Assembly (NCBI GenBank): GCA_035221665.1
Contig: CM069144.1
Coordinates: forward strand, 35,650,001 to 35,714,000
Source of the DNA: Okamejei kenojei
Taxonomy: Eukaryota
Direction of reading: 5' to 3'
Length of the DNA stretch: 64,000 bases
A program made the translations under genes and the position numbers. Under the pieces are notes generated by a model. The model was not told the origin of the DNA and did not search any database. It saw nothing but the letters and a program-made list of their open reading frames with translations. Shown piece after piece: positions 1 through 64,000 of this stretch (its first letter is position 1; each line of letters starts with the position of its first letter).

Positions 1-186
1 TTCACAACCATCTTCATTATCTGCAAAACCACTAACTTTTGTATCATCAGTTACTTGCTAATCTTGCCCTGTGTGTTCTCATCCAAATCATTGATGTAGA
101 TGACAAAATGTAACGGGCCCAACACCAAACCCTGAGGCACACCACTGGTCACAGACCTCCAGTCTGAGAAGCAACCTTCCACCATC
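1..186 (-). mobile_element. CR1 LINE RT fragment
   Basis: Reverse strand encodes a decayed SGVPQGxVLGP...YINDLD...KxADD segment. Confidence 0.7.
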
Positions 187-1289
187 TGTATTCAAACACG
201 TACTAGTGGCAGAGAAGACTCAATGTAAGGAAAACCATTATGGTTTTTTTATGCCGGCTGAGTCGTCTGTCATTAGAGTACTGTTCTCAAGAATCCAAGT
301 CAGTTGAAGAGAATACCGGAACCTCCAAATCAGTATCATCTCTATGGTATACTTTAATAGACGTGAATGACGTTCACAACTGTCGCTTACATTCTTAGCA
401 ATAAAAACTTGTCAGCAAGGAGCAGTCAAGCAAGAGATTGTCAAAGAAACACATGCATGTTTATTTTTTATATCATTTTTGATAGCATAGAAGCAAGTTT
501 TGCATGTATACTTGTTTAAAGGGTTAACCATTGTGATCCCGATTCAGTAACTTCCAACAAAGAAAGAACAGGCTTATTTAACTACGTGGGAAATAGGTCT
601 TGGTGTACCCTCGCGTTCTTGTTCTTCTTTGTATTATTAATTGAACCTTAGACTCAATGCCAGACAGGCCTGGTTGCTGGTGGCCATTGAGTTAACCGTT
701 CAATTGCCACAGCGTGAAGTGCTGCCATGTTAAAGACACACAGGAAGAAAGCTTCATTTATTCCCTCACCCTCTAAGTATTTTCTACCTTACAAGCATTT
801 GACGTGAGAGTATACGCATGAGCAGCCCACGAAGTGGTTATTGCCAGAGTACAGTTCTGCCCTAGAACAGACACTCGGACAGGTACATGAATCGGAAAGG
901 TTTGGAGGGGAATAAGGGCCTGGCTCTAGTAAGTGGGAATCTTCAGTTAAATAAAGCCCCATGGACACATTGTGCCCCCAAGGGTGTTTCGGATGCAACT
1001 ATGTCTATGACAATTTGGGAGCAAACTATGATTAGCTAATGGATCTCCTCCCAGACAGCTCTGCTAATTCCCCTATGTCTTTTCGGGTTATACCTCAGTC
1101 CATGGGGCCCCAACAATTGACACCTTGTTCAAACCCACTACTAATGGCTCAGAAAAATTTTGTTCTTTTACTGTGGGGTTCTGAAAAGACGATCGACAAT
1201 GAATTATATCAACACACTTGTGTGTAATGGTGAACACGTGAACAAGTTAATTCCAATGAAACTTAGGCCTGCAAATGTGGGTGACAGCG

Positions 1290-2330
1290 GCACAGGCAGC
1301 TCGCTGAAAGAGAAGGAATGGGTGACGTTTCGGAGTTGAGGACCCTTCTTCTACTGACGTCCGGGGGAGGTAAATAGATAAGAATAGTGTGAACAACATG
1401 GGAAAATTAATGAGATTAAAGAAAATGTAGAAAAGATCAGTGTTAGTGGGAGAAAGGTAACATCAAAGAGATATTAAAATGTAGTACGACTGGAGGAGAA
1501 TGGGAGGGATGGAAAGAGGGAAAACAAGGGTTACTTGAAGTCAGAGAAGTTAATGTTCATACCGCTGGGGTGTAAGCTGCTCAAGCAAAATATGAGGTGC
1601 TGTTCCACCAATTTGCACTGGGCCTCACTCTGACAATGGAGGAGCCCTGACAGAAAAGTCAGTGTGGGAATGGGAGGGGGAGTTAAAGTGTCCAGCAACC
1701 GGGAGATCAGGTAGGTTCAGGCGGACTTAGTGGAGGTGTTCAGCGAAGCGATCGCCGAGCCTGCACTTATATATATAGTCCACACCTGGAACAGCGGATA
1801 CAGTAGATGAGGTTGGAGGAGGTGCAAGTTAGCCTCTGCCTCACCTGAAAAGACTGTCAGGGATGGAGTTGAGGCGGGAGGTATAGGGACAGGTGTTGCA
1901 TCTCCTGCGGTTGCAGGGGAAAGTACCTGGGGAGGGTGGTTTGGGTGGGAAGGGTCAATTTCACCAGGGAGTAGCAGAGGAACGGTCTCTGCGGAAAGGG
2001 GTGGAGAGGGGAAGATGTGGCTAGTGATGGGATCCTGTTGGACGTGGCGAAAATGTTGAAGGATTATGCGCTGTAGGGGACGGCTGATGGGGTGGAAGGT
2101 GAGGATGAGGGAGCTCTGTCCTAGATACGTGGGCAAGGGGGAGCCGAGAGTGGCGCTGGGGGATCTCGAGGAGAACCAGTGGGGAGGGGCTGTCTTGATG
2201 AAAGAGGGGAAGACCCGTTCCCTAAAGATGAGGACATCTCCGGATGTCCAGGTATGGCAACCCCTTCATTTTGGGCGCGATTGCGGCATAGACGGATTTG
2301 GGCGTCGGCTATAGAGTCTTTGCAGGAAAG
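1290..2330 (-). mobile_element. Penelope-like element 3' fragment with pseudo-LTR
   Basis: Degenerate LTFHP..QRIILQHFRH..DP.TSHIFPSPP and GIY-YIG-type NLIYCIRCSRC segment; terminal repeat shared with other copies. Confidence 0.75.
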
Positions 2331-2809
2331 CGGCCTTGTTGTTTTTTTTGGAAGACGTATGGATAATAATGACGTAAAGACGTCAGGGTTTGCGAGGAGG
2401 GGCGTCCTCGTCGTCTTAGGGTAAAAGAGGAGACATGGTAATCTCAGTTTTGGCTTGGATTAGGTTTAGTTGGCAGTCTTGGTCTTGCCCAGGCAGCTTC
2501 ATCTTACACTTTGAGATGCGGAACTGAGATAGGCTTGCTCTCCACTCTCCAACGTTGATGATCATGGGCAAGCATCTCACCAGGAACTGGCAGAGCAGCA
2601 GCCTCCCCGAGGGCCAGCAGACCTCTGAGCCCTAACGGGCCATTGGGGGCTAACACGGGGCATGGGGACTGCGTGAGTAGGACGAAATGCAGATGTGGTT
2701 TTACATAGAAGATAGACACAAAATGCTGGTGAAACTCAGCGGGACAGGCAGCATCTCTTCTTCAGATTGGGAGTCAGGTGAGAGGGAGACACAGAGATAA
2801 GGAAGGGTA

Positions 2810-3470
2810 AGGTGTGAAACCTACTGATTCCCACAGCTATCGAGACAATTTCTTTCCACCCTGCTCCTCAAAGACTTCCCCTAACCAATTCCCAATCTGT
2901 GCCCTGGATGACGTGTTCCATACCAGGACATCTGTGATGTCACAATTCTTTCGGGAACGGGAGTTCCCCTCTTCCATCATAGATGAGGTCCTCACAAGTG
3001 TCTCCTCGATATCTCGCAGCTCTGCTCTTGCTACCTCTTCCCCCAGTCTCAACAGGAACAGAGTCCCCTAGTCCTCACATTTCACCTTGAAGGCCGTGCA
3101 TACAACACATACTCCGCCAACATTTGTACCCCCTCCAACGACTTCCCACCCCTAGCCCTATTCAATTACACCCTTTTCTGCTTCGAGAGGACTGTTCCTC
3201 CGCAAACTCCCTAGATAACTCGTCCCTTCCCACCCAACCAAACCCTCCCAGGCACTTTCCCCTGCAACTGGCAGAGATGCAACACCTGTCCCTATACCTC
3301 TCCTCAACACATCAAAGAACCATCAATCTTTTCAGGTGAGGCAGAGGTTCCCTTGCACCTCTCTTCCAACTCATTACTGTAACCCTGTTTCTGGTGTGGA
3401 CCATATATATCGGCGAGGACCACGCGCAGGCTCGGTGAATCGTTTGACTGAACACCTTGACAGTTGCTTA
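2810..3470 (+). mobile_element. Penelope-like element fragment
   Basis: DDVFHTRTSVMSQFFREREFPSSIIDEVL and GIY-YIG remnants homologous to the other copies. Confidence 0.7.
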
Positions 3471-4000
3471 AACATAGAACATTAGAAACAAAAAAAAACA
3501 ATTAGGTGGCAGAGCAGGCCATTCGGCCCTTCGAGCCGGCACCACCCATTTCCATATGATCATGGGCTGATCATCCATCAGTTCCTGTACCTGCATTCTC
3601 TCCATACCCCCTGATCCTCGCCACAGGCCCCACATCCAAACTCCCTCTTAAATATGGCCAACGAACTGGGCCTCAACTACCTTTCTGTGGCAGGGAGAAT
3701 TTCAAGATTCACACAACACTGTGTGAAAAACGATTTTCTCATCTCGGTCCTAAAGACTTCCCCCTTATCCTTAAACTGAGACCCCTTGTCCTGGCTTCCC
3801 AACATCGGGTACACTCTTTCCTGCATCTCGCCTGTCCAAAACCCCTTAAGAATTTGGTAAGTCTCTATGAGATCACCCCTCCATTTCTTTTAACTTCCCG
3901 CGAGTACAAGCCGAGTCTATCCCGTCTTTCTTCATAGGAAGTCGTGCCATCCAGGAATTCAGTTGGTTAAACCTACACTCTCTCGGTTGCAGAACACTCT
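3470..4000 (-). mobile_element. CR1 LINE 3' end
   Basis: Reverse complement resembles the 3' end of the CR1 at 40900-41340, including the short-repeat tail. Confidence 0.7.
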
Positions 4001-4029
4001 TCCCTTACCCGCAGATGTTTTTACATGGG

Positions 4030-5950
4030 TACACAAAAGCTGGATACCCTCAGCGGGTGCAGAAGCATCTAAGTGAGCGACGGAGATAGGCGACGTTTTC
4101 GGGTCGAAACCCTTCTTCAGGATGGTCAGGGATCAGGGAAACGAGAGATATAGACGGTGATGTGGAGTGGAGGCTAAGGAAACAATGAGTGCACGATTAT
4201 GCACAAAAGTATCGGTGTGATAAAGGGACAGGGGGGGGCATTTGTAAGCTGTTTGTGGTGTGACAAATGAGAAGCTGGTGCGGACTTTTTTAAGGGTATG
4301 GGGGAAGGATAGAGGATAGAGGGAATGCCAGGGCCGAGGGCTGAGGGAGAGGATGGAAGGGGAGGAGACAGCAAGGGTTAACAGATTGAGAAAATTTCAA
4401 TATTCAAGCCAAAGGATGCAGATCCCCAAGCGGAATATGGTGTTTTCCTCCAGCTTGCGGTTTGGTGCTCCCTCTGGCCGTGGAGGACGAGGCCCAGACC
4501 GAGAGGTCGGATGTGGACTGGGAGGGGGGAGTAGAAGTGCAGAGCCACGGGAGGTCGGGTTGGTTTATTGCGGACGAAAGCGGAGGTGTTCGGCTGAAGC
4601 GCTCGCCAAGCTCCGCTGGTCTCCGATATAGATCATCTGGATTGGAAGCAGCGGCTGCAGTAGATGGGAGGCGGCGGTGATGAGGAGAACTCAGTCGGAC
4701 CTGGAAGACTGCTTGGGGTCCCTGAAAGGAGTGGAGGGGGGAGGTGAAGGTACAAGTGAATTGATTTCTTGCCCCCGGTTTGAAGGGAAAGTGCCGGGGA
4801 AGTGGTAGAGTGGGAGGGGAGGAAAGGAATGGACAAGGGAGTGCGGAGGGAGGAGCGGTCTTTGCGACGGCAGGACAGAGGGGGGGAAGGGACAGATTTG
4901 GGGGTGGCGGGGTCACGTTGGGAGGTGGCGAAACTGGCGGAGGACTAGATGTTGTATTTGGCCGGCTGGTGGGGTGAAAGGTGAGTGGACCGGGGGACTT
5001 GCCCTGTTTGCGAGTGGGGGAGATGGGGTGAGCGAGGGCCGTTGTAGGGGGTTGGGAGGAGACCCTGGTGCGAGCCACATCAATAGTGGGGGAGGGAATC
5101 CCGATTCTGAAGCATTGAGGCCATTTGTGATGACCTGGGGTGGAACACCTCATCCTATGGGAAGCAGATGCGGCGTAGACGGAGGGAATTGGGGAATAGG
5201 GATGGAGTCCTTAAGGGAAGCAGGGGTGGGAGGAAGGTAGTCAGGTAGCTGTGGGAGTTCCGTAGGTGGCGAAGTGGATGTCGGTAGGAAGCGTATCACC
5301 TGCAATAGGATGGTGAAGTCAAGGGAATGGTAGGGAATGTCGGAAAATGGTCCAAGTGTATTTGAGTGCCGGATGAAGTTGGTGGTGAAATGAATGAAGT
5401 CAGTCGATTGTGTGGGTGCAGGAGATGACAACCAAAGCAGTCGATGGGCCTCCTCAATGCCAGGTTGAGGCCCAGCGCTTATTGAAGGAACCTATTTCAC
5501 TCGAAGCAGCTTTATACCAGTGGTCTGAATATGACCTTTAACTTCAAGTTCCCTTGCTTTCCTTCTCTCATCCCTCCCCTTTCCTAATTCTCGAACCAAA
5601 TCTCACTGTTCCCCCAAAATTACATTTTATCTCGTCGGTTGAAGAAAGGTTTCTGACCAAAACGTTGCCCATCTCCTTCGCTCCATAGATGCTGCTGCAC
5701 CCGCTGAGTTTCTCCAGCATTTTGTGTACCCTACATTTCATCTTTGTTAGCTTCTCCAGCTAATAATGATCTATTCTACATTTCCCTAGATGGGCATCGC
5801 TTTTGATATCTCATTTTCACACCTCACCCATCCTTATCTCCGTGTCTTCCTCTTCCCTGTCTCTCCGGTCGACCCGAAACGTCACCCGTTCCTTCTCTCC
5901 AGAGATGCTGCTGCCTGTGCCGCTGAGTTACTCCAGCATGTTTGCGTCTG
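4030..5950. mobile_element. Penelope-like cluster (minus-strand body plus plus-strand pseudo-LTR with nested short element)
   Basis: Indel-rich homology to the other Penelope copies; pLTR sequence at 5410-5950. Confidence 0.65.
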
Positions 5951-5959
5951 CCTGGGGGC

Positions 5960-6300
5960 CGAAGATGATCTTTGCCGGTGACCGATTGCAGAGGCAGCCC
6001 AGGCCTGCCCCCCCCCCCCACCTGGCGTTGTTGCGCCTGCGCGTGCCGGTCCCAGGGGGGGGGGGCAGAGCGCGAAGATGGCGCGAGCAGCAGCGAGTGT
6101 CCGCGTCGGAGAGTGGAGGGAGGACGCGTCGGCCGCTATGTTTCCCAAAGGTAAAAGAGGGATGCGAAGAAATTCAGCGAAAACAGGGCGTGGCGAAAGC
6201 GCCACCAGAACCTGCGGACTACAGCAACACCGCTCCCCTCTCGTCGGTCTCTCGGCGCTATCCGAGACTCCAGCCGCCACCCCCCCCCCCCCACCTCGGG
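5960..6300 (+). promoter_or_regulatory. CpG-rich POLR2D promoter/first-exon region
   Basis: High CpG density around the ATG; NRF1-like TGCGCCTGCGC at about 6032-6042. Confidence 0.6.
6078..6150 (+). CDS. POLR2D: RNA polymerase II subunit RPB4, coding exon 1
   Basis: ATG in a GC-rich island; translates MARAAASVRVGEWREDASAAMFPK, resembling vertebrate [24 protein letters not shown]; 73 nt ending at AG|GTAAAA, phase compatible with exon 2. Confidence 0.85.
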
Positions 6301-6569
6301 GGAGAGTGTGTATCTTGACCTCCACTCGAGGGAGTTGGGTGCTTTCTTTTCCTCTTTCCGAGGGTGTGAGGGTTGCTTAATCCCCCACCAGCTGCAGACA
6401 CCGCCATCATCAAACTTCCTCCCCCCTCCCCTTCACTGGGATGGTAGCTGCTTGCGGTTTTACCTGTTCTGCTGCCTCCGTTGAGCGAAGGTGTAGGAGC
6501 TCTCTTTTTAACTAAGACACGTACCATAAAGTTTCATGAACTTTTTCACTGCATCCATTGGCATGTTCG

Positions 6570-6865
6570 GTGTGGGGGTCCAGAACCGCGGCCCAGTATA
6601 AGAACAAGGAGTATGCCATTTAAACGGCGAGGCAGGAAACGTCTTTTCTCACAGAGAGTTGTGGAGGCCGGTTCTTATGTATGGATACTTTTAAAGAGAC
6701 GAGCTAAATAGGGCTCTTAAGTAGCGGAGTCAGGGAATATGGCGGAGAAGGCAAGAATGGGGTACTGATTGGGGATGGATCAGTCATGATCACATTGAAT
6801 GGCGGTGTGGCTCGAAGGGGGGGCCCAATGGCCTACTCCTGACTTTTGTCTATTGTCTATTGTCA
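6570..6865 (+). mobile_element. CR1 3' end in POLR2D intron 1
   Basis: Homologous to 41030-41340; TGTCTAT-repeat tail. Confidence 0.7.
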
Positions 6866-7281
6866 TCGATAGCCATACTAAACATTCGTACATTGCCAAT
6901 CTACAGTTCAATTTTGTCTATTCACTTTTTCAGTTCATTCATTTTACTGTTCTCACATTTTAGAATTCCATTTTATGGCTGTTTCAGAGTGATTTGCATC
7001 CTCTATAATCTCTGATTGGAAATACCTGCTACCAACAATGCCTATGTTTGAATATTCAATATCACGGCATCCCATTCTCCGGAACATGTCACGAATTAAG
7101 AAGTTACAATTATTAACCAGACCCACCCAAATTCTTCTCGCTATCACTTCTGCAATTTGCAACATATTGTGCCCATGAATAAGCCTCATGGTTTACCTTG
7201 TGAATGGAAAGATGTCAGACAACCAAAGTGTTAGAAGTTATTTGATTTGAAAAGTTAATTTGTTTTGAGATAATTGAATAG

Positions 7282-7500
<219 letters not shown>

Positions 7501-7949
7501 TAAGTGTGGGAAATTTTTAAAAGGCTTGGTTTAATTTACTGAATTGCAAATTTCACCTTGATGTGAGGGGTTGAGATCAATGTAATTGTGGGGTACAGTA
7601 CCTTTACTGTGAGATTATGAATTTTCTATCTGGATATTTACTACATTTGATATTGTTAACTTGCCAACAGTTGACCTGCAGGTGACTGTATCAATTTGTT
7701 AAAACATTAAGCATCGTACAGTAAAACTGTTAATCTATCGTGCTCAGAATTTAGTGCCGGACTGGCAGATTTTCCAGGCTGTTGGATGTTATTCCAGTTT
7801 TAGCTCACTTAACACATTTAAATTCACTTCTAGATGTTACTTAGTGTTATATTTTTCACCGTGAAATGTGGGGCTGTGTAAAATGGATCCTTGGTCAGTT
7901 TAATAAGAGTACATAAACTGTAAATGCTAGGAGCTGAGCGCATGAGACA

Positions 7950-8720
7950 TAAAGAATGAAAAAAGCCCTTCACCGCAATTCATCTATGCCAAACTAGATG
8001 CATCATTTAAGCTAGTTCCATTTACCCATGTTTAGACGTTTCCCTCAGCCTCTCCTAACCATGTACCTGTCCCAATGTATTTAAAATGTGATTGTACCTG
8101 CCTCAAGTACATCCTCTGGCAGTTTGTTCCTTATACCCATCACCTGTGTGTGAAAAAGTTGCCCCTCAGTTTCCCATTAAATCTTTGCAGCATCATCTTA
8201 AACCTGTGCCTTCTAGTTCTCGATTCCATTGCCCTGGGTAAAAGACTCTGTGCATTCATCCTATCTATTCACCTCATGATTTTACACATCTGTCAGATCC
8301 TTCCTCAGCCTCCAATGCTTCAAGGAATAAAGTCCTGCCTTACCCTATGTATTCTTTAGTTCAGGCCCTAAAGACCTAGCAACATCCTCAAATCTTCTCA
8401 ACACTCTTTCCAGTTTAATGGCATCTTTCCCATAACAAGGTGACCAAATCAGAATACAGTACTCCAAGCATGGCCTCACCAAAGTCTTGCATAACTGTAA
8501 TACAATGTCCCAACTTTTATACTCAATCGGCCTGACTGATGACCATCGTGCCAAAAGCCACCTTCACCACCCCATCTACTTGTGAAGCCACATTCAGGGA
8601 ACTATGTATCAGGTCAGCAATCTTCTCCAAGGCCCTACTATTCACTAAATGTCCTTCCCTGGTTTGACTTCCCAAAATGCAACACTTCACACTTTCCTGC
8701 ATGAAACTCTCTTACCTGAA
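7950..8720 (-). mobile_element. Old CR1 LINE 3' fragment
   Basis: IEYKSWDIVLQLCKTLVRPCLEYCILIWSP, a CR1 ORF2 C-terminal motif. Confidence 0.75.
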
Positions 8721-9229
8721 GCCATCCCACTTAATGTAACCCTCGGCCTCCTAGGTTGATCACCTGTAACTTGTTTAAGTTTCCCTCTTTGTTCCGCCAC
8801 ACTCTCACATTTACATTACATATCGATCCATCTTCTTTTGTCATCTTACCTTGTTCGTAACGAAGCCACTAATGACAATCTCTGTTATTTTCAAGGAGCA
8901 GCACCATCATGCATAAAAGCATTCTGCCTTTCTATAATTCGTAAATTATCTCCAAACTCTTGCTAATTCTTTCAGGTTTCACAATTAAAGATAAAGACAT
9001 CTAATTTGTTCCAATTCTCTATCCCATGCTTTAATCAAGCATCAGGGTAATCTTATTTTTCCTCATCATTTCATCTCCAGAGGAAGCTCTTGCTTTGGTT
9101 ATTTGTTGTCCATCTGAATTTTTAACCAAAATTTGTTTGTTACGTCGAATAGTCCTTGTTTCAATCATACATTGGCAACATCCTGCAACTCTTTCTCCAT
9201 TAGTTAAACAACTGCATTGGGGCTACCTC

Positions 9230-10215
9230 CTGCACCCGAGCAGAACTTATTGATTTCATCACTTCTCATTAACTTCCACCCTGCCCTCAAATTAATTTGG
9301 ACTATCTCCCCTTTTTTGATCTTTGTTTTCATCACGGGGGATAGACCAACGAGTGACGTCAGTTACAAACCCATCACTCCCACAATTATCTGGAATACAC
9401 CTTGACTCTTGCAAAGAAGCTACCCCCTACTTTCAATTTCTCTGTCTCCGCAGCATCCACTGCCAAGATGAGGCTTTCCATTCTAGGACATCCGAGATGT
9501 CCACTTTCTTTAGTGAACGTGGTTTCCCCCTGGCTGTCATAGATGGATCACTCACCTTGTCTCCTCTGTGTCCTGTTGTTTTGCTCTTGCTCCCCCTCCA
9601 CGTCCCTCCAGACGAACAAGGATACGTGGTCCTCCTTGCTGACTCCTAACTTTTTGCCCTCACCAGCTCTTCCTGCATCAACACATCATTCTCCCAACAT
9701 GTTTTCGCGCCTTCTTCAACGTGATCTCCACCACAGTACCATACTTACTATCCCCACCCTTTTCCCCTTCTGCAGAGAATGCTCCCTCCACACTCCTTGG
9801 CTCATGTCATTCCCTTTCCCCCCCTGGTACTTCCCATGATTTCTGGAGATGTAACACATGACCCCCGTACTTCCTCCCTGACATTTATCCAGAGGCCGAG
9901 CAGTCCTTCCAGGTGAGACAGGTGTGCATGTACACCTCCTCTACCCTCATCTACTGCATCCAATGTTCCCGATGTTGCCTTTACATTTACATTAGATGAA
10001 GTGTAGACCTGTCCATTCTGGCAAACACCTGTGCTTGGTCTGCCAAGGCCTGTTGTATCTCCTGGTTGTTAACAATTTTAACTCTCCTTCCCATTCCCAT
10101 ACTGACCTTTCTGTCCTGGGGCTTTCTCCCCCAACCAGAGGGGTCCCAAACGAAAACGTCACCTTTCCATGTTTTACAGAAATGGTGACTGACCTGCTGA
10201 GTTATTCCAACACTT
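9230..10215 (+). mobile_element. Old Penelope-like fragment
   Basis: CKEATPYFQFLCLRSIHCQDEAFHSRTSEMSTFFSERGFP and GIY-YIG remnants. Confidence 0.7.
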
Positions 10216-11040
10216 TATTACAAGATAATGTAAGTACATTAGGAATGGATGATGTACCTGACTTCATTACATAACTATTGCAGCAGAGAGTAGAGGTCAA
10301 CATAATAATTGGATGGGTAAATGAATGTGAAATAGTCAATCGGTTGCAGTTTATCCACTAGTTGATATATTGTGTCCTATCTACTTGTGGAAGAAATTAA
10401 TTTAGAGGGAAATGAAAGGAAAATGAAAAGCAACACTTGCAGGTTTGCTTCAAGAGACTTTATTGCATGATATCATGGAGTTCTCTGACTTCATTACATA
10501 ATTAGCCGACAGTTATACTGTGCAGTGAACTACTTTTGTTAGATACAACTCTATGAAAATATTCTATCAACTACATGGGTCATAAGTCATAACATTATTT
10601 TTGTTTCTGTCAATCTTATTCAGCAGATGGTTATAATACAATACAAGTCAAACACAATACAAGGGCGTTTTGACATTATTCTATCTCACCTTTTAGGCGG
10701 CCCGCGCCACCAGCCAATCATAACCCCCCCCCCATTTACAGTTACATTTCTATGCTACTCGTGGTAAGGGGCGCGGGTGAACTACTGTAACTTCTCACAA
10801 AGGAAAAACAAACTTCCTTATCTCCTCTACTATTTCATGTTTACAGTTACCATCCACCCTTCAACACATTCCCAGACATGAGGCAATACGTCTAACCTTA
10901 ACCTCTTCTACACCTGGTCAAGCGAGAGATGCCAATTGACACATCCAAAACACCCTTTCGGTACCTTATTCAATTTCAATCAAAATTAAGTAAGGAAGGG
11001 TATTAATATTTTCTTCCACACTACTCAACGATAGAAATAA

Positions 11041-11181
<141 letters not shown>

Positions 11182-12804
11182 TGAGTGTTTGCCCATATTT
11201 CTAGACTGTGTAAGATACCAATGCTTATGGACATGAATTTTGCATGTTAACCATCTGCCACACCTTATAAAATGTAAGTGAGAATACCTCATCTGTTAAC
11301 CCCAAAGTTTTAATAAACAGCTTAGATTTTGTTTTGGCAATGAAATAGTTAAAAATGTGAAAAATTACAGAAATTATTAAATCTTGAATTGCATCATCTG
11401 ACTTGGGTGTTTTGTCACTTTCAAAATGTGGCTACAGAAAACAAATTAGACAATTTATTTTCAGACTGGTGAAAGTGCCATTAATACTTAAATGTTTGAA
11501 TTCTAAGGGAAGGTTTATGATCATTCTTTAGTCTACAAACTCATCGCTCCTTGTTATTAAATATGTTGTCCTTGCTATAATTGATGTCAAGCTCAGGTGC
11601 TCAGCCTTTACTCTGATAAATAGTTTGTACACTTATGGTCCACAAGCTCTTCAGTGTCCAGAGCGAATCGTAGATGGTGTTTTTGACTGAACTTGAATGT
11701 TTTGGAGAACTTGTCCGTACAAACCTACTCCAGCTCTTTTGCTTTGCTGTCCATCTCTACTGTTCCACCTTGAAGCAGTTCCAATCATGTCTATTCTATA
11801 GTATCCAGCACACCACTTGTAATGGGCTCCCATGTCCCTGCCCGGTAGCTCTGTTACACAATGATTATATTAATGATTCAGTGAGACGTTAGTGTCACGT
11901 TTTCCTCAGTCCTGTTTTGCATACAACTCAGTAAAATTATACAACAGGCCTCACCTAGGCAGTACACAAGTGTTGCCACGTTTCTGGCCCCGACGAAGTT
12001 ACATAAAGTTAATCGACAGACTTATCTTCTGTCGTGGGAACCAGGCTCCCCCGCCTGCAAGCAAATTTATCTGATTAACTAAAAACATTCAGTAAAAGTA
12101 GTGCATTAATAGTAATATCCAGTTATCCAAAAAATATACCCACCATCAAAATCCTGAAGGTGCCGTATTAGGAAGGTGTTAATGCAGCATCTATTTTTGT
12201 TTGTTTTAGTTTTAGTTTAGTTTATTACTGTCACATGTACTGAGGTAGAGTGAAAAGCTTTTTTTTGCGTGCTATCCAGTCAAAAAGGCTATGCATGATT
12301 ACAGTCAAGCCATCCGCAGCGCACAGATTGAGGGCACAGTATTTAGTGCAAGATAACAGCGTATTAAAACAGTTAGTGTAAGAAATGCTGATGTTGAAAT
12401 AAAGATTTAAAAGAGTAGAGCAATTGTAATGGACGGATAGTAGATCCTCTTTTCTGTAGTGCCATCTTCGATTGGCTGTTTTTTATATTGATCATCACGT
12501 TTTGGACACTTCCTCTCTTGCGTATGACGTGCACAGCCTAAAGTTGTAGGTCAACTTGTTCTATTTGATCAATTTGTTTAGCAAAATAGGGTGGACCACG
12601 TGAAGGTTGCAAATATCTCCCACCCCCCCTTTGGAGACTTTACCCTTTGTATCACTTTTGGACACTTACTCCCCGTGCAAAATCTAAAGCAAAAGTAAAT
12701 TGTAGTTTATTGTGGAAACAGTCCAAGATCGATTGTATTCCTAATAATTTGTAGTTCCTTTAATGTGATTAGCGAGTGCACTAGTAGTATAAAATGCAGC
12801 GTGA

Positions 12805-13803
12805 TGGCCTGTCCTGGGCGACTGTGTCGCGCCAGCCTTAGGCACGATTTGTTCAGGCGATCGCTCGCTCAGGTCGCTGGCAGTAGCGCGACATTGAAAA
12901 ACCGGCGGCTTGAAACGCACTGTCAGAGTGTCATACACACACACGACACCTCTCTCTCCCCCCTACTCCGCCTTTCTCCATCTCCCTCTCTCTCCCTCTC
13001 CCCTCTCACCCCTTCTCTCTCCTCCTCTCCTCTCTCTCCTCTCTCACTTCCTCTTCCCCCTACTCTCCTCCTCCCTTCTCCCTCTCCCTCCCTCTCCGCC
13101 CTCTCCTCTCTCCCTCTCCTCCTCTCCTCTCTCCCTCTCCCTCCTCCCACTCCCCTCTCCCTCTCCCTTCCCTCTCTCTCCCTCGCTCTCTCCCTCTCTC
13201 TCCCCCTCTCTCCCCCTCGCTCCCTCTCTCTCCCTCTCTCCTTCTTCTCCCTTCTCCCCCTCTCTCCCTCTCCTCCCCGTTATGCAAGCTGGGGGAGCGC
13301 TGTTGAGTGAAATTCACCGGCCACGGTGCAAAGCCAAGGTGATACAGACACACCCTGCGATGTAGGTTGGTTGGCGCTGTAATTAAGATGGCTAGTGTGC
13401 GGTAACTCCTTTAACAGAGGGGGGGAGACAAGGAGTGGAGACAACTTTTAAGAATTCCGAGATACACGGCTGTGAAGCTCGGCGGACATTTAACGTTAAC
13501 GTCGGTTATCCCTTGGTTCTGAAACTACTGCTTTACGTTTTTTTTCCCCAATGAGCCAATGAAATTCACCGGTCCTGCACCAGCTACAACCTCACCCTAA
13601 CCGAGAAACCTTTCGGACCCCCCTCCTGGCGACCCACCTACGGCACGAGAATTCTCGCTTCTCTTCTCTCCATGGCGGCTTCATTCTGGGTCACTAATTC
13701 TAGTTCCCAGAATGTGGGAACTCCTCACGACCATGAAGGGCGACTACCCGGCAACCACCTGCGACCATAGAGTCTCCTGCAGACGCCTAAGTGGGACAGG
13801 CCC
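12805..13803. mobile_element. Non-autonomous PIF/Harbinger-like DNA transposon with internal CT microsatellite
   Basis: Right end GACGCCTAAGTGGGACAGGCCC matches degenerate left end GGCCTGTCC..TGGGCGAC; termini resemble the 27263-27435 MITE. Confidence 0.55.
12949..13278. repeat. CT-rich low-complexity tract
   Basis: About 330 bp of almost pure pyrimidine. Confidence 0.95.
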
Positions 13804-14233
13804 ATTAGCATTTACCGTTCAAGGGGTCTGAATCATACTATGAGCATGACTAATTACACAAATCACTGGTAAAATTAAGAAGTATGCTTTTTGTCATCTT
13901 TATGCTTAATTTCTCGCGAGATAAAATGTTTAAGATCAGAATGATCTAGACGCAAAATACAAAAATGTTCAGTAATCACCCGTTAAAGAGGAAAACATTT
14001 TAAATGTTGATGACTTTTTCATTTCGCTCTGATAGAAAGATCCTCTACATGGTGCTACCTATGCTGATATTTTCTACTTAGATTTCCAGCATGGCATTGA
14101 AATTGAGTACATTGTGTGTGGAAATCATAAGGCCTGATGTTGGTCCTGTGATTTTTGCTTAATGTGTTTTAGGTTTTGGGGCTTTATGCATATGAAATGT
14201 ATGGATTTTATTTGTACAGGGGTCTGCAAATGA

Positions 14234-14374
<141 letters not shown>

Positions 14375-15557
14375 CATCAACTGGTTCCGACGAACCAGCT
14401 CTTTTCCAGCCCTTGCCGTCTGGAGATATTGGGCACTGGTAGTTCAAACTGGCACTGGAATTTTAAAAGTGAAACTGGAGAAACTGGATCACGCTGCGGA
14501 AGTAATAATCCATGGGTTATTTCCGCATTGAAAATCACTTAGCACAATCTATGAACCTCAGTGCAAATATACACTGGAATACACTTTTTGCTCAAGAAAA
14601 AAAACATATTTTTTTTCATTCAGATGTCCAGGTGGCCTGTTGTGTCAATTTTATAACTCACTATGGACACACTGATATCTTGTAACTCATTCTTGGCACA
14701 ACACTGGCATCCTTTTTGTTTTGTTATTGTGGCGGACACACATTGGAACCTTGATTACGTTTTTTTTTGCCTGAAAGAATTTGGACGGGAACTGAAGTTG
14801 TGTGATGACCACTGTTCAAAGCTCCTCCCGCGAGATCCTGGAATGCATATTTTGAATCGTGAAATCAAGTCACATTAGATCTGTATTTTACATCATTATC
14901 CCAGATACTACATTTTGAGTGGGATATTTTGTAAATTACATTAAGAGACATATTTAAAGATAATACAAGGGTGTGTTCTGGTGGTTTTTGAAGTGCCGAG
15001 GTTCTGCTGGTTTGGTATCCATTGTCATCCTTTAACTAGTTTGTTGTGAACCTTCAGTGTAGGTTGTGCAGTCACCTTTCTCGGGGCTCAGCCCAGTCCT
15101 GTCATCACTTTATTTTCAGCGGGGATCGATTGGTCACTTATGGTTGATTTCTGGAGGAGAGAGGTTGAGAGTCCAATGTGTTCTGAAGAAGGGTCTCGAC
15201 CCCGAAAAACATCACCCTTTCCTTTTCTCCAGAATGCTGCCTGACCTGCTGAGTTACTCCAGTTATTTGTGTCTATCTTCAAGGCCAATTGTTCACACTT
15301 CCCTCACTGGATTTTTATTCATCAACCGAGACTGATATAGCTAGGATTGAACCTGGGATGTGTGCTTGCAATTTGTAAGGGGTTGGCCTGATCTCTCTCA
15401 AAACTTAAGTTTAGGATTAAAAGTTTGATGACAACATTTTGATGTAATACATTTTGTTTTTTCTAAATCTAATCTGATAAGAGTGAACTAGAAAAATAAT
15501 GAAGCAGAACAAAATGTGCCTTCCATTGTGTGTTTTGTCTGCACCTGTTATAGTTGA

Positions 15558-15563
15558 AATAAA
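15558..15563 (+). terminator. Candidate POLR2D polyadenylation signal
   Basis: AATAAA about 1.2 kb after the stop codon, following a U-rich UTR-like stretch. Confidence 0.45.
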
Positions 15564-16228
15564 CTGCCTAGAGTTTGAGTCAAAAAGGAAATGTGTTCAC
15601 TACTGCAGACAGGTGGGACAGAAAGAGGTCATTCAGAACTTCTGAGTCGCATGCCAGATCCCATAACCCTCAAATCGTAAAATTTGCTTGTTCCCCTTTT
15701 TATCTATGCATCAATTTGGGGTGGCCAGTTCACACCAACGTGCTGTATTTGGGAAATGGGAGGAAACCAGAAAACACAGCCAAATATGGTCTAACCGTCA
15801 ATGGAAATGCAAACTTCACAAGGCCGGCACCCAAGGTCAGGACTGAACCCAGATCCACTGTGGAGCTGAGTGATGAGTGCACTACGATATGCTGTGCCAT
15901 CTGCTTTGTCATTGATTATGTTGTTCTCTCTGGGTTTGTAGCCAAATATTACTGAATTTTGGGAGAATTGAAGTTAAGTCATGGTAGGTGAACTCTAAAT
16001 GTTAACGAGATGAATGAGATGGGTACCAGGTAAGAAAAAGAAGTGGACACAAGACTGGACTTTGTAAAATGCCAAATTAAAGAATGTATTCCATTAAAAA
16101 GAATATTTAAAAAATATTTAATAATTACAGAAGTTAAATTGAGAAAAATAAAGCTGAAGGTACATGAAAGGATTGGAGAGAAAAAACAACAGGGATATCC
16201 GCGCGCAATTATTTAAGTCTATAGTAAA

Positions 16229-17124
16229 TCTCTATACTTAAAAGTTTGATCTTGGATTGTGTAAATGAGTGGTGTGTTATCACATTTTTTTCGTGAAAAA
16301 ATGACGTGGTAACGGTAATTTGTTTTAACATATTATCCGATAGACATTTTTTCCCATGGTAGGTCAACTAATCGCGCTGAAGTAAAATGTCATGCTTTAT
16401 TTCTTGAGTTATTAATGAAAAAATGAAAATGTTCAAAATCTGACAAAACTTTGAATTAATAAAAACGACTGCCGGAGATGAAATCGGGCCGTCGACATGA
16501 CAATGATGACCAAAAAGATTCATAGCTGAAGACTGTGGCGGCCCACTCGCGGTCCTTTTGTTCGCGGCGTCAGCGTCAGTCTTCGGGTCGGTCTGGTCTC
16601 GGGCTCGGTCCCTGGTCGGTTTCCCGGTTGCCACTCGCTCTCTGCCCTCTCCCCCCCCCCCCCCTCTTTAGGGAGTGGTGATGATTGGGCCGCCTATGAC
16701 CTGTGGTATGGGTGGTGCCCCCTGTCCGCTCTCTCCCTCCCTCTCTCCCCTCCCTCTCTCTGCCTCTGCACTGCCCTCTACTCTGCGTCTCGTCTCTGCC
16801 CTCTCGGCCTCTGCCCTCTCTGGCCTACTGCCCTCTCTGCTGGCCTCTCCTGCCCTCTCTTCTCTAAACTCTACCCCCCCCCCCTCCCTCTGCTGCGCCT
16901 TGCGAGTTGGGGCCTCTGTGTGAGTGGATACGTGGGGGGATGGGGTAAAAGGAGCGAATTATTAATATATCAAGGGGGTTTTTGGTGTGTGTGTGTGTGG
17001 AGGGGTGGTTAGTGTGTGGGGGGGTTAGTTTTGTGGTGACCGCCGCAGGTGCCCCCCCCCCCCCCGCCCCCCCGCAACCGCGTGTTGAGGGCGTACAAGA
17101 CTCAACGGGTCGCACTTCGTCTGG
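16229..17124 (+). mobile_element. Non-autonomous Helitron
   Basis: A|TCTCTATACTTAAAAG 5' end; 3' end with short imperfect hairpin then CTGG|T (CTRR); inserted between A and T with no TSD. Confidence 0.6.
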
Positions 17125-17419
17125 TAATAGTTAAAAATGATGGTGGAGTCCCCTAAAGGAGAAGACTCAATTTATGAATGCTAACTACTAATTTGAGGTA
17201 TTTTTGTTCTTTTTCCGCTGTGGGTCTTTGGAAAAAAAAAACATTGACATAGTGGATAACTTGGATACTGAAATACTGTAAATCAGAAATGATCACATTT
17301 GTTAATCGTCAACAGTCAACAAGAGTAAGATTTTTAATATTTTTATAAAATGATGATTTGTCATTTGGGATGGAGAATTTACAAGGCAGGATTAATAATT
17401 TGTATATGAACCTAAAATA

Positions 17420-19600
17420 GGTTCCAATCTTATCAGGAATGACAGCGAGATCTTGATCATCTGGGCACATGCGCATGAAATGGCTGATGTGGGGTTTAAT
17501 TCAGTTAAATGCTAGCGGTTTTGTAATTTTAGGAAGTCACAACCAGTGGAGCCATCTTTATAACAATATCCCGTACGAGATCGTAGCTCTAGGTAGTGTA
17601 ATAGAGTACGCATGCTCTATGAATAGACGAAATACATTATGAACCCTTCCGGTGTATCGCTGGCAGATATGGTGGTGTTTTCGTTGTTCCAAGTATAGTA
17701 GAAATGGACTTGTTCAGTTTTACCCGCTCATCGTGGTTTACCAGTACCATTAAGCTGGAAAGAGTACATGGAAGATTTACGAGGAACTTGAGTGGCCCTG
17801 AGCTATGGGGAGAGATGTTGGGCAGGCTAGGATTTCATTGCTTGGAGCCTAAGGGGTGCACACATCTATAGAGTTGCAATAATAAAATCATTGAGGGGAA
17901 TAGATAGGGTGAATGCAGTGTATTTTATACCCAGAGCAAGGAATCATGGAACCAAGGGGCATCCTGGTTTTAATGTGAGAGGAAAATTATTCGTTAATAA
18001 CCAACTAGAAGGGCAATATTTTTCAAGCAGGTGGTTGGGTTATATGGAACAAAAATTGGTCAGACAAAGTAGTAATCAAATCCAATAACGTCGCCGTTTT
18101 AGAAGACCTTTGGACATGTTCTGTAGATAGGAGAAGGTGAAGAGGGATATGGGACCTTGGCTTCAATGGGGCATCTTGGGTCTGCATGATGAGTTGGACT
18201 GAAAAGCCTGTTTCTGTTTATATGAATCATATTATTGGCCCCAAAAGTTTTCTATATTTTAATATCTGTATTATTTTACAGCAATGCCTGCTGGACCAGC
18301 CAAGATATTTATTTGCGTTTTCTGCTTTCCCTACTTTGTGCTGCACAAAGTAATACAGTATCTTTGGACATAAAAAGCAATGTGCTGGAGCCACTCAGCA
18401 GGCTAGGCAGCATCTGTGGATGGAAATGGACAGACGATAATTCATAAGGTCATAAGTGATATTAGAAGTATGCCATTCGATGTATACTCCGCCTTTTCAA
18501 TCATGGCTGATCTATTTCTCCTTCTTCACCCCATTCGCCTACCTTCTCCCCATAACCTCTGACAACAAAATAAACAAACAACACCTGTACTAATCAAAAC
18601 TATCTATCTCTCTTCTGCCTTAAATATCCAACTGACTTGGCTCCAGGCCTTCTATGGCAGAGAATTCCACAGATTTTCAACAACCCTCTGACTAAAGAAC
18701 ATTTCTCATCTTCCCAAAAAGAAAGTCCTTTAATTCTGTCAACAAAGGCTGACCTCTAGTCCTAGACTCTTTCCAACCTAGTGGAAACATTCTCTCCACA
18801 TTCCACTCAATCCAAGTCCTTTCACTATTCCGAATGTTTCAATGACATTCCCCCCTCATTGCTTCTCTAAACTTCCAGCGAATACAGGCTCAGTGCTGAC
18901 AAACACTCATCTTAGGTTAACCTACTAATTTCCTGGGATCATTTTTTGTAAACCTCCTCTGGACCATCTCCCCAGCCTAGGCCAGAACATCCATCCTCAG
19001 ATATAGTGCCCAAAATTGCTCACATAATTTTCCAAATGCAGCCTTACCAGCACCTTATAGAGCCTAAGCATTACATTCCTACATTTCGGGTCAGGACCCT
19101 TCAGCAGACTGATGATTTTTTGAATTATTGTCATGAATGTCTTTACTGAAGTTGCCAGGGTTCCAGCAACTATGTTACGAGAAAGGTTGAACAAGTTAGG
19201 TCTTTATTCTTGGAGGCGCAGAAGGTTATGGGGGAACTTGATTGACGGTCTTAAAATGATTGAAAGGGATTAGACAGAGTTGACGTGGATCGCTTTTCCC
19301 ATTGAGGTAGGGAAGATTCAAACAAGAGGGCATGACTGAGAATTAAGGACAGAAGTTTAGGGGTAACGTGAGGGGGAACTTCTTTACTCAAGGGTGTTGC
19401 TGTGTGGAATGAGCTTCCAGCAGAGTGGTGTAGGCAGATCTATTTTAACCATTAAACAGTAAAGTGGATAGTAATATGGTCGTGAAGGGAATGGAGGGGT
19501 ATGGTCCTGAGTGCAGTAGATGGGACTAGGGGAAAAACAAATGGTCGCACGACTGGAAGGCCGATAGGGCCTGTCTACCGTGCTGTAATGTTATAATATA
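17420..19600. mobile_element. Three decayed CR1 fragments (+, -, +)
   Basis: CR1 ORF2 C-terminal and 3' UTR motifs, e.g. VMLRLYKVLVRLHLE on -; the minus copy (about 18445-19080) splits a pLTR-derived element. Confidence 0.65.
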
Positions 19601-22600
19601 TGTTTTTATGTTAATGCTGATTTTGCAAGCTCGCTCGCAAACTGGGGTGACCAGATCTCAAGTTAATTGAAGATGAATGTTGTCTGGGATGCCTTGGATT
19701 GCTTCCGTTCCATGACATTTCGTAGGAACCATTTCATATGCCACCTGAAAGCTAATGACATCACAATTTGTTAAACACTGTTTTCATTATTGCACGGATA
19801 AGGTTTTTGTGTAATTCTTTGTCGGAACTTGAAACCATAACTTTTTTTTTTTTTTTGCCTTAGGAAAGAGTAACCAATTGAGTTGTGGCTGAGGAAACAG
19901 ATGGAGTTCAATGCTAAAAGGTGAGAATGAATGTGCAACATTATGAAGGTTAACAGATTTTACTAAACTACACTCATACTATTTATTTTCCTAATTCAGA
20001 TTTTTTTTCATTGAATCTAAAAAACCTATGTCTAAAACATTGTTAACTAAATGGTTAATCCACAACCAAAAAATGTGTTCATGTGCAAATTACTGCCCTT
20101 GGCATTGATCGCTTAAAACATACTGTCACTTGTTTTCCTTTCGTACTTGTGCACCACAACTTTCCCCGTTGTTTTCCTCCTCTTATTCTCCAGTTTCAAT
20201 GGATTTTCAAAATTTCCACCCCATTCCAGACATTCCAATCTTAATGGACCAATCGCCTGCATGGCACTGTTTTCAAAGCTTTGACAAAATCTAAATACAG
20301 TTTGCCAAATAGTGCAATGCAAGCATAAAGAAACCAAAGCTTCCAGGTTTGTTATCATCACTGTGATGCGAACTTGCGCAAAGAAGTAATATCCTTTGGG
20401 GAGATTTCTGACATGTAACTAATAAATCATCTATGATGTTTGTGTGATGATAATTGTTGGTTTTACCAGCCAGTGTAAAAACCAGCATTGGGATAATACA
20501 GCTTTTTGGTCCTCTGGATCCCAAGCAAGATCAGTATAGTTTGTAACCTCATTGCTTTACTATTAATCAGAATGGCATTCTGGAGGCAGGTACCCCAGAT
20601 GCCCGTTTAAGCTGTAAAAACGAGAATTTAAACACCTATCTTTTTGTGGTGAATGAACACCTGGTTACCACTTACCATGTCAGCATTTACAAGTCACCTG
20701 CTAGAGCAAAAATGACACTCTGCATGGCCGGAGAGTAAATCTCTAAAATCACATTATATGATCAACTATTCAGTATTCACAGATTAACTGCCATCTCGTT
20801 ATTTTACACAGAAATATTTATACCCTTCACTTCTGGGCACTGAATTAACACAAGATCTGCAAAACACCAATGCGTTATTTGACGAAGGTATTTCCACAGC
20901 ATCTCCCGAACCTGTGGTCCTTCAACCTCAAGATGGGACAAGAACCAGTGGCATGAAAACTACAGGTCAGGAGAGATAACCCACTGTATTTGTATTTCTG
21001 CTGACTGGTTAGAACGCAACTAAAGCTTTTCACTGTACCCTATTACACCAGACAAGAAACCAAACTAAATTAACTTCAATAGGTAGATATGCCCTTTGAC
21101 GTTAGATAAATGCCTCAGCCGTTAGATAATGGTCAATCTTTTACCTTATTGCAGCACTTAGGTGGTGGTGTGGGGAGGTCAGAACCCTCATCATTGATGT
21201 GCTCGATCATGTGACCACGGGGGTTCGTTCGCAGGTCTTTCCAGTCAGTCGTTGGCGCCCTCCCAGCAACAGGAGCTATTTCGTGTTAGCAGTCAGCACC
21301 ATGTTACCCAGTTTTGGTACCGTTTGTTATCTAAGCTATATTATAAAACTCTGATCTTTGGATGTTACTTGAGTGATGGCTTTGCTTGAACATTTACTTT
21401 GATTCACAATCTCTTTGAAAACCCGATGCGATAACGGCAGAGATGCCAAGTGTCCCGGATCGCCGTATTTTGTCCCGGCGAAATAACTTATACGGTGTTC
21501 CGGCAGCCAAACTGTCGTTACGGAGAATGGCGGGAACGAAAAAATAATCAAAACAATAAACGGGAAAGGGCGGGAGCGAACGAGCGGCGTTGGACCACGT
21601 GCAGCGGGAATGAGCGTGCGGTTGACACGTGCACCTGGGAAGATTGGAGCTCCACGTTGTAGCAGGCAGGCAGCGACGGGGCAGGGCACCAGTCTCCTCC
21701 CCTCGGCCCAGCCCCACCGCGGAAAGGCGTCAGCGAGATCACAGGCAAAGATCGCTGTAGGAATCTTTATCGATAGAGCCACCCGGCGGAGGAGGGAGGG
21801 AGAGGGACTTCATCGTTGTCCAGGTCGGGCGAACAAACCAGCGCATCCTTTGACACACCTTTCGGTCGGGAGGGGAAAGAGCCAGCGAGATATGAACGCA
21901 GCGATGCAGGACGTTCACTTTCTCAATTCCGCCTTGCCGTCGGACGCCCCTGTTCTCCACCCGGCCGTCCGTTCGAACGACAGCTGGACCAGCGCAGCGA
22001 GCACCGGCAGGGCACCAGCCGAAGAAGCATGAGGGTTCCAGGAGCAGTCCTCACCATGTTAAAGAGCAGCAGCAGGGCCAGTCGTCAGCCGCCTCGTCTA
22101 CGGCAGCTCCCTTCATGAAGGTAAGTGGAGCCCACTTCGGCACCTCCTTCAAACCACTCCAAGAGTCAACAATGTTTTACCTTTGGGGGGAACAGGCAAA
22201 TAAGCTATGGAAGAGTAAACCCAGCGGGGTACGACAGCAGCAATCGAAGGAGCCAAGGAGATAGGCGGCCCGTTTCGGGTCGAGACCCTTCTTCAGACAT
22301 TTCCACAACGCTTTACCCTTTGTCACGTAAACCTTTTAGGGGGAGATGAGGAGTAATTTATTTAGGTCCGAGGCGGTGAATCTGGGGGAACCATACCACA
22401 GAAGGCTGCGGAGGCCCAAGTCAATGGGTATTTTTTAAGGTGGAGAGTGACAGATTCTTGCTTGGATGACAACGGTTTATGAGAAGGCAGGAGAATGTGG
22501 TCCCAGAGTGAAAGATAGATCAGGCTACTATTGAATGACGATAGACTTTCTTGGGGTCGAGACCCCTTTCAGAATAGAGTCAGGTGAGACGGAAACTGAA

Positions 22601-24429
22601 AGTATGAAAAGTATTGTTAGCTGTGCCTGAAGGCTAAAGCATTCAAGACTCATCAAAATATATATGTACATCTTTTAAGTGATACTGTGTATACTAAAGG
22701 ATTTTAGTGTGTTTAATGAGTTTGTATATAGTAATAGTTGAAAAAAGGAAGGTTGGATTCAACGCGCGTATGCAGATTTTGGGTCGTTTGCCATGCATAT
22801 TTGGTGCCAGCAACATGTTACTGAGAGAATTGCATTTTAACCCCCATTTGTTACTGACAAATGGGTTGAATGTTACTTGTGACTAAATTAGGGTTGGCAT
22901 CTCTTGTAACGGTGAAATTTGTACATATTCCGGTAGCAATTTACCTCATGAGTTCAAACGTCCCCTCATCTGAAAATTTGAATTCATTATTTCCCGAGTT
23001 TTTTAACTAAAATTGGTCAACCAATCTGAACTTTTTTTTAAATCTCACTAATAAATCTTTCAATCTAAATTAAAATGACTGGATGACATCACAATGCCTC
23101 TTGCTCCTTGCGGCTGCTGCCTAGAATTTCCAACGCACAGTTATCCACAGGAAAGAGTAAATAGTCAAATCCTAATAGTCAAATCTAAAATTAAATTGTT
23201 TATCCTTTGTTTCTCTTAACTAAGTTTATTTTTTTTACTTTTTTCATTACCTTTTCAATGCCAGGCATGGCCACTTAGATGTATTAGATGAGAATGCAGA
23301 TGCCCTATCCAGAACAAAATCTGTTAAATTTGAAATTGTAAATTTGGGGAGACAGATTGGAACAATTGGGAATATTTTTAATTAAATTGTTATAAAAAAT
23401 AATGATCTATTTTTAAAGGGTCTGCCCTATAGGTAGTTAAAGGTGATCTCAACTCCCCCACCACTCCGGTAAATGCCCTGGCTTAGTGGAGGAATGATAG
23501 GACTCTAAAGAGTGTGGAAGTTACTTATGACCTACAGCCTCACAGCAATGAATTATTTACATACCACAGCAATTAAGCACAACCTTGTCAGTCTTGCATT
23601 TCACTGGGTTGAAAATGCAGAAGTCACTGCAGTGAACACAGACACAGTCCATACTACTGGGAATTGGACAAAATTGGGACAATGTTGGAGGGGATTGTAC
23701 CCTGTGCTACTACGACACACCGCCGTGAAGATTTAATATTACCCCCGTTGGAGATATCTGATACGATTGAACTGTAAAGGGAGGAGAACCAAGACAGACA
23801 ATGGGGCTATGACCCTTACTTTTTATTCTGAGGTTGGTCGGATGGGCTGACTTGGGGAAACAACCCCTGCACCAAGACTTTCTGATAAGGCTGAAACTGT
23901 CCTTACATTTATAACACTGACCAAGATGGATCCTTACCACAGATTCTTGAAGTAACTGGAAAAGGTGCAGCTTAACCCGGAGCTAGGGTCAGACCAAGCT
24001 AAAACAGATGAAAATGTGCTCACCAAGCCCAGTCTGAAATAACCTATCCGTCTTCGCTTCCATCACACAGCTGCTGAAGAGAGCAAATCAGGTTGTGGAG
24101 CTGAAAAGCCTTGAATTTTGGAGTTCAACTCAGTTACAAACTGATGGGGTAAATCCCAGCCGGGATAAAAGTGAGGAGCTGAGTTGGGATTGAATCAGAA
24201 AGCCAGTTTGGCATTGATGGAGAAGGAAGAGAATGCTGGTTTTCACACGCTGATGGACCTTGGGAGAAAGAACAACTCATTTGAAAAGAAACACATAAAA
24301 GAGCAGCTTGAAGAGTGCGAGAAAGACCTGCCCCCACCCCAGGATGTAACAAGGCGTTTCTGATTGATCGCCTCGCCATGTAAAGGCTGATCCATACAGA
24401 AGAAAAAACATCTTTACTTAAGAAAGAAA

Positions 24430-25203
24430 TCCCAGAGTACTTAAGAGAAGTACCCCCAGAAATAGTGGATGCCTTAGTGATAATTTTTAAAAACTCTTTA
24501 GGTTCTGTGTATTCCCGAGATTGGAGATAGGCTAATGTAACCCCCACTTTTTAAAAAGGGAGGGAGAAGAAACAGGGAATTACAGATCCAGTTAGTCTAA
24601 ACATCGGTAGTGGGGAAACTGCTAGAGTCAGTTATTAAAGGATGGGATGCATCTCATTGGAAAGTGGGTAAATCATGGCAAAGTCACATGATTTTAAGAA
24701 AGGTAAATCATGTCTGACGAATCTTATAGAAATTTTTTCGAGGATGTAACTAAGAGTGGATAAGGGAGAACCTGTGGATGTGTTATATCTGGACTTTCAG
24801 AAGGCTCTCGACAAGGTCCCCATACGATATTAGTATACAAACGTAAAACACATGGTATTGGCGGTTTCAGTAATGATGTGGATAGAGAACTTTGGCTGGC
24901 AGACAGAAGCAAAGAGTTGGAGTAAACTGATCGTTTTCAGAATGGCAGCAGTGACTAGTACCTCAAGGCTCAGTGCTGGGACCCCATCTATTTACAATAA
25001 TAGTAAAGATTTTTTTTTTTGGGGGATGAGGGATTGAAATGCAACATCTCCACGTTTGCAGATGAACACAAGCTGGGGGGGCAGTGTTAGCGTGAGGAGG
25101 ATGCTAGAGAAGGCTGCAAGGTGACTTGGGATAGCTGAGTGAGTGGGCAATGCATGCAGAATAATGTGGACTAAATATGAGGTTATCCACTTTGGTGGCG
25201 AAA
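24430..25203 (+). mobile_element. CR1 ORF2 RT fragment running into a gap
   Basis: Nucleotide homology to 39800-40560 (DWRxANVTPxFKKG, GKSCLTNL, FAD motifs). Confidence 0.8.
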
Positions 25204-25703
25204 NNNNNNNNNNNNNNNNNNNNNNNNNNNNNNNNNNNNNNNNNNNNNNNNNNNNNNNNNNNNNNNNNNNNNNNNNNNNNNNNNNNNNNNNNNNNNNNNN
25301 NNNNNNNNNNNNNNNNNNNNNNNNNNNNNNNNNNNNNNNNNNNNNNNNNNNNNNNNNNNNNNNNNNNNNNNNNNNNNNNNNNNNNNNNNNNNNNNNNNNN
25401 NNNNNNNNNNNNNNNNNNNNNNNNNNNNNNNNNNNNNNNNNNNNNNNNNNNNNNNNNNNNNNNNNNNNNNNNNNNNNNNNNNNNNNNNNNNNNNNNNNNN
25501 NNNNNNNNNNNNNNNNNNNNNNNNNNNNNNNNNNNNNNNNNNNNNNNNNNNNNNNNNNNNNNNNNNNNNNNNNNNNNNNNNNNNNNNNNNNNNNNNNNNN
25601 NNNNNNNNNNNNNNNNNNNNNNNNNNNNNNNNNNNNNNNNNNNNNNNNNNNNNNNNNNNNNNNNNNNNNNNNNNNNNNNNNNNNNNNNNNNNNNNNNNNN
25701 NNN
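25204..25703. other. Assembly gap (500 N)
   Basis: Run of N. Confidence 1.
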
Positions 25704-27262
25704 CCCCATATTATTCTTCCCCCCCACCCACAGTTTTTACTATTCGTACCCCCCCCAGTAATTTTTTTTAAAATGGTGGTTTGTTGTTGGTATCAGATTC
25801 CAGTTGTGGGTTTCGAGTGTGCGTGTTGTTTTGGTATGGAGGCGTAGGTCTTACCCCCCCCCCCCCCACATGCCCAGGTATGTAGTTGTTTGGGGTGGGG
25901 TTGTGGATGTGAGATTTGTTGTTTGGTAGATTGAGGGCACCCCACCCCCCTCCCCCCCCCCCTAGCCCCCCCCCCCCCCCCCCCCCCCCCACATAAACTA
26001 ACCCATGAACATTGAAACAAACTTTTAGAACATACTTAAAATTAATAATAACAGTTGAACGGAAACACACACTGTTGGCGAGGTTGCCACGACGGTTGGC
26101 GCCACAAGGGATTAATTGTGTTTGAACAAGCTGTATCTATTATACAGCAGGCCAAGACGTATATGGAATTGATCAAGCTAAGGGGTAAATTCATGAGAGG
26201 AATTAAATAGTAAGCGTGGCATGTACAACAAATGGCAAATCAGTGAACAGGTGAGAGCAGTGAACTTCACGAAGGTGGCACACACAAAGAAAAAGATTTG
26301 CACTTGCGTCATCTCACGAGAAATATTGCAAAGGGCATCACAAGCCATTTAAAGTATTTTTAAGTATATTCACTGTTGTAACAAAAACAATCCGCACTAG
26401 CCAACTTTACATAAGAACAATGGGAGAAATTGCCTGGTAATCATTTCTGGTATGCAGGATAAAATAGTCAAGGGTCAGATTATTGTTTATTTTTCTTGGC
26501 ATTGCTTGACGTGTTTTACTGCATTTCCCTTTATCCGGATGTTATAACACCATTACACTGCAAACTCATGGGGTGGTAAATTGCACCTTCACGTGGTCAC
26601 ATGTTTCGACTAATGCAATCAATCCGACGTGCACAATTAGATCAAATAGAACAAGTTGACCAACAATTTTAGGCTGTGCACGCCATACACAAGAAGAAAT
26701 GCAACTCATAATTGTGAAAAGGTGACCACGCCCACTCTTTTACCCTGTTAACATCTGTGACCGAAGTTTGATTGAGTGGTTCAGCACACTTTGGTGCCTG
26801 GCTCACCATGACTCTGCTATTGCAACTGATCTGCCACCCAATGTTGCCCAACAATTCTAAGCTTATACAACTAATGTAACAAAGTCACTTGCCACCTTTG
26901 TCACATGAAAGCATCTCAGGAAACCACACTGATAACTCAAATTATGAAAAACCAGTAATGTGCGTCAAATTGAGTTTCAAGAGATATAAATATAGAATAA
27001 TGACCAGGGTTCTAAAGAAGGGTCTCGACCCGAATTCGTCGCCTATCTCCTTCGCTCCTTAGATGCTGCTGCACCCGCTGAGTTTCTCCAGCTTTTTGTG
27101 TACCCTCGATTATCCATGCATCTGCAGTAACTTCTTTAACAGAATGATGTCCCATCTTGCTTTGCATTTCTTTTGTCAGGACTACCAGGACAACTTTGCA
27201 CCAGTTCACAGATTGGTTGTGTGTTTATCATTATTGCAGCACAGGCCCCCCCTTGATCCTTA

Positions 27263-27435
27263 AGGGCCTGTCCACTCGGACGTCATTTGCGCATCACGAC
27301 ACGCACGTGACTGCGCATTATGCGGGCATGGTACATGGTAACGTAGGTAGCAGTGCCCATGATTTTGGGATTCGCAAATCTTCTGCATGCCACCTGCGTA
27401 ACGCGCAAATTGCCGCCCAAGTGGGGTCAGGCCCT
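27263..27435. mobile_element. PIF/Harbinger-like MITE
   Basis: Imperfect TIRs AGGGCCTGTCCACTCGG..ATTTGCGC / GCGCAAAT..CCAAGTGGGGTCAGGCCCT, flanked by TTA on both sides. Confidence 0.7.
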
Positions 27436-30400
27436 TTACTGAACAATCATGGGAAAATGCCGGAAGCAACGTCAACCAATGTACGTTATTTTTTCAGCCT
27501 TTTGAACCAGATGGTACAGTGGAGCAAATGCAGTGGCTGCAGACATTAGATTCATTTTGCATTCGCTTCACAAGGACTTGCAAGCTGGCTTTTTAGCAAG
27601 GCTTTCTTTGGCTCCAACACATTTTCATTCTTTCATGCTGTAACTGTGTGCCTCCTTTCCAGACTCCTGCTGGGGTGAAACCTAACGCCGAACAGGAATA
27701 ATGGGGAAAATGTTCAACTAGCTGCAACTACACTCAAGAAATCAGGTCATCTCAACTTCAGTAATCAAGGATACATTACAATGATGGTGCTTGCATTTGT
27801 GCACAAAGACCAAACTCCAGTGTCTTCAACTCTTTCACCGAAGCATAGGAGAGAATGGACCACGTACATTAAACATTTGGAAAATAAGCTTCCGCTGCCA
27901 AACTGCCCCAATTCTACCAAAATTTCCCATTGGTGAACAAAGTGAGAGGCAGCGGACTGCTTTGCCGAATACTTGAGCTCAGTCTGCCAGACCTGCTGTA
28001 TTCCTGGCTGCTAACCATTTTTAACTCATCCCTTCTACTTCCAGGCAAACTTTCTGTGCTGGGCTGCCTTCCTTTGCCCAAGTGAGTTGGAGGAAACCAG
28101 CATCTTTAATCGTGGAAATTGGGAGGAACAGCATCTCATATTCAATTTGATTAGCTGATGAATTCATATGGTATAAAGTGAATTCTCCAATATTAGGAGC
28201 TAACACTGACCCTTCCCCACCCCCCCTATTTTCTCCCTCCTCTCTTCCTTTGCCCCACTGGATTACACACTATTTCTCCTTCCATTCCCTCTCCTTTTCC
28301 CCTTCCCTTGCCCATTCCACCTACATCCCTTCAGGTCTTTCTTCTCTCCTTATCTCACAGTCTTTAGGTCGTATTTTCATTCTCTGGCATGTTGTACACC
28401 CATCTGCAATCAACCCCCACCATCTACATCCCTAGCACTCAATTGCCTCGGTGGTGATAGTGGATGTGTCATAGTGTCTACCTAAAACGGCTCCACTTCA
28501 TCCCTCATCGCACCTGCTCTCCACGGCTACTCCCTCAGCCCACTGTCTCACCCTCCCTCAGGCCATCACAAGGCTCGGCCCATCACAAGGTCCACTCCCC
28601 CACTTCATTCCCCTTCCCGTGCCTCAATGGCGCTGAGCTAACAGGCCGCAAAATAGACAGACCGCGGGCCGGGACACTCGAAACACGGGTGGTATCTACG
28701 ATTGAAAGACAATTAATAGACCCGGAATGAGGTACACCGTATCGTAAGGAAGTTTGCTTGCTTATTTATCTATTTATGTAATTACCCGCTTCCGCCGCAT
28801 CGCCAGCATGACTACTCAACTACACTGGCGGCCTCAAGCCACTCCTCCCTTAACTCCCGGCATCCGCCCATCTTCCACTCGTCGTTTCACCAACACCGCC
28901 CCTCTCCTCTCCTCCAGTCATGTCACCAGCCCCGTTCTCTCCTTCAGGAGAGAGCGCCAGCCTGGCACCTCCTTAAAAATCATGTCTCTGGTCCCGCCTC
29001 CCCTCTTCAGTTCTCGACCGTTCTATGATCCTTGCTCGACACTGGCCCGCCCCCCCCCCCCCCCCACCCCCCCCCCCCCCCCCCCCCACAGCTCTCCCTT
29101 CAGCCAAAGATTATAGAGGATCTTTGCTTCAGCCCGTTCCCTGCACTCTCCCTCTTTGCGACGGTGAAGTTACTAGGAGCATCCTCAGCACCAGTGTCCC
29201 CTGTGGGTGCAGGAGAACAGCTTATAGATGTGCAGAGATGTAGGTATTGAAGTTGGCTCCTCAGGCTCTCACCTGCTCTTGTTACTGCAGTTAAATGCTG
29301 ATAACATTTGTGAGAGTCCTACCATTGTACCGTGAGGGACACTGTATATCAAAACACTATGGGTCAATCAAATAATTTTGGTGGTGTCAAAGGTTATCTA
29401 ACTTGGAAATACAGAGGTGTGGTTTACAAAAGAAGTGTTGGAGAGTAAATCAGTGGTTCATTACTGAAGAACATGGCAGGTGATGATTCAGGTCAGGACT
29501 CTTACAGTAGCTGCCCAGCCCTAAACATCACTGCTCATGTTCTCCAAGATGCAGCCTGACTGCTAGTACTCCAACACTTGGTGTCTTCTATTATTTCAAT
29601 TTACCCGTTATAAATACCAAAACTGAATAATGTTCTCAAACTGAAGTTGTTATATTACAGGGGTTGGTATATGGCACACCTTGCTGCCTCATAATTCAGG
29701 CAATCTGCATTTCAATGCCAAAACTCTGGTTGTCTGCATGGAATTTGCCATCATCACCGCCTCACCTCAGTCCTCCCAATGCAAGTTTGCTCCCACACCC
29801 CAAAGCTAGGGAGGCTGGTAAATTACCCCAGTAAGTAGGTGAATGATAGATTCTGGGGCATGAGCGGTTTTGACGGTAATGAAGGGAGAAACAAAATGGG
29901 ATATGAGGCATTAATTTAAACAGACGGTTTGTGCAAGACTGAAGGGCTATTTCTTATGCTGCTTTTGACTTTAAAGCACAAACACCTTGGGGCATTTATT
30001 TTCAATCTAACCTGTGTTCATTTCAATATGGACTAATTATAGCTTCCCAACCTCTGTCAGATCATTGGACGTAACTTCAATCCTCACTTATTTATTATTC
30101 GGTATTGGCCAAAGCACTATTCTGTTTTGCTCAACAGACAGCTAAACACCAAGCCACTTTCATCATCATGGCATGGATCCAAAAAATATCTAAAGCGCAT
30201 TGTGCTATTGTGTACACATTATTTCCGGCCTCAAGAGCTCAGGACTACACACAAACTCAAAAATGCTCCAGAAACACTAGGACATTATTGTGGCCAGATG
30301 GGAACAACTCAATATTGCTTTCTTTAGGCTTATCATCAGCAATGCTCTGGTGAATGGTGAAGATCGCCAACTGTGACATTTAATTACTGCCTTTATCAGA

Positions 30401-31865
30401 GATTGTGATAGTTGCAGTTTGTTACTTCTACAAACTGTATTTTGTCAAACAATTCCTTCCAAAGCAACTGTATCTTATCTTATCACAGTGGCACAGCTTG
30501 TTAGAGCCATTGCCTCCAAACATCAGAGAACCAGATTCAATCCTGATCGCGTGTGCTGTCTCTGTGGAGTTTGCAAGATTTTCCCTGTGACTTGCTTGGG
30601 TTTCCTGCCACAAGCAGGTTGGTAGATTAAACTGGCCACAGTAAACTGACCTTGTGTTTCAGAGAGTGGTAGAATCTAGGAAGGTGGTTCATGAACAGTG
30701 TAGGTATTGGGCTGAGAGGTTATGTTTCCAAATTCTCTCTGAACCTTAATGATGCAAATTTGTGATCAGTCATTGGAAAGCTAATAAAGAAGTTACTCCT
30801 TTCATTACAGTATTTTCTAAGCATTTTTTTTAACCAAAGAGATTCAAGAGGAAAAAATATATTTAAAAACTGGGTTCTGTTTTATTATAAAATACACATA
30901 CGGGATATATTTCATACCCCAGCACCTTTACCTCAATGTCATAAACCAATCATTACATTTAATTGGTGTAAATCGATTTAATGCACACCCTTGAAAAGCC
31001 ACTCTTTTATCTCAGGAACTTCAGTTCTAGGAAAGTACACTACTTGGAAAAATCCCCAACATTTTTTCCACAAACTCTCATATCACTGGCAACTGCTAAC
31101 TTTGCAAATAGTTTTCATAAAATAAATTGCTAACCAGATTGAAGGATTTGAAGTGAGACTTCACCTCAATGCCAGACATAATACACTGGAGGACATCCAT
31201 AATCACAACCACACATCAATTAGCTCTTTCTTCAAGACAGTGCAGAAGCACATGGCAATCCCAAAGAAAAACCTTTCAAAGGCAACATATCATTCATCTA
31301 AAAGTATTCTATAGATCTTTTGGAAATGCCACCAATAGCCACTTCTTTTTAATGCCACACTGCACAGGCATTGATGAAGGTGTGATTGTGACGGTAACAG
31401 TGCCATTCATATTTCAAAAAAAGATCTAGCGAGTCCTATAATCACTGTTATGTGGACCTTTAGAACCAAAGAAACAACTTTTAGTCAGAATAGCTCACTC
31501 AGATGCTATATGGTTTTAATGTCTATTCATAAATATTTTTACAATGAGCAGGAGGATTCTTGGATAAAAGTGATTGACTTTGTGAGCAATGAGTAATTGT
31601 AGATAATTATAGCTTTCCATGACAGCCCAAGTGACCATTATTAACATGTGAACAACGAGATAATAGGTTTAAAATTCCAGCTGAGTTGTGATCTGTAGTA
31701 AATATATAAATAAAAATGCAGTAAGAATGGAGTCACTGCTTCGGTGCTAAACAAAAGACTAAATTTAGAGTTAGCAACTATTGTTTTTGAGCACCTCAAG
31801 TTACATTTTGCTGATTTAGATTTTATGCTCACCACAAGCTCTGAGAAATTATAGACTTTTACTAA

Positions 31866-32803
31866 TCATGATCCTGAGGCAGAAAGCGCCTTACTTACTA
31901 GAGTGGAAATGGTTTCAAGTCCACAGACCCGTCCTTCTAATCTAAGGAGGAAGTAGTCAGACGTGTTTTGGCCTGAACCCTTCTTCAGACTGTCTGAAAT
32001 GTCATGTGTCTATTCCCTCTATGATGCTGACCTGATTCACTGAGTTGCTCTTGCACTTTGTGTTTTGTTCAAGATTCCGGGATCTGCAGTTTCTTGTGTC
32101 CCCGTGTGTCTAATCTTTTTAACTTGTTTCATGATCCGACCACTTTTTTGGCTCAGGGTCTTTAGTTCAATGTTCTTTTTTCATGACCTGATCTTTAATA
32201 AAGGAACCATTCTGTGGAGTTAAACAGTATGAATGCAAAGAACTGATTAGTTTGCATGCACCAGAGGCAGATGGGATAACATCATCAGTAAATAATACGG
32301 TGCTGTCAATCAGCAATCTTTCAGTAGCTGTGATCTTACTAACTTCGGACTGTAGAGTCCACTGTTGATCTAGGACTTTACACCTATTGGGTTCACTTGT
32401 CACTGAGAGTGCAGGAGAAGTGGAAAATTCACCCAGCACAGGAACCCTCTCAAACACACGTTTGCTTTCCACCATTCCGCAGTCGGGATTTCAGGGGTCT
32501 CATCCACAATGGTTTCATGAAGGACATAAACACTTTGCTGATTGGCTGGAGTTGATTGTATTTTGGGTGCATCCTGGCAGTTACAGTGTTGATCTTCTAC
32601 TATATTCTTATGTTCCAGGAAGTGGAAGATGGATGGAATAGCATTAACTTTGAGCCGTTGATGCTGGTCTTCATGACGCTTTTGAAAGAAGTCTTTGGTG
32701 AAGTGAGCACTGCACAAAAAATGAAAACTTGGTTGGTTTCCAGTCAGTTCGCCCAACAGCATTAATCCACTTTGACAAACGTTTGGTATCCTTCAAAGGG
32801 AAT
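31866..32803 (-). pseudogene. THAP4: THAP4-like exon 2, frameshifted and interrupted by a TE
   Basis: ccag| acceptor at 32803. Segments FPLKDTKRLSKWINAVGRTDWKPTKFSF / LCSAHFTKDFFQKRHEDQHQRLKVNAIPSIFH / VIPSASGACKLISSLHSYC / KKNIELKTLSQK match THAP4 but require frame changes between them; insertion at 31944-32108. Confidence 0.75.
31944..32108 (+). mobile_element. Penelope pLTR-derived short element inserted in THAP4 exon 2
   Basis: Homology to the recurrent cttcttcagac...gatgctg...ctgagtt element; 8-bp direct repeat TCTAATCT at 31936-31943 and 32109-32116. Confidence 0.75.
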
Positions 32804-33298
32804 CTGGCAAATAAATCAGAGAGGCACATGCGAATATAGTTTTAAAGCATTTTTGACTATAAATGTTCATGATGGCAAACAATACTAAGGACAGTTATCT
32901 GGTACAAAAATTCTGCTTTTATTTTAAGATTTGGTTTAGGCTTGTAGCATTGTGGGTTGTGTGGTTATCCAGTTGAGATGTTTTAAGATAATTTAAAAAA
33001 CATATTTGGGTTGACAGCAAAAGCGACATAAATTTAAAATTAGAGCTGAGCCATTCAAGGATGACAGCAGGAAGCTAATCTTCAAATACAGGACAGTAGA
33101 AATCTGAAAACCTCATATCTGATCTGCGTATGTTCTGTTATCTTACAGAAGAAAATGTCAACGTGTAATTTTCTCAGTCGCTTCATTTGAAGTCACTCTA
33201 AACGTTGTTGATAAACTTACATGCTCAAATATTATATATGGGATATAGTTTAGGTTAATGGGGAAAAGATGAATATGGACCTTGGATGGTCTACCCAC

Positions 33299-33372
33299 CT
33301 GTGAAAAGAGATGGATTTAGCTACTTTCCCCTGCCTATTGGTACAGGAATATGCTGAACAAGATATGACCAT
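33299..33372 (-). CDS. THAP4: THAP4-like exon 1 (N-terminal part of THAP zinc finger)
   Basis: MVISCSAYSCTNRQGKVAKSISFH(R) versus human MVICCAAVNCSNRQGKGEKRAVSFHR; AG|GTGGGT donor; head-to-head with ATG4B as in human. Confidence 0.88.
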
Positions 33373-33837
33373 CGCGCGGAGCAATGTAAGGAAATGTACT
33401 CAACACAACTAGTCAATCCAGGACCAATGGCAGTCTCCGTACAACAAGATGGTGGCACCAATCCTTCAACCGGTCATTGCCGCCGCGCACACTGGTTGCC
33501 GGACACCACTTGCCGCCTCTGTTTCACGTCAACTATAACATTAAAGAGATGTCAGTATGTGTGAATGAAACGAATCCCCAATTGATTTAGTTTGCAGCAG
33601 ACGTGCAAACCGATCCGCAATGCTGCTTTGCCGCTGCCCGCACGGCATGATCATGATGGACTTCCGGCGTTGCCGCAGCCCGCCCCCTGGCGGAGAGAGC
33701 GAGCGGCGCAAGCGCGTCCCCCGCGGGGCGGGGCGGGGCGGGGAGGGGCGGGGCGCACCGCTTGGATTGGCCTGGAGCGGCTGTCTGTCACCGCGTTGCC
33801 GGGCGGTGCCCAGTGTGGTGGGAGAGGAGTGTACACA
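33373..33837. promoter_or_regulatory. Bidirectional CpG-island promoter shared by THAP4 and ATG4B
   Basis: 465 bp between divergent ATGs; CCAAT at 33424 and 33458 and ATTGG near 33766; YY1-like CAAGATGGTGGC 33445-33456; ETS-like ACTTCCGG 33660-33667; tandem GGGGCGGGG boxes about 33725-33753. Confidence 0.8.
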
Positions 33838-33847
33838 ATGGATGCAG
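33838..33847 (+). CDS. ATG4B: Cysteine protease ATG4B coding exon 1
   Basis: ATG GAT GCA G|gtaggc; joins exon 2 to give MDAATLTYDTLRF, the ATG4B N-terminus. Confidence 0.85.
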
Positions 33848-35599
33848 GTAGGCCCGGGATCCTGCTGCTCCGCTTCCTCGGGGTAACTGGGAGAAGGGCA
33901 GCTGTGTTGCTGAGCATCAGCCAGTGCGCTAGTTCCCCCCCCCCCCCCCCCCCTGAAACTAAACTTGGGCCTGGCAGCCAGTGGTGCCGGCTGTCTGCTG
34001 CGCTCCTGTCGGCGGCGGGGCCGCACCCGGTCCGCGGCTGCCCCATCTAATTCCCACCCCCACCCTGCCAAAGTCCCTGTCCTGTCAGCCGCAGGACGCG
34101 AGGTGCAACGTGTCCGACCGCTCTGTGAGAGCCGGGCGTTGCGATGAAAGCTGGCGCGTCCTTGTCAGCCTGTGGTTCTCAGCAACCAACCCATTGTATG
34201 AAACTATACCATCCCGACTCTTACCTGTCTCGGTCATCATTCATCAATCTATTGTTCCACTTTCCAACTTGGCCATTGCCTATTCTTGGTCAAAGATTGT
34301 TCTTTTCGCACTGTATACACCGGTACTTTAAATGTACATTGCGTTACCGTGTTATGGTTGAAGTCTCTCCTATAGTAGTTTCACTCTCGGATTCAATTGA
34401 AGTGTTTTGTGGCATACCCTGTTGTTTAATGCAAAGTGCCAGTCTCAGCTTAAATTGCACAATATTTATCTTTGCCTTGTATGTCGAGTTCCTGCGGAAA
34501 CTTACCGCGTGGCAGGATTGCACATATGATTCCTTGTGTAATGTTACTTATCTCTTTCTCACTGATTTGTTCATCTGAGCCCATATGTTGTTACTTGGAG
34601 GTGAGAAGGAAAGAACAGTCCAGAGTGCTGGTCACCTTGGACTGTTTTTTTTAGCATTTGATGGTGAAGGCTCAGAATCTGTTGTGAAAGGGGTGTTTCA
34701 GGAAGAAAATAAAATGGCACAAAAATAAAGCTGTCTAATATAAAACAAAACAGTTTGCTGATGGTATTTTTGTTATACAGAATTTTTCCTGAGATGTCTT
34801 CTAATATGCACTAAATAAAATGTGCTCTTTTGGTTCTCTGAAAATGTCTTCATTTCTTCGTGATCTATGTCACACTGACAAGCCAAATTAATGGCCATCC
34901 CTTGTTACCGCAAGGACGTTGAGTCAACTGTACCAACTGGATCCTTGCATTTCCATTTTTGTGCAAATTCTCTGGGGTGTCCTTTTATAGAATGCTGTAA
35001 AAATGAAATTGGTGAGTAGATTTTTTTTGTATCAGTCCCTGCAAGAGACCCTGAAGGCAGTGCCTGCTTTTGTAATGTGCTTGCTTTGTAATCTGAAAAC
35101 AAAATACTGCAGCTGCTGAAAATAATTTCAGGGTCTGTAGGAAGTGAGTCAATACTTCAGGTGAATTAATTTTCATTAGAAATTGGTTGTCTGATATTCT
35201 TATGAAATTAAACCGATGACCCCTCCTGCAAACTACCAGTGCATTTTTAACTGCCCAATCATCTTGTTCTTCAAAGTAGGTAGCTTCCATTCAAAGCTTC
35301 ATGTTTGAATATCTCCGGTCCAGTTCTTGTCATGGTGCAGCAAAGAAACAGCTTTAACAAAATTAAGCAGTAGCCTTCTGATCATGTGGTTTTCCTCCAT
35401 CAACCTTTATTCATTTGCAACCGTTCGGGATGGTTGGCAACCTCCTCCATCATCTTAATTAGATTTTGAGGAATTTTTAATATGCTGCCCTGATTCTATT
35501 TTTATTTATCCATTCACACCCAGGAGATCTCATAAACTGGCCTCTCTACCCATGTTGGCATTTATTCCAGACCTCCCCCAACAATGTAGTAGTATTAGG

Positions 35600-35836
35600 C
35601 CCCTCTCGGTCATGACTGACCATGGGTGATGCATCCTGGTCGGATGCAAGCCTGGCGATGTCATATGGAGGACAGGCTGTTGCCCATGAAGCACGTCCCC
35701 CCCCCCCCTCCACGTCGCTGATCAATCCAAAGGAACAGCAGGGCCATTGCAGTTTGGCACCAGCGCAGTCGCATGAGCTGCCAGAGCGAGGTTATAGACA
35801 ACGACGAACTGCCTTAGATGCTTCGACTCCGGATTC
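35600..35836 (+). mobile_element. RTE-like LINE 5'-end-derived short element
   Basis: tccaaaggaacagcag...cagtttggcaccagc...gccagagcgagg resembles RTE 5' UTRs; recognised by eye only. Confidence 0.4.
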
Positions 35837-36062
35837 CCAACAATCTAAACATGCCTCTTTTTTCTAATCTATTTGTCCTTCAGCCTCATCATCTAAATTC
35901 AATGTTCTTGGGCTGAAAGTAACTTAAATGAGTCGAGAGTCAAGAATGTTTTATTGTCATATGTCCCAGAGCAATGAAATTCTTATTTGCTGCAGCACGA
36001 CAGAATATGTAAACATAGTACACTGTAAACAATGTGATAAATGAGAAAAAAAAGAGGTTCAG

Positions 36063-36202
36063 NNNNNNNNNNNNNNNNNNNNNNNNNNNNNNNNNNNNNN
36101 NNNNNNNNNNNNNNNNNNNNNNNNNNNNNNNNNNNNNNNNNNNNNNNNNNNNNNNNNNNNNNNNNNNNNNNNNNNNNNNNNNNNNNNNNNNNNNNNNNNN
36201 NN
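36063..36202. other. Assembly gap (140 N)
   Basis: Run of N. Confidence 1.
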
Positions 36203-37429
36203 NTTTTTGACGAACAAGATTAGTATTTTACACCAATACACTGTTTTGAACAAAAAACTACCCATCATGCGAAACCATATAAATAACTTGGATAACTTCA
36301 AGACCGAATTCAAAAACATTTTTCATAATAGACAAATTTTCATTGTTTTCCCACCATTTTGGACGCCTAAAGTGTGACTTTAAAAACTCTGACACATTTA
36401 ATCATGAATATTTAATTCATAAATAAACTTAAAAGGGCCCCTCATACATATACGTTTTGATAATTGTCTAGGGAAATATCTTCATCTATATTAGGAGAAA
36501 AATACAGTAACCTAAAGGTAATACAATACAGTAACGATCCCGTAACGGTCGTTGTGCTTGGTGTCCATTGTCACAACGCCCGTTATTGGGGTCGGCATCT
36601 CCTTAGGTTAAACCACAGAGGCTCCAAACCTCTAATGCTTTTCAAACACCCAACGAGGTGTCCTATGGTAGTAGCGATCTTTGGGTGAGTTAATTATTTT
36701 TTCTTATTTTGCAATTTAATATATCAAAAACATCGTGGTGTCACAAACGCAATAACTGTTTATGATATACTTCCCGACTTTTTAAAATTTAAAAAAAAAA
36801 GCAATTTTGTTGACATCATCAAAACTAAGAAACGGAGCCAATCTTCAATTTGGCAACAGACAGTCCTTTGTTTACCTTTTCCATGGACCAAATCGCTAAC
36901 TTCATTCCTTCGTGTCAACTTTGGAAAGCTCCGCAGCGACCGTTACGGAGACATTTTACTTACAAAAAAATCAGCCCAAATTCTGACGAATCATCGGCCA
37001 TCGATGTCGCTCAGATCCATAAGATAATGGTCCGTTTAGATCGCTTCGGTGAAAATGCTTGGTTTTTGCTGGGACACCAAAATGAACTTTTTTTTAGTGT
37101 CCACCGCAACGTACGTTTGTGTGTATGATGTGTAACGTGCGTTGCGGTGTCCACTCAGATGGATATTCTACTACATGATCAGGTAAATCTCTGTTTTTCG
37201 CAGCCCGCTCGCTCGTCCGGCTCCCCCCCTCCTCTCCCTTCCATCCACCTTCCCCTCCCTCCACCTTCCTCCCCTCCTCTTCTCCCCCCCTCCTCTTCTC
37301 CCCCCCTCATCTTCTTCCCCCCCTCATCTTCTTCCCCCCCCCATCTTCTTCCCCCCCCCCCTCGTCTCCCCCCCACTCCTCCTCTCCCCCCACTCCTCTC
37401 CACCCCCCCTCCTCTCTCCCCCCTCCTCC

Positions 37430-37830
37430 TGGATGCTCCTGGATGTTCATGTTGCCGAACCAGGCCATGATGCAACCAGTCAATATGCTCTCTACTGTAG
37501 AGGCTCTGACATACCAAATCTCCATAATTGTCTCAGGACGTAGAGGCGTTGATGTGCTTTATTTATAATTGCATCAGTGTGCTGGGTCCAGGAAAGATCT
37601 TCGCAAATATGCACGCCCAAGAATTTAAAGTTTTTGACTCTCTCCACCATATGATATAAACAGGATTGTGGGTCCTCATCCTTCCTCTTCCAAAGTCCAC
37701 ATTCAGTTCATTGGTTTTGCTGATATTGAGAGCAAGGTTGTTGTGCTGGCATCATTTGGTCGCTCTCACTTCTATACTCTGACTCATCACCATCTGTAAT
37801 TCGTCCAACAATGGTGGTTTGTAGGCGAAC
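37430..37830 (-). mobile_element. Rex1/Babar-like LINE fragment
   Basis: VESILTGCIMAWFGN motif and KFA-TTIVGRI remnant on the minus strand. Confidence 0.65.
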
Positions 37831-39699
37831 TATGTAGAGTTCTTACTGATACGATCATATCTCAAACGTAGCTTTGACCACTTTCTTACGGGCTTAAGGG
37901 CTTACCTCCACCCCATCCTTTTCTGTGGACATGCTGTTGATGTCCGACATCAGCATTCCATCACAAAATTGGTGCCTTTCAACACCTCCACTCACTTTAG
38001 CTTGTCAAATAATTGCTTTGTATCCTGCAGTTAAATATTGCAGTTGCCTGAGAGTGACAATTTGGTTGCCACCTTTGACCCTGTGATGATGATTTTTCTC
38101 TGGAACCTCTGCATTACCTAAATCACATGTTGCTACTTCTGTCATTTGACTGAAACCATTTGTTGCTGAAACCTTTGTTAGTCAAGACTTGAGTTTTCCA
38201 GTAAAAAAATAAAGTGCTTCAGATATTTGACAGGTCAGACAACATGCATATAATGAGAAACCGAGTTCATGTTTCAGGCTGCAGACCCTTTATTCAAACT
38301 CAGAAAGTGGAGTAAAATAATTAGGTTTGCAAAGAGGATAAAGGAGAAGACAGCACAAAGGAAATATCTCTGATAGGGTGAAACTAAGGTTGCTATGATG
38401 ATAGATTAATAAGGAGAAGGAGAGAGAAAAAAACCCGACATGGGGACATATAAATGCTGTGAAATATGTGTTGCAGTTATAGAAATTGCCTAGCAGATCA
38501 GACTTCATAATGGCCACTTTGTGGAACATTGCATGCAATATGCAGGGATAACCATGTGCTTCTAGTTGTCTGTCATTTTAATTCTGCATACAATCCCATT
38601 CTGACTTTTCTGTCTGGTATCCTTCACAGTTCTAACAATAGCCTGAAGAACAGCATTTCATCTTTCATCTGGGCACGTTGAGCCTTTTAGACTATCTAAA
38701 TCAACAATTTTAGTTAACTTTCTCTGTTTGCTTTAGAAGAGACCATTTCTTCGATAAGCCACCTGTAGAATTAAAAAAAAGTGTTAGGTTCTAGTAACCA
38801 TTGCTACAAAGCTGCCAGATTGATCTGGTCAACTCTCAAATGTTTTTTTGAGAGCCATTCAATTCAAGCAAGATCATATATGGGAAATAAATGTTGACCT
38901 TAAATGAATAAATAGAAGAGAGACACAAAATGCTGGAATAACTCAGCGGGACAGGCAGCATCTCTGGAGAGAAGGAATGGGTGCGTTTCGGGTTGAGACC
39001 CTTCAGAAAAAGAAACTGTAAAATATTCAATTGTCTATTTTAAATTTGCATGATATAACCGTGTATACGTACAGATTAACATCTAGAAAATGAGGGCATT
39101 CTAAACTTGGTAACTTCACCTCATGAACAGTTCCCAATCTGTCCATGTGATTGAACGATCGACAGAATTAAAAATCTCAGGATGATCCTACACAGATTAG
39201 AGTATGATAATTCAACAACTTCCTCCTTGAGTTTGATGGAATATCATGTAGGTTCCAGGTGGACAGTGTTGCAAATGCCTATTTGTATGACTGTCTCCAC
39301 TGAATAGGCCAATCTATCTCGCATTATCAAGCTCTGGTTCAGAATAGGATCATTGTGGAACTCTGCTACCTGTTTCGTACATACACTTAGTCAACTTCAG
39401 TGCAGCGGGTAGAATTGTGGTAATGGAAAAAGCAGACGGTCCCTTCAGTTTTAGGCAGCAGGATCTTTTTAGATTACCAAAGGACTTTTAGGTTAGTTTA
39501 GACTATTTTTAGAAATACAGTGTGGAACAGGCCCTTCGGCCCACCGATGTTCACACTGACCATCAAATCACCTGTTCATATTAGTTCTATGTTATTCCAC
39601 TTTCTCATCCACTCCCTAGGGGCACTTTATAGCGTTCAATTAACCTATAACCCATAAATGTTTAGGATGTGGGAGGAAACTGAAACATCCCCCAGATGT

Positions 39700-41340
39700 A
39701 CTGGAGGACAGAGGAAATTTTCATTAGGTGAGAAATAGTATTGGGTAGGCTAATGGGACTGAAGGATGATAAATCCCCTGGGCCTGATGGTCTGCATCCC
39801 AGGGTCCTCAGGGAGGTGGCTCTAGAAATAGTGGACGCATTGGTGATCATTTTCCAATGTTCAATAGATTCAGGATCAGTTCCTGTGGATTGGAGGATAG
39901 CTAATGTTATCCCACTTTTCAAGAAAGGAGCGAGAGAGAAAACGGGGAATTACAGACCAGTTAGCCTGACTTCGGTGGTGGGAAAGATGCTGGAGTCAAT
40001 TATTAAAGAGGTAATAATGGGGCATTTGGATAGCAGTAAAAGGATTAGTCCAAGCCAACATGGATTTATGAAAGGGAAATCATGCTTGACTAATCTTCTG
40101 GAATTTTTTGAGGATGTGACAAGTGAAATGGATGAAGGGGTGCCAGTGGATGTAGTGTAGTCTTCCAGAAAGCCTTTGATACGGGAGACTGGTGACTAAA
40201 ATGAGAGCACATGGTATTGACATGGTATTGAGGGTGTTGACATGGATAGAAAATTGGTTGGCAGACCGGAAGCAACGAGTAGGAGTGAACGGGTCTTTTC
40301 AGAATGGCAGGCAGTGGTGAGTGGAGTGCCGCAAGGCTCAGTGTTGGGGCCGCAACTGTTTACCATACATATTAATGATTTGGAAAAGGGAATTAGGAGC
40401 AACATTAGCAAGTTTGCGGATGACACAAAGCTGGGTGGCAGTGTGAACTGTGAAGAGGATGTTAGGAGGTTGCAGGGGGACCTGGACAGGTTGAGTGAGT
40501 GGGCAGATGCGTGGCAGATGCAGTATAATATAGATAAATGTCAGGTTATCCACTTTGGCAGCAAAATCAAGGGGGCAGATTATTATCTCAATGGGATGAG
40601 ATTAGGTAAGGGGGAGGTACAGCGAGACCTGGGTGTCCTTGTACAACGGTCACTGAAAGTTGGTGTGCAGGTACAGCAGGCAGTGAAGAAAGCTAATGGA
40701 ATGTTGGCCTTCATAACAAGAGGATTTCAGTGTAGGAGTAAAGAGGTTCTTCTGCAGTTATATAGGGCTCTGGTGAGACCACATCTGGAGTATTGCATAC
40801 AGTTTTGGTCTCCTAATTTGAGGAAGGACATCCTTGTGATTGAGGTAGTGCAGCGTAGGTTCACGAGACTGATCCCTGGGATGGCGGGACTCTCATATGA
40901 GGAAAGATTGAAAAGACTAGGCTTGTATTCACTGGAGTTTAGAAGGATAAGGGGGGATCTTATAGAAACATATAAAATTATAAAAGGATTGGACAAGCTA
41001 GATGCAGGAAAAATGTTCCCAATGTTGGGTGAGTCCAGAACCAGGGGCCACAGTCTTAGAATAAAGGGGATGTCATTTAAGAAAAAACTTTTTTACCCAG
41101 AGAGTTGTGGATTTATGGAATTCCCTGCCACAGAGGGCAGTGGAGGCTAAATCACTGGATGGATTTAAGAGAGAGTTAGATAGAGCTCTAGGGGCTAGTG
41201 AAGTCAAGGGATATGGGGAGAAGGCAGGCACGGGTTATTGATAGCAGACGATCGGCCATGATCACAATGAATGGCAATGTTGGCTCGAAGGGCCGAATGC
41301 CCTCCTCATGCACCTATTTTCTATCTATGTTTCTATGTAT
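39700..41340 (+). mobile_element. 5'-truncated, relatively young CR1 LINE nested in a SINE
   Basis: ORFs 39741-40160 and 40242-41150 with KSPGPDGLHPRVL, GNYRPVSLTS, GVPQGSVLGP, KFADDTKL, LYRALVRPHLEYC; TTCTATGT-type tail; SINE halves at about 39510-39690 and 41341-41460. Confidence 0.95.
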
Positions 41341-43279
41341 CTGGAAGAAACCCATGGGGTCACAGGATGTGCATGCAAACTCCACACCCAGCATCCAAGG
41401 TTGTGATTGAACCCAGTTGTCTGGCACTGTGATGCAGCAGGTCTACCAGCTTCACCACACACAATGCTGCTGCCTTTTATGCTACCATCTGTTGTCTAAG
41501 AGCAATCTACAGCGCATGAATTATGCTTGATCTAATGGAGTAACTCATTTAATACCATTTCTACTGAACAACAGTGGGATAGACCAACTCCAGCATATCA
41601 CATTGCTAGTTGCACAGAATGTACGTTCGGATTTGACCATCTGGTCAATAGCGTCACAAATAGAAAATGATTCGGTGCACATTAGAGTCCAGATGATCAG
41701 TGGATTGATTAGTGCCCACTTCATTCAGTTTTCTGTGCCACTGTTATTTAGAAAGACTTTAAGGAAGACTCGTTTGACTGTGGCTAGTTATAGCCAAGGC
41801 TCTTCATACTATTTTATCTGCAATGTATTGGGCAGTGAATAACAAAGCCCTTGCAACTACAAGGATGCTTACACCAATTTCTAGTAGTATCTTGAAAGAG
41901 TATTTTCTCTCATCTAGAAATGAAGCAAAAAAAATATGGTCTTCGCAATGTTGCACATCACCCAAGAAAAAAATAAACAAAAGATATCCATTAAACCAAT
42001 ACAGATAGGACTAACTCACTGAGCACTTGAACAAGACCCTGACACAAAACTTATTCCATCAATGGAGTGGTCCAAAACACTCACTGACTTGTGCATTACC
42101 TGGACTTATGCATTATCAATGCCTATCCTTTGCCCCAGTTTAGTCTTCAGAAGTTTGACCTCTGAACCAATGTAAAAGCACAGTCAATTTTATTCGGAAC
42201 TTGTTAGTCCTGTTAGTATTTTGTGTTATGGTGTTTCCTTGTGGTGAGTGTGTCTTGACTCCTAATCTGCAGTTTTGAGTGGAAGAAACTAGTGGCTGGT
42301 TGATGGGACTTAACAGAAACCATCAGAAGCTCAAGAATGTCTTGCATAATTGGTACTGGATCCTTCTATACTATTGAAATTACTTTTCGCTCTGTTTTTG
42401 GCACTTAGATGGTTCTGATCCATATCTTAGACAAGTAGGTTTAAAAGCAAATTTTCTCGAGGATCAAAACACCAGGGTCTGCCTGGAAATAGTCTGTTCT
42501 CCTTATCTATGCCGCCCTTTGATTTTATGGATCTCGACAAGGTCACCCATCAGCCTCTTGTGCTCAAGATAAAAAGTGGTTAAAGCGGTTAGCAAACAGG
42601 GACTTCAGCAGGCCTTAGCTGACAGAGGGCAAGTGTTTGGCAAAACATTTGTCTATTTCACTTGGGTAGCCTAAAACCAAAAGATATGAGCATTGAATTC
42701 TCCAATTTCAAGCAATAACCCCTTGTCCCTCATTCTGTCTCCTGCCCTGGGGTGCATACATTTCTCCAACCATCTCCCATCAACTTAGGCACTCTGCTCC
42801 TTTCCCCTCCTCCAATCATCTCCCATCCCCAAGTCCCATATTTTCCTTTTTGCCCCCTCTTTCCCCTCCCCTTATCTCCTTCCACCATTATTCCTCTCTC
42901 TGTATTTGCTCCTCCTTCTTTTCTTATCAGATACCCTTTATCTCACTTTCACCTCTAGCCTTTGTTAACTATTCCAACCATCTGCTAATCACCCCCCTCA
43001 CCTATATCCACATATCATTTGCTAGGTTTTACCCCACCCCCACATTTTCCATCTTCCCCCCCCTACACCATCAATCCGAAGTAGGGTCCTGATCCAAAAC
43101 ATCATCTGTCAATTCCCTCCAGATATGGCCTAAGTTCTTCCAGCAGTTTGATTTTAATTTAAATGTATTACTTTGTAGTTCTCTAAATTGAATTACATCT
43201 ACCATTTCATGATCCTCCTTCAGGTTTAATCACTTGCCTAAGTTTTGTGTAGTTTGCAGATTTATACGATACAAAACTA

Positions 43280-44350
43280 TGTGGAACGTGGTGTCAGCAT
43301 CCACCTCTGCAACTGGATCCTAGACTTCCTGACCAACTGACCACAATCAGTGAGGATGTAACAAATCATCCTCTGGGATAATTTTCACAAGTCCCCACAA
43401 TGGTGCGTTCTCAGCCCCCTTCTTTACTCCTTATACACTCATACCCTTATACCGTTCTTTACTCCTTATACACTCAAGACTGTAACCAAATAACAATCCA
43501 ACTCAATTTACAAATTTGCAGACAACATCACCATAAGGGGCTGGATATCATGTAACGATGAGATATAGTACAGACAGGAGATTGAGAACCTTGTAACTTG
43601 GTGCCAAGGGAACAATCTCTCCCTCAATGTCAGCAAGACAAAGGAGATTGTGATTGACTTCAGGAAGCGACGCAGCACACCCACCCTGGTATACATTGAT
43701 GGCGCCAAAGTAGAGATGGTCGAAAGCTTCATGTTCCTAGGAATAAATATTACCAGCAATTTGTCCTGGATCGGCCACATTGAAGATATAGCCAAGAAAC
43801 ATATCAAAGCTTCTACCTCCTTAAAATACGTAGGAGGTCCGCCCCAGCAACCTTGATCAATTTCTACAGATGTGCCGTAGAAAGCAATTTATTGGAATGC
43901 ATCACAGCCTAGTTTAAGAACAGTTCCATCCAAGACAGCTAGAAATTGCAGAGTTGTGGATGTAGCCCAGACTATCATGCAAACCAACTTCCCTTCCATT
44001 GACTCTATCTACACTTCACAATGCCTTGGCATGGCTACCGGCATAATCAAGGACCAGTTTTACCCTGCTCACTTCCTCTTCTTCACTCTCCCATCAGGCG
44101 AGAGGTACAGAGGTGTGAAAAAATATACCTTCAGACTCGGGGACCGTCCTCTCATCAGCTAGAATGTGGTCCTTGCCTCTCATCTATCTTAGTGTAGACA
44201 TTTGAACCATCTTTAATGGACAGTGCACAGTCCGTTATCTGTGCACTGTGGATGGCTCGACTGTAATCATTTATAGTCTTTATCCTGTCTGGATAGCACC
44301 CAAACGTTTTTTACTGTACCACGATACACATGACAATAATAAACAAAACT
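43280..44350 (+). mobile_element. Rex1/Babar-like LINE 3' fragment
   Basis: LCNWILDFLTN, KFADNITI and SKTKEIVIDFRKR...VESFMFLGINITSNLSW motifs. Confidence 0.8.
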
Positions 44351-45269
44351 AAACATCTCCGCCCAAGACATTTGCAAATGTGAGTAAGTTCTGCATGATC
44401 TTGGACAATTCAGACAAAATTGTGAAAAAATAACATCCATATTTTGTTAAATGCAGAAATCTTTAATGTTTATTTTTGGAGCAAGGGACTTTGTTGATTT
44501 ATGAATGTAAAATAAATTGAGATGACATGAGGATATTGGCAGTAAAATGGTGTACAGGTAGAAGATCAACAAGATCTTGTGAAATATCCTACTCCTATTA
44601 CTTATATGCAAAATGTTATCCTGTTAAGTATCCTGTTATGTCAAGAGTAGATTCAGTTTGGCACAAATAATTTCTATGCGATTTTTTTGAAAACTCTCCT
44701 GATTTTCAAATATGTGGCCTGATTTCCATTTCCATTATAAATAAGACATTGGTCTTAAAACCTTATGTTCTGCTGTAACTTGCTTTCCAGAGAGCTCTGG
44801 CTTTGGCTGGCTAATCTTTCCCTTGGCGGGTGTGTACCTAGGAAATATTCAAATCGTCGAGGTTGTCCATAGTTTAATTATTATTTTGCCTGACAGTTTT
44901 GCCCTGTAGGAGATGAATTATTCTGTGCTGTGAGATTCTTCTGTAATGTGCAGTGCCATAGTTCCCAGGCTACACATTACACCAAATGGTAAATATTTTT
45001 CTTCAGATTTGTGCTGACTCCGGTAGCGCAGGAGAGCATTACTGTAGACTTCATTTTATAATGGTGTTTTGCACGAATGTCTTGCTGTTATTACGCAGTC
45101 TTTTTTCTTTTAACTGTCTTGCAGACTTTTATGTGTAATTTATGTATAATTTATGTTTTTGTGTATTCTCTATGAGCATGTGATGCTGTTGCAAACACGA
45201 TTTTTATTGTGCCTGTACATTGTGTATAAGATAATAATCTTGACTTATTTTATATTATTACTGACAACA

Positions 45270-46180
45270 TAGAACATTGAACGTACAGCACAAAAATAGG
45301 CTCTTTGGTCCATAATATCTGTGAAGAACATAATGCCAAGATAGACTAACTTCATCTGCTTACACATGATCCATACCCTTCCATTTCCTGCATGTCCATC
45401 TGTCTATCTAAAAATCTCTTAAACACCTCTATCGTATCTGCCTCCACTACCATCCCTGGCATGGATGGTGGTAGAGGTAGCCACCAGCTCCTGTGTTGGA
45501 AAAAAAAACAACCCTGCACATCTTATTAAAACGTTTCCCCCCTCACCTTAAAATTATGCCCTCCAGTCTGACATTTCCACCCTGGGGAAAGATTCTGTCA
45601 CCCCTGTCTATGCCTTTCATAATTTAATATACTGTACTTCTATCAGGTCTCCCCTCAACCTCTGCTGTTCAAGAGAAAACAATCCAAATTTGTCCAACCT
45701 CTGCTTGCAGCTAATACCCCTAATCCAGGCAGCATTCTGGTAAACCTCTTCTACACCCTCTCCAAAGCCTCCCCATCATTCTTGTAATGGGACAACCAGA
45801 CCCCATCCAATACTCCAAATTGACTCAACCAAGGTCTTATAGATTCGCATCATGACTACCTGACTCTTATACTCAATGCTCCAATCAATGATGGTGAGCA
45901 TATAATGTGCCTTCTTTACCTGTCTACGTGTTACCACCTTTGGGAAGCTATGGACCTGGCCTCCAAATTCCCTCTTCACATCAATGCTGTCAACCATATA
46001 TCTTCCCCTTGCATTCAACCACCCAAAGTGCAACACTTCACAATTGCTCAGATTAAACTCCATCTGCCATTTCTCTGCCCATTTCTGTAGTTGATCTATA
46101 TCTTGCTGTATACTTCCACAGCCTTCCTCACTGTGTGCAACTTCTGCAAACTTACTAACTAACCCACCTACATTTATTTA
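45270..46180 (-). mobile_element. Old CR1 fragment
   Basis: MEFNLSNCEVLHFG...IEYKSQVVMMRIYKTLV. Confidence 0.75.
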
Positions 46181-46764
46181 CATACATATATTGAACACAT
46201 ATATTTATAGGGATTCCAGGCTTTCATTCATTTGTTCTATATCTCTCTATATCACTGTCCATATATCTTGTTTCCCTTTCCCCTGACACTCGGTCTGAAG
46301 AAAGGTCTCAACCTGAAACGTCCTTTTTTAGCTATTTAACTTTTTTTAAATTTTCATCTGCTGCACGGGGTGACCTGCATTTGACAAGTTTAAACCATAA
46401 TCACTACCATACTATAGATAGACACAAAATGCTGGAGTAACTCCATGGGACAGGCAGCATCTCTGGATAAAAGGAATGAGTGACTTTTCACATCGAGACT
46501 CTTCTTCAGACAGGTCTTGGCCCGCAACATCACCCATTCCTTCTATCCAGAAATGCTGCCTGTCCCGCTGAGTTACTCCTGCATTTTGTGTCCATCTTTG
46601 GTCTAAACCAGCATCTACAGTTCCTTCCTACAACATCAATACCCTACTTGTGTCACTCTGTCTCTTGATCACCTTGGTAATTTATAACATGTTGGAGTTC
46701 CATTTCTCTCTCCATGAGTGCAATCTGGCAATAATTTCAGCATTATCTGTTACATTATCTGTTA

Positions 46765-47860
46765 ACTTAGTCCCCCTGGTCCTCGCCTTCCACCCCATCA
46801 GCCATCGGTTCAGCACATAATCCTCCGACATTATCGCCACCTCCAATGGGATCCCACCACTAGTCACATCTTCCCATCTCCAGCCCTTTCCGCTTTCCAC
46901 AGACACCGTTCCCTCCGCATCTCCCTGGTTAACTCGTTCCTTCCCACCCAAACCATCCCCTCCCCAGGTACTTTCCCCTGCAACTGCAGGAGATGCAACA
47001 CTGTGGTCGACAATGTAAGCCGATGAACTACCTCCAGAAAGGTTTCTTTTGCTTTCATGTTATTAGTATACCTCCCCCCCGACTCTGTTCAAGTCTTTTC
47101 AGGTGAGGCAGAGGATTCACTTGCACTTCCTCCAACCTCATCTACTATATCCACTGTTCCAGGTGTGGACTCCTATATATTGGCGAGACCAAGCGCAGGC
47201 TCGTCGATCATGTTGCTGAACACCTCCGCTCAGTCCTTCTAAACCTACCTGATCTCCCGCTTGCTAAACACTTTAACTCCCCTTCCCATTCCTACACTGA
47301 CCTTTCTGTCCTGGGCCTCCTCCATTGTCAGAGTGAGACCCAGCGCTAATTGGAGGAACAGCACATCATATTTCGTTTGGCAGCTTATACCCCAATGGTA
47401 TGAACATTGTCATCTCTAACTTCAAGTAACCCTTGTTTTCCCCCTCTTTCCATCCCTCCCCAGTTCTCTGACCAGTCTGACTGTCCCGAGTACATTTTAT
47501 CTCAAATTGCTTTGTTTGTTACCTTCTCCCAGCCAACAATGATCTATTCTGAAGAAGGGTCTCGACCCGAAACGTCGCCCATCTCCTTCGCTCCTTAGAT
47601 GCTGCTGCACCCGCTGAGTTTCTCCAGCTTTTTGTGTACCAATGATCTATTCTACATTGCCCTTGAACTACATTGTCCTGTTTTCACACCTTACACTTCC
47701 TTATCTATGTATCTCCTTCTCCCCTGACATCAGTCTGATAAGAGTCTCGACCCGAAATATCACCCATTCCTTCTCTCCAGATATGCTGCCTGTCCCGCTG
47801 AGTTACTCCATCATTTTGTTCCTATCTTCGGTTAAACCAGCATCTGCAGTTCCTTCCGAC
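46765..47860 (+). mobile_element. Penelope-like 3' fragment and pLTR with two internal insertions
   Basis: PLVLAFHP..SHIFPSP and GIY-YIG YIGETKRRL remnants followed by pLTR; insertions at 47002-47070 and 47551-47639. Confidence 0.8.
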
Positions 47861-50440
47861 ACTAGACCTTCTGATCACGTGTTAAAATTGAGATTTTACA
47901 AGTGCAATGTGAAGTGCTCCAAGATTAGATGTTGTATTCCCTCTTTTTACTTCTAACTTGTCAAAAACTTGTGGTCGACAATGTAAGCTGATGAACTACC
48001 TCCAGAAAGGTTTCTTTTGCTTTCATGTTATTAGTATAATTTTTTAATGGAATGTGGTTATTTAAATTGTTGTTAATTACTGATTAGAAGGGGAATATTA
48101 AATGGAATGTCAGACATTGCAGTCAAAACATTTTACTGCAAATACCATTCCAGTTTATGTCCATTAAATTGAGGTTGTTAATGTTGAGCGGTAATGGCTG
48201 TATCTGTTCAGCCATCCACCCTGGACAATGTCTCATTAAAGAGAATAACAGCATAGGAGTCTGTAATTTGAGCAGTGAGTGAAAGAGATGTGAGCAATGC
48301 ATTCCTAGCCTTCAGGTGCAGGAGCTATTAATTTACTATCATCCGAAGGACAGTGATCCAGGTTTCTGTTGTGAATTTCATGATATCAACATGATGAATA
48401 GGATTTTACAAACAATTGAAATGTAAGTTCTGGCTAATATTTGTGGTTCTATTTAGTTATTTTTAAAGAGTCAAAGCAGGGAACACTCTGGTGTTACATC
48501 GTGCAGTTTAAACTGATTTTATATTGGTGCTCCAGAGATTCTTGTCATATTCAAAGACATAAAGTATCCTTAATTGCGCAGTACATGTGGGCCAGATGAA
48601 TGATGAATTTATATTGTGATCTACACGTCCCTTACATGGACCTTCTGAGACAGCAGAACCAAAAGATGCTGCATGTGAAGATGGTGGTGGAGGGAGGTGG
48701 GGGGGGGGGGGGGGGGGGGGGGTGCAAGTAGGATGGTTGTAAAATTCAAAACTAATCTGCAAAATCAATATTTCTGTTGCCCTCCATAGGACGATGTCTA
48801 TGTTTCACAAAAGATATATTTGTAAAAGTTAAAATATAATAACTCAACTGGGAGGGTGGTTACCTAGTGCTGTATAACAATCAATTTAGTGTGCATTTCC
48901 TCTCAGTGAAACACGTGCTTTTACTGACATTGTTGCTCTGTTTATTCCACCTCAGTTCAGATTTCTTGCAACTGGCTTGTACAGAGAAAACCTAGTAGAA
49001 GAAATTTGAACTGATACAATAATAGAAAATGCTGTAAACATTCGGCAGAACATGCAGCCTGAGCTCTTGAATATGTCTAGCATTTTCTGCTTTCATTGCA
49101 GATTTCCATCATCTGCAGCTTATTGACTTTTATTTCTTGAGCTGATTATCATTTGTAGACAAATTTAATTGCAAATTAATTTCTAAAAAAAGGATAATGT
49201 GAACTATTCAAAACAAGAACTTTACTCATTGTTCCTTTGTCACGTTTTCATTTCAGTTTGTTGAATACATCCTAATAAAATCTGAGAAAATTATTTATTA
49301 TATTCATTAGGAAGGTTTTTAAGGTTTTATTGAAGAGGTCTTCTGGGGATAGAATTTTCTTGTATTTATAAAAGCATAGGCTTTGTAGGGATAGTCAACA
49401 TGGCTTAATGTGGAGGAAGTTGTGACTTACGAATGTGGTCGAGTTTTTTGAGCAGATGATAAAAATGAATAATGTAGGGCATTGGATGGTGTCTACATGG
49501 ATTTTAGTTCTTTAAAATAAACTCGTGGAATATTTTGTATTCATCCGAGAAAACAGACCTGATCAAACGTGGGCAGCACAGTTGCTCATTGAACTACTGC
49601 CTCAAAGCTCAGCGACCTAAGTTCGATAGTTGACCTCCTGTCTGTGTGGAGATTGCTGTCCTTGTGAGCTCTGGTTTTCGTCCAGGTGCCCTTTTTTTCC
49701 ACAAGCTTAATCAGTTAATAAGTGGCCATTGTAAATGCCCTGAATGTAGATGAGGGGTTGGGGGCAATTCATTGAAAGGACAGGTTACTTGGAAAATTAT
49801 TGGGGGAATGGGTTGTAATGTGAGCTGGCATCATCTTAAATGAGCTGAGTGGCCTTCATCTATGTTGCGTGGAAATCTGGATATGGCGTAGATAGTGCAG
49901 CATTGGAGTGTTAGTTTGGATTATGTAGTTCTAACCATCTGACTCAAACAGGAATGTGACCGCTGACTGTTATTGAATAATACATCAATGGAGCTCTTAC
50001 ATCAATCTACCCAGTATCTGCTAAACTCTAAATTCTGTGCCCTTGACAAGAGTTAAAATATGGTTCACTAGCCAAAGTGAAGTACAAGTAGTATTATACC
50101 AAAAAAGCAATTTCATTGTCCATTTCCAAGTGCTTAGAAGGCCTTAAAAAACAACTGTGGAGCTACCTTTGGTGCCTAAAGTGCCTGGATAGGCACTTTA
50201 GGTTCCCTTTGAAAGATGTTAAAGCATCAGCTGAATTCTTGCAACATTTTGCTTATGGTAATGTTCTTTCTCATGAATCCACAATCTGCCATGGTGGGTT
50301 CTCCTGCATCATAATCATTCTGCCTGGGAATTAAGAAGATGCGCACTTTGATAGTAATTAGGATATTGCAAACTTCAAATAATTTATGGCATGTGATAGA
50401 CGATATGCAAAACATTTATGTTATTATGTGCAACCTATTG

Positions 50441-51487
50441 TAGGTATGTTACAAAACTTACTATTAGCGCCACTGCAGTTCTGCCACTAGTGCGCGACTT
50501 TGGCGCCTTTGAGAGGGGGGGGGGGGGGTGGTTAAAATGCCATTTTTCTCTAGACCATTCAAATCAATTAATCTCAGGGGATTTAGTTGCTGAAGAGAAA
50601 TCGCTCCGACATTTGTTTTTTGTGGAGGTTTTTTTTAAATACGCTGAATAATGTATTAGCATGAGTAATTTAAAAATCATCTTCGAAAGCCGTGAAGGCC
50701 GACAACGGGACGGATCTTACGTAGGGGACAAAAGAAGGTACTCAGTTTATTTTTACATTAAAACGTGCTTCTTAGGAAGCTTTTAATCAAAATTTCACGT
50801 TGCGAAAAGGTGACTTAAAAAATATACGAATCGGCAGTATTTTTCCTGCCGACCGGGGGTTAAATTCACCGCAAACCGCAACGTTCCAAACTATCGCGTT
50901 CCACAAAAACCCACTCACAAGTTGATTTAAATGGCCATTAATTTACGGGAATGAAACACTAAATTCCCTCAATTTGGCCTATAAATTCATGACAATGAGA
51001 TTTAAAAATCAAGTATATTGTGAATTCTTGTGTGAATGTTATTTGGACACTTAGGTTTTTAAAAAAAATGTTAACCTTTTCTTAAGAAATGGATAGATGT
51101 TTAGATCTAGTATTTGAATTTTGTAATTAGCTACAATTAGGTAACTAACTAATTATATGCTTTAATTTCAGATCATCCAAGTAAGATTGTTTCACATTTG
51201 TTTCAGAATGCTTCAATCTATAATAACTGAAAATTTCATTCAGTTCTCTTAATTATTAAGAAAGTTATGGGCTTTTGACTGTCCTTGATCACAGCTTTTG
51301 TGTTAAGTCAATGGAAAAGCAATAGGGATAAAATGCTAATTTCTGAGTATGAAAATGACCATAACTTTTTTAATACTGAAGATATGAAAGTGAATTAGGT
51401 GTCAAATTAAACTTCTTTTTATGCTTTATCTGATGGGATAAATTGCAGACTTGATTTTTTAAATCTCAAAATGTTGTAACATTGCTA
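50441..51487. mobile_element. Non-autonomous DNA transposon (hAT-like termini)
   Basis: TIRs TAGGTATGTTACAA / TTGTAACATTGCTA; flanking direct repeat CCTATTG; no ORF. Confidence 0.75.
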
Positions 51488-51841
51488 CCTATTGCCCAAA
51501 GATAATTCAACAGTTCTCACATTCTCATATCACAGCATATGTTGGTGGTGTATATATCTCATCCATCTGTTTCTGTGTAGCTAATGCATTTCTTTATTTT
51601 CTGCCTGTGTGCTATTTTACTTTTGTTCATTTCTAATTGTTTATTCCTTTTATCATGGGTGATGAATCATAGGAGAGATCAATCAATCAATCAGTTGTAT
51701 TCATTACATACACATATAAGTGCAGTGAAATGAATCTGGCAAATGCAAAACAAAATAAAGGTGACACCAACCACTTATCCGATGTTTCCAGCTAGATTTC
51801 ACCTCATCTCACACTTCACTAGTAGCATATGTTGTGCATTC

Positions 51842-52381
51842 GTTCTGCGTGCCCCGTATCCCACTATTCCGCGTGCCCTGTACCCCACTGTTCCGCGTGC
51901 CGTGGTCCACTATTCCGCGTGCCCTGTACCCCGGTGTTCTGCGTGCCCCGTATCCCACTATTGGTCCACTGTTCCACGCCCTGTACCCCGGTGTTCTGCG
52001 TGCCCCGTATCCCACTATTCCGCGTGCCCTGTACCCCGGTGTTCCGCGTGCCGTGGTCCACTATTCCACGTGCCCTGTACCCCGGTGTTCTGCGTGCCCC
52101 GTATCCCACTATTCCACGTGCCCTGTACCCCGGTGTTCTGCGTGCCCCGTATCCCACTATTCCACGTGCCCTGTACCCCGGTGTTCCGTGTGCCCGTGGT
52201 CCACTGTTCCACGTGCCCTGTACCCCGGTGTTCTGCGTGCCCCGTATCCCACTATTCCGCGTGCCCTGTACCCCACTGTTCCGCGTGCCGTGGTCCACTA
52301 TTCCACGTGCCCTGTACCCTGGTGTTCCGCGTGCCCCGCTATTGCAGGTGCCCCATACCCCGCTGTTCCGCGTGCCCCGTG
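51842..52381. repeat. GC-rich minisatellite, 24/22-bp units
   Basis: Units TTCTGCGTGCCCCGTATCCCACTA, TTCCGCGTGCCCTGTACCCCGGTG and TTCCGCGTGCCGTGGTCCACTA. Confidence 0.95.
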
Positions 52382-53153
52382 CGGTGATAGCTACATGATC
52401 TGCATCATTTCACAGAGCACACTGCTCCCAGTGCTGCACAGCTCCAGGTACCCTGCAACTGGCTGCTCCCTGTGCCTGTGCCCCTCGTTGCACTGCTTTG
52501 GGTGCCCTGTGTCTCTCTTTGCCCCAAAATTTATCTTCATTGACATCTTTCAGTAGACCCCTGATCCTAGCTGTATCATTTTATTTTTAATTTTCCATTT
52601 TGCTTCTTGTTACCTGTTCTCTCCCTACCAAGTCAATAAATATTTTTAAGGCAGAAATAGATAGATAGATTCTTGATTAATATTGGTGTCAAGGGTTATG
52701 GGGAGAAGGCAAGACAATGGGGATAGGAGAAAGAGATAGATCAGCCATGATTGAATGGCCGAGTAGACCTGATGGTCCAAATGGCCTAATTCTGCTCCTA
52801 TCACTTGTGACCTCATTACCATATGATTTTTCTGTATAGTTTTGTGATAGCCTGTGAGTTTTTTACCACTGTAATCCTCCTGATGTTCTCTTTGCTGATA
52901 TAGTATCCCTCGTCCTCAATGCCATCTTAATGTGATCCCTTTCGTTCAGGCTTTATCTTTTCGGACCCATCATCCATGGTTTTAATACCTCATTCAAGTT
53001 ACAAATAAAATAAGTAACTGGCAAACCAGTGTCATGTTTTGTGATTATAACATGTATTACTGTGTTCAGGTAGGAAGGTTTGCCAACCCAGCAATATAAT
53101 TGAAAAATTGTCTTTGATAGATATTGTCTTTATCTGATGTCATTCCTTTGCAG

Positions 53154-53255
53154 CTACTCTAACATACGATACTTTGAGGTTTGGCGATTTTGAAGATTTT
53201 CCGGAAACAAAAGAACCAGTTTGGATTTTAGGAACCAAGTACAGTGCAATCACAG
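53154..53255 (+). CDS. ATG4B: ATG4B coding exon 2
   Basis: ttgcag| and |gtagga; (A)TLTYDTLRFGDFEDFPETKEPVWILGTKYSAIT; 102 nt. Confidence 0.96.
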
Positions 53256-54700
53256 GTAGGATAAAGATTGGGAACGTTGTTTGCAAGTAGCCAGGAAGAG
53301 GAGTTGTTAGGAGCTGGTTTGTTTTTAGCAGTAGGCTATGTGGGTTTCTGCTGATTACCTCTTAAGCACTGGGTTTTTTGTTGGAAATTAAGTAGATGCT
53401 GGGTGAGAGTAACTGTGTTCGAACGTTCTTACGGCACTCTAATTATCAAAGGATTTCAGCCAGACATTGAAACTCCATTTCCCTTTTCAAACAGTTATTT
53501 AAAGGGGGAAAGTATTGATCAGAACTTAAATGCGTTGTATTTTTATTGTATAGCAAGCTGAATTTGATTCATTGAAGTATTTGGAATGGCTCAGCGCAGC
53601 CATCTGAATTTAGACAGCAACTAATCTGCAGAATTTTCTGATCAACTATTCCAAATGTTTTCATTCTTCATGGCAAAGGAAGTTTTATTGATATCTGTTC
53701 ATTTTTAATTTTACTCATCACTATTTTAAATTATATCCTGTAATTAGTGGGCTAATTTGAATCTATAGGCAGATTTCACTTCTTCATAGAATAATGCAGC
53801 ACAGAGGAAGCTATTAATTGTCTGGGTGGCCTTGTATTGGGTGATTCGTTATATATTACTCTTGTTGTATTTTTCCCCGTAACAGCATATTATTTTTCTC
53901 CTCAATAATTTTATCCAGTAAATGTTTGTAAGTTTTTATTGGACATTCTCCTGTCACCCTCTACATGGTGACATGAGAGAGAATATAAGTGGAAGCAACT
54001 ATATACCATTTGACCCATAGAGTCTGTATCACCATTCAGTCAATCATGGTTAATCTGACAAATGCAAAATGCTGGGGTAACTCAGCGGGACAGGCAGCAT
54101 CTCTGGAGAGAAGGAATGGGTGACGTTTCAGGTTGAGACCCTTCTTCAGACTTTGATTTAAACCAGCATCTACAGTTCTTTCATACACGCATGGTTAATC
54201 TGTTTGTTGGCCTCAGCACTTGCTTGTCTGTTCATCATAACCTTTCAGCCCGTTGCAGACCAAGAATTTATCTCAGATTAAATGTACTAGCCATTGAGAA
54301 TTCCAAAAAGATTCCAAAAACAATACTGATCTCAATCCATAATTGACATCTGTCTATCCAGAGTATATTTGCCCTGATTCAAAATTCACTCATCAGTTCC
54401 ATGATAGTAACAATAGTTAAAAGTGATAGAAGTAGATGGCACACAGGTTTTGTTGAGATATCTCTCTTCCAGGCACGTGTCATGAGTAATTACTCAGGGC
54501 AGGCAGTCAGCCAGCTTTAAAAAAAAATCTTAAACCGTGCATGCACAGATTGTTATCCTCTCCATAAAGGGGGGGGCGGGTGGAGGGTGATGGCAGGTGG
54601 CTAGATGGTTGGAAAAACGGGAGCACACCGGGACAAGTTGAATCAGTTGTGATGTTATTGAATGACAATAATGAATGAATACGTTTATACTAATACTAAT

Positions 54701-55316
54701 TCAAGGGACCAATTGGGGGGAGAGCTCCTTTCACAGCATGTGGAGAGTCTGGCCAGGGGTAAAGTTGCGGGGAGGGCAGGTACATTGAGAAGGAGGGGGT
54801 CGGGGATCATGCTAGTAACTCACTCACCACATTGTGGCTGGCAGCTCGGGTGGCTGTGAGCGGCCGCCGGGACCGGACAGCAGAACTGGCCGCCACTTCA
54901 GCGCCTTCTGCCGGCACGCTCACCTCTGACAGTGCTCTCCGTCTCACCTGCCACTCGCCGGCTTCGCTCGTGTCAGCCGCTTTCCACAAATCCTAAAATT
55001 CCCACAGCCGAGTAACCTCAATTGGTCCCTTGATCGTGCTGTCGGAATTTAAGGATTTGCAGGAAGCGGCTGACATGAGTGAAGCCGGCGAGCAGCAGGA
55101 TAGTAGTTTCCAGACAGAGAGCACTACCAGAGGTGAGCGGGGGCCGGCAGAAGGAGCTGTCCGGTCCTGGCGGCTGCTCGCAGCCACCCAAACTACTTCT
55201 CCCCCCCGGCCACAATGCGGTGGTTCCGCTCCCGGAGCGCCGCAAGTGGATTACTGGCATGATACCCGACCCCCACCTTCTCAACACTCCTGCCCTCCCC
55301 ACAACTTTACCCCGGG
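54701..55316. repeat. Long imperfect inverted repeat in a CpG-rich non-autonomous transposon
   Basis: About 54752-55007 is the diverged reverse complement of about 55038-55316; perfect 15-bp IR TCAAGGGACCAATTG (54701-54715) / CAATTGGTCCCTTGA (55019-55033). Confidence 0.85.
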
Positions 55317-57344
55317 CTTACCACATTATCGGTACACAAACCCCATTCTTCTCTCTTTGTTTCCTAAGATACTCTTACAATCCATGTTTGAAAAACCCGC
55401 CAACTTGCGCTGCGCATGCGTAGTAGGCTGCTGCGCATGCGCAGTACTGCAAAGGCAGAATTTCAGTTGCCTTCAGCTCTCCCTGTCATTGACGGCTTGA
55501 AGCATCGTCGATGGCACGTGGGCTGCACAGACCTTTGCGTGTTGCAAGTACTGCGGATGAAAGGCACGGAGAATTGTGTCTACCTAAGAGATCAATCTCT
55601 TAGATAGGCATAATTCGCCCGTGCCTTTACTATTTTTATTTAATAATTACCATTTTATAATTTTAGTCAGGGTAGATGCCTGCCCTCTTCACACTCAGGG
55701 CACCTTGCAACATCTTATCTGGTATTGCAATCATGCAAAATGGGATTGACTTGGAATAGAACTGGCAACTCAAAACGGAGCATCCAGGAGACGTCGTGGC
55801 CCTAGAAATGTACATCACAAGTATGACTTTTTGGCTTGGGATATCCCTCATTCTGCCTTTACTATTAAGCCAGGAAATCAATCCTAATTCAATGAGAAAT
55901 GTAGAATGGCATTACAGGGGCAGCACCAAGGGAGCATAGCTAAAAATGAAGGTACTCTGTGGATGGCTCAATTGTAATCGTGTATTGTCTTTCTGCTGAC
56001 TGGTTAGCACGCAACAAAAGCTTTTCATTGTACTTCGGTACACAGTATGTGACAATAATCTAAACTTAACTCAACTGTAACAGGATCAGGTGCATGCTAA
56101 TCAAAGATAAAGAACAGCATACAATAGACAGAGTTGAGCAATATTGCAACCATTTGATCAGATTGAAGCATTGCTCTCCTGTCATGTTTAGCCATGAATG
56201 GTGGCAGGCAATAAAACAGGAGGGAGCATCCCCCTCAACAGTGCCCAGAATGTTAATGCTAAAAACAATCAATTTGGCTGGAGATCGGCTTCTGAGATGA
56301 TAGAAATCTTGGGGAAGTGGATATGGATCACCTTTTCAGCTCTTCTGGCTGAACATGGCTGAATAAGATTCAGCCAGAAGTACCAAATAAATAATTCATC
56401 TCAGCATCCACTTGAGATCCCCATTGGTATTGATCATAGCTTCAACTTGGAACAAATTGCTAAATGTCCTTGTAATTGCTACTATTCTATCATCAACAAA
56501 CATAAAACAAGGTATATTTTAATGCATTGGACACAGAAGGATTCGACTTGATGCATGGTGACTGAAATGCTGAAAATTTGAACTATAAGTCTAGCCATTC
56601 CTCTAGCAAAGATATCCTGGTATAGTTACAGCACAAATATTCACCCGACAGAGAAAATAATTGTCTAACAATGTCATGTCAATGAATTTAACAATGTCAA
56701 ATTATCATCCCTGTTCTCAAGGTCATCGGTCACTAAAAGTGTGATTGAGCCATACTAATAACCCAAAGTTCAGATTAACTTTTACTGGAATCACAGAGCT
56801 CCAGACCCCTCTAAAGTAGGATGGACCTAATACAAAAGGACATATATTCCATAGGTGCAGTCAGAGTGATATTGAGGCAATATTTGACCAAGTTAGGCAT
56901 CAGGGAACTGCAACAAAATTGGTTAGTGCAGTTAATTCAAAATCTCCATGTGCTGGCATCATACCTAGCATACACTAAGACTATTTGGCTGCAAGGTCTA
57001 AATAAAGCTTGTGCAATGCCAGCAAATGGTATTCGAGCACCAATTGGAGTTTGTAGCCTGAAAGGCTTAATGGAGGGTCCCCACCCATGGGCCATGCATT
57101 TTTCTGAATGGGAGCAAATCTTTCATTTTGTAGTGACTTGGAATTTTTTCCAAACTTCCCACAGTTCATCTAACTTCAAAATACTAGGATTCCAGATCAA
57201 ATCCTAGTTGCCAGCTGCAACAGGAAATGACACGAGCAGTTCCACAGCACACTTTCCTTAGTTCCAATATCTTCATTTATTTCATCAATGACCTTCACTC
57301 CATCATGATGACAGAGTGGGAATGTTTCCTAATAATGGCATGTT

Positions 57345-57632
57345 TAGTTTGGAGATACAGTGTGAAAACGGGCCCTTCAGCCCATTGAGTCAGCACAGGC
57401 CAACAATCCCCCGTATATTACTTCTATCCTATACACTAGGGAGAATTTTACAGAAGCCAATTAACTGACAAACCTGCATGTCTCTGAAATGTGGGAGGAA
57501 ACCGGAGCACCCGGATAAAACCCACGTGGTCACGGAGAATTTACAAACTCCGTACAGACAGCACCCGAGGTCAGGATCAAACCCAGGTCTCTGGCGCTGT
57601 AAAGCAGCAACCCTACTGCTGCGCCACCGTGC
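57345..57632 (-). mobile_element. tRNA-derived HE1/V-SINE-like SINE
   Basis: Reverse complement starts with a tRNA-like head (GCACGGTGGCGCAGCAGTAG, GGGTTTGATCC B-box), then a core and CR1-like tail. Confidence 0.8.
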
Positions 57633-58449
57633 AGAGCTATGTGTTCATTCTCACTTTCATCTCAAATACTGAAACAATTTGTGCTTATCTGCAGTGTGGA
57701 TAACATTCAGGTTTTGATTGATCAATAACACGAATGCCTTTCAAATGCTGGGCAGTATTGGCTAAACAGTTTCTCCTGACATTTTATTTAGTTATATTAA
57801 TGTTTCATATACACTTCAGCTTCCAATGGGTCACCACATAAATTCTAGCCACATTAATGTAAGGTCAGGCAATAAATGAATGTCAGGCAATAAATATTAA
57901 GCAATGCTTCTCACCTGACTTCCCAAAGACCCTTTACTTTGTACAAAAGACAAATCTGGGATGTGGTGGATTAACCGCCAGCTGCAATTACAGTAAACAC
58001 CATTCAGGAGTAATAGATTGTTTAATCAACATTGACTCTTTCGAGCACCAAAACCATCATGGCTGCAGCATGCACTAAATGCACAGCAATGATCGATTAA
58101 TCCATTGCAAGTATAAAGACTTGACTGCATATTGCCACTCTTTCATTGTTGCTTTGTCAAATTGTTTAAGTTCCTGCCTGGAAACGTTGCACAGAAATGA
58201 TTCACTAATCGATGGCCGGTGTGGACTTAGTAGGCCTCGGGGCCTGTTTCCATGCTATATCTTTCAATTAATCAATTCATATTTCATTTCTTCAAGCTTA
58301 AAAGTGTAACGATTAAATAACAGCCCCAATCCTTAAAATGAATTAATAAATTTGAAACCCAGGTTACATTTATATGTATTATTAATCAATGTTTCTGTTT
58401 TAATCTGGCAGTTTGCCAAAAATTAGTCTTTGCGTCACCACATTAAAGA

Positions 58450-59300
58450 GACAGGCCATTCAGCCCGATTTATCCATGTCGGCTGTCATGACTCATATAA
58501 ATGAGTCCATTTGACCCATATCACTTTTCTATCCATGTGTTTGTTCAAATGTCTATTAAATGTTATAATTGTACCTGCTCATTAAACTTCATCTGGCAGC
58601 TCGTTTCATATACCCAATATTCTGTTTCCTATTAAATTTTTCCACTCTCACCTTTAAAATTATGCCCTGTGCTTCTTGATTTCCCTAGCCTGGGTAAAAT
58701 TGTCTGTGTTTTCACCCTCTGTATTCCCCTCATGATTTTGTACACCTCTATAAAATCACCCCCCAGCTTTCTGCGCTCCAAGGAATAAACTCTTGCCTGC
58801 CCAACCTCTCCCTGGAGCTCAGTTCCACGAGTCCTGGCAACATCCTCGTAGTTCTTCTCTGCACTCTTTTCAGCTTAATGGCGTCTTTCCTTTAGTGAGG
58901 TGACGAGAGCTCCAAACGCTATTCCATGTTTAGGCTCACCAATGTTTTGTACAACTATAACAAAATGTCCCAACTTCTACACTCAATTTCCTGATGCAGG
59001 CCAACATGCCAAAAACCTTCTTCACCATCCTATCAACCTGGGGAAGTGTGTTCTTGCATTCCTATGTCTCTCTGCTTCAACGACAATCCCCAGGGCCCTA
59101 CTATTCACTGTGAAGATCCTGCCCTGGTTTGACTCTCCAAATACCACATCTCACACTTTAACTGAATTAAACTAGATTAACCATTCTTCGGCCCACTTGT
59201 CCAGCTGATCAAGATCCCGCGGCCATTTTTGATAATCGTCTCCACTTCTACGTTACCATCTATTTTAGCGTTATCTGTAAACTTACTAATCATGCCATGT
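58450..59300 (-). mobile_element. Old CR1 fragment
   Basis: Homologous to 7950-8720 and 45270-46180. Confidence 0.7.
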
Positions 59301-59318
59301 ACAAAAATAATTTAACTA

Positions 59319-60131
59319 CCGTATTTCCCGGTGAAGAAGTCGCTACTTTTTACTTTAAAATAAGGCCTGAAAATTTACCTGCGTCTTGGAGGCCGAAGGT
59401 TAGGTTGTTTAGCCGAGAAAGATAGACTTGGCTATCGCTCAGTACAGCAACATCAAGAACGATGTTACTGTACTGAGGGATAGCCAAGTCTATCCCTCAT
59501 TGCTGGCAGCTGATTTACATTCTCTGACTGGGTGGCTGGGTCCAGTGTCACCCTTGCAGACACTTTGCTGATGGCGATATTCTACCAGGACTCGGGTCTG
59601 GTCCCCAGGGCAGGAAAGCGGAGCACCTTTCCTCCGGGGCAGCAGGGATAATGGCCGTCCGCTGGAGTAGCGACTGCTCCGCGGAACCTGCCATGCCTTC
59701 GACCCTGGAACTGTGGGAAGCGGCTGAAAAAGGACAGCGCCACTGGGGGGGGGTTCCTTTAAACAGTGTGTGGGGAGTCTGGCCCGGGTCAGCACGGCCT
59801 GTGCTGCACAAAGTAGTAAACTTGGCTGGGCAAGTTCCGGAGAGGGCAGGAGCGTTGAGAAGGAGGGTGTCGGGGATCAAGCCAGCAACTCATTCACTCA
59901 CTCAGTTGTCGGGCTGCTACGAGCGGCTGCAGGGACCGGACAGCGGAACCGGCCGCCACCTCAGCGCCTTCTGTCACCTGAACCTCACAGCGCATTGTGG
60001 GACAGGCGAAGATGTGGCCTCTTTGAACCAAACCCCTTGATCCTGTCCCGCCAGCCTTTTTTCAAAATTTAGCAACTCAAAATGGGAGTGCGTCTTCGAC
60101 GCAGGTGCGTCTTCTTCGCCGGGAAATACGG
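59319..60131. mobile_element. Non-autonomous Tc1/mariner-superfamily (Tc2/pogo-like) element
   Basis: TIRs CCGTATTTCCCGGTGAAGAAGTCGC / GCGTCTTCTTCGCCGGGAAATACGG with TA duplication on both sides; 813 bp; no transposase ORF. Confidence 0.85.
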
Positions 60132-61202
60132 TATATGTAAAATGGTCTAGATTGTAAATGAAGCTCCACGTTCCCTGTTGTAAATAGTGTAATCGGAAGG
60201 AACCCAAGAAGAGGTCCAGGATATGACCGCATTTACCCATTAATCAGTCTTCCTATAGTGAGTAATGCAATAACTGGCCTCTGGTGGACAGTGAGGAAGA
60301 AAACACCAAGCTGCAGAGAGATATATATGGTCTGGTCGGTTAGGCAGAAAAGTAGCAACTATAATAAAATCCAGATATGTGTTAGCTAATGCCTTTGGGG
60401 AAAAAAAAACAAAGCAAGGTTAGGTAAGACGAAGGAGGAAATGTAGTAGTATGGAGGAACAGGGGTATCTTGGACTGTTCCTTAAAGATAGCAGGGTGAT
60501 CAAGTCAAGTCGCGTTTATTTTCATTCGTTCCATTACAGTAAGGTGCAAGCACAATTAAAATCTTGCAGCAGCATCACAAGCACATAGACTCATAGTAAC
60601 ATAATTATGCATTCATTCTGAAAGAGAAAAATAACTTTGCACCATGTTTTGTTTTATTGCGCAACACAATTAGAAAAATTATGTGGTGGTACCAGTGACC
60701 ACGGTAGTGCAAGAGGTAGTCCGTAGTGTTCCATTGCTGAGGTAGGATTAGGTCAAGAATGTGGTTAAAAGAGCAATTTGGATGTGATGCTGTATAGCTG
60801 GCCTCTGAGTATAAGATAAGTTGTGCAAGAAATGTGTACCAGAGTTTGAGTTCTGCACATGGTTCTGATCGCCATGTGACAAGAAATATGTAATTTGCAT
60901 TCGACAGAGTGCAGAGGAGATTTATGAGGATGTTGCCAGAACTGGGAAATTGTAGCTACGAGAAAACATTGCATAAATTAGTCGTTCTCTCCAGAATTTA
61001 GGAGATTGGGCGTAAATTTGAATTGAGGTATTTAAAATTATGGTGCGGGCCTTAAAAGAATAAATATGTAGGACTTCCTTAGAAGTCGAGTGGAAAACCA
61101 GCAGGCATAAATCTAGTTTTTAATAGAAGGGTTAGAGGGGACATGAGAGCTGTATCACCATGTCCAATGGCTCTTTCATTCTGAGTCTTCTTTTTTTATT
61201 AG

Positions 61203-61274
61203 ATAAAGATGACATATTTGCAGACGTCACTTCACGACTCTGGTTTACCTACAGGAAAAATTTCTCTCCTATTG
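61203..61274 (+). CDS. ATG4B: ATG4B coding exon 3
   Basis: ttag| and |gtaggt; (D)KDDIFADVTSRLWFTYRKNFSPI; 72 nt. Confidence 0.96.
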
Positions 61275-61392
61275 GTAGGTACTTATCGTCTTTTACAGCT
61301 AAAACCCATTAGTTTGTAAAACAATAGTGCACTTCTTTAAAGGGATATTCTGCACATTGTTCAGATATTGAGCAACACTAAATAAGAACAGA

Positions 61393-61702
61393 AGGCAGCA
61401 TGGTGGCTTAGCGGTTGAGTTGCTGCCTTACATTGCCAGAGATCTGGGTTCGATTCTGACTACGGGTGCTTGTCTGTATGGAGTTTGTACATTCTCCCTG
61501 TGACCTGCATGGGTTTTCCCTGGGGAACTCCGGTTTCCTCCCACACTCCGAAGACGTACAGGTTTGTACTAATTGGCTTAGTAAAATTGTAAATTGTCTC
61601 TAGTGTGTGTAGGGTAGTGTTAATGTATGGGGATCGCCGGTCAGTGCTGACTTGGTGGACCGAAGGGCTTGTTTCCGCTATGTATCTCAAAACTAAACAA
61701 AA
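61393..61702 (+). mobile_element. tRNA-derived HE1/V-SINE-like SINE
   Basis: A-box TGGCTTAGCGG, B-box GGTTCGATTC, core and CR1-like tail; older copies near 15750-15900, 29670-29960, 30485-30730 and 49570-49870. Confidence 0.8.
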
Positions 61703-61704
61703 CA

Positions 61705-62165
61705 GATACTGGCCACATCTTCCCATCTCCTCCCCTTTCGGCTTTCTGCAAAGACCACTCCCTCCGTAACACCCTGGTCAATTTGTCCCTTCCCACCCAA
61801 ACCACCCCCTCCGCTGGTATCTTCCTTTGCAACCACACGAAATGCTACACTTGTCGTTTTACCTCCTCCCCCCGACTCCATCCAAGGACCCAAGCAGTCT
61901 TTCCAGATGAGGCAGAGGTTCACCTGCACCTCCTCCAACCTCATCTATTGCATCCACTGTTCTTGGTGTCAACTGCTCTACATCGGTGAGATCAAGCGCA
62001 GGCTTGGCGATCGCTTTGCCCAACAACTCCACTCAGGTCGCATTAACCAACCTGATCTCCCGGTGGCTCAGCACTTCAACTCCCCCTCCCATTCTGAATT
62101 CGACCTTTCTGTCCTGGGCCTCCTCCATGGCTAGAGTGAATCCCACCGCAAATTGGAGGAGCAAT
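61705..62165 (+). mobile_element. Penelope-like GIY-YIG endonuclease fragment
   Basis: RQRFTCTSSNLIYCIHCSWCQLLYIGEIKRRLGDRFAQQL...PVAQHFN. Confidence 0.85.
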
Positions 62166-62350
62166 TTTCTTATAAATGTCTCGGCATCTGTGAGTAAGAT
62201 TTTGTTGTGGTTGTTTATCCTCTGCCTCGATTTCTTCATTGCAGTTCCCCAGGAAAGGTTATGATTATGATAATGAAAAGTATTCCTCATTTGTGGCAGA
62301 AACATTGCATGTCGTCATTATTAACTCTTACATTCTTTTGATGTGAGCAG

Positions 62351-62449
62351 GAGGCACAGGGCCAACCTCTGACAATGGCTGGGGCTGCATGTTGCGATGT
62401 GGACAGATGATCTTGGCTCAGGCTCTTATCTGCAGACATTTGGGTCGAG
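62351..62449 (+). CDS. ATG4B: ATG4B coding exon 4 (catalytic Cys)
   Basis: gcag| and |gtgagt; [33 protein letters not shown] contains the peptidase C54 GWGCMLR motif; 99 nt. Confidence 0.97.
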
Positions 62450-62773
62450 GTGAGTTTAATTAACTGGTTCAAACCATGGAATGGAATCATTTGGGTAGAT
62501 GGGGAAGGTAGTAACTTTATGGTGGAGAAATGAATTGTTTATCCTTTTTGTTCTTGTCAATAATTAGAGTTAGAAATTAGGGCTTAGGATGGAATTTACT
62601 GTTTACATTTTCCATTCATAAAGGTAAACCAAGTCTCTATCTCCACTTTCCTTCCTGTGGTACTAAGGAAAGCACGAAATATTGCAATATTCCTGTTCCG
62701 TCAGCATTTGTTTCTTGTAGCTTACAGTAGAATTTGTTAATTTTTGTCTTTATTGTCTTCCTTTTCTTTATAG

Positions 62774-62875
62774 ACTGGAGATGGGTAAATGGGAAGCAGC
62801 AAAGGGATGAATATTACAATGTATTGAATGCATTTCTTGACAAAAAGGACAGCTACTACTCCATTCATCAAATAG
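62774..62875 (+). CDS. ATG4B: ATG4B coding exon 5 (gene continues beyond window)
   Basis: atag| and |gtgagc; DWRWVNGKQQRDEYYNVLNAFLDKKDSYYSIHQI; 102 nt. Confidence 0.96.
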
Positions 62876-64000
62876 GTGAGCTATTTACTGCTTGGGTAGC
62901 TTACAACCCAATGGTATAAATGTTGAAGATAGAATCTGAAGAAGGGTCTCGACCCAAAACATCACTTATAACTTTTCTCCAGAGATGCTGTCTGACTTGC
63001 TGAGTTACTCCAGCTTTTTGTGTCTATCCGGTTTGAACCAGCATCTGCAGTTCCTTCTTACACGGTATAAATGTTGAATTGTCCAATTTTTGGGTAACAA
63101 TTCCGCCCCCTCTGCTTTCTCCCTACATCCCTCCTTTCATCACCTTCTCTTTCCGTGTGCCCAAACTAGACTTGCACCTGTTTCTCCCCTTCCCTCCCCC
63201 TCTCCTGGTGATTTCTGTGTTTTACTACCCAAAGTAAGCAGAACTCTTAAAATGCTGCAGCCAACATCTTTAAAATTTATATTGGTCCAAATAGTGAAAT
63301 GAATTTAGTTTTTGCCTGATATGCAAATGACTGGCTACTTTAAAAAATTACAAAATTAGAACTGTATTTGAATTGCCACAAATTGGACAGCATTCAAGTG
63401 AACTTTCATTGTCCTCATTTCAAAGTTTGAGTATCCATCCTATGTTTTGAGGTCTAAAACCAGGCTGTCTCCAAGCTGCCCCATTTCTGCATTCATTGAT
63501 GTGGGGGGAAACCTCTGCTGAATGTAGGACCCCACAAGCATTGCCATCACAATTATCATCAAGGCCAATGCCCACAATTTAGGACAGAGATTAGCTGCCA
63601 TCAGTGTAATCACCTTATCGGAAGGAGACATAAACTGCTGAGAAGCCTTTTCTTTACCTGCTGCAAACACTTGGCGAAAATGGGCTTGCATCATCACCAG
63701 TAGAGCCGTGAATCCTCTTGAGCACAATTGAAGATAAACAATTAATATTAATCTTGTCAACAATGCCCACATTGTTTGAATGTATAAAGATCAAAATAAG
63801 TATATAGGAAGGAACTGCATAAAATGCTGGAGTAACACTGTGAGTCAGGCAGCATTACTGGTGAAAACAAATAGGTGACATTTATGGCCAGAACCCTCTT
63901 CAGACTGAAGAAGGGTTCTGATCTGAAATGTCACCTATTCTTTTTCTCCAGTAATGCTGACTTGAATGGTACAGTGAGAGTGATTGATTGGAAATTTGCA

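Follow-up and report, generated by a model that had tools for sequence, protein, structure and literature searches.

Skate THAP4: frameshifts that are likely assembly errors and a Penelope-type insert that ends the reading frame

It is very probable that the frameshifts in THAP4 exon 2 of the skate Okamejei kenojei are consensus errors at a contig end that was falsely duplicated, and that a 165-bp insert in the same exon is a real, skate-wide change that has left separate THAP-only and nitrobindin-only genes. The locus lies in a window of 64,000 nucleotides (contig CM069144.1, positions 35,650,001 to 35,714,000 of the forward strand), for which a sequence-only reading had proposed that THAP4 is pseudogenised. 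Several results speak against that proposal. First, all seven frameshift events in exon 2 are absent from a second copy of the exon in the assembly and from contigs of relatives. Second, the truncated open reading frame (ORF) is kept in two skate families under purifying selection. Third, the nitrobindin half of the gene has open exons 77 kb downstream and a first exon of its own.

The features around exons 1 and 2 are these, in window coordinates:

33838..33847, plus strand: probable first coding exon of the gene taken to be ATG4B, which faces THAP4 head to head; placed from the sequence
33299..33372, minus strand: THAP4 exon 1, coding part, with C5 and C10 of the C2CH motif; correct in the window copy
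32804..33298, minus strand: intron 1, 495 nt, GT-AG, with the donor GT at 33298 and the acceptor AG before 32803
32069..32803, minus strand: THAP4 exon 2, coding, up to the insert-supplied stop; from a comparison of the assembly copies and from run contigs
32109..32116, no strand: target-site duplication, upstream copy, 8 bp exact
31944..32108, minus strand: Penelope pLTR-type repeat, 165 bp, encoding the last ~11 residues and the stop; the remainder is 3' UTR
32069..32071, minus strand: TGA stop in the insert, which ends the 266-aa THAP-only ORF
31965..31988, minus strand: decayed minimal-hammerhead core, CUGAAGA-stem-AAAA, with the G of GAAA lost
31936..31943, no strand: target-site duplication, downstream copy
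31865..31866, minus strand: former exon-2 splice donor, AT and not GT, in both assembly copies
31515..31520, minus strand: candidate polyadenylation signal ATTAAA, whose function we infer

The insert and the THAP-only product

In homolog searches, the homologues of the window's THAP4 were chondrichthyan THAP4 proteins, with skates closest. The public data were assembled contigs, and we compared those of 7 of the 24 listed runs with the locus; contigs derived from transcripts were recognised by their spliced joints, and assembled contigs can drop rare forms, including minor transcripts. Exon 1 and both splice sites of intron 1 are intact, as the sequence-only reading had it: contigs from runs X1 and X9 join 32803 to 33299, the spliced contig of X1 aligns to exon 1 with no gaps, and a contig of X17 has a loose end whose letters are those of exon 1. 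A processed retrocopy was ruled out as the source of the spliced contigs: a genome-wide search found just two matches to exons 1 and 2, both of which contain the intron.

The C2CH residues, the tryptophan, and the AIPSIF box had been described as recognisable, and all of them could be located. The C2CH signature is defined as Cys-X2-4-Cys-X35-50-Cys-X2-His (bioRxiv 10.1101/2021.02.01.429122); C5 and C10 are in exon 1 of the window, and C55 and H58 are in exon 2 of the second copy and in the skate proteins. The other invariant residues (P27, W37, and F59) are present, and so is an AVPTIF-like box (AIPSIF, which includes P81). PF05485 matches the Amblyraja protein with 71.7 bits and exon 2 of the second copy with 48.4 bits (the cut-off is 23.9). 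According to PMC13631171, sequence-specific DNA binding is not established even for human THAP4.

Two variants at the start of the protein are noted in passing. A two-residue duplication in exon 1, in the THAP loop, marks Leucoraja-like sequences (P0011, P0001, and P0012-P0021); it is in frame, which implies that it is tolerated. Also, a small upstream exon at 34225-34244 (minus strand), within intron 1 of the gene on the other strand, corresponds to the MNDDRDR N-terminus of Amblyraja protein isoform X2; this isoform model skips exon 1 and so is without the first two zinc cysteines.

The THAP-only ORF encodes ~255 native residues, then ~11 residues from the insert and the stop. In the resulting 266-aa protein the THAP domain is complete; the linker and the LHSY motif are present, as is the initial portion of the coiled coil. 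The insert does sit in the coiled coil, as had been noted, and the protein would lack the last ~2 heptads. The same insert-coded tail ends the RefSeq proteins of Rhinoraja (266 aa), Amblyraja (266 aa), and Leucoraja (268 aa), and it is present in all 15 of the members listed from a THAP cluster of 39. The tail-bearing genera span two families: Rhinoraja belongs to the Arhynchobatidae, and Amblyraja and Leucoraja belong to the Rajidae. The sequence-only reading expected the gene to be dead or C-terminally truncated. It is truncated, by the insert's stop at 266-268 aa, but with the ORF conserved in two skate families it is probably not dead.

The insertion is no assembly error, which the earlier reading had also concluded: contigs from all seven runs compared carry it or enter it from unique flank, and relatives' proteins have it. 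No insert-skipping joint was among the joints listed for these seven runs. The insert is a high-copy repeat, with 1337 candidates; of the 40 that were scored, 38 lie outside both THAP4 copies, at 77-86% identity. An exact 8-bp repeat flanks the 165 bp, so the target-site duplication stands as first described, but not its length: the original duplication was probably 13-15 bp and extended into the 165 bp, because the family's copies start 5-7 bases inside it and because the Rhinoraja protein has RLEGW ahead of the insert tail, matching the downstream flank.

The proposed derivation from a pLTR also held up, given the hammerhead cores of this high-copy family. Penelope-like elements carry minimal hammerhead ribozymes in their pLTRs (PMC4209133). 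Like those pLTRs, the insert family has CUGANGA-stem-GAAA cores (here CUGAAGA-stem-GAAA), and its copies lie close together on opposite strands; unlike them, the THAP4 copy is a 165-bp noncoding fragment that is partly exonised and whose core lacks the G. With its core broken, the THAP4 copy was ruled out as an active ribozyme cleaving THAP4 mRNA today. Intact-looking cores occur eight times elsewhere in the window (0.1 expected from shuffles), and Rfam had no match within 31400-34500. Family copies stand behind coding ends at three of the four loci inspected. We take these ends, by resemblance, to be GIY-YIG-like; the 80-aa GIY-YIG-like piece that was scanned has no Pfam match. Decayed Penelope-like 3' ends (GIY-YIG-like) are also seen at window positions 46859-47830 and 61708-62163, with pLTR/hammerhead copies, some in inverted pairs; the end at 46859-47970 is broken between two 69-bp direct repeats (47002-47070 and 47970-48038).

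At the former donor, no letter other than that of the assembly was listed in the run contigs, including those of X14 and X17. Intron read-through models from Cetorhinus and Scyliorhinus torazame have glycine at the donor codon, as GT would give. The spliced contig of X1 passes the dead donor unspliced and ends at 31472, 43 bases beyond ATTAAA. If the donor still worked, the insert's stop would precede the splice junction by ~200 nt, so under standard splicing rules the long mRNA would be a target of nonsense-mediated decay. With the donor lost and an intronic poly(A) site in use, exon 2 would be terminal, and the THAP-only mRNA would thus escape decay. This mRNA would then yield a zinc-finger DNA-binding protein that has an HBM-like LHSY motif, a coil minus its last ~2 heptads, and no tether to the heme domain. 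The reverse order, in which the donor was lost and the insertion then fell into a dispensable coil end, would fit equally well.

For selection on exon 2, we used 32 differences from the second copy, of which 26 are coding and 24 are upstream of the insert; each was counted once, without a tree. Among skates, exon 2 has 12 synonymous and 12 non-synonymous changes. The THAP part of this exon has no non-synonymous change (p 0.02 vs. the remainder). Between Rhinoraja and Amblyraja, 2 of 88 THAP residues differ, vs. 15 of 166 others (p 0.03). The contrast was not significant in 15 pooled skate proteins (7/88 vs. 19/166 variable, p 0.26), and there was none between Amblyraja and Leucoraja (2/88 vs. 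2/166). A unitary pseudogene has lesions common to independent reads and relatives, and it evolves neutrally, with omega near 1. Neither the second copy nor the run contigs have the lesions, and the omega of exon 2 comes to 0.27-0.36 across the transition biases assumed (one-sided p 0.002-0.012; 24 differences, a small sample). As judged from these alignments, the counts, though small, show purifying selection on exon 2 among skates. The sequence-only reading had asked for a dN/dS check of the THAP domain; for exon 2 upstream of the insert, omega is ~0.3, which argues against a pseudogene.

THAP4 stands head to head with an opposite-strand gene that we take to be ATG4B, with the ATGs ~470 bp apart, and the layout fits a putative promoter common to the two. 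A plus-strand exon at ~62240-62340 resembles the catalytic-cysteine region of ATG4B. The head-to-head layout could mean that the THAP half is a remnant that has been slowly dying since the insertion, transcribed only via the ATG4B promoter, and that the nitrobindin gene alone matters. The cut coiled coil would agree with this, and dispensability of the THAP half in batoids is suggested by a frameshift in Narcine and by three stingray genera in which no N-terminal half was found (see below). We nevertheless consider a dying remnant improbable: the frame is open and the stop identical in two skate families, all of the C2CH, P, W, F, and AIPSIF residues are retained, and synonymous change is in excess.

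A stretch assembled twice

Read literally, exon 2 of the window has a stop at 32673. Frame breaks are present in the window's letters at all of the sites that the sequence-only reading named, and they amount to 8 surplus bases in 7 events (32116, 32176, 32489, 32494, 32506-7, 32513, and 32716). There are homopolymer runs of 6 at 32716-32721, 6 at 32176-32181, and 5 at 32116-32120, and 5 surplus bases in 4 events at ~32489-32513 account for the frame change between 32490 and 32403. The surplus bases are private to the window copy of the assembly, which bears out the earlier suggestion that the homopolymer indels could be assembly errors. All 8 are likely to be consensus errors. The duplicated stretch and its flanking gaps are as follows:

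25975..37479, no strand (11.5 kb): stretch assembled twice; the second copy is at G000:C14:35616551-35628258, on the same strand, 59.5 kb away
25204..25703, no strand: 500-N stretch before the duplicated segment; the shared stretch starts ~270 bases after it
C14:35628391-35628890: 500-N stretch past the second copy, which ends ~130 bases before it

The second copy of exons 1 and 2 was found by searching the surrounding 190 kb. The two copies are ~93% alike, and their overlap runs almost end to end between gaps. In a global alignment over 10.1 kb, there are 420 indel events between them, 357 of which involve a single base, and 156 substitutions (39 transitions and 117 transversions), which is a ratio of indels to substitutions of 2.7:1. 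Surplus bases rise towards each copy's own contig end, leftwards in the window copy and rightwards in the second copy. Exon 2 of the second copy is open as far as the insert stop. Exon 1 of the second copy lacks a single base at each of two places that are correct in the window, so neither assembly copy is whole.

The run contigs serve as a third witness. In four runs compared with the window, 9 of the 12 indel rows listed are absent in all four runs, and the other 3 are absent in three of the four; the pattern is the same in coding and noncoding sequence. Over 31472-32803, the spliced contig of X1 has 19 gap letters relative to the window (net -13), which is exactly the second copy's 16 + 3, including 32716; this base is not among the indel rows listed in the four-run comparison and is covered through the X1 total. 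Run X2 has the second copy's letters at 10 of the 11 substitutions listed, which makes it a very close relative at the least. When placed on the second copy, X14 covers 1001 bases free of gaps, and pieces from X17 and X19 are gap-free in coding sequence. Because the second copy is open and the relatives' contigs agree with it, we read the window's frame breaks as errors. The sequence-only reading had looked to reads that correct the frameshifts and to transcripts that splice out of exon 2 and give a full-length protein: contigs without the frameshifts were found, but no splice-out was among the rows listed.

PMC9516828 names gaps that separate the members of a duplicate pair as a sign of false duplication. 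As in such cases, the pair here is on one scaffold, separated by gaps, and rich in errors (PMC9516828). The pair is likely to be a false duplication with long-read errors. The copies split the relatives at a few sites (31654, 33487, and 33611), which suggests that they are in part two haplotypes. The 46-kb piece between the 500-N gaps (window 1-25203 plus G000:C14:35628891-35650000) has a 90% match to C14:34550857-34552703, 1.1 Mb off, and its appearance is that of a duplicate contig misplaced into the THAP4 locus.

A real tandem duplication, with the window copy a decaying duplicate and true pseudogene beside a working copy, is very improbable. It would account for two copies that stand in the assembly at 93% identity, and the few differences common to relatives on both sides (31654, 33487, and 33611) point to some real alleles. 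But indels are 2.7 times as common as substitutions, transversions are dominant, errors are graded towards the gaps, and the copies are broken at different places. No contig of the four runs has the window's letters at the listed places, the intervening 46-kb piece is itself partly duplicated 1.1 Mb off at 90%, and gaps between the pair are what false duplication leaves (PMC9516828).

The nitrobindin-only product and the fused form elsewhere

A false duplication and a real insert leave the second product of the fission to be described. Its start is at one further feature:

28786..28809, minus strand: alternative first exon of the nitrobindin-only transcript, MAGDAAEA, phase 1

This exon is ~3 kb downstream of THAP4 exon 2 and corresponds to the N-terminus of the skate 169-170-aa proteins; it is one base short in the window copy and in frame in the second copy. 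Stingrays and sharks have similar nitrobindin starts. Nitrobindin itself has four open exons with AG/GT ends (C14:35605340-35569700), and every protein in the 14-member skate nitrobindin cluster has a length of 149-170 aa. QHLH, in the C-terminal His region, is conserved, and PF08768 matches the Amblyraja protein with 164.9 bits. Splicing of exon 1 to the first nitrobindin exon was ruled out, since phase 2 to phase 1 is out of frame. Directly upstream of the first nitrobindin exon is a CpG-rich stretch (L007:5750-7000), which resembles an LTR-retrotransposon fragment.

Given the insert's stop and the AT donor, skates appear not to have THAP and nitrobindin in one polypeptide: the 266-aa skate proteins have no PF08768 match, the 170-aa protein has none to PF05485, and Pristis has both. 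A fused form of 419-453 aa is found in Pristis, Carcharodon, Stegostoma, Pristiophorus, Chiloscyllium, Scyliorhinus canicula, and Callorhinchus. It is hardly credible that the fusion survives in skates via a cryptic donor upstream of the insert, with the insert intronic in the main isoform, for although exon 2 has GT dinucleotides in its upstream part and a minor form could be absent from contigs, none of the joints and loose ends listed exits exon 2, and no fused skate protein was found in three homolog searches or among the 14 nitrobindin-cluster members.

Like human and shark THAP4 (PMC6275384, PMC13631171), the skate locus has the THAP domain, the linker motif, the coil start, and the nitrobindin exons; in sharks and chimaera, an internal first exon likewise gives a short isoform with nitrobindin alone. 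Unlike human and shark THAP4, the fused form in skates is apparently closed by the insert stop and the dead donor, which leaves two products. The RefSeq proteins called "THAP4-like" (266-268 aa) and "THAP4" (169-170 aa) in Amblyraja radiata, Leucoraja erinacea, and Rhinoraja longicauda are the orthologous products, and they are 90-95% identical to the second copy. The skate split is already implicit in RefSeq's automatic annotation. Those records come without a cause; the insert, the dead donor, and the selection test were worked out here. In the open literature searched, we found no paper on the skate THAP4 split or its cause.

THAP-only models also occur in Heterodontus and Protopterus, which may keep the fusion, so annotation alone over-calls fission. 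Among other rays, Narcine models end just past the start of the coiled coil. The Narcine bancroftii model (P0003/P0022) carries 25 additional residues within the THAP domain, and its shifted frame ends at the coil start; this is possibly an independent break of the fusion, or else an assembly error. The clusters of Hemitrygon, Mobula, and Hypanus have the 169-aa form only (protein records), and two homolog searches did not find the N-terminal half of THAP4 for these genera. The Narcine and stingray states may be independent losses, with Pristis keeping the fusion, or they may be effects of annotation or assembly. It is conceivable, though we would not favour it, that the fusion, which chimaera, most sharks, sawfish, and mammals have retained, was undone three separate times in rays: by a Penelope fragment and donor loss in skates, where both halves are kept; by a frameshift at the coil start in the electric ray Narcine; and, in stingrays and devil rays, by disappearance of the THAP half. 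If this is true, skates would be a natural test of whether the heme domain of THAP4 needs a tether to the DNA-binding domain.

What the probable split means

The pseudogene reading is an artefact, and the underlying skate-wide fission is real. A false gene loss is thereby removed: frameshifts beside scaffold gaps in this assembly are not to be taken as pseudogenes. Because truncation by transposons and gene fission are already known kinds of events, skate THAP4 is a clean new case and not a new mechanism.

The two-domain build of THAP4 has been proposed to couple heme/NO chemistry to transcription (PMC6275384), and a frameshift in rat that truncates the nitrobindin domain leads to dwarfism (summarised in PMC13631171). 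Skates appear to live with both domains on separate conserved proteins, an indication that the two need not be physically linked, and they offer a natural comparison in a laboratory species, the little skate.
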